32,000 bases of DNA from Candidatus Blochmanniella floridana (GTDB lineage Bacteria; Pseudomonadota; Gammaproteobacteria; Enterobacterales; Enterobacteriaceae): contig BX248583.1 in NCBI GenBank assembly GCA_000043285.1, positions 330,001-362,000 of the forward strand, written 5' to 3'. The translations under genes and the position numbers were made by a program. The notes under the pieces were generated by a model. The model saw only the letters and a list, made by a program, of their open reading frames with translations, did not search any database and was not told where the DNA came from. Positions 1 through 32,000 of this stretch are shown here, piece by piece. The first letter of the stretch is position 1. Each line of letters begins with the position of its first letter.

Positions 1-1223
1 AAGCTACTGGTCGAAAATATGTACGTATGGCATTAGGTGGTATGCGTGATGAAGCAGAAATTCGAGGACATCGAAGAACTTACATTGGTTCTATGCCTGG
101 TAAGTTAATACAAAAAATGTCTAAAATCGGAGTGAAGAATCCTTTATTTTTATTAGATGAAATTGATAAAATGTCTCTTGATATGCGTGGAGATCCAGCT
201 TCTGCTTTATTAGAAGTATTAGATCCAGAACAAAATGTTGCTTTTAATGACCATTATTTAGAAGTAGATTATGATTTATCTGATGTTATGTTTGTGGCTA
301 CTTCTAATTCTATGAATATCCCGAGTCCTTTATTAGATAGAATGGAAATAATTCGTTTATCTGGATATACTGAAGAGGAAAAATTAAATATAGCACGTCG
401 ACATTTGTTATCCAAACAAATAGAACGTAATGCTTTAAAACCAGGTGAATTAGTCATTACAGATAGCGCTTTAATCAGTATTATTCGTTATTATACTAGA
501 GAAGCAGGAGTGCGTAATTTAGAACGGGAAATTTCAAAATTATGCCGAAAGACAGTAAAAAGTTTGTTAATGAATAAAGAAATTACTTGTATAACAATTG
601 ATGAGAAGAACTTAAAAGATTTTTTAGGGGTACAACGTTATGATTGTACTCACGCAATACAGGAAGATCGAATAGGACAAGCTACTGGATTAGCCTGGAC
701 AGAAGTAGGAGGAGATTTATTGACTATAGAAACCGTATGTGTTCCTGGTAAAGGTAAATTAACATATACTGGATCTTTAGGAGAAGTTATGCAAGAATCG
801 ATACAAGCAGCTTTAACTGTAGTACGTGCTCGAGCAGATAAATTAGGAATTAATACTGATTTTTATGAAAAAAAAGATATTCATGTTCATGTTCCAGAAG
901 GTGCAACTCCTAAAGATGGTCCTAGCGCTGGTATTGCTATGTGCACTGCTTTAGTTTCATGTTTAACTGGTTATTCAGTTAAGGCTAATGTTGCAATGAC
1001 CGGAGAAATTACTTTAGGAGGTCAAATATTACCTATTGGAGGATTGAAAGAAAAGTTATTAGCAGCGCATAGAGGCGGAATTAAAACAGTATTAATTCCG
1101 TATGAAAATAAAAGAGATTTAGAGGATATGCCTGCGGTTGTTGTAGATAATTTAAATATTCATCCTGTAAAACAAATAGATGAAGTATTAACTTTAGCAT
1201 TACACAATATTTCTGTAGTATAA
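1..1223 (+). CDS. lon: Lon protease, C-terminal ~400 aa (5' end lies upstream of the window)
   Basis: The reading frame is already open at nt 3 ([13 protein letters not shown]...), so the gene is cut by the window edge. The translation is collinear with the C-terminal half of E. coli Lon ([28 protein letters not shown]). It includes the proteolytic Ser motif [11 protein letters not shown] and the catalytic Lys region [19 protein letters not shown] stop at 1221-1223. Confidence 0.95.
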
Positions 1224-1267
1224 TTAATATGTATGAGATTAAGTTTTAACATCCATTAAAAATACAT

Positions 1268-1378
1268 GGTAGTGTGTTTATACATCGTAACTGTAGTTAA
1301 CAGTTTTGTTGATTTAGTCAGGTCTGGAAAGAAGCAGCTATAACAAAATTGTATACAGTTACGATGATGTGTGTTATT
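1268..1378 (+). ncRNA. ffs: 4.5S RNA (signal recognition particle RNA)
   Basis: Not visible in the ORF track. 1311-1340 reads GATTTAGTCAGGTCTGGAAAGAAGCAGCTA, matching SRP-RNA domain IV (E. coli GGUCAGGUCCGGAAGGAAGCAGCC) with the GGAA tetraloop. The two differences next to the tetraloop (C to U before it, G to A after it) are compensatory, giving U-A in place of C-G. CATCGTAACTGTA (1283-1295) pairs perfectly with TACAGTTACGATG (1354-1366), closing a ~110-nt hairpin. A T-rich tail follows at 1376-1393. The position between lon and apt matches E. coli ffs. Ends are approximate (about +/-5 nt). Confidence 0.82.
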
Positions 1379-1774
1379 TTTATTGTTTTTTTTGAAAAAT
1401 GAGGGTTAATTTAATGTAGAATTTTTAAAATTAAATTAAGCGTAAGTTATGTTATATTTGAAAAATGTATGATGAAATCTATAAAATTTAATATAATTAC
1501 ATTAGTTTATGTATTGGAATCTGAGATTTAATATATTTCATGTATTAAATCATTGAATAGTTAATTGAATTAATGATAATGATTAGGTTAATCAATGAAG
1601 TTATTGATATGTTTTGTATATATAGTTAACAAAGTTAATCGTAAATTTTGATAATTGTATAAATAAATAATGCAATAGTTATTGTAATGGATGTATATTT
1701 AGTAAGATTTGAAGCTACTTAATATCATGAGTTAAATGATATATTTTGTGCTTTCAAAAAAATGGATCAAGAAT

Positions 1775-2326
1775 ATGATAAGTCATACAGATCATCAATT
1801 AACTTTGATTAAAGAAAATATAAAATTTATTCCAAATTATCCAAAGCAAGGAATTTTATTTCGTGATATCACTGCTTTACTAGAAAATCCTCATGCATAT
1901 TCTGCATGTATTAAATTATTAGCAGATCATTATAAGAACCATCAATTAACTAAAATAGTGGGTGTAGAAGCTCGTGGATTTTTATTTGGATCGCCTTTAG
2001 CATTGATATTAAAGTTAGGATTTATTCCTGCCAGAAAAGCTGGTAGATTACCACGTAATACGATTAGTGAATCATACGTTTTAGAATATGGTACTGGATG
2101 TTTAGAAATGCATAATGATTCAATTATACCAGGTGATAGAGTTTTAATTGTAGATGATTTATTAGCTACCGGTGGTACTATCAAAGCTGTGGTAAAATTA
2201 ATTCGAAGATTAGGTGGTGAAGTATATCATGCTGCATTTGTAATAGATTTAGAAAAATTAGGAGGTAAATTGTTATTAGAAAAAATTGGAGTGCATCCTT
2301 ATAGTTTAGTAATATTTTCTGATTAA
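1775..2326 (+). CDS. apt: Adenine phosphoribosyltransferase
   Basis: Full-length similarity to E. coli Apt ([27 protein letters not shown] loop [23 protein letters not shown]). The ORF opens at 1736, but the ATG at 1775 gives 183 aa, the same length as E. coli Apt, and the alignment begins there. Confidence 0.92.
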
Positions 2327-2390
2327 TAGAATAATTAGGTGTAAAATTTGATTTAATATAGTGATTAAATTATTTTCAAAGAGATGATAT

Positions 2391-4016
2391 ATGAATTATA
2401 AGGTATTTGCTCGTAAATGGCGTCCAAAGAAATTTTGTGAAGTTGTAGGACAATTACATGTTGTTAAAGCGATTATACATAGTTTGAATTTAAATAGAAT
2501 GCATCATGCTTATATATTCACAGGTACAAGAGGATCTGGAAAAACTACTATTGCTCGATTGTTTGCGAAAGGATTAAATTGTGAGACACAAATAACATCA
2601 GATGTATGTGGAAGTTGTAAAAATTGTTCAGATATTGAATCTGGATGTTTTATTGATTTAATAGAAATAGATGCAGCTTCTAAATCTAAAGTTGAGGATA
2701 CTAGGTCATTTTTAGATAATGTGCAATATAGCCCATCTCAAGGTAAATTTAAAGTATATTTAATTGATGAAGTACATATGTTATCCAGGCATAGTTTTAA
2801 CGCTTTATTAAAAACATTAGAAGAACCTCCAAAACATGTTAAATTTATTTTAGTGACGACTGAATATCAAAAATTACCAGAAACTATTTTATCTAGATGT
2901 TTACAATTTTATTTCAAACCTTTAAATATTATTCAAATTGTTACACAACTTAAATATATATGTAATCAAGAAAATATTAATATAGATACAGAAAATTCAT
3001 TAGAATTCTTAGCTTATGCAGCAAGAGGTAGTATTCGAGATGCGTTAAATTTATTAGAGCAAGCTATGATATTAGGGAAAAACAATATAACTATAGATGT
3101 TATTAATAGCATGCTTGGTTTATTACATATTGAACATGCGTTATCTTTAATTGAAAGTTTAACAAATGGAAATATTAATAAAATTATGAATCAAATTGAT
3201 AATTATTCAATTTTAGGAATTAATTGGGATTATCTTTTTGAAGAAATACTTATTGTATTACAAAAAATAGCAATTTATCAATTTTCACCACACTCTTTAA
3301 AAAATCAAATAAGTATTGTTGAAATAAAAGATATTGAAAAGCGTATGCATAAATTAAGTGATTTTATATCTCCTGAAAATGTACAATTATATTATCAAAT
3401 ATTTTTATTAGGTCGACGAGAATTGTCTTATGCTCCTAGTCATCGTATAGGTATGGAAATGACTATGTTAAGAGCTCTAGCGTTTTGTCCGGTGAACTTA
3501 GATTCAAAAAGTGAGCAATATTACAATTCAGAGAATACTTCAAATAAAGAAGAAGTATGCAAAAATTTTTCAAAAAAAAACGTAACTCAATTAATAAACA
3601 TAAATAAATATACTGATTCAATTTCTGATAAGAAACAACAAATACAAAATAATTTTAATAATGTGACTCATACAGAAAAAATTAAAAATATTCAAGATCT
3701 TACTAATGTATCTGGTTCAAAATTAGAAAAGTTACAATTATCACTTACTAATCAAGCTGTGATAAATAACAAAATAATTTCTTCTAATTCTAAAATTAGA
3801 CCTCAATATCCTATATCTCATGTTACTTCTGAAATATTAGATGCTCGTAATAAACTTATTAAATATCAAAGAGATTACAAGCAATCTATGTTAACTAAAA
3901 CAAAATCTAATATTAATACACAAGATGAACAGGGGTTAGAAGATATATTGAGGCGATTTACTAATATTGATGTCAAAATCTCTAAAGATGGTGATATCCA
4001 TAATAAAAAAAAATGA
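2391..4016 (+). CDS. dnaX: DNA polymerase III subunit tau/gamma, frame-0 part (541 aa, gamma-like product as encoded)
   Basis: Contains the P-loop GTRGSGKTT, the four-Cys Zn module C..CGSCKNC, DEVHML, the SRC motif ILSRCLQF and the domain III segment YYQIFLLGRRELSYAPSHRIGMEMTMLRALAF. The frame ends ...HNKKK then TGA (4014-4016), directly after an A9 run (4005-4013). Confidence 0.93.
   Translation: MNYKVFARKWRPKKFCEVVGQLHVVKAIIHSLNLNRMHHAYIFTGTRGSGKTTIARLFAKGLNCETQITSDVCGSCKNCSDIESGCFIDLIEIDAASKSKVEDTRSFLDNVQYSPSQGKFKVYLIDEVHMLSRHSFNALLKTLEEPPKHVKFILVTTEYQKLPETILSRCLQFYFKPLNIIQIVTQLKYICNQENINIDTENSLEFLAYAARGSIRDALNLLEQAMILGKNNITIDVINSMLGLLHIEHALSLIESLTNGNINKIMNQIDNYSILGINWDYLFEEILIVLQKIAIYQFSPHSLKNQISIVEIKDIEKRMHKLSDFISPENVQLYYQIFLLGRRELSYAPSHRIGMEMTMLRALAFCPVNLDSKSEQYYNSENTSNKEEVCKNFSKKNVTQLININKYTDSISDKKQQIQNNFNNVTHTEKIKNIQDLTNVSGSKLEKLQLSLTNQAVINNKIISSNSKIRPQYPISHVTSEILDARNKLIKYQRDYKQSMLTKTKSNINTQDEQGLEDILRRFTNIDVKISKDGDIHNKKK
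4005..4013 (+). repeat. A9 homopolymer at the dnaX frame junction (candidate slippage / frameshift site)
   Basis: Nine consecutive A counted directly (4005-4013), followed by TGA and six more A (4016-4021). Frame 0 stops here. The +1 frame stays open on both sides of the run. Confidence 0.9.
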
Positions 4017-4515
4017 AAAAATCTTTGCAATACAAACTCAATCTAATAATATCAATATTATAGATTCGTTTTTATATTGTGAAATTACTAATACTCTTAA
4101 TGTTATTATATATAATATATTACGGAAAGCATTACAAAATGATTCTTGGATATTACAAATATATCAATTATCATTATCACAACAATCAAAACGATTCCTT
4201 TTAAATACTTGGTGTGAGACTATTAATAATGATCAAATATATTTATATTTAAGACATAATTATCAGCATATGTATTCTAAAGAATTACATAGTCTCTTAC
4301 AAAAAGAATTAAGCAACAATTTTGAAAAATTGATTGTAGTACATATTATTAAAAATAATAATTGTTTAAAAAAAACACCTATTGAATATATTTATATGTT
4401 ATATAAGGATAAAATACTACAATTAAGTCAAGAATTATTAAAAGATCCATATATTAAATTAGTTCAATCTCTTTTTAATGCAAAATTTGATGCAAAAAGT
4501 ATTGAGTTAATTTAA
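4005..4515 (+). CDS. dnaX: dnaX continuation in the +1 frame: tau C-terminal domain (domain V, alpha-binding). Not an independent gene
   Basis: The +1 frame ORF (open 3967..4515) encodes ...ALQNDSWILQIYQLSLSQQSKRFLLNTWCE..LYLRHNYQHM..TPIEYIYMLYKDKILQLSQELLKDPYIKLVQSLFNAKFDAKSIELI. This aligns with the extreme C-terminus of E. coli tau (DPWAAQVSQLSLPKLVEQVALNAWKEE..CLHLRSSQRHL..TPLEWRQAIYEEKLAQARESIIADNNIQTLRRFFDAELDEESIRPI). There is no plausible own RBS or start; the track 'start' at 3967 is a TTG inside dnaX frame 0. Confidence 0.85.
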
Positions 4516-4621
4516 TTAATTTATTTTATTTGTATTTTATATGATTTATAATTTTTATATACATATTGGATTGTATATCACACATGAATATTAATATAAA
4601 TTTCTTGATAATATAATATAT

Positions 4622-5302
4622 ATGTACAATATTATCTTTTTAGGTCCTCCAGGTTCTGGAAAAGGAACTCAGGCACATTTAATTTCTACTAAATATGGAA
4701 TATCTAATATTTCTGCAGGAGAGATATTAAAACATGCATTATCTGTGACAAAATTTCATTTTAATTTTAATACTGATAATATGTTAAATCAGATAAATTC
4801 TGGAAATTTAGTAGATGATGAATTAATCATTCCATTAATTATTAAACGTATTAGACAAGATGATTGTAAAAAGGGTTTTATATTAGATGGGTTTCCTAGA
4901 ACAATAGGACAAGCAATAGCTATTGAACAAAATAAAATTGCTATTGATTTTGTAATAGAATTTAATATTTCAGATTCTGCAATTATTAACCGAATAGTAG
5001 GGAGGCAAGTTCACATAAAATCTGGGAGAACATATCATATTAAATTTAATCCTCCTAAATTAGATGGGATAGATGATATTACTGGAGAAAAATTAGTTAT
5101 TCGTGCTGATGATAATGCACAGGTAATACTGCAAAGATTAAATCAGTACCGAAAATATACCATATTTCTTTCAGATTATTATCAAAAACAATCTCAACAA
5201 GGAAATATGCGCTATTTTATTATTAATGGGAATCAAGAAATTACTAAAATTTATAAAGAATTAATTAATATTTTTAATTTTCATATATTTAAAATGAATT
5301 GA
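4622..5302 (+). CDS. adk: Adenylate kinase
   Basis: P-loop GPPGSGKGTQ, FILDGFPRT, and lid region GRQVHIKSGRTYHIKFNPPK all match E. coli Adk. Collinear over the full length. TGA at 5300-5302. Confidence 0.95.
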   Translation: MYNIIFLGPPGSGKGTQAHLISTKYGISNISAGEILKHALSVTKFHFNFNTDNMLNQINSGNLVDDELIIPLIIKRIRQDDCKKGFILDGFPRTIGQAIAIEQNKIAIDFVIEFNISDSAIINRIVGRQVHIKSGRTYHIKFNPPKLDGIDDITGEKLVIRADDNAQVILQRLNQYRKYTIFLSDYYQKQSQQGNMRYFIINGNQEITKIYKELINIFNFHIFKMN

Positions 5303-6046
5303 TTATTGTTTATTTAATGGAAAATGTATTAAATTTATATCATCATTTTTTTCATTTATTGTTGCTACTGATCCATATTTATTCCATTGCCCCAAGACTA
5401 TTCGTTTGAATGAGATGTTTTCAGAGATTTGAATATTATGAATGGCAGGTTGATGTGTATGTCCATGAATTAAAATTTTTGATTGATTTTTTATTAACAT
5501 ATCGATAACTGTCTGTAGTTTAATATGTAGGTTTTGTTTTAACTTATATTTTTTATATTTTATGCAAAAAGTACGAGCACAGTTAAAGATATATAAACGC
5601 ATCGATAATGGTAAAGATAAAAAAATTTTTTGTAATATTTGACAATGTAAAAAATTTCGTAGTCGTTGATATGATTTATCATCTATACATAGTGTATCTC
5701 CATGTAATATTACTACATTTTTACCTGATGGTAATTTTAAAACTTGACTATCTGGTAATAATATCATATCACATAAATTAGCATATTTAGGACCTAACAA
5801 AAAATCATGATTACCTCTTATGAAATAACATGGAACTTTTTTTTTATGTAAAGATTGTAATCCTTTTGCAATAGTCATGTGCATGATATTTTTTTCATCA
5901 TCTCCTAACCATACTTCAAACAAGTCACCTAAAATATATAAAGCCTGTGCTTGCATAGCATGATTATATAAAAAATTTAAAAATCCATGAATAATTTTAG
6001 GTTTTGTATTACATAAATGAACATCAGCTATAAATAATATAGACAT
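5303..6046 (-). CDS. lpxH: UDP-2,3-diacylglucosamine diphosphatase (lipid A biosynthesis)
   Basis: MSILFIADVHL..ALYILGDLFEVWLGDD..CYFIRGNHDFLLG..ILHGDTLC..IHGHTHQPAIH match the metallophosphoesterase motifs and the overall sequence of E. coli LpxH. Confidence 0.93.
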   Translation of the reverse strand: MSILFIADVHLCNTKPKIIHGFLNFLYNHAMQAQALYILGDLFEVWLGDDEKNIMHMTIAKGLQSLHKKKVPCYFIRGNHDFLLGPKYANLCDMILLPDSQVLKLPSGKNVVILHGDTLCIDDKSYQRLRNFLHCQILQKIFLSLPLSMRLYIFNCARTFCIKYKKYKLKQNLHIKLQTVIDMLIKNQSKILIHGHTHQPAIHNIQISENISFKRIVLGQWNKYGSVATINEKNDDINLIHFPLNKQ

Positions 6047-6242
6047 ATTATGTATCTTAACAAGATATTACTTTAAGTTATAATTGTTATATAATTGTAT
6101 AATATGAAAAAAAACATATAATATTTGCATCAATTAATTCAAACTTATTATGTACGTTTATTAAAATGTAAAAATTAATATTCTAATTTATGTACACTGC
6201 ACTATAACATATACATGAAATAAATCCTAAAAAAATAATATT

Positions 6243-7667
6243 ATGCTAAAAATTTTTAATACTTTAACTAAAAAAAAAGAAATATTTAAGTCCATAAAAT
6301 GTGGTGAAATCAAAATATATGTTTGTGGCATTACTGTATATGATTTATGTCATCTAGGTCATGCTAGAACTTTTGTAATTTTTGACACTATTTTACGTTA
6401 TTTAAAACATTATGGTTATCAAGTTAAATACGTACGTAATATTACAGATATAGATGATAAAATCATACAACGAGCTATTAAAAATAACGAAACAACGGAT
6501 CACTTGGCAAGTCGTATGATTCAAGAAATGTATTTAGATTTAGATATTTTAAATATACTACGACCCAATTATGAACCTAAAGTTACAGATCATATTGAAT
6601 TAATTATTAATTTTATTCGTTTACTGATTGAACGAAACCATGCGTATGTTACATCTGATGGTAATGTGATGTTTTCGATTCAGACTGTTTATAATTATGG
6701 AGTTTTATCTTGCCATAAAAAAAATCAAACATTTACTCAACGCAACATACGTAATAAAATGATCAAGAAGGATCCTGTAGATTTTGTCTTATGGAAAACT
6801 GCTAAATCAGGAGAACCATATTGGATTTCACCATGGGGGAAAGGTAGACCAGGATGGCATATTGAATGTTCTGCTATCAGTCATGCTTTTTTAGGAAAAC
6901 ATATAGATATTCATGGTGGAGGGTCAGATTTAGTTTTTCCGCATCATGAAAATGAAATTGCACAATCTACCTGTGCACACCATATTACTGTAGATTCTTA
7001 TGTAAATACATGGATACATACTGGAATGCTTACATTTAATGATGAAAAAATGTCTAAATCATTAAATAATTTTTTTACTATACGTGAAATTATTCAGAAA
7101 TATGATCCTGAGACTATAAGATACTTTTTATTATCTGCGCATTATCGTAAACCGTTAAGATATAGTGATAATAATATAAAAAATGCCCGCTTATCTTTAA
7201 AACATTTATATAGTGCTTTACATGGAATTAATTTTAATCCAATAGTTCAATTATATGATAATAATTCAGAAAAATATTTCATATCAAAATTTAATAATAA
7301 AATGAACAATGATTTTAATTTTCCTGAAGCTTATTCAATACTTTTTGAAATGGCTCATGCATTAAATATAGCAAAAATTAAAGATCATGTACGTGCAAAA
7401 AGCCTAGCAGCACATTTAAAATATTTAGCAAACATTTTAGGAATATTATATCAGGATCCAGAAATTTATTTAGGATATAATACATGTATAAAAAATAATA
7501 AGCAGTCTTTGACTGTTGAAAAAATACGAGAGCTAATTTATATGCGGGAAAATGCTCGTAAAAATAAAGAATGGCAATTATCTGATAAAATACGCAAAAG
7601 ATTAACTGAAATAGGAATTATTCTTGAAGATAAACCTACAGGAAAAACTATTTGGAGATATAATTAA
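6243..7667 (+). CDS. cysS: Cysteine--tRNA ligase
   Basis: [27 protein letters not shown] (HIGH-type motif), [30 protein letters not shown] and KMSKSLNNF. Collinear with E. coli CysRS. Confidence 0.96.
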
Positions 7668-8554
7668 AATTTTTTAAAATGTATCTTTTTTTTTGAATCA
7701 CAACAAACGTGAGCATGATATGCTTGTAATGTATTTTGAATTAAAGATATTACAGTCATTGGTCCTACTCCACCTGGTACAGGAGTGATGTAGGCTGCTC
7801 GTTTATAAGCACTAGGAAAATGAACATCACCTACTATATTTCCATTTTTTAGTCTATTAATTCCAACATCTATAACTATAGCTCCTGGTTTTATCCAGGA
7901 ACTAGGGAGAAAATTGGCTTTACCAACAGCTACAATCAGTAAGTCAGCATTTTTAACATATACTTGTAAATTTTGAGTAAATCTGTGTGTAATAGAAACT
8001 GTACATCCAGCTAATAATAATTCCATTAACATTGGGCGACCTACGATGTTTGATGCTCCAATGATAACTGCATTTAAAACAAATGTATTTATATTATACC
8101 ATTTTAATAATGTCATAATTCCACGAGAAGTGCAAGGTCGTAACATAGGGGATCGTTGACATAAACGACCTACATTATACGGATGAAATCCGTCTACATC
8201 TTTATCAGGAATAATATGTTCTAAGATTTTAATATCATTTAATTTATCTGGTAAAGGTAATTGAATAAGAATACCATCTATGTTTTTATCATTATTTAAT
8301 ATGTTAATAAGTTGTAATAATTCTGTTTTGGTTGCAGTTATAGGTAAATTATAAAGAAATGATTTAAATCCAACTTGTTTACATACCTTTTTTTTATGAG
8401 CTATATATATTTTAGAAATTGGATTATTTCCGATTAAAAGCATTGCTAATCCTGGAGCGCGTTTTCCCATATTCATATCTGCATATACTTTTTGAGTTAT
8501 ATCTTTTTTAATCCTTTCAGCAATATATGTACCATCAATTATTTTAGTGTTCAT
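7664..8554 (-). CDS. folD: Bifunctional methylenetetrahydrofolate dehydrogenase / methenyl-THF cyclohydrolase
   Basis: [40 protein letters not shown] and [12 protein letters not shown]. Collinear with E. coli FolD. The 3' end overlaps the cysS 3' end by 4 nt. Confidence 0.95.
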
Positions 8555-8715
8555 TTAACAATACATTCCACAGTCATTATAAATATATAATGATGGTGTT
8601 ATTTTTATATATATTATATTATATATAAAAAATATGTAATATTTTAAAAATGTATTTATTTGAAATAAATGTAGTTAAAAATTGAAAAATTCATAGAAAT
8701 GTTTTAGTTTATTCA

Positions 8716-8816
8716 GATATTTATTAATGCGCGCTCTTAACTCAATAGGATAGAGTAACGGCCTTCTAAGCCGTAAGTTATAGGTTCGAATCCTATAGAG
8801 CGCATTAATAAATATC
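8716..8816 (+). repeat. 13-bp perfect inverted repeat bracketing argU (arms 8716-8728 and 8804-8816)
   Basis: GATATTTATTAAT (8716-8728) is the exact reverse complement of ATTAATAAATATC (8804-8816). The arms sit 2 nt before tRNA position 1, and the 3' arm begins at the discriminator base. Confidence 0.85.
8731..8804 (+). tRNA. argU: tRNA-Arg (anticodon UCU)
   Basis: Manual cloverleaf. Acceptor GCGCTCT (8731-8737) pairs with AGAGCGC (8797-8803). D stem ACTC/GAGT. Anticodon stem ACGGC/GCCGT with loop CT-TCT-AA. T arm ATAGG-TTCGAAT-CCTAT. Discriminator A. No encoded CCA (followed by TTA). The position after folD matches E. coli argU. Confidence 0.92.
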
Positions 8817-8934
8817 ATTAAATAAATATTAATATAATATATTTTTTATATTATAAAATTATTATTAATTTAAAATAATTAATTTTTTAATAAAAATATC
8901 ATCAGATATAAATGTTGATATAATAACAGTTACA

Positions 8935-9897
8935 ATGATTTTAGGAATTTTCTACGCTATAATATCTGGATTATTATGGGGTTTGATTTTTATAGGACCT
9001 TTATTAATACCAGAATATCCGGGTATATTTCAGGCTTCTGGCCGATATATAGCATTTGGATTAATTTCGTTATTATTATCATGGTATGATCGTAAACATT
9101 TATTTCAATTATTATTACAAGATTGGTTAGAGGCAATAAAACTAGTTATAGCAGGACATTTAATGTATTATACTTGTTTAGTCGGAGCTATTCAACGAAT
9201 AGGTGTACCAATTTCTACTGCTATTATTGGAACATTACCTGTAATGATTACGATAAGTTCACAATTTTTTTTATCAGATAAAAAAAATTTGTTTGGTCAT
9301 GCATTATCAAAAAAATCCGTTCTCATATCAATATTGTTAATTAGTGTAGGTTTGTTATGTATTAATATTTCTGAGTTAAGAGCAGATTGTTTTATTTATA
9401 ACATTGTTGAATATTTAGTTGGTATAGCCTTTGCAATTATTTCAGTATTATGTTGGACATGGTATGCGATGAGAAATATGTATTGGTTAAAAACTCATCC
9501 AAATAATAAACCCATCACTTGGGCTAATGCGCAAGGAATAGTAACTTTACCATTATCATTTATTACATATTTTATGATATGTATTTATTCATTCTATATA
9601 CAAAATGAATTTACTTTGCCTTTAGGTCCTAGACCTATATTTTTTATTGTTTTAATGATTATAATTGGATTTTGTTGTTCTTGGTTAGGAACTTTTTTTT
9701 GGAATGAAGCTAGTCGACGATTACCTATAACTTTAATGGGACCTTTAATTGTATTTGAGACTATAGCTGGTCTTATATATGCTTTTATATACCGAAAGTC
9801 ATGGCCATCATCTTTAATTTTAATTGGTGTGTTATTATTAATTTCTGGAGTATTATATATTGTATATACACAGAATTCTTGTCATCAACGAAATTAA
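8935..9897 (+). CDS. Inner-membrane transporter of the drug/metabolite transporter (EamA-like) superfamily; possibly YtfF-like
   Basis: 320-aa ORF made almost entirely of hydrophobic segments (about 10) in two similar halves, typical of EamA/DMT proteins. The YtfF resemblance (N-terminus ..LLWGLIFIGPLLIPEYP..) rests on memory only, so no symbol is given. This is the only gene here that is out of place relative to the E. coli backbone. Confidence 0.75.
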   Translation: MILGIFYAIISGLLWGLIFIGPLLIPEYPGIFQASGRYIAFGLISLLLSWYDRKHLFQLLLQDWLEAIKLVIAGHLMYYTCLVGAIQRIGVPISTAIIGTLPVMITISSQFFLSDKKNLFGHALSKKSVLISILLISVGLLCINISELRADCFIYNIVEYLVGIAFAIISVLCWTWYAMRNMYWLKTHPNNKPITWANAQGIVTLPLSFITYFMICIYSFYIQNEFTLPLGPRPIFFIVLMIIIGFCCSWLGTFFWNEASRRLPITLMGPLIVFETIAGLIYAFIYRKSWPSSLILIGVLLLISGVLYIVYTQNSCHQRN

Positions 9898-9973
9898 TGT
9901 TTTGTTTTTTTATAATTGTTATAATGGTTATTATTCTATAGTTATACACATAATATAGTCTACATTATATATA

Positions 9974-11089
9974 TTACGGATTTTTAGAAATAATATTACG
10001 ATGACTATACATGGACATGATACATCCAAAACCTGACATTAATACTAATAAAGAAGATCCTCCATAACTTACTAAAGGTAATGGGATTCCTACTACGGGT
10101 AATAATCCCATAACCATGCCTACATTCATACATACCGACATAAATAACATTAACATAAATCCACTTATAATTAATCGACCAAACATATGCTGCACTTTAA
10201 AAGCAATAATAAATCCTCTCAATACAATACTTAAATATAATAATAACAACATGGATACTCCAATAAATCCAAATTCTTCTCCTATTACAGAAAAAATAAA
10301 GTCAGTGTGTCGTTCTGGTAAAAATTCTAGTTGTGATTGTGTACCGTGTAACCATCCCTTCCCGGTGATACCACCTGAACCAATAGCAATTTTTGACTGA
10401 ATAATATGATATCCTGATCCTAATGGATCAGATTCTGGATTCCATAATATAGATATTCTAGTTTTTTGATATTCATGCATAAAAAAAATCCAACATATAG
10501 GAATATGTAATAGTATAATTAATATTATTACTATAATTAATTTCCAACTGATACCAGATAAAAATAATATAAATAATCCGGAACTAATAGTTAAAATTGC
10601 TGTACCTAAATCTGGTTGCAAAAAAATAAACATAGTAGGAATGATGATAAACAGCAATGATACAAAAATACGTTTTATCGATGGAGGATATTGTTCTTTA
10701 TTAAGATTATGTGTAACCATTAGTGGTACGATTAATTTAATTATTTCTGATGGTTGAAATTTCAAAAATCCAAAATCTAACCAACGTTGAGAACCTTTAC
10801 ATGAATATCCCATAATATTCACTAAAAATAGTAAAATTAAACATATATAGTACATGTAAGGCGTATATAATTCATATAGTTTAGGTGGGATACGCGCTAA
10901 CACCAACATTATCGATAATCCAATGATAATTTGGATTATTTTGTGTTGGATTAAATCATAACTTTGACCACATGCACTCCATGTTACAAAAATACTTAAT
11001 AATAATATACATAAAATTAATAAAGATAATATCAAATCAATATGTAACACATTTCTTGATATATTTTGATTAAAAATTATTTGATTCAT
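9974..11089 (-). CDS. mrdB: Peptidoglycan glycosyltransferase / rod-shape protein RodA (SEDS family)
   Basis: GSQRWLDFGFLKFQPSEI, LQPDLGTA, DPLGSGYHIIQSKIAIGSGG..GKGWLHGTQSQLEFLPERHTDFIF and PLPLVSYGGSS. Collinear with E. coli RodA (370 aa versus 371 here). Confidence 0.95.
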   Translation of the reverse strand: MNQIIFNQNISRNVLHIDLILSLLILCILLLSIFVTWSACGQSYDLIQHKIIQIIIGLSIMLVLARIPPKLYELYTPYMYYICLILLFLVNIMGYSCKGSQRWLDFGFLKFQPSEIIKLIVPLMVTHNLNKEQYPPSIKRIFVSLLFIIIPTMFIFLQPDLGTAILTISSGLFILFLSGISWKLIIVIILIILLHIPICWIFFMHEYQKTRISILWNPESDPLGSGYHIIQSKIAIGSGGITGKGWLHGTQSQLEFLPERHTDFIFSVIGEEFGFIGVSMLLLLYLSIVLRGFIIAFKVQHMFGRLIISGFMLMLFMSVCMNVGMVMGLLPVVGIPLPLVSYGGSSLLVLMSGFGCIMSMYSHRNIISKNP

Positions 11090-11106
11090 AATATGATAAT
11101 GAAATA

Positions 11107-12966
11107 TTATTGCAATAATACAAAATCTAAAATTTTTCTAGTAATTGTTCCGATTGGAATATTTCCTTCTCCATTCTCTAAGATGATTACTACAGCTATT
11201 GTGGGTTTATCATATGGAGCAAAAGCTGTCATTAATTTATGATCTTTAAGATATTTAGAAATTTTATTAGGATTATAAGTTTGATTGTTTCTTAAACTAA
11301 ATAATTGTGCTGTGCCAGATTTTACTGCCGCTTTATATTCAGTATTTGAAAAACTATTCTTTACAGTACCATTAGGTCGATTTGCTGCTCCAAACATTCC
11401 ATCTTTTGCAATTTCCCATACATTTGATTTTGGATCTCCTATTTGATTGCGTTCTATTTGAGTATATGGAATATAATATTGTTCATTTAATAAAATACTA
11501 TTTAGTAAATGAGGAACTAACACATTACCATCATTAATTAATGTAATTAAAGCTTTTGACATTTGTACTGGAGTAGCAGACCAATATCCTTGACCAATAC
11601 CTACAGATATAGTATCTCCTTGATACCATGGAGTTTTATATTTTTTTATTTTCCATTCTCGGTTGGGCATAATACCAGTTAGTTCTTCTAATAAATCAAT
11701 ACCAGTATATTTACCATATCCAAATTTGGTCATCCATTCTGATAGATTATCTATACCCATTTTATAAGCTATTTGATAAAAAAAAGTATCAGAAGATTCT
11801 TCTAAAGCTTTAGTAATATTGAGTTCTCCATGACCCCATCGTTTCCAATCTCGAAAACGTTTTTCAGATCCAGGTAGTTGCCACCAACCAGGATCAAAAA
11901 ATGAAAAATTTTTATTAATAATTCCTAAAGTTAATGCAGATACTGAAATATATGGTTTTACAGTAGATGCTGGAGGGTATACGCCTTGTGTTGCTCGATT
12001 AAGTAAAGGGCAATTATCATCTGTTAATAATAAATGATATTCTGTTCTTGAAATACCATTAACAAATAAATTAGGATCATAACTAGGATGTGAAACTAAA
12101 GCTCGAATTCCTCCATTTCTAGGATCAATAACAATGACAGATGATCGACTACCTATCAATAATTTAGTAATATATTTTTGCAAATGTAAATCTAATGTTA
12201 AAATGATACTGTTTCCAGGTATTGATTGTTTTTCATATAATTTCCGGATAATTTTTCCTCGATTATTTACTTCCACTGCACCATAACCTGGTGTACCATG
12301 TAAAATGTTTTCATAATAACGCTCAATACCTAATTTACCGATATCTTGAGTAGCTGTATATTGTTGTAATATTCCTTTTTTATTTAATTGTTTGATATCA
12401 GAGGCATTAATTTTGGAAACGTATCCTATAACATGAGTTAACACAGATCCATATGGATAATAACGATATTGATATTTTTGTATTGTTATTTCGTTATGGT
12501 CAAATTGAAATTGATTTACAGCAAATCGAGCATGTTGTTCTTCTGTTAACTTAATTTTAATAGATGATAATTGGTATCGAGAAAAACATTCATGATATTT
12601 TTTTAAGTATTGTATATCAGCGTTATTTAAGTGTAATAATGATTGTAATTTATAAATAGTTTGATTTAAATTAAGTATATGTTTGGGCATGATTTCTAAA
12701 TAATAAACAGTTCGATTTAATGCCAAAGCTATTCCGTTACGATCATAAATAATACCTCTTTTTGGAGAAATAGGTATTATTTTGATGCGGTTTTCATTAG
12801 AGCGAGTTACATACATATGAAAATGCATAATTTGTATTCGATACAATTGAATAAATAATATACTGATTATAAATATTATAACAGTACATGAAATCATTAT
12901 ACGTTTCGTAAACAATAATGATTCTGGAGAACAACTATGAAAAACTTGAAGATTATTGGATTTCAT
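11107..12966 (-). CDS. mrdA: Penicillin-binding protein 2 (elongasome transpeptidase)
   Basis: TRSNENRIKIIPISPKRGIIYDRNG, active-site STVKP, and KSGTAQ. Collinear with E. coli PBP2 and immediately upstream of mrdB, as in E. coli. Confidence 0.95.
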   Translation of the reverse strand: MKSNNLQVFHSCSPESLLFTKRIMISCTVIIFIISILFIQLYRIQIMHFHMYVTRSNENRIKIIPISPKRGIIYDRNGIALALNRTVYYLEIMPKHILNLNQTIYKLQSLLHLNNADIQYLKKYHECFSRYQLSSIKIKLTEEQHARFAVNQFQFDHNEITIQKYQYRYYPYGSVLTHVIGYVSKINASDIKQLNKKGILQQYTATQDIGKLGIERYYENILHGTPGYGAVEVNNRGKIIRKLYEKQSIPGNSIILTLDLHLQKYITKLLIGSRSSVIVIDPRNGGIRALVSHPSYDPNLFVNGISRTEYHLLLTDDNCPLLNRATQGVYPPASTVKPYISVSALTLGIINKNFSFFDPGWWQLPGSEKRFRDWKRWGHGELNITKALEESSDTFFYQIAYKMGIDNLSEWMTKFGYGKYTGIDLLEELTGIMPNREWKIKKYKTPWYQGDTISVGIGQGYWSATPVQMSKALITLINDGNVLVPHLLNSILLNEQYYIPYTQIERNQIGDPKSNVWEIAKDGMFGAANRPNGTVKNSFSNTEYKAAVKSGTAQLFSLRNNQTYNPNKISKYLKDHKLMTAFAPYDKPTIAVVIILENGEGNIPIGTITRKILDFVLLQ

Positions 12967-13060
12967 TAAAAATTATTATATGTAATAATTAAAAATCATC
13001 ATGAAAACTATATTTCTATTTTTATAAAAAATAAATTATGTAGTATATTACTTATGTATA

Positions 13061-13366
13061 TTAAGTCCACAATTTTTCTAAATCATATAGTTTTCGAGTT
13101 TCATATTTCATTATATGTATTATAATTTCTCCTAAATCTATAGAAACCCATTCTCCAAATTCTATTCCTTCTACTCTATTCCATTTTTGTTTCATACTTT
13201 TGATTTTTTTTAATATACTTTGAGCTATAGACTTTACATGATGATTAGATCTTCCGGTACAAAGAATCATAAAATCTGTAATTCTATTTTTATTATGAAT
13301 ATCAAAACATATAATGTTTTGTCCTTTTAAATCATCAAGATAATTAAGTATAAAATTCTTTAACAT
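13061..13366 (-). CDS. rsfS: Ribosomal silencing factor RsfS (YbeB)
   Basis: MLKNFILNYLDDLKGQNIICFDI..ITDFMILCTGRSNHHVKSIA..WVSIDLGEIIIHIM..TRKLYDLEKLW aligns end to end with E. coli RsfS. The ORF is open to 13438, but homology starts at the ATG at 13366 (101 aa versus 105 in E. coli). Confidence 0.88.
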   Translation of the reverse strand: MLKNFILNYLDDLKGQNIICFDIHNKNRITDFMILCTGRSNHHVKSIAQSILKKIKSMKQKWNRVEGIEFGEWVSIDLGEIIIHIMKYETRKLYDLEKLWT

Positions 13367-13502
13367 ATTAGATTTTAATTCCCATAATATATATTTAATC
13401 AAACATGCATTATTAAATTGAGTATAAAGAAAAATCAATCTAACTAATATGATTATGATGTTTATATATGTATATAAAAATTAGTTTATAAGATTTCAAA
13501 TA

Positions 13503-13531
13503 ATTATTGTTAATATAATATTAACAATAAT
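13503..13531. repeat. 29-nt perfect palindrome (14-bp arms) in the holA-rsfS spacer
   Basis: ATTATTGTTAATAT-A-ATATTAACAATAAT; every arm position was checked by hand. Confidence 0.85.
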
Positions 13532-13640
13532 ATCAATACCATTACAGGCATTATAAATTTTACTTATAAACTATTATTTTTAATAACGGTTATGTACAAT
13601 TAACTTAAAATTTTATATTTATATTCAATTTCTGATTAAA

Positions 13641-14675
13641 TTATTTATTATCATAACAATTACAACATAACATTTCTGTTAATAGTTCAAAGTTTGAACT
13701 AGATAAATATACATGATTTTTATGGTATTGTAATTCCATGAGTACTAATAATTCTAAAATTTTATTTAATTGCGTTAAATTTAATCGACGTATTACTTGA
13801 GATAACAGCATACGGCGATATTGTGTATATACGTTATATTTTTTAAATAAAGTGTATAACATTTTTCCGTGAAATATTATATTATATTTTATTTGAATTA
13901 TAACTAGCATTTCTCGTTGAATTTTATATAATAAAGTTTGCAAATTATCATTTGTATATTTTAATTGTTCTAAAATGCGATTTGCACGTTTCTTTTTACC
14001 TAATAGAATTGATTCTATCCAATGATTGACATTAAAACAGGCTGAATCAGTTATGATGTTTTTTAACCGATCAAAACTGATTTTTTTATCAGGATAAATT
14101 AAAGATAAGTGCTGTAATATTTGTTGTAATAAAATGATATTACCTTCGTAATAATAACATAATAATTGGCAAGCTAAGTTTTCTAAAGTTAAATTCATTA
14201 GTTGAGATTGTTTTTTTACCCATTTTTCTAATCTCGTATATTCAAGAGTATTGCAATTAACCAATATGCCAGTTTTATCAAATAGCTTTATCCATGTCTG
14301 ATATTGCGTCATAGGCAATGATGTATGTATCAACAAAATAAATAATAATTTGTTATATGTTAAAGTAGATATTAATGATGGTATGTTTTTATCGAAATAA
14401 GTAGAAGGATAATTTTTTGGAAACTGTAGAGATAATATTTGTTGCGTTGAAAATAAATGTGTTGTTTGACATAGTTGAAAAACTTTATCCCAGTCAAAAC
14501 AAACACTTGATCCAATACGAAAATGATCAATGGATAATGATTGTTCCTTTATTGTATTTAAGATATTTATATGACAGTCTTGTATTAAGTAAAAATCATT
14601 ACCAAATAGTATATAAATGAATTTTGTTTTTTTTTTTAATTCTAGAATTAATTGTTCTGGATATATCCAATTCAT
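13641..14675 (-). CDS. holA: DNA polymerase III subunit delta
   Basis: MNWIYPEQL...YILFGND..L and the central CYYYEGNIILLQQILQHLSLIYPD (E. coli CYCYEGNLLALAQALERLSLLWPD). 344 aa versus 343 in E. coli. Sits in the syntenic position upstream of lptE-leuS. Confidence 0.9.
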   Translation of the reverse strand: MNWIYPEQLILELKKKTKFIYILFGNDFYLIQDCHINILNTIKEQSLSIDHFRIGSSVCFDWDKVFQLCQTTHLFSTQQILSLQFPKNYPSTYFDKNIPSLISTLTYNKLLFILLIHTSLPMTQYQTWIKLFDKTGILVNCNTLEYTRLEKWVKKQSQLMNLTLENLACQLLCYYYEGNIILLQQILQHLSLIYPDKKISFDRLKNIITDSACFNVNHWIESILLGKKKRANRILEQLKYTNDNLQTLLYKIQREMLVIIQIKYNIIFHGKMLYTLFKKYNVYTQYRRMLLSQVIRRLNLTQLNKILELLVLMELQYHKNHVYLSSSNFELLTEMLCCNCYDNK

Positions 14676-14752
14676 GATTTTTATGCAAAATAATTAGTAG
14701 TATTAGTTATGAATAAATTTAATTATAATATTTTTTTAAAATTATTAATGAT

Positions 14753-15364
14753 TTATAGTCGTGTTAAAAATTGATATACTATTTTTTGAGCTGCATCACG
14801 GTACATATCTTCAAGAATTTCATTTTCCTGTACAGTATTAGATAAATTTTCTTCAGGATTTCTAATAAAAGTTCGATATACTTGTATTATCATAGGATGT
14901 TGATTATTTTTATTTGCAATACTATATGTTGCTTGTACTCTTAAATTGATTTGATATTCAGATTCTGTTCCATCTTCAAATACAGAAACAATTATATGTT
15001 TTGTGGATATACTTATAATATCTAAATGTGGAATATTTTTAATATCTAATGTAACTGGAATATGATCATTATCTTCAATAACATTTATACAATTTAAATA
15101 TAGTTCATTTTTTATAGATTTAGTTATTGAATGAAATGGATCATAGCTATGTAATGATATCGTTAATTGTTTGATGTTAGCGGTATTATCTAGTTTATTA
15201 TAAAATATATTTGGAGATAATTGATACCCACATCCTGTGATCATTAATAATATATAAGTGTTTTGAATAATGGAGAACAGTATTTTTTTATATGAAAATA
15301 TGAAAAATTCATTTAGTAATGAAATTAATGATTTTATTTGGAATATAAATAATTTTATGTACAT
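14753..15364 (-). CDS. lptE: LPS-assembly lipoprotein LptE (RlpB); start codon uncertain
   Basis: Lipobox ..LLMITGCG (Cys codon at 15230-15232). C-terminal similarity to E. coli LptE (..AEYQM/SEYQI.., VFRSFF/VYRTFI, EMYDRAAEQL/DMYRDAAQKI). Syntenic position directly after leuS. The only in-frame ATG upstream of the lipobox, other than the Met four residues before the Cys, is at 15364, which lies 56 nt inside leuS. Confidence 0.8.
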   Translation of the reverse strand: MYIKLFIFQIKSLISLLNEFFIFSYKKILFSIIQNTYILLMITGCGYQLSPNIFYNKLDNTANIKQLTISLHSYDPFHSITKSIKNELYLNCINVIEDNDHIPVTLDIKNIPHLDIISISTKHIIVSVFEDGTESEYQINLRVQATYSIANKNNQHPMIIQVYRTFIRNPEENLSNTVQENEILEDMYRDAAQKIVYQFLTRL

Positions 15365-17912
15365 ACTTTGATTCTAAATTTTTATCTTGGTAAATGGCTT
15401 GTTTTGCGATTTCATGAATTGTATTTTTGTCACTATTTATGGGTACAAATATTTTCTTTTTCTTTTTTCCATTAATTTGAACGATAATGAGTATTTCTTG
15501 AGTTTGTATTGCTTGAAGATCAGGGGTAGGCCATGTAGTATCATCAATAGTATTTGTATAACCTAATTCTTTCCATAAAATATAACTAATATGTGGAGTA
15601 AAAGGATATAATAGTTTGACAATTATGGATAATGCTTCGTGTAATACTGATCGATCTTGAGTATTATTAATTGGAAAAATATCTTGTATATCATTAAACA
15701 ATTTCATAATAGCTGCTAAAGCAGTATTAAAGGATTGTCGACGATCAATATCATCAGTAACTTTAATGATTGTTTCATGTACTTTTTGTCTAATAATTTT
15801 GTGTTTATTTTCTAATTTGTACATATTAAGTTGATGAATTAAACCATTCTGAATATGTTGATAAGTTATATTCCATAATCTTTTCAGAAAACGGAGAGCG
15901 CCTTCAATTCCAGATTCTTTCCATTCTAATGTAGAATGTGCTGGTGCAGCAAACATTATAAAAAATCGTACAGCATCTGCTCCATATTTTTGAATCATTG
16001 CATTAGGATCAATACCATTGTTTTTAGATTTAGACATTTTACATAGTCCTGCATAAATCACATTATTGCCATCAGCATCAATAGATTTAATTATATGGCC
16101 CATTTTATCTCGTGTGGATATCACTTTGTTAGGAGAGACCCAATTTTTTTGGCCATCATTTGATATATAATAAAACGAATCTGCTAATATCATCCCTTGA
16201 CATAATAATCGTATTGCTGGTTCATTTGATTGTATTAATCCTATATCCCTCATTAATTTATGATAAAAACGAAAATACATTAAATGCATAGTAGCATGTT
16301 CAATACCGCCTATATATTGATCAATTGGTAACCAATAATTAGCAGCATCGGATTGCAACATACCATCATGATAATGAGGACAAGTATAACGAGCATAATA
16401 CCAAGAAGATTCCATAAAAGTATCAAAGGTATCGGTATCGCGAATGACATCTTGATTTTTATAAGTAGTATGAGTCCAATTAAAATTTTTACTTAAGATA
16501 TTATTTTCATTGTTTTTTGTATATATTATTTCTGGAAGAATTACAGGTAATTCAGATTTTGGAACTGGTTGAATAATTCCATTTTTTAATTTAATCATTG
16601 GGATTGGCACTCCCCAATAACGTTGTCTTGATACCCCCCAGTCTTGTAAATGATAAAAAATTTTAGTTTTAGCTATTTTCAGATCAATTAATTTTTTAGA
16701 AATGTAATTAATGGCAGTATGAGATGTCAAATCATCAAAATTATCAGAATTAAATAATATTCCTGGTTCAATCATGGCTTGGTTTGTAATATTTGGTAAT
16801 TCTCCATCTGCATATTTAATAACAGGTTTGATAGGTAAATCATATTGATGTGCAAATTCCCAATCATGTTGATCATGAGCCGGACATGATGCAATTGCTC
16901 CTTGTCCATCAAATTCGAGTGGAGTTATAAAATTAGCTACCCAAATAGGCAATTTAGTAAAAGTAATAGGATGTACCGCATAAAGATTAGTAAATATACC
17001 TTTTTTCTTGTGACAAATAAATTGCTTATTATGTAATTGTATAGATATAGTATTATAAATACTGATAAAATTAGCTAAATCAGGATTAATTTTAGCTATT
17101 TGCAATGTAATAGGATGATCTACTGAAATTGTTAAATAGCTAATTCCCATAAAAGTATCTAATCTTGCTATATATACAGTAATAGTAGTAATATTACTAT
17201 TTAATATTTTAAAAATAACATTAGTACCTGTTGATTGGCCAATCCAATTCCGTTGCATAGTTTTAACTTGTTCAGGCCAATATTGTAATTGATTTAGTCC
17301 ATTTAACAATTGATCTGCATAATGAGTTATCTTAATAAACCATTGAGGGATCTTTTTATACTGTATTTTAGTATGACAACGCCAACAACCACCATTAATA
17401 ACTTGTTCATTTGCTAATACTGTATTATGGTATGGGCACCAATTAACTAAAGTAGTTTTTCTATATACCAATCCTTTTTCATATAATATAATAAAAAACC
17501 ATTGTTCCCATCGGTAATATTGCGGATCATTGGTAATTAACTCTCTCTTCCAATCATAAGCAAATCCTAATGACTTTAATTGTTGTTTCATATATTGAAT
17601 GTTGGAATATGTCCAATCTGATGGATTTTTTTTATGTATAATTGCCGCCTGTTCTGCTGGTAATCCAAAAGCATCCCATCCAATAGGTTGCAAGACATTT
17701 TTACCTAACATACGTTGATATCTAGAAATTACATCTCCGATAGTATAATTTCTAACATGTCCCATGTGTAAATTTCCAGATGGATATGGAAGCATAGATA
17801 AACAATAAAATTTTTGTTTGTTTTTATCCTCTGTAACTGAAAATGTTTGATTATCATTCCAATGTTGTTGAACAATTCGTTCAATTTGATGTGGAAAATA
17901 TAATTTTTTCAT
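15309..17912 (-). CDS. leuS: Leucine--tRNA ligase
   Basis: Contains HMGH, KMSKS, WGVSRQRYWGVPIP and ETDTFDTFMESSWYYARY. 867 aa, collinear with E. coli LeuRS. Confidence 0.97.
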   Translation of the reverse strand: MKKLYFPHQIERIVQQHWNDNQTFSVTEDKNKQKFYCLSMLPYPSGNLHMGHVRNYTIGDVISRYQRMLGKNVLQPIGWDAFGLPAEQAAIIHKKNPSDWTYSNIQYMKQQLKSLGFAYDWKRELITNDPQYYRWEQWFFIILYEKGLVYRKTTLVNWCPYHNTVLANEQVINGGCWRCHTKIQYKKIPQWFIKITHYADQLLNGLNQLQYWPEQVKTMQRNWIGQSTGTNVIFKILNSNITTITVYIARLDTFMGISYLTISVDHPITLQIAKINPDLANFISIYNTISIQLHNKQFICHKKKGIFTNLYAVHPITFTKLPIWVANFITPLEFDGQGAIASCPAHDQHDWEFAHQYDLPIKPVIKYADGELPNITNQAMIEPGILFNSDNFDDLTSHTAINYISKKLIDLKIAKTKIFYHLQDWGVSRQRYWGVPIPMIKLKNGIIQPVPKSELPVILPEIIYTKNNENNILSKNFNWTHTTYKNQDVIRDTDTFDTFMESSWYYARYTCPHYHDGMLQSDAANYWLPIDQYIGGIEHATMHLMYFRFYHKLMRDIGLIQSNEPAIRLLCQGMILADSFYYISNDGQKNWVSPNKVISTRDKMGHIIKSIDADGNNVIYAGLCKMSKSKNNGIDPNAMIQKYGADAVRFFIMFAAPAHSTLEWKESGIEGALRFLKRLWNITYQHIQNGLIHQLNMYKLENKHKIIRQKVHETIIKVTDDIDRRQSFNTALAAIMKLFNDIQDIFPINNTQDRSVLHEALSIIVKLLYPFTPHISYILWKELGYTNTIDDTTWPTPDLQAIQTQEILIIVQINGKKKKKIFVPINSDKNTIHEIAKQAIYQDKNLESKYVHKIIYIPNKIINFITK

Positions 17913-18080
17913 AGTTTTTGTAACAGTATAAGTTATATATAGAATATATTATATATATCATTAATTTGATCATTAAAACAAAAAACAATATTTTATAAGA
18001 AATTTACTGAATTTGTCCATAATCTTTTTTGTATATTACATTTTATATCAAATATATGATGAATTTTATTATATGTAAAA

Positions 18081-19664
18081 TTATTTATTTTTTTTAAAAA
18101 ATGTAAAAATTTTAAATAACTGATTTTTTTGAATATAAATTATAAATATACAAATTAATATGCTAATTATTAATAACCACCAAGATCCAAACTGAGCATA
18201 TGGAGTAAAACCTGTAGTGGGACTAATGTTAGTAATCAAAGTTGTAGATATAAATTGGGAAAGTTGAGATTGGATAGATCCATCAGCATTAATAATAGCA
18301 GTAACCCCATTGTTAGTGCAAAATAATATAGGTCTCCCTAGCTCTAAAGCGCGCATTCGAGCAATTTGTAAATGTTGCCATGGTCCTATAGAACATCCAA
18401 ACCATACATCATTAGCAAGGGTTAATAAAAAATCACTATCTAATTTAAAATTATCACGTATTTGGTTTCCTAAAATTATTTCATAACAAATAGAAGCTGT
18501 CATTTTTATAGGATATACATTTAATTGTGATTGTATATAAGGACCTGATTTCATAAAAGCAATAGGTATATTGAAAAATCGAAATACTGGTTCAAATAAG
18601 CATTGTAATGGAAATCTTTCAGAGCATAAAACCAAATGATGTTTATCATATCTGTTGGAACTAGGGTATTTATATGGATCATGAGTATTGCCTAATACTA
18701 TTATGCTATTATAATGATGGTAATAACTATTATTAATCAATCTAGAATCAATTATACCAGTGATTAAATATGTATGATGTTTTCTTAATTGATAATCTAA
18801 TGATACTAAAAGTTCATTATGTGCTAACTCATTACCGGGAATAGCAGATTCAGGCCATATAATAATCTTTACTTTTCCTAACAGAGGTAAGGTATGTTGT
18901 AAATATATTTTTAAAGTTTTTTGGATATTTTCTGTATTCCAGTATAAATGTTGATTGATATTACCTTGTACTAATGCAATAGTAGTCATACGTTGAGGTT
19001 GTACCTGATACCATTGTATCCATGATAATGGATACAAGCATGCTAATATTATTAAAGATATATAATATGGCGATGGTTGTACTGTCCGTATAGATAACGC
19101 TAGTAAACTACTAATTAAAACTAAACAAAATGTGATCCCTTCTACTCCTAAAAGTGGACCAATACCACGTATTGGTCCACTGATTTGGCTATAACCAAAT
19201 TGTAACCAGGGGAATCCAATAAATTCATTTCCTCTTAAACGATCTATAATTAACCATAATGTTGCTGCAGTAATACTTAAAAAACTCCATTGAGTTATAA
19301 ATAATCTTAATGTAACAAGTATAATAGAAAATAGGACAGAGTAACAAGTTAAGTAAATGATCAAAAAAGCAATTAAAAAAAAATTCATATTCTTATGCGT
19401 AGGAATAAATTGATCAATACCTATATAAATCCAATGTAATCCAACACTAAAAAATCCTATACCCCAAAATAGTGTATTCCATATAATTTGTTTCCATGTT
19501 ATATTACTTAAAATAATAATTAACAAACCAGTTATAGAAATAATACTAAGCGGCCAAAAATCATATGGAGAAAATGCGAATACCCCGCATATACCAAATG
19601 TTAGTGATAATATTAATTGAAAAAAATATTTAGCTTTAGATATAAACATTAAAATACAAAACAT
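18081..19664 (-). CDS. lnt: Apolipoprotein N-acyltransferase
   Basis: [28 protein letters not shown] (catalytic Glu), YDKHHLV (Lys), SICYEII (Cys) and [17 protein letters not shown]. Collinear with E. coli Lnt. Confidence 0.93.
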
Positions 19665-19685
19665 ATGTTATGCATAGAAAAAATT

Positions 19686-20561
19686 TTATTTATTAGATGT
19701 AACATGTTCATTTTTTGGGATTTGTACTAATAGTTGAATGATACGATGATTATCAGTAACTGTGATTTTAAAAATATATCCCGAAATGTCAATAGATTCT
19801 CCTCTAGCAGGTAAATGACCAAAAGTTTGCATAACAAATCCTCCTATAGTATCTATTTCTTCATTGTAAAAGTTTGTATTAAATTTTATATTGAATTCTT
19901 CAACAGGAGTTAATGCATTTATCAAAAAAGTACGATGATTTACTTGATAGATATTGCAATCGTTTTTATTGTCATATTCATCTTCAATATTACCTACAAT
20001 CAATTCTAATATATCTTCAATAGTAATGATTCCAGACATACTGCCAAATTCATCAATAACAATTGCCATATGACAATGCTGTGCTCGAAATTCTTTCAGC
20101 ATTCTATCAACTCCTTTATTTTCTGGAACTACCATCGCTGGTCTTAAAATTTGTCCGATATTATAAGGTTGATTTTTTTTTAATATCAATGGCAATAAAT
20201 CTTTTGCGATTAAAATTCCTTTAATTTGATCTAAATCTTCATTTAACACAGGAAATCTAGAATGAGAAGATTGAATTATAATAGATAATTGTTCATCCCA
20301 AGATTGTGTATTTTTTAAAAAAATAATTTGAGATCTAGGAATCATAATATCTCTTACTTTTTGTTCGACAATTTCTAAAACTCCTTCTAACATATCTTTG
20401 GTGTCAGAATCTATTAATGCGTTTTTTTCAAAATCACGTATTAAATTTAATAAATCATTTCGATTTCTAAAATTTTCTCGAAATAGATGTTTCAATATTA
20501 AAGCAAAAAAATTTTTTTTTCGGACCGAATGAATACTTTCCTCCAAATAATTATTATTCAT
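19686..20561 (-). CDS. corC: Mg/Co efflux-associated CBS-domain protein CorC (YbeX)
   Basis: DMLEGVLEIVEQKVRDIMIPRSQI, HMAIVIDEFGSMSGIITIEDILELIVGNIEDEYD and DTIGGFVMQTFGHLPARGE. Near-identical architecture to E. coli CorC (292 aa). Confidence 0.93.
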   Translation of the reverse strand: MNNNYLEESIHSVRKKNFFALILKHLFRENFRNRNDLLNLIRDFEKNALIDSDTKDMLEGVLEIVEQKVRDIMIPRSQIIFLKNTQSWDEQLSIIIQSSHSRFPVLNEDLDQIKGILIAKDLLPLILKKNQPYNIGQILRPAMVVPENKGVDRMLKEFRAQHCHMAIVIDEFGSMSGIITIEDILELIVGNIEDEYDNKNDCNIYQVNHRTFLINALTPVEEFNIKFNTNFYNEEIDTIGGFVMQTFGHLPARGESIDISGYIFKITVTDNHRIIQLLVQIPKNEHVTSNK

Positions 20562-20602
20562 AATATTTATATATAATCATATAGGTAATTTAAAAAATTA
20601 TA

Positions 20603-21064
20603 CTAAAGAAAACAACATGTTTTATATCCAAGTGTACGAATTATATTTAGTTCCATTGCGTTCATTAATTCAGCATCTTCATCACATATATGATCATAAC
20701 CTAATAAATGTAATGATCCATGGATAATCATATGGGCCCAATGAACATCAGAGAATATATTATTTTTTCTATTTTCATATTCTATAATTTGTTTACAAAT
20801 TACTATGTCTCCTAATAATGAAGTTTGTATCTCTGATGGCGGCTCAAAAGGAAAAGATAAAACATTAGTTGGATATTTTTTACCTAAATAATACCAATTT
20901 AAATATAACATCTCTTGAATATCTACTATGCGAATAGTTAATTCTATTTTTTTTTTAGATGAAAAAAATATTTTTTTTATCCATAATTTAATTTTATTAT
21001 TAGCAGGTATTCCTTGTGTATTTGCACATACTAATTGTAGATTGAGAATCACTCTGCTTACCAT
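20603..21064 (-). CDS. ybeY: Endoribonuclease YbeY (16S rRNA 3'-end maturation)
   Basis: PTNVLSFPFE and the zinc motif HGSLHLLGYDH. 153 aa versus 155 in E. coli. Syntenic between ybeZ and corC. Confidence 0.94.
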   Translation of the reverse strand: MVSRVILNLQLVCANTQGIPANNKIKLWIKKIFFSSKKKIELTIRIVDIQEMLYLNWYYLGKKYPTNVLSFPFEPPSEIQTSLLGDIVICKQIIEYENRKNNIFSDVHWAHMIIHGSLHLLGYDHICDEDAELMNAMELNIIRTLGYKTCCFL

Positions 21065-21160
21065 AATTGATAGTTCCTTACATTAATATTATACATTAAT
21101 AATTTTGTTGAGTATTTTTTAAATTTATTTTTATTATTATGTATTATTAATTATATATAC

Positions 21161-22168
21161 TTACATTTTATTCCATGTTTCGTAAGCATTTATAATCTGA
21201 GTTACTATTTTATGACGTACTGAATCTTCTTTATTAAAAAAAATTAAACTGATATCTTTAATAGCAGATAATATTTTAATAGCATGAGCTAATCCAGATT
21301 CGTGAGGTGATGGTAAATCAACTTGAGTAATATCTCCAGTAACGATGATTTTAGAATTGAATCCAATACGTGTTAAAAACATCTTCATTTGAATAATAGT
21401 TGCATTTTGGCTTTCATCTAAAATAATAACAGAATTATTTAACGTACGACCTCTCATATAAGCTAAAGGAATTACTTCAATTGTATTTTTTTGAATTAAT
21501 TGTTCCATTTGTTTATATCCTAATATATTATGTAAAGCATCATATAATGGACGCATATAAGGATCAGTTTTTTGATTAAAATCACCAGGTAAAAATCCTA
21601 ATTTTTCTCCTGCTTCAATAGCAGGACGACTTAAAATAATGCGTTGTATTTTTTGACGTTCTAACAAATCTATAGCTGTAGCTATAGCTAAATATGTTTT
21701 ACCTGTACCTGAAGGCCCTATACCAAACGTAATATCATAATTAAAAATATTGGTAATATATTTTGATTGATTTAATGTACGTGATTTAATTGTTCTATGT
21801 TTTAAATTAATAAATATTTGTGATGAAGGAATAGAGTTATTTTGAATATTTTGTGAGATATTAGATGTAAACATTGATTCTTGAATACTCTTAATAGTCA
21901 AAGAAACGTATTCCGGATTGATATTATTGTTCATTATTCCATGTATAGATTCTGTATCTGCATATAAAGTTGCTAGTGTTTTAACAGCAACATCTATTAC
22001 AAAAAGTGATAATCCAGTTATTTTGAAAAGATTATTACGTCTATTAATAGTAATACTTAATTGATTTTCAAGTTGTTTTAAATTATCATCACAAGGACCG
22101 CATAGAATAGCTAATCGTTTATTATTTATTGGTTGTAGTATGATTTTTTTGCTCTTTTTTGCATTCAA
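21161..22168 (-). CDS. ybeZ: PhoH-like ATPase YbeZ
   Basis: Walker A GPSGTGKTYLA, EKLGFLPGD, PLAYMRGRTLN, IILDESQN and MKMFLTRIGFNSKIIVTGDITQVDLP. The start is TTG at 22166-22168, supported by a strong SD (see the next feature). Confidence 0.92.
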   Translation of the reverse strand: MNAKKSKKIILQPINNKRLAILCGPCDDNLKQLENQLSITINRRNNLFKITGLSLFVIDVAVKTLATLYADTESIHGIMNNNINPEYVSLTIKSIQESMFTSNISQNIQNNSIPSSQIFINLKHRTIKSRTLNQSKYITNIFNYDITFGIGPSGTGKTYLAIATAIDLLERQKIQRIILSRPAIEAGEKLGFLPGDFNQKTDPYMRPLYDALHNILGYKQMEQLIQKNTIEVIPLAYMRGRTLNNSVIILDESQNATIIQMKMFLTRIGFNSKIIVTGDITQVDLPSPHESGLAHAIKILSAIKDISLIFFNKEDSVRHKIVTQIINAYETWNKM

Positions 22169-22175
22169 ATAATAT

Positions 22176-22181
22176 CTCCTT
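22176..22181 (-). promoter_or_regulatory. Shine-Dalgarno AAGGAG for ybeZ
   Basis: The minus strand reads AAGGAG-atattat-TTG, a canonical SD 7 nt upstream of the TTG start. A G-rich hexamer is conspicuous in this AT-rich spacer. Confidence 0.6.
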
Positions 22182-22517
22182 TATAATTAACCATAAATCA
22201 TGTACGCTTGATATATTTAATAATTTAAATTTTATATTTATAACATTAATATATTACAAATTTAAGTTAAATTATTTGAATTTGATTGTAAAATTAAACA
22301 ATAATTATGTATTGTTATTTAACTATATAAAAATAATAAATCAATTATTTTGTGATAAAAATGTGTTTTATTATTTTAATTATATGAACGTTAAATTTAC
22401 TAAAATTTAGATATAATAATATTATATTTTATGATCCTTATATAATGATATTATGACAATTTATTTAGTTATATATTGAGTATTTATAGTTAAATAATAT
22501 TATGTATATTAAATATT

Positions 22518-23711
22518 ATGAATAAATTATTTTGTGAAGTATTAATATTTGGAGCTGGTATTGTGGGTTCATCTTTAGCTTTAAGTTTAGCTAAATCTGG
22601 AATCAAAGTAATTATAACAGATAATAAACAATTTGATATAACCATGAATAATAGTATTTTACCAAATATAAGAGTTTCTGCAATTAATTATGCTTCAGTA
22701 AGATTTTTTAAAAATATTAAGATCTGGAACAATATACCTTCTAAATTTTGTACATCATATTGTCATTTAAAGGCGTGGGAGTGGCCATCAGCAACGCTAA
22801 CTTTTCATTCTAAATCTGTAGGATTATCAGAAATGGGATATATTGTAGAAAATAATCGTTTAAAATTAGCTTTGTGGCAAGGTATAGAAGATGTTTCTAC
22901 AATAACATTTTTTTGTCCATCCAAATTAATTTCTTTAGAATATGATGGTACATATTGGAAATGCTTGCTTAGTAATAGTATTGTAATAAATAGCCGTTTA
23001 TTAATTGGAGCTGATGGTATTGATTCTAAGATTCGTACGATATTGGGAATTAATATTACAGAATGGAAATATAATCAATGTTGTATGTTAATAACTACAA
23101 AAACTATCACACAGAAATGGAAAAAATGTAATGAAACTATCTGGCAAGTTTTTACCCCACAAGGTCCTATAGGATTTTTACCTTTACATGATAACTGGGG
23201 TTCATTAATGTGGTTTGGATCCAATGAATACATTCAAAGGTTACAAAAATTACCACAATCAGCATTAGAAGCAAAAATTAACCATTGTTTTTATAAACAA
23301 TTAGGTAAAATTAAATTATGTAATACATTTGTAGTGCCTTTAATTCATAGATGTGCTCAACGTTATATAGCTGCAGGAGGAGCTTTAGTAGGAGATGCGG
23401 CGCATACTATTCATCCACTAGCCGGTCAAGGATTAAATTTAGGTATCCGAGATGTTCTAAGTTTATCTAAATTATTATCCAACAGCTTTGATTTTAGTCA
23501 AAATATTATTAATTTAGATAGAGTATTATTTTCTTATCAAAGTAACCGACAATTTGACATTAATATTATGAAATCTAGTATAGATTTCATATATTTTATT
23601 TTTCATAATAACTTATTACCACTTAAAATAACACGTAATATTGCTTTCATGGCAATAGAACGATTTTCTTATATAAAAAGAAAAATTTTACAATATGCTA
23701 TGGGAGTATAG
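22518..23711 (+). CDS. ubiF: FAD-dependent ubiquinone biosynthesis hydroxylase (UbiF type)
   Basis: FAD fold GAGIVGSSLAL, GADGIDSKIR and VGDAAHTIHPLAGQGLNLGIRD. The internal block AWEWPSATLTFHS..MGYIVENNRLKLALWQ resembles E. coli UbiF (TWEWETAHVVFDA..LGYMVENTVLQQALWQ) more than UbiH. The syntenic position next to the metT tRNA operon also supports UbiF. Confidence 0.87.
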   Translation: MNKLFCEVLIFGAGIVGSSLALSLAKSGIKVIITDNKQFDITMNNSILPNIRVSAINYASVRFFKNIKIWNNIPSKFCTSYCHLKAWEWPSATLTFHSKSVGLSEMGYIVENNRLKLALWQGIEDVSTITFFCPSKLISLEYDGTYWKCLLSNSIVINSRLLIGADGIDSKIRTILGINITEWKYNQCCMLITTKTITQKWKKCNETIWQVFTPQGPIGFLPLHDNWGSLMWFGSNEYIQRLQKLPQSALEAKINHCFYKQLGKIKLCNTFVVPLIHRCAQRYIAAGGALVGDAAHTIHPLAGQGLNLGIRDVLSLSKLLSNSFDFSQNIINLDRVLFSYQSNRQFDINIMKSSIDFIYFIFHNNLLPLKITRNIAFMAIERFSYIKRKILQYAMGV

Positions 23712-23835
23712 TTTTTAGTAAATTATAAATACTGTACATACATAAATTATGGAATTATTTATTATCGTGTGATCTTTTAAAAAATTGTTATTATATATCG
23801 ATTTTTTACTTTTATTAAAATAATTAAAAATGTAA

Positions 23836-23907
23836 CTGGGGTACCAGGATTCGAACCTGGGAGTGGCGGGATCAAAACCCGCTGCCTTACCGCTTGGCTA
23901 TACCCCA
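23836..23907 (-). tRNA. glnU: tRNA-Gln (anticodon UUG)
   Basis: The minus strand reads TGGGGTATAGCCAAGCGGTAAGGCAGCGGGTTTTGATCCCGCCACTCCCAGGTTCGAATCCTGGTACCCCAG, nearly identical to E. coli tRNA-Gln(UUG). Anticodon loop is TT-TTG-AT. No encoded CCA. It is the third gene of a Met-Leu-Gln cluster, as in E. coli metT-leuW-glnU. Confidence 0.93.
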
Positions 23908-23959
23908 ATAATTATACAATTACTTTTTTTAAAAAAATTATAATTTAAAAAACTTATGA

Positions 23960-24041
23960 TACGGGAGGCGAGATTTGAACTCGCATATCTAAGGATATCA
24001 GACTCTAACTCTGACGCGTCTACCTATTTCGCCACTCCCGT
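23960..24041 (-). tRNA. leuW: tRNA-Leu (anticodon UAG), long variable arm
   Basis: The minus strand reads ACGGGAGTGGCGAAATAGGTAGACGCGTCAGAGTTAGAGTCTGA...GCGAGTTCAAATCTCGCCTCCCGTA, matching E. coli leuW in the D and T arms. Anticodon loop is GT-TAG-AG. Length is 82 nt without CCA. No encoded CCA. Confidence 0.92.
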
Positions 24042-24096
24042 GTTTACTTATTATGTAATAATCATGATAATATGATTATATTTAGTTATTATAAAA

Positions 24097-24170
<74 letters not shown>

Positions 24171-24335
24171 ATCCATTATATATTACATTCATATATCTTA
24201 CTATATAATAATTTTTTAAAAAATTATATATATATTATATCTATACAGATCAATATATCTATATACGTTTATTTATAAAAGTTTATAGAATATATAATAT
24301 ACGATAATGCATGGGAATATTCAATTCTAATATAT

Positions 24336-24374
24336 GAATTATATACACTATATATTATATAGTGTATATAATTC
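24336..24374. repeat. Perfect 39-nt palindrome (19-bp arms, 1-nt centre) straddling the nagA stop codon; candidate 3' stem-loop or terminator
   Basis: GAATTATATACACTATATA-T-TATATAGTGTATATAATTC; all 19 arm pairs were verified by hand. The right arm encodes the last five nagA codons (IIYTI). The stop codon sits at the apex (24355-24357). The left arm is the first 19 nt downstream of nagA. Confidence 0.7.
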
Positions 24375-25509
24375 CATTAACAATAGTTTTTTTCACTTGA
24401 AATTGAGAATTAAAAGCAGTTAAATTAGCAACTTTATTGATTTCTAAACTACCTAGATAATGATGAGCCCCAATAGCTTGAGCAGGATATAAAGTTGCCA
24501 TGCGTAATGCTTCATCTAAAGGAATATGAGCATATTCTACTATATTTTGTATTGACCTAATCATAGTTAAATTTGACCCAGCAAGTGTGCCATGTTTATT
24601 TATACATGTATTATTATGATGGAATATAGTTTCTCCAGCAAAAATAAAATTAGTAATTTGATCCGATGGTAATCCAGATGGACTTGTTCCATCAGTAATT
24701 AAAATTAAGTGCTTTTCTTTAATTTTTTTCGAATATTTTATATTGGACCAATGTACATGTATTCCATCAGCTATTATACTACAATAGATATGATAAGAAT
24801 CGAAAATCGCTCCAATAACTCCAGGTTCACGTGCAGTTAATGCAGGCATTGCATTAAATAAATGTGTCCCGAATGTTACTCCTGCCAAAAAACCTAATTT
24901 TGTTTCTTGATATGTAGCATTAGAATGCCCCACAGATATACAAATACCAGATTCTTTCAATTTTTCAATAACGATCATATCTAATAATTCTGGTGCAAGA
25001 GTAATTTTTTTTATAATATCACTATTTTTACATAGATAATGTATCATTTTTTTTGTTGGGGTACGTATTAATGAAGCATTATGTATTCCTTTTTTTTTGA
25101 TATTAATAAACGGACCTTCTAAATGTAAACCTAATACCTGATTTTGATTATGTTTTAAAAAAATACGCACTGATTCCACTGCTTTTTGTATTAAAACGTC
25201 ATGACTAGTAATTAAGGTAGGAAGAAAATTAGTACATCCAAAACAACGATTGGTATTATTCATATTTTCTAATGTCTGAACAGTAATTGATTCAATGTTA
25301 TCATTAAATTGAACCCCACCACAACCGTTCAGTTGTAAATCTATAAATCCAGGAGATAAAATTAATCCAGATAAATCATACGTTTTTATATATAAAGGCA
25401 ATTCATTTAATGGATGAATTGCCTTTATATATCCATCATCTACTATCAGTACATGATGATCTAAAATATCATAACCAGTATACATTCTACTATTAATTAA
25501 AGCATACAT
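24355..25509 (-). CDS. nagA: N-acetylglucosamine-6-phosphate deacetylase
   Basis: MYAL..SPGFIDLQLNGCGGVQFND, LGLHLEGPF, GHSNAT, THLFNAMP, REPGVIGA, IADGIHV and GTLAGSNLTM. Collinear with E. coli NagA (382 aa). Confidence 0.95.
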   Translation of the reverse strand: MYALINSRMYTGYDILDHHVLIVDDGYIKAIHPLNELPLYIKTYDLSGLILSPGFIDLQLNGCGGVQFNDNIESITVQTLENMNNTNRCFGCTNFLPTLITSHDVLIQKAVESVRIFLKHNQNQVLGLHLEGPFINIKKKGIHNASLIRTPTKKMIHYLCKNSDIIKKITLAPELLDMIVIEKLKESGICISVGHSNATYQETKLGFLAGVTFGTHLFNAMPALTAREPGVIGAIFDSYHIYCSIIADGIHVHWSNIKYSKKIKEKHLILITDGTSPSGLPSDQITNFIFAGETIFHHNNTCINKHGTLAGSNLTMIRSIQNIVEYAHIPLDEALRMATLYPAQAIGAHHYLGSLEINKVANLTAFNSQFQVKKTIVNGIIYTI

Positions 25510-25523
25510 ATTTATTATAAAAA

Positions 25524-26327
25524 TTAATTAAAAATTTTGTTGTTATTAACTTCTAATTCTTGAAAATATTTAACAGTTTTTATTTTTAGTTCTACAGTAG
25601 ATAATTCATCGCATATTAATGTAGTCTTAGGATGAAATTGTAAGCAACTAATAGGCCATGTGTGATTTACACTGCCTTCGATAGCTGCTTGTACAGCAGC
25701 AGCTTTATCTTGGCCAGTTGCTATTATAATGATTTCTTGAGATTCCAATAATGTAGCCAATCCAATGGTTAATGCAAACTTTGGAACAGCTTCGATTTTA
25801 TAACTAAAAAATCTAGCATTAGATAACCGAGTCTCTCTACTCAAATTTTTAACACGTGTTCTTGAATTAAAAGATGAACCAGGTTCATTAAAAGCAACAT
25901 GCCCATCTTTTCCAACTCCACCTATAAATAAATGAATATTACCATAAGATTTAATTTTTTTTTCATATCTTTCACATTCATAATTTAAGTCTGTAACGTT
26001 TCCATTCAAAAAATTGACATTTTCCTGTGCAATATCAATATGATCAATAAAATTATCGTGCAGAAATTTACAATAACTTGTAGGATCATCAGAAGATATT
26101 CCGATATATTCATCCATAGTAAATATAACAACATATTTAAAACTTACTTGACCATCTTGATATAATTTTATTAAATTCTTGTAAGTTTTTATAGGAGAGC
26201 TTCCTGTAGGTAAGCCTAATAGAAATGGTCTAGAAATAGTAGGTTTGAAAGAATTAATTTTCCAAATGATGTAACCTGATACCCACTGTGCAACTTGATC
26301 AGTATTATCTAAAAATACTACTTTCAT
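25524..26327 (-). CDS. nagB: Glucosamine-6-phosphate deaminase
   Basis: [36 protein letters not shown] and [13 protein letters not shown]. 267 aa versus 266 in E. coli. Directly upstream of nagA, as in the E. coli nagBA operon. Confidence 0.95.
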
Positions 26328-26592
26328 ATAAAAGATCCCAATTTATATTTGATTATAACATATAATTAACAAAAAAATTGCATATTACTAACAATCTATA
26401 TATTATTTTATAATTAAAAATTGCTTAATATTTAAATATTACTTTTTAGCATCTATTATATTGACATATTTTTATTTATATATAAATTTTACTGAAAATT
26501 ATTATAAAAAATATTTATAATGATATTCTAACAAATATATACTATATATAATGTAATTATATAAATTGAAAAATATGTGAGTTGAATTAATC

Positions 26593-28263
26593 GTGGATAA
26601 TAAATCAAATTTTATATATAATATAATTAATCAGGATCTAAATTTTAAAAAATATACCATAATACATACACGTTTTCCTCCTGAACCTAATGGATATTTA
26701 CATATTGGTCATGTTAAATCTATTTATCTAAATTTTAATATCGCCAAATATTATCATGGTAAATGTAACTTACGGTTTGATGATACTAATCCAGATAAAG
26801 AAAGTAAAGAATATGTAGAAGCTATTAAATCAGACATTCAATGGCTTGGTTTTATGTGGAATGGTGAAGTGTGTTATGTTTCTGATTATTTTGAACAATT
26901 ATATAATTATGCTGTTGAACTTATCCAAAAAGGTCTAGCATATGTAGATGAATTATCTATATATGCTATTCGAGAATATCGCGGTACATTAAAAAAATCT
27001 GGCCAAAATAGTCCATATCGTTCTCGTAGTATTAAAGACAATTTATTTTTTTTCTCTAAAATGCGAAATGGTGAATTTCCAGAAGGAAGTGTATGTTTGC
27101 GAGCCAAAATTAATATGTCCGATTCTTCTATGATTATGAGGGATCCAGTATTATATCGAATTAAATATACCACTCATCATCGTGTAGGCAAAAGTTGGTG
27201 CATTTATCCGACTTATGATTTTAGTCATTGTATTTCTGATGCTATAGAAGGTATTACTCATTCATTATGTACATTAGAATTTCAAGAAAATCGTCGTTTA
27301 TATAATTGGATATTAAAAAATATTAGTATTACTAAACATCCCATTCAATATGAATTTTCTAGATTAAATATAAAATATATTATTACCTCTAAACGTAAGT
27401 TAAATTTATTAGTTGTAAATAATATAGTGGATGGATGGGATGACCCAAGAATGCCTACTATTTCTGGATTAAGGCGTAGAGGTTATACAGCACGATCAAT
27501 TTGTGAATTTTGTAAACGTATTGGAATTAGTCGTCAAGATAGTTACATAGAATTATCAGAGTTAGAATCTTGTATTCGTGATGATTTGAACAAACACTCT
27601 TTAAGATTAATGGCTATAATTAACCCAATTATGGTTAAAATTATTAATTTACCTACAGGATATATAGAAAAAATTCCTATGCCTAATCATCCTAATGATT
27701 GCAGTATGGGAATACGTTATGTATTTTTTACGCAAGAAATTTTTATTGATCGATTTGATCTTGATCAATACTGTAAAAACAGTAGATTTCCTAAATTAAC
27801 GATAGGACGAGAAATACGTTTAAGGCATGCATATGTCATTAAAGTAGATCATTTTAAAAAAGATACCGAAGGAAACATTATTTCTGTTCATTGTTATTAT
27901 GATCCAACTACACTAAACAGAAAACCTATAGATGGTCGAAAAATACAAGGTGTTATACATTGGGTATCAGCTACAAAAAATATATCAGCTGAATTTCGAT
28001 TATATGATAAATTATTTATTCATCCTACTCCTGATATTGTTATAAACATATTAAACATCGTTAATCCTCGTTCTTTAGTTATTTCTCACGGGTTTGTTGA
28101 ATTAAATCCGATATTTTCAAATAATCCAGGTCCTTATCAATTTGAAAGAGAAGGTTATTTCATTCTAGACTATCAATATAGTAAACCAACTTATTTAGTG
28201 TTTAATAGAACTGTAACATTAAAGAAATCTAATAAATCTATTAGATTTATTAAGCCACAATAA
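26593..28263 (+). CDS. glnS: Glutamine--tRNA ligase
   Basis: [80 protein letters not shown] and FEREGYF. Collinear with E. coli GlnRS. The start is GTG at 26593, the first start codon after an in-frame TGA at 26578-26580. Confidence 0.95.
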
Positions 28264-28369
28264 ATATTTCAATATTTATTATGTAATTAATACAAAATAT
28301 TACCAAATAAAAATTAATTTTTAGTATTTTATTCTATTATATGATTATTCAAATAAATAATATAAATAA

Positions 28370-28897
28370 CTATATCAAATTGAGATTCATTTCTAGAAAA
28401 ATTTGTTTAACCCAAGTTTTTACTCTGGTTTCAGTCATATCTGGTTGACGATCCTCATCTATAGCTAACCCAATAAATTTATTTCCATCTATAATGCTTT
28501 TTGACATATCAAAATAATATCCCGATGTAGGCCATAAACCTACCACAATTGCTCCTTTATTTATAACAATATTATATAAAATACTCATAGCATCACAAAA
28601 ATATTCTGAATAATCTTCTTGATCTCCACAACCAAAAATTGCTATTTTTTTTCCTAAAAAATTAATCTTTCTAAATATAGGCAAAAATGAATCCCAATCA
28701 CATTGAGGTTCTCCATAATACCACGTAGGAATTCCAAATATTAGTCGATCATAATTTTCTATATCTTCTTTACAAGAATTAGAAATATCAAAAATATCTG
28801 ATAAATCTTTTCCTATTCTTAATTGAATTATATTAGCAAGTTTTTCAGTATTCCCAGTATCACTACCAAAAAAAATACCTACTGATGCTTTTTTCAT
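28370..28897 (-). CDS. fldA: Flavodoxin 1
   Basis: GIFFGSDTGNTE (FMN phosphate loop), GIPTWYYGE.QCDWD, FGCGDQEDY.EYFCDA and GLAIDEDRQP..T..RV..WV.QI. The ORF is open to 28927, but homology to E. coli FldA begins at the ATG at 28897 (175 aa versus 176), which has an AGG about 9 nt upstream. Confidence 0.92.
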   Translation of the reverse strand: MKKASVGIFFGSDTGNTEKLANIIQLRIGKDLSDIFDISNSCKEDIENYDRLIFGIPTWYYGEPQCDWDSFLPIFRKINFLGKKIAIFGCGDQEDYSEYFCDAMSILYNIVINKGAIVVGLWPTSGYYFDMSKSIIDGNKFIGLAIDEDRQPDMTETRVKTWVKQIFLEMNLNLI

Positions 28898-29723
28898 GGT
28901 TTTACCTGTAGTATTAAAAGTATTCATTATTTTTTATAATAGCACTATTATAACTCATATAACTATAATTGTTTATTACAATATATATTTTATATAAATT
29001 TAAATAATTATGTTATATATGAGTTTTATGTGTCTTAAAAAATATGAATAAAAAAAGCATTTTACGTTGAATTTTAAGAGTATTTATGAATACAATACTG
29101 TATTAATTTAATAGTGATAATGATAATTTAATTAGTATACTTACAATATAATATATTAATAGCATTTGCATTGAATCTTATCAAAACTGATAATAATACG
29201 ATACTTATCTGATCTTATATTTATTAAATTTTTATGATAATAATCATAGTAGACAATTAATTGGTATGAAATATTTGAAACTACATACATAGATTGATTT
29301 ATATAATATCGAACTTTTTTTAGGTAAATGTGTATAAATGTTACTTACATTATTAAATTGCTGAAAATTCTATACACAATAATAACATAATTAATTTTAA
29401 TGTAAGATTATTAAATATATGATTAATAAATAGTATTTTTTAAAACAATATAATTATAATATATAACTTTAAAATTTATATGATGAATTAATTAATTTTA
29501 TAAAATGTAGAATATAACATTAGCTATATTTATTTATAATAAAAATAAATAAAATTAAATTGTATTCATATTCATGTCATATAATTCATTGATAACGAAA
29601 GTTAAAACTATAATATAGTGATATTTGATGTAATTTTAGTTATGTTTATTGAAATATGACATATTTTGATGATGAAAAATATTTAATAAAATACAGATTG
29701 CTGATATAGAATAGGATGCAAAT

Positions 29724-31370
29724 ATGCAAAATAATTTATTTCAAGTAAAGAAAAGTATTATTAATGAGACTAAACTTATCGATCAGTATTATAATTTATC
29801 TCCTGATCCTTATAATAATAAAGAACATAAAGTCTTTTTTGGAACATCCGGTCATAGAGGCAGTTCTTATCAATATAGTTTTAATGAAGCTCATGTATTC
29901 GCAATTAGTCAGTCTATAGTACAAATACGCACATTGTATGGTATTACTGGTCCATGTTATGTAGCAAAAGATACACATACACTTTCTGAACCAGCTTTTA
30001 TATCTGTATTAGAAGTATTAACGGCAAATTCTATTAATGTCATTATAGAAAAAAATGATCTATATACTCCTACTCCAGTTATTTCTAATGCTATCATTAA
30101 TTATAATAGACATAGATATCATAATAATCAATCTAAAGCTGATGGTATTATAGTAACATCATCTCATAACCCCCCTGAAGATGGGGGTATTAAGTATAGT
30201 TCGATTTTTGGAGGACCAGCTGAAATTGATATAACTTATTTAATTGAAAAATATGCTAATAGGTTTTTATTAAATAATCTACGAACAGTAAATAAAATAA
30301 CACTTAACCACGCTTGGAGAAGTGGATATATACATCCGCAAGATTTAGTACAAAATTATGTACAAAATTTGTCTACAATTATTAATATGAAAGCAATACA
30401 GAAATCTGGTTTAAAAATAGGAGTAGATCCGTTAAGTGGGTCAAGTATAAATTGTTGGTATGATATTGCTCAATATTATCAATTAAATTTAACTGTAATA
30501 AATTCGAAAATTGATCGCACTTTTAGTTTTATGAACATAGATTATGATGGTCGTATTCGTATAAATTGTACATCAGAATTAACTTTATCAAAAGTGTTAA
30601 GTTCATCAAAAAAATTTGATCTATTTTTTATAAATGATCCAGATTGTGATAGACATGGCATTATTACTAAAGGCGGGTTAATTCAGTCTAATTATTATTT
30701 TCCAATTGTTATAAATTATCTTTTCCATAATCGAGATTTTTGGAAAAAAAAAATATTATCTGTTGGGAAAACAAATGTATCTAGTATGAGTATTGATCAA
30801 GTAGCCAATAATTTAAATTGTCAATTATTAACGACTCCAGTGGGTTTTAAATGGTTTACACAAGGTTTATTACATAGTAAATTAGGTTTCGCTGGGGAAG
30901 ACAGCTCAGGAGCTTCTTTTTTAGATCAGCGCTGTATGCCATGGTCTACTGATAAAGATGGATTTATTATGTGTTTAATATCTGCAGAAATTCTGGCTGT
31001 TACTGATCATACATTACAAGATCATCATATTCAGTTCAATAAAAACTTGAATTGTACTTTTAATTATAATCAAACTTATCTTGTTATTAATCACTCTCAA
31101 AAAAAATCTATTATTAATACATTATTTAATCAAATTCATATGAATGAATTAGTAGGAGATCCTATTATTAAAGTTGAAAATATAAAACCATTAAATAAAT
31201 TTATATCTATGGATGGATTAAAAATTGTTACTCGTAATGGATGGATAGCTGGTAGATTATCAGGAACAGAATTGGTATATAAAATTTATTGTGAAAGTTT
31301 TTTGAGTTCCGATCATCGATTAAAAATGGAACAAAAAATGATTAGATGTATATATCAAATAATTAATTAG
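29724..31370 (+). CDS. pgm: Phosphoglucomutase (alpha-D-glucose 1,6-bisphosphate dependent)
   Basis: FGTSGHRGS, GPCYV.KDTH.LSEPAFISVLEVL, catalytic-Ser loop TSSHNPPEDGGIKY, metal loop NDPDCDRHG, GEDSSGASF, PWSTDKDG and KIYCESF. 548 aa versus 546 in E. coli. Confidence 0.95.
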   Translation: MQNNLFQVKKSIINETKLIDQYYNLSPDPYNNKEHKVFFGTSGHRGSSYQYSFNEAHVFAISQSIVQIRTLYGITGPCYVAKDTHTLSEPAFISVLEVLTANSINVIIEKNDLYTPTPVISNAIINYNRHRYHNNQSKADGIIVTSSHNPPEDGGIKYSSIFGGPAEIDITYLIEKYANRFLLNNLRTVNKITLNHAWRSGYIHPQDLVQNYVQNLSTIINMKAIQKSGLKIGVDPLSGSSINCWYDIAQYYQLNLTVINSKIDRTFSFMNIDYDGRIRINCTSELTLSKVLSSSKKFDLFFINDPDCDRHGIITKGGLIQSNYYFPIVINYLFHNRDFWKKKILSVGKTNVSSMSIDQVANNLNCQLLTTPVGFKWFTQGLLHSKLGFAGEDSSGASFLDQRCMPWSTDKDGFIMCLISAEILAVTDHTLQDHHIQFNKNLNCTFNYNQTYLVINHSQKKSIINTLFNQIHMNELVGDPIIKVENIKPLNKFISMDGLKIVTRNGWIAGRLSGTELVYKIYCESFLSSDHRLKMEQKMIRCIYQIIN

Positions 31371-32000
31371 AAAAATATAAAAAATTGATTATTGTAACTA
31401 ATACCAATATCCATAATGAAGTTATACATTATTTTTATATATATGGTGTAATTAGCAGTATCTATAATTAATAAATATGTTAAGTTTAAATTATAAATAA
31501 TTCACTGATTAAGTATGATATATCAAAAATATACTTATAACTTATTAAAACTGATATAGTATAAAATTGAACAGGTTACACATATTAAATATTATAAAAA
31601 TACATATATTAATTATTAATTAATATTGTAAAATGCATTTTTTATTTTTAAATTTATTATTAGTAATAATTTTTCAAGGAAGATTTGATATTAGTAATAA
31701 TATTATACTGAATAAAATTATATCTGATATTTTGTATTGTAATAAACAATTAAAAAACTATATTAATAACTAGTTTTGATGTATTTTCCAGTTTTATATA
31801 TTTATCTCTAACACAATGTCATGAATCTTGATTGAAAAATTTCAAACATTTATATTTATAAAATTCAATTAATTAAAATAAGAAAAAATTTAAATAATTT
31901 ATTCTATATATATATATTATAGTATAATTTGAAAATAATATAATTTATCAATAATACATGATATGTGATATCTCGTGTCATGATGTATTGTAAAGGTATA

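What the first reader, a model, noticed from the sequence alone, without database searches (positions are those of the whole stretch)
2391..4515. dnaX is encoded in two frames joined at an A9 run: the genomic frame yields a gamma-like protein, and full-length tau requires slippage or a +1 shift
Seen: frame 0 (from 2391) encodes clamp-loader domains I-III and runs ...DGDIHNKKK into TGA (4014-4016), immediately after nine A (4005-4013). The +1 frame is open across the run to 4515. From the run onward it encodes a sequence that aligns with the last ~150 residues of E. coli tau (QVSQLSL / QIYQLSL; CLHLRSSQRHL / LYLRHNYQHM; TPLEWRQAIYEEKL / TPIEYIYMLYKDKI; RRFFDAELDEESIRPI / QSLFNAKFDAKSIELI). That region is domain V, which binds the Pol III alpha subunit and is absent from gamma. 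An mRNA carrying A8 or A11 instead of A9 joins the frames to give ...HNKK(K)NEKIFAIQ... A +1 shift of peptidyl-tRNA-Lys at AAA-UGA-A, which resembles prfB, would do the same. A -1 shift gives only a short dead-end tail. Established: E. coli makes gamma from dnaX by a -1 frameshift at A-AAA-AAG. Thermus thermophilus dnaX uses transcriptional slippage on a run of nine A. Blochmannia and Buchnera are reported to rescue frameshifted genes through polymerase slippage at long poly(A) tracts. Inference: the polarity here is inverted relative to E. coli and Thermus. The DNA-encoded frame gives the short dispensable form, and the essential tau form would depend on a non-standard decoding event. The tau:gamma ratio would then be set by slippage frequency. 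The E. coli slippery heptamer is not present at the homologous position (here ACT AAA ACA AAA TCT, about 35 codons upstream).
Basis: partly seen in the sequence, partly recalled or inferred. Interest (0 to 1): 0.8.

Follow-up and report, generated by a model that had tools for sequence, protein, structure and literature searches.

The report
Two-frame dnaX rescued at poly(A) run
In the carpenter-ant symbiont Blochmannia floridanus the essential DNA-replication gene dnaX is split between two reading frames at a run of nine A's, so the full-length tau protein needs a slip at that run; this is real and conserved in related symbionts, but it was already published for this genome in 2010.

Summary
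Frame 0 (2391-4016) encodes DnaX domains I-III and ends at TGA directly after A9 (4005-4013). The +1 frame stays open to 4515 and encodes tau domain V (Pfam PF12170, E=5.8e-23).

The window is Ca. Blochmannia floridanus; the 541-aa ORF is CAD83372.1. Williams & Wernegreen 2010 (PMC3017870) reported this same poly(A) frameshift in B. floridanus and B. vafer and proposed rescue by transcriptional slippage. Antonov et al. 2013 described dnaX genes in which tau needs recoding as a class. The finding is therefore already known.

New here:
- All 12 lineages of the floridanus/vafer clade are truncated at the homologous site.
- The 10 with DNA (window plus 9 Logan assemblies) carry an A9-A12 run there.
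- Domain V is intact out of frame in all 10: 0 stops against 9-21 in the other frames, with a non-synonymous deficit.
- The offset differs: 4 lineages need -1/+2 nt and 6 need +1/-2 nt.
- The permitted recoding window shrinks to 8 nt inside the run.
- No E. coli-type frameshift stimulators and no separate start codon are present.

This excludes an artefact or a decaying gene, argues against a prfB-like +1 shift, and favours RNA-polymerase slippage. Ribosomal slippage on the run is not excluded.

The parts
2391..4016 (+). dnaX frame-0 ORF, 541 aa: clamp-loader domains I-III plus a poorly conserved linker, ending at TGA. Identical to CAD83372.1, 'DNA polymerase III subunit gamma', of Ca. Blochmannia floridanus.
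3894..3908 (+). ACT AAA ACA AAA TCT (codons 502-506). This region aligns with the E. coli A_AAA_AAG slip site; the slippery heptamer is absent here.
   Evidence: no AAAAAAG anywhere in dnaX
4005..4013 (+). A9 run, the recoding site where the two frames must be joined. Ten related lineages with DNA have an A9-A12 run at the homologous position. It is the only positionally conserved A>=8 run in the gene.
4014..4016 (+). TGA stop of frame 0, directly after the run.
4015..4515 (+). +1-frame segment (frame open from 3952): a short linker, then tau domain V (the Pol III alpha-binding domain), ending at TAA 4513-4515.
   Evidence: (PF12170, E=5.8e-23)
3572..3580 (+). Second A9 run, in frame (codons 394-397, SKKN). 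It is not conserved in relatives. A slip here would give gamma-length products of about 397-405 aa, so it is probably incidental.

Best explanation
This is the dnaX gene of Ca. Blochmannia floridanus, and it is truly encoded in two frames.

Standard decoding of the genomic A9 template yields a 541-aa DnaX. It contains the ATPase clamp-loader domains I-III and the linker but lacks domain V, so by inference it cannot tether the Pol III alpha subunit.

Full-length tau (about 707 aa) is made only when the frame is restored inside the A9 run. The most likely route is RNA-polymerase slippage on the nine-base homopolymer. This produces a mixed mRNA population, and ordinary translation of the A11 (or A8) transcripts gives tau. 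Published slippage spectra in E. coli, Buchnera and Thermus are dominated by insertions, so A11 (...HNKKKNEK...) is inferred to be the main tau-encoding transcript. The tau:short-form ratio would be set by slippage frequency.

Shown here: the sequence anatomy; the homology; conservation of the out-of-frame arrangement across a clade; purifying selection on domain V; localisation of the recoding site to the run; and the absence of ribosomal-frameshift stimulators.

Inferred, not shown: that RNA polymerase rather than the ribosome makes the slip; the product ratio; and any function for the short form.

The confidence of 0.7 is for RNA-polymerase slippage specifically. Confidence that the gene undergoes functional recoding at the run is above 0.9.
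For: 1. Anatomy and homology.

2. Identity and prior report. The ORF is exactly CAD83372.1 of B. floridanus. Williams & Wernegreen 2010 describe the same poly(A) frameshift in B. floridanus and B. vafer, and an in-frame, T-interrupted tract in B. pennsylvanicus.

3. Not an artefact or a recent lesion.
- 12 orthologues at about 52-58% identity to B. floridanus end ...KKK*...KKKK*...TKKKQ* or (P0027, P0028) 5-6 residues after the Lys run, all at the same aligned place.
- All 10 with DNA (the window plus nine independent Logan assemblies) have an A9-A12 run there, followed by an intact out-of-frame domain V ORF.

4. Domain V is translated.
- It has 0 stops in its own frame against 9-21 in the other frames; the chance probability of staying open is about 1e-6 per lineage.
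- Four independent contrasts show a non-synonymous deficit: p=6e-4, 3.5e-3, 0.054 and 3.4e-3.
- Core residues shared with E. coli are conserved.

5. The site is the run. The window between the last stop in the domain V frame and the 0-frame stop is 8 nt, wholly inside the A10 run, in L082 and L083. It is 13-16 nt in L081, L085 and L087.

6. Favouring RNA polymerase slippage.
- Both offsets occur in one clade: 4 lineages need -1/+2 nt and 6 need +1/-2 nt. Mixed direction is the published criterion for transcriptional realignment.
- The run is never shorter than 9, the length at which bacterial RNA polymerase slips efficiently.
- There is no conserved SD-like element or downstream hairpin: downstream MFE is 0 to -7 kcal/mol. 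Enterobacterales dnaX controls have A_AAA_AAG, AGGGAG and hairpins of -21 to -29 kcal/mol.
Against: - There are no transcript or protein data for this gene. The 2010 authors also only inferred slippage.
- Traverse & Ochman 2017 found that slippage at A/T runs gives mostly single-base insertions and that deletions are rarely at homopolymers. B. floridanus needs +2 or -1 nt, not +1, so tau yield by this route may be low.
- A run of A's also allows perfect re-pairing of tRNA-Lys after -1 or -2 ribosomal shifts. L081 and L084 carry the exact E. coli heptamer A_AAA_AAG followed by TAA. A translational contribution is therefore not excluded.
- NG86 dN/dS for domain V is noisy: 0.28-0.91, with the highest values in comparisons involving B. 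floridanus. Domain V also evolves slightly faster relative to the ATPase core than in the in-frame clade, ratio 1.69 against 1.44.
- The A9 length in B. floridanus itself rests on a single genome assembly. No second assembly of this species could be retrieved here.
Confidence: 0.7

Rival explanations
1. The frame is restored during translation. The ribosome slips on the lysine A-run: a -2 or +1 shift in B. floridanus and a -1 shift in the other offset class. The adjacent 0-frame stop or slow decoding may help. The mRNA stays A9.
For: - The run allows perfect AAA re-pairing after -1 or -2 shifts.
- In B. floridanus, L082, L083 and L086 the 0-frame stop directly follows the run.
- L081 and L084 carry A_AAA_AAG TAA, the E. 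coli dnaX heptamer followed by a stop. This matches the reversed dnaX arrangement described.
Against: - There is no upstream SD-like element and no downstream hairpin, unlike the enterobacterial controls.
- Two opposite offsets in one clade would need two different ribosomal events. By the published heuristic, mixed direction indicates transcriptional realignment.
- A heptamer would be enough for -1 frameshifting, yet the run is always 9 or longer.
- In L088 and L089 the stop lies 16 nt after the run.
Confidence: 0.2
2. A prfB-like programmed +1 shift of peptidyl-tRNA-Lys at AAA-UGA-A.
For: In B. floridanus the run ends AAA TGA A, and domain V is in the +1 frame.
Against: - Six of ten related lineages have domain V in the other frame.
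- The stop is TAA in 8 of 10 lineages and lies up to 16 nt after the run.
- There is no SD-like element upstream.
- A +1 slip from AAA to AAU loses third-position pairing (read directly from the sequence).
Confidence: 0.04
3. DNA-level heterogeneity. Replication slippage keeps a mixture of A9 and in-frame alleles (A8 or A11) among the many genome copies of the symbiont, and tau comes from the in-frame minority.
For: - Homopolymers are indel hotspots in these genomes.
- Run length differs between lineages: A9, A10 and A12.
Against: - Eleven independent assemblies, counting B. vafer, all give an out-of-frame consensus.
- This was not tested directly here.
Confidence: 0.05
4. Sequencing or assembly error in homopolymer length. 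The real gene would be a simple in-frame dnaX.
For: Homopolymer lengths are error-prone, and B. floridanus rests on one assembly.
Against: - The same out-of-frame arrangement is present in B. vafer and in nine independent Logan assemblies.
- Random length errors would not produce 11 of 11 out of frame.
- The 2010 authors inferred the frameshift by comparing two genomes.
Confidence: 0.02
5. Either the tau C-terminus is decaying, with the frameshift as a first step of gene erosion, or the gene is split and domain V is translated separately from its own start codon.
For: - Genome erosion through homopolymer indels is common in these symbionts.
- Gene callers annotate a separate domain V ORF in the Logan contigs.
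- Domain V evolves slightly faster here than in the in-frame clade.
Against: - Domain V has no stops and shows a non-synonymous deficit in 10 lineages that are 20-40% divergent in the ATPase core.
- No conserved start codon or Shine-Dalgarno exists. In 6 of 10 lineages the first possible start lies 137-182 nt downstream, inside the conserved domain.
- By inference from the known role of tau, a free domain V could not link alpha to the clamp loader.
Confidence: 0.03

Closest known systems
The dnaX poly(A) frameshift of B. vafer and B. floridanus, reported by Williams & Wernegreen 2010 (BMC Genomics 11:687, PMC3017870)
   Same: The same gene, genome and site. The paper places the frameshift in a poly(A) tract downstream of the E. 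coli slip site, in the tau-exclusive region. It proposes transcriptional slippage as the rescue and notes that B. pennsylvanicus is in frame with an interrupted tract.
   Different: Nothing differs for the window itself.
Reversed-polarity dnaX genes: Antonov et al. 2013 (NAR 41:6514, PMC3711429), reviewed by Atkins et al. 2016 (PMC5009743)
   Same: dnaX is spread over two adjacent ORFs, tau needs recoding, the short-form stop is in the zero frame right after the site, and poly-A runs of 7-10 are involved.
   Different: - Those 17 genes all have a -1 frameshift at the DNA level, and the A10 cases align with the Thermus poly-A motif.
- The Blochmannia site lies about 39 codons downstream of the position aligned with the E. 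coli slip site.
- B. floridanus is offset the other way.
- Blochmannia is not named in that paper or in its held supplements.
Thermus thermophilus dnaX (transcriptional slippage at nine A)
   Same: A nine-base A run within dnaX, with RNA-polymerase slippage producing a mix of tau and short form.
   Different: In Thermus the genomic frame encodes tau and the slipped mRNAs give gamma. Here the genomic frame gives the short form, and the site lies further downstream in the gene.
E. coli dnaX -1 programmed ribosomal frameshift
   Same: The same gene gives two products that differ by the C-terminal tau-specific region.
   Different: The E. coli mechanism uses A_AAA_AAG, an upstream SD-like element and a downstream hairpin. 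All three are present in the Enterobacterales controls and absent here.
Citrobacter rodentium tssM1 (Gueguen et al. 2014, PMC4256274)
   Same: A prematurely interrupted gene with an A11 run a few bases before the stop. Transcriptional frameshifting gives a short and a full-length form, both forms are needed, and their ratio matters.
   Different: It is an unrelated protein (type VI secretion) and it has been shown experimentally. The Blochmannia case has not.

Membership tests
dnaX (DNA polymerase III gamma/tau) | N-terminal AAA+ clamp-loader domains I-III | tested here: met
   PF13177 E=3.7e-43, PF22608, PF12169; TIGR02397 dnaX_nterm scores 417.9 bits against a cut-off of 250
dnaX (DNA polymerase III gamma/tau) | C-terminal tau domain V (alpha-binding) | tested here: met
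   PF12170 E=5.8e-23, in the +1 frame. BLASTP to E. coli tau residues 516-643 gives E=2e-16.
Homopolymer frameshifts of insect endosymbionts rescued by polymerase slippage (Tamas et al. 2008; Wernegreen et al. 2010) | The frame break lies within an A or T run of about 9 or more, and the gene is otherwise intact | tested here: met
   A9 at 4005-4013, with both segments open. Relatives have A9-A12.
Homopolymer frameshifts of insect endosymbionts rescued by polymerase slippage (Tamas et al. 2008; Wernegreen et al. 2010) | Purifying selection persists downstream of the frameshift across species | tested here: met
   0 stops in 10 lineages; non-synonymous deficit with p=6e-4 to 0.054 in four contrasts; conserved motifs
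Homopolymer frameshifts of insect endosymbionts rescued by polymerase slippage (Tamas et al. 2008; Wernegreen et al. 2010) | Transcripts are heterogeneous in run length while the genomic DNA is homogeneous | not testable with these tools
   No RNA or read-level data were available. The two primary papers are not held in the library.
Reversed-polarity dnaX (Antonov et al. 2013) | Two adjacent ORFs; tau requires a frame change; the short-form stop is in the zero frame just after the site | tested here: met
   definition taken
Reversed-polarity dnaX (Antonov et al. 2013) | A -1 frameshift at the DNA level, at the poly-A position that aligns with the Thermus motif | tested here: not met
   B. floridanus has domain V in the +1 frame. 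The site lies about 39 codons after the position aligned with the E. coli slip site. Six related lineages do have the -1-type offset. Alignment to the Thermus motif itself was not tested.
E. coli-type dnaX -1 programmed ribosomal frameshift | A_AAA_AAG heptamer in frame | tested here: not met
   No AAAAAAG anywhere in B. floridanus dnaX. It is present in L081 and L084 only.
E. coli-type dnaX -1 programmed ribosomal frameshift | Upstream SD-like stimulator and downstream stem-loop | tested here: not met
   An SD-like motif occurs in 1 of 10 lineages. Downstream MFE is 0 to -7 kcal/mol (z from -1.65 to +1.05), against -21 to -29 kcal/mol with AGGGAG in six Enterobacterales controls.
prfB-type +1 programmed frameshift | A conserved shift codon plus in-frame stop, an SD-like element 3 nt upstream, and one conserved direction | tested here: not met
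   The direction differs among orthologues (4 against 6). Stop identity and distance from the run vary. There is no SD-like element.

The most novel reading that the evidence does not exclude
The out-of-frame state may be an actively maintained, programmed device rather than a tolerated lesion. After the E. coli-type -1 frameshift signal was lost, the floridanus/vafer clade of Blochmannia would use a conserved A>=9 run near the domain IV/V boundary to set the ratio of tau to a tau-lacking-domain-V form.

Support so far:
- All 12 sampled lineages are out of frame.
- The offset switched at least twice, between needing -1 nt and needing +1 nt, without an in-frame state being observed in any sampled lineage.
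- The run is the only positionally conserved homopolymer in a fast-evolving linker.

I found no report of this clade-wide pattern for dnaX in the searchable literature.
Probability: 0.3. Interest if true: 0.55.

Novelty: already known. Interest (0 to 1): 0.3.

Why it matters
Tau is the essential organiser of the replisome. A bacterium that can make it only through a decoding 'error' shows how far an essential function can depend on polymerase infidelity in a reduced, AT-rich genome. It also shows that apparent pseudogenes in such genomes should not be written off, and the public annotation still calls this gene 'subunit gamma'.

That point was made for this gene in 2010. That makes Blochmannia dnaX a good natural system for measuring how slippage frequency sets the stoichiometry of an essential protein complex.

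Tried and rejected
The loci later served as positive controls for the E. coli frameshift signal.
- The protein search with the joined linker plus domain V (342 aa) found only the self-hit, because that region diverges too fast for the word index.
- B. vafer DNA could not be retrieved: there is no exact gene record. Its offset class therefore rests on the 2010 paper and on its ...NIKKK* ending.
- Tamas et al. 2008 and Wernegreen et al. 2010 (MBE) are not held. Their content is cited only through papers that describe them.
- Blochmannia is not mentioned in Antonov 2013 or in its held supplements.
- A conserved gamma-producing role for the first A9 run (3572-3580) is rejected, because the run is not conserved in any relative.
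- Independent initiation of domain V is rejected, because no conserved start codon or Shine-Dalgarno exists.
- NG86 dN/dS is of limited use here because of AT bias and near-saturated synonymous sites. I relied on stop-codon counts and on binomial tests in independent contrasts instead.
- The absence of in-frame lineages is not statistically decisive. The number of independent state changes is small (at least 2), so roughly p = 0.02-0.2 under a naive equal-frequency model. That figure is my estimate, not a formal test.
Full report
**1. What is in the window**

- An ATG at 2391 opens a 541-codon frame that ends ...GAT ATC CAT AAT AAA AAA AAA TGA.
- The nine A's occupy 4005-4013 and the TGA occupies 4014-4016.
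- The +1 frame is open from 3952 to a TAA at 4513-4515.

Simulated transcripts behave as follows.

| Run length in mRNA | Product |
|---|---|
| A8 | 707 aa, ...HNKKNEKIFAIQ... |
| A11 | 708 aa, ...HNKKKNEK... |
| A7 or A10 | 16-residue dead-end tail |
| A12 | the truncated form with one extra Lys |

The homology claims also hold.
- Frame 0 carries the clamp-loader domains PF13177, PF22608 and PF12169.
- The +1 segment matches tau domain V (PF12170) at E=5.8e-23, well above Pfam's cut-off.
- The +1 segment also matches the last 130 positions of the NCBIfam gamma/tau model.
- The joined protein aligns with E. coli tau at both ends: 56.7% over 1-367, and 27.9% over 579-707 against 516-643 with E=2e-16.

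The domain V stretch has no stop in its own frame and 10 and 19 in the other two. Given the base composition, an open frame of that length has a chance probability of about 7.5e-7.

**2. Where it comes from, and that it is already published**

The 541-aa product is identical to CAD83372.1, 'DNA polymerase III subunit gamma' of Candidatus Blochmannia floridanus (705,557-bp genome). The neighbouring adk product is identical to CAD83373.1. The local gene order is lon, apt, dnaX, adk.

Williams & Wernegreen 2010 (BMC Genomics 11:687) state the following.
- dnaX is frameshifted in a poly(A) tract in B. vafer.
- The site lies downstream of the E. coli ribosomal slip site, in the tau-exclusive region.
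- Full-length tau is probably expressed 'at some level' through transcriptional slippage.
- B. pennsylvanicus is in frame, with the tract interrupted by two T.

The general idea of a dnaX gene in which the long product needs recoding was published by Antonov et al. 2013: 17 genes in 12 genera, most with poly-A runs. It is summarised in the review by Atkins et al. 2016. So the finding is correct but not new.

**3. Comparative evidence gathered here**

A protein search with the 541-aa ORF returned about 30 Blochmannia orthologues in two classes.
- Eighteen are full length, 662-698 aa, with PF12170.
- Twelve are truncated at 503-552 aa without it: B. floridanus, B. vafer and ten Logan assemblies.

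The truncated proteins all end at the same aligned place. Ten end ...KKK*...KKKK* or ...TKKKQ*; P0027 and P0028 run on 5-6 residues after the Lys run (...IKKNNKKTH*...IKKNTKKHY*).

I retrieved DNA for nine of the truncated Logan lineages and for two full-length ones. Every truncated locus has an A-run at the homologous site. The lengths across the window and the nine Logan loci are 9, 9, 9, 9, 9, 9, 10, 10, 10 and 12. Each run is followed by an intact domain V reading frame of about 160 codons that ends at the conserved C-terminus, in a different frame from the N-terminal part.

The offset is not uniform.
- In B. floridanus, L082, L083 and L086, domain V is in the +1 frame, so the mRNA needs one base fewer or two more.
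- In L081, L084, L085, L087, L088 and L089 it is in the other frame, so the mRNA needs one base more or two fewer.

Once joined at the run, all ten proteins align cleanly through domain V. Conserved motifs such as D.W..QI.QLSL, L..R and KTP.E are shared with the in-frame clade and with E. coli.

The junction run is the only A>=8 run in the gene whose position is conserved, at about residue 538 in every lineage. The in-frame loci L090 and L091 have no run there.

**4. Phylogeny**

I built a neighbour-joining tree on domains I-III.
- The twelve truncated lineages form one clade (bootstrap 87), sister to the in-frame clade (bootstrap 85).
- Inside the truncated clade, (L088, L089) groups with (L082, L083, L086) at 100, and the L081 group is supported at 100.
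- By parsimony the offset class therefore changed at least twice, yet none of the twelve lineages is in frame.

I regard this as suggestive of maintenance, not proof, because the number of independent events is small.

**5. Selection on domain V**

All ten frameshifted lineages have zero stops in the domain V frame against 9-21 in each of the other frames. The chance probability is about 1e-6 per lineage.

In four phylogenetically independent contrasts the share of non-synonymous differences falls below the neutral expectation: p=6e-4, 3.5e-3, 0.054 and 3.4e-3.

NG86 dN/dS values are as follows.

| Region | dN/dS |
|---|---|
| Domain V, frameshifted lineages | 0.28-0.91 |
| Domain V, in-frame control pair | 0.27 |
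| Domains I-III | 0.15-0.32 |
| Linker | 0.45-1.04 |

These estimates are noisy because synonymous sites are near saturation and the genomes are AT-biased.

Relative to the ATPase core, domain V evolves somewhat faster in the frameshifted clade than in the in-frame clade (ratio 1.69 against 1.44). That is mild relaxation, not loss of constraint. A decaying C-terminus is therefore excluded.

**6. Where and how the frame is restored**

The frame change must occur between the last stop in the domain V frame and the 0-frame stop.
- That window is 62 nt in B. floridanus.
- It is only 8 nt, entirely inside the A10 run, in L082 and L083.
- It is 13-16 nt in L081, L085 and L087.
- It always contains the run.

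Separate translation of domain V is not supported. No conserved start codon or Shine-Dalgarno sequence exists. In six of ten lineages the first possible start lies 137-182 nt downstream, inside the conserved domain.

E. coli-type frameshift stimulators are absent.
- Downstream folding energy is 0 to -7 kcal/mol (z from -1.65 to +1.05).
- An SD-like motif appears in only 1 of 10 lineages.
- Six free-living Enterobacterales loci fetched show A_AAA_AAG at codon 425-472, with AGGGAG-like motifs upstream and hairpins of -21 to -29 kcal/mol.
- B. floridanus dnaX contains no AAAAAAG at all.

Three features point to RNA-polymerase slippage.
- The only shared element is a homopolymer that is never shorter than 9. 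Bacterial RNA polymerase slips efficiently at that length.
- Both offsets occur among orthologues, which is the published criterion for transcriptional realignment rather than ribosomal frameshifting.

Published spectra show mainly insertions at A/T runs, in diminishing proportion with length. From that I infer that B. floridanus tau comes mostly from A11 transcripts, and that the +1-nt class of lineages should make proportionally more tau.

Ribosomal slippage on the lysine run is not excluded. It is the main rival, especially where the run reads A_AAA_AAG TAA (L081, L084).

**7. What the short product is**

E. coli K430, the gamma end, aligns near residue 500 of the B. floridanus protein. The junction at 539/540 aligns around E. 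coli residue 469, in a poorly conserved stretch. Domain V similarity begins at residue 579, matching E. coli residue 516.

The 541-aa product is therefore tau without domain V rather than a strict gamma. From my own knowledge of the E. coli domain map (domain IVa at about 430-498 binds DnaB, and domain V binds alpha), it may retain part of the DnaB-binding region. This was not tested here.

**8. Verdict**

- An artefact or a decaying gene is excluded by the comparative data.
- The mechanism is most likely RNA-polymerase slippage: about 0.7 for that specific mechanism and above 0.9 for functional recoding at the run.
- The finding is already known for this very genome, and the reversed arrangement is known as a class, so interest is modest.

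The added value here is the clade-wide conservation in an essential replication gene with switching offsets. I did not find this reported in the searchable literature.

Noticed in passing
window 3572-3580: A second A9 run inside dnaX, in frame (TCA AAA AAA AAC, residues 394-397), just after domain III. One extra A gives ...SKKKRNSINKHK* and one fewer gives ...SKKT*. Slippage here would therefore give gamma-length products, as in Thermus. The run is not conserved in any relative.
   Followed up: yes
L081 3042-3054; L084 3060-3072: Two related lineages read ATA AAA AAA AAG TAA. That is the exact E. coli dnaX slippery heptamer A_AAA_AAG followed directly by a stop, with domain V in the -1 frame. 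This is the textbook reversed -1 frameshift layout, but it lacks the SD-like element and the hairpin.
   Followed up: partly
window 14627-14637 (minus strand, holA 13641-14675): holA, the clamp-loader delta subunit, carries an in-frame A11 run on its coding strand at about codons 13-16, upstream of where the holA model match starts at residue 20. It is the longest homopolymer in the window.
   Followed up: no
window 20947-20956 (ybeY, minus strand) and 30744-30753 (pgm): In-frame A10 runs on the coding strand of ybeY and pgm. The window holds 35 A or T runs of 8 or more. ybeY is reported as frameshifted in B. turneri.
   Followed up: no
L090 around codon 476 of dnaX (in-frame clade): An in-frame A9 run (KQKKINK) lies near the position aligned with the E. 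coli gamma/tau slip site (about Bflo residue 496). This could be a Thermus-like way of making gamma in that lineage. It is absent in L091.
   Followed up: no
P0040 (Blochmannia of Polyrhachis turneri); P0039 and P0044 (Ca. Erwinia haradaeae): Other symbiont dnaX annotations are truncated at different places: 404, 393 and 478 aa. The 478-aa entry is named 'subunit tau, isoform gamma', while another E. haradaeae strain has a full 643-aa protein. dnaX truncation or frameshift may recur in reduced genomes.
   Followed up: no
window 4516-4621 and loci L081-L091: dnaX is followed directly by adk. From memory, the E. coli order is apt-dnaX-ybaB-recR-htpG-adk, so ybaB, recR and htpG are missing from this position in all the Blochmannia loci examined.
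   Followed up: no
window 14753-15364 and 15309-17912 (minus strand): The lptE and leuS ORFs overlap by 56 nt as listed. The LptE model match starts at residue 37, so the real lptE start is probably further downstream. This is not a frameshifted gene.
   Followed up: partly
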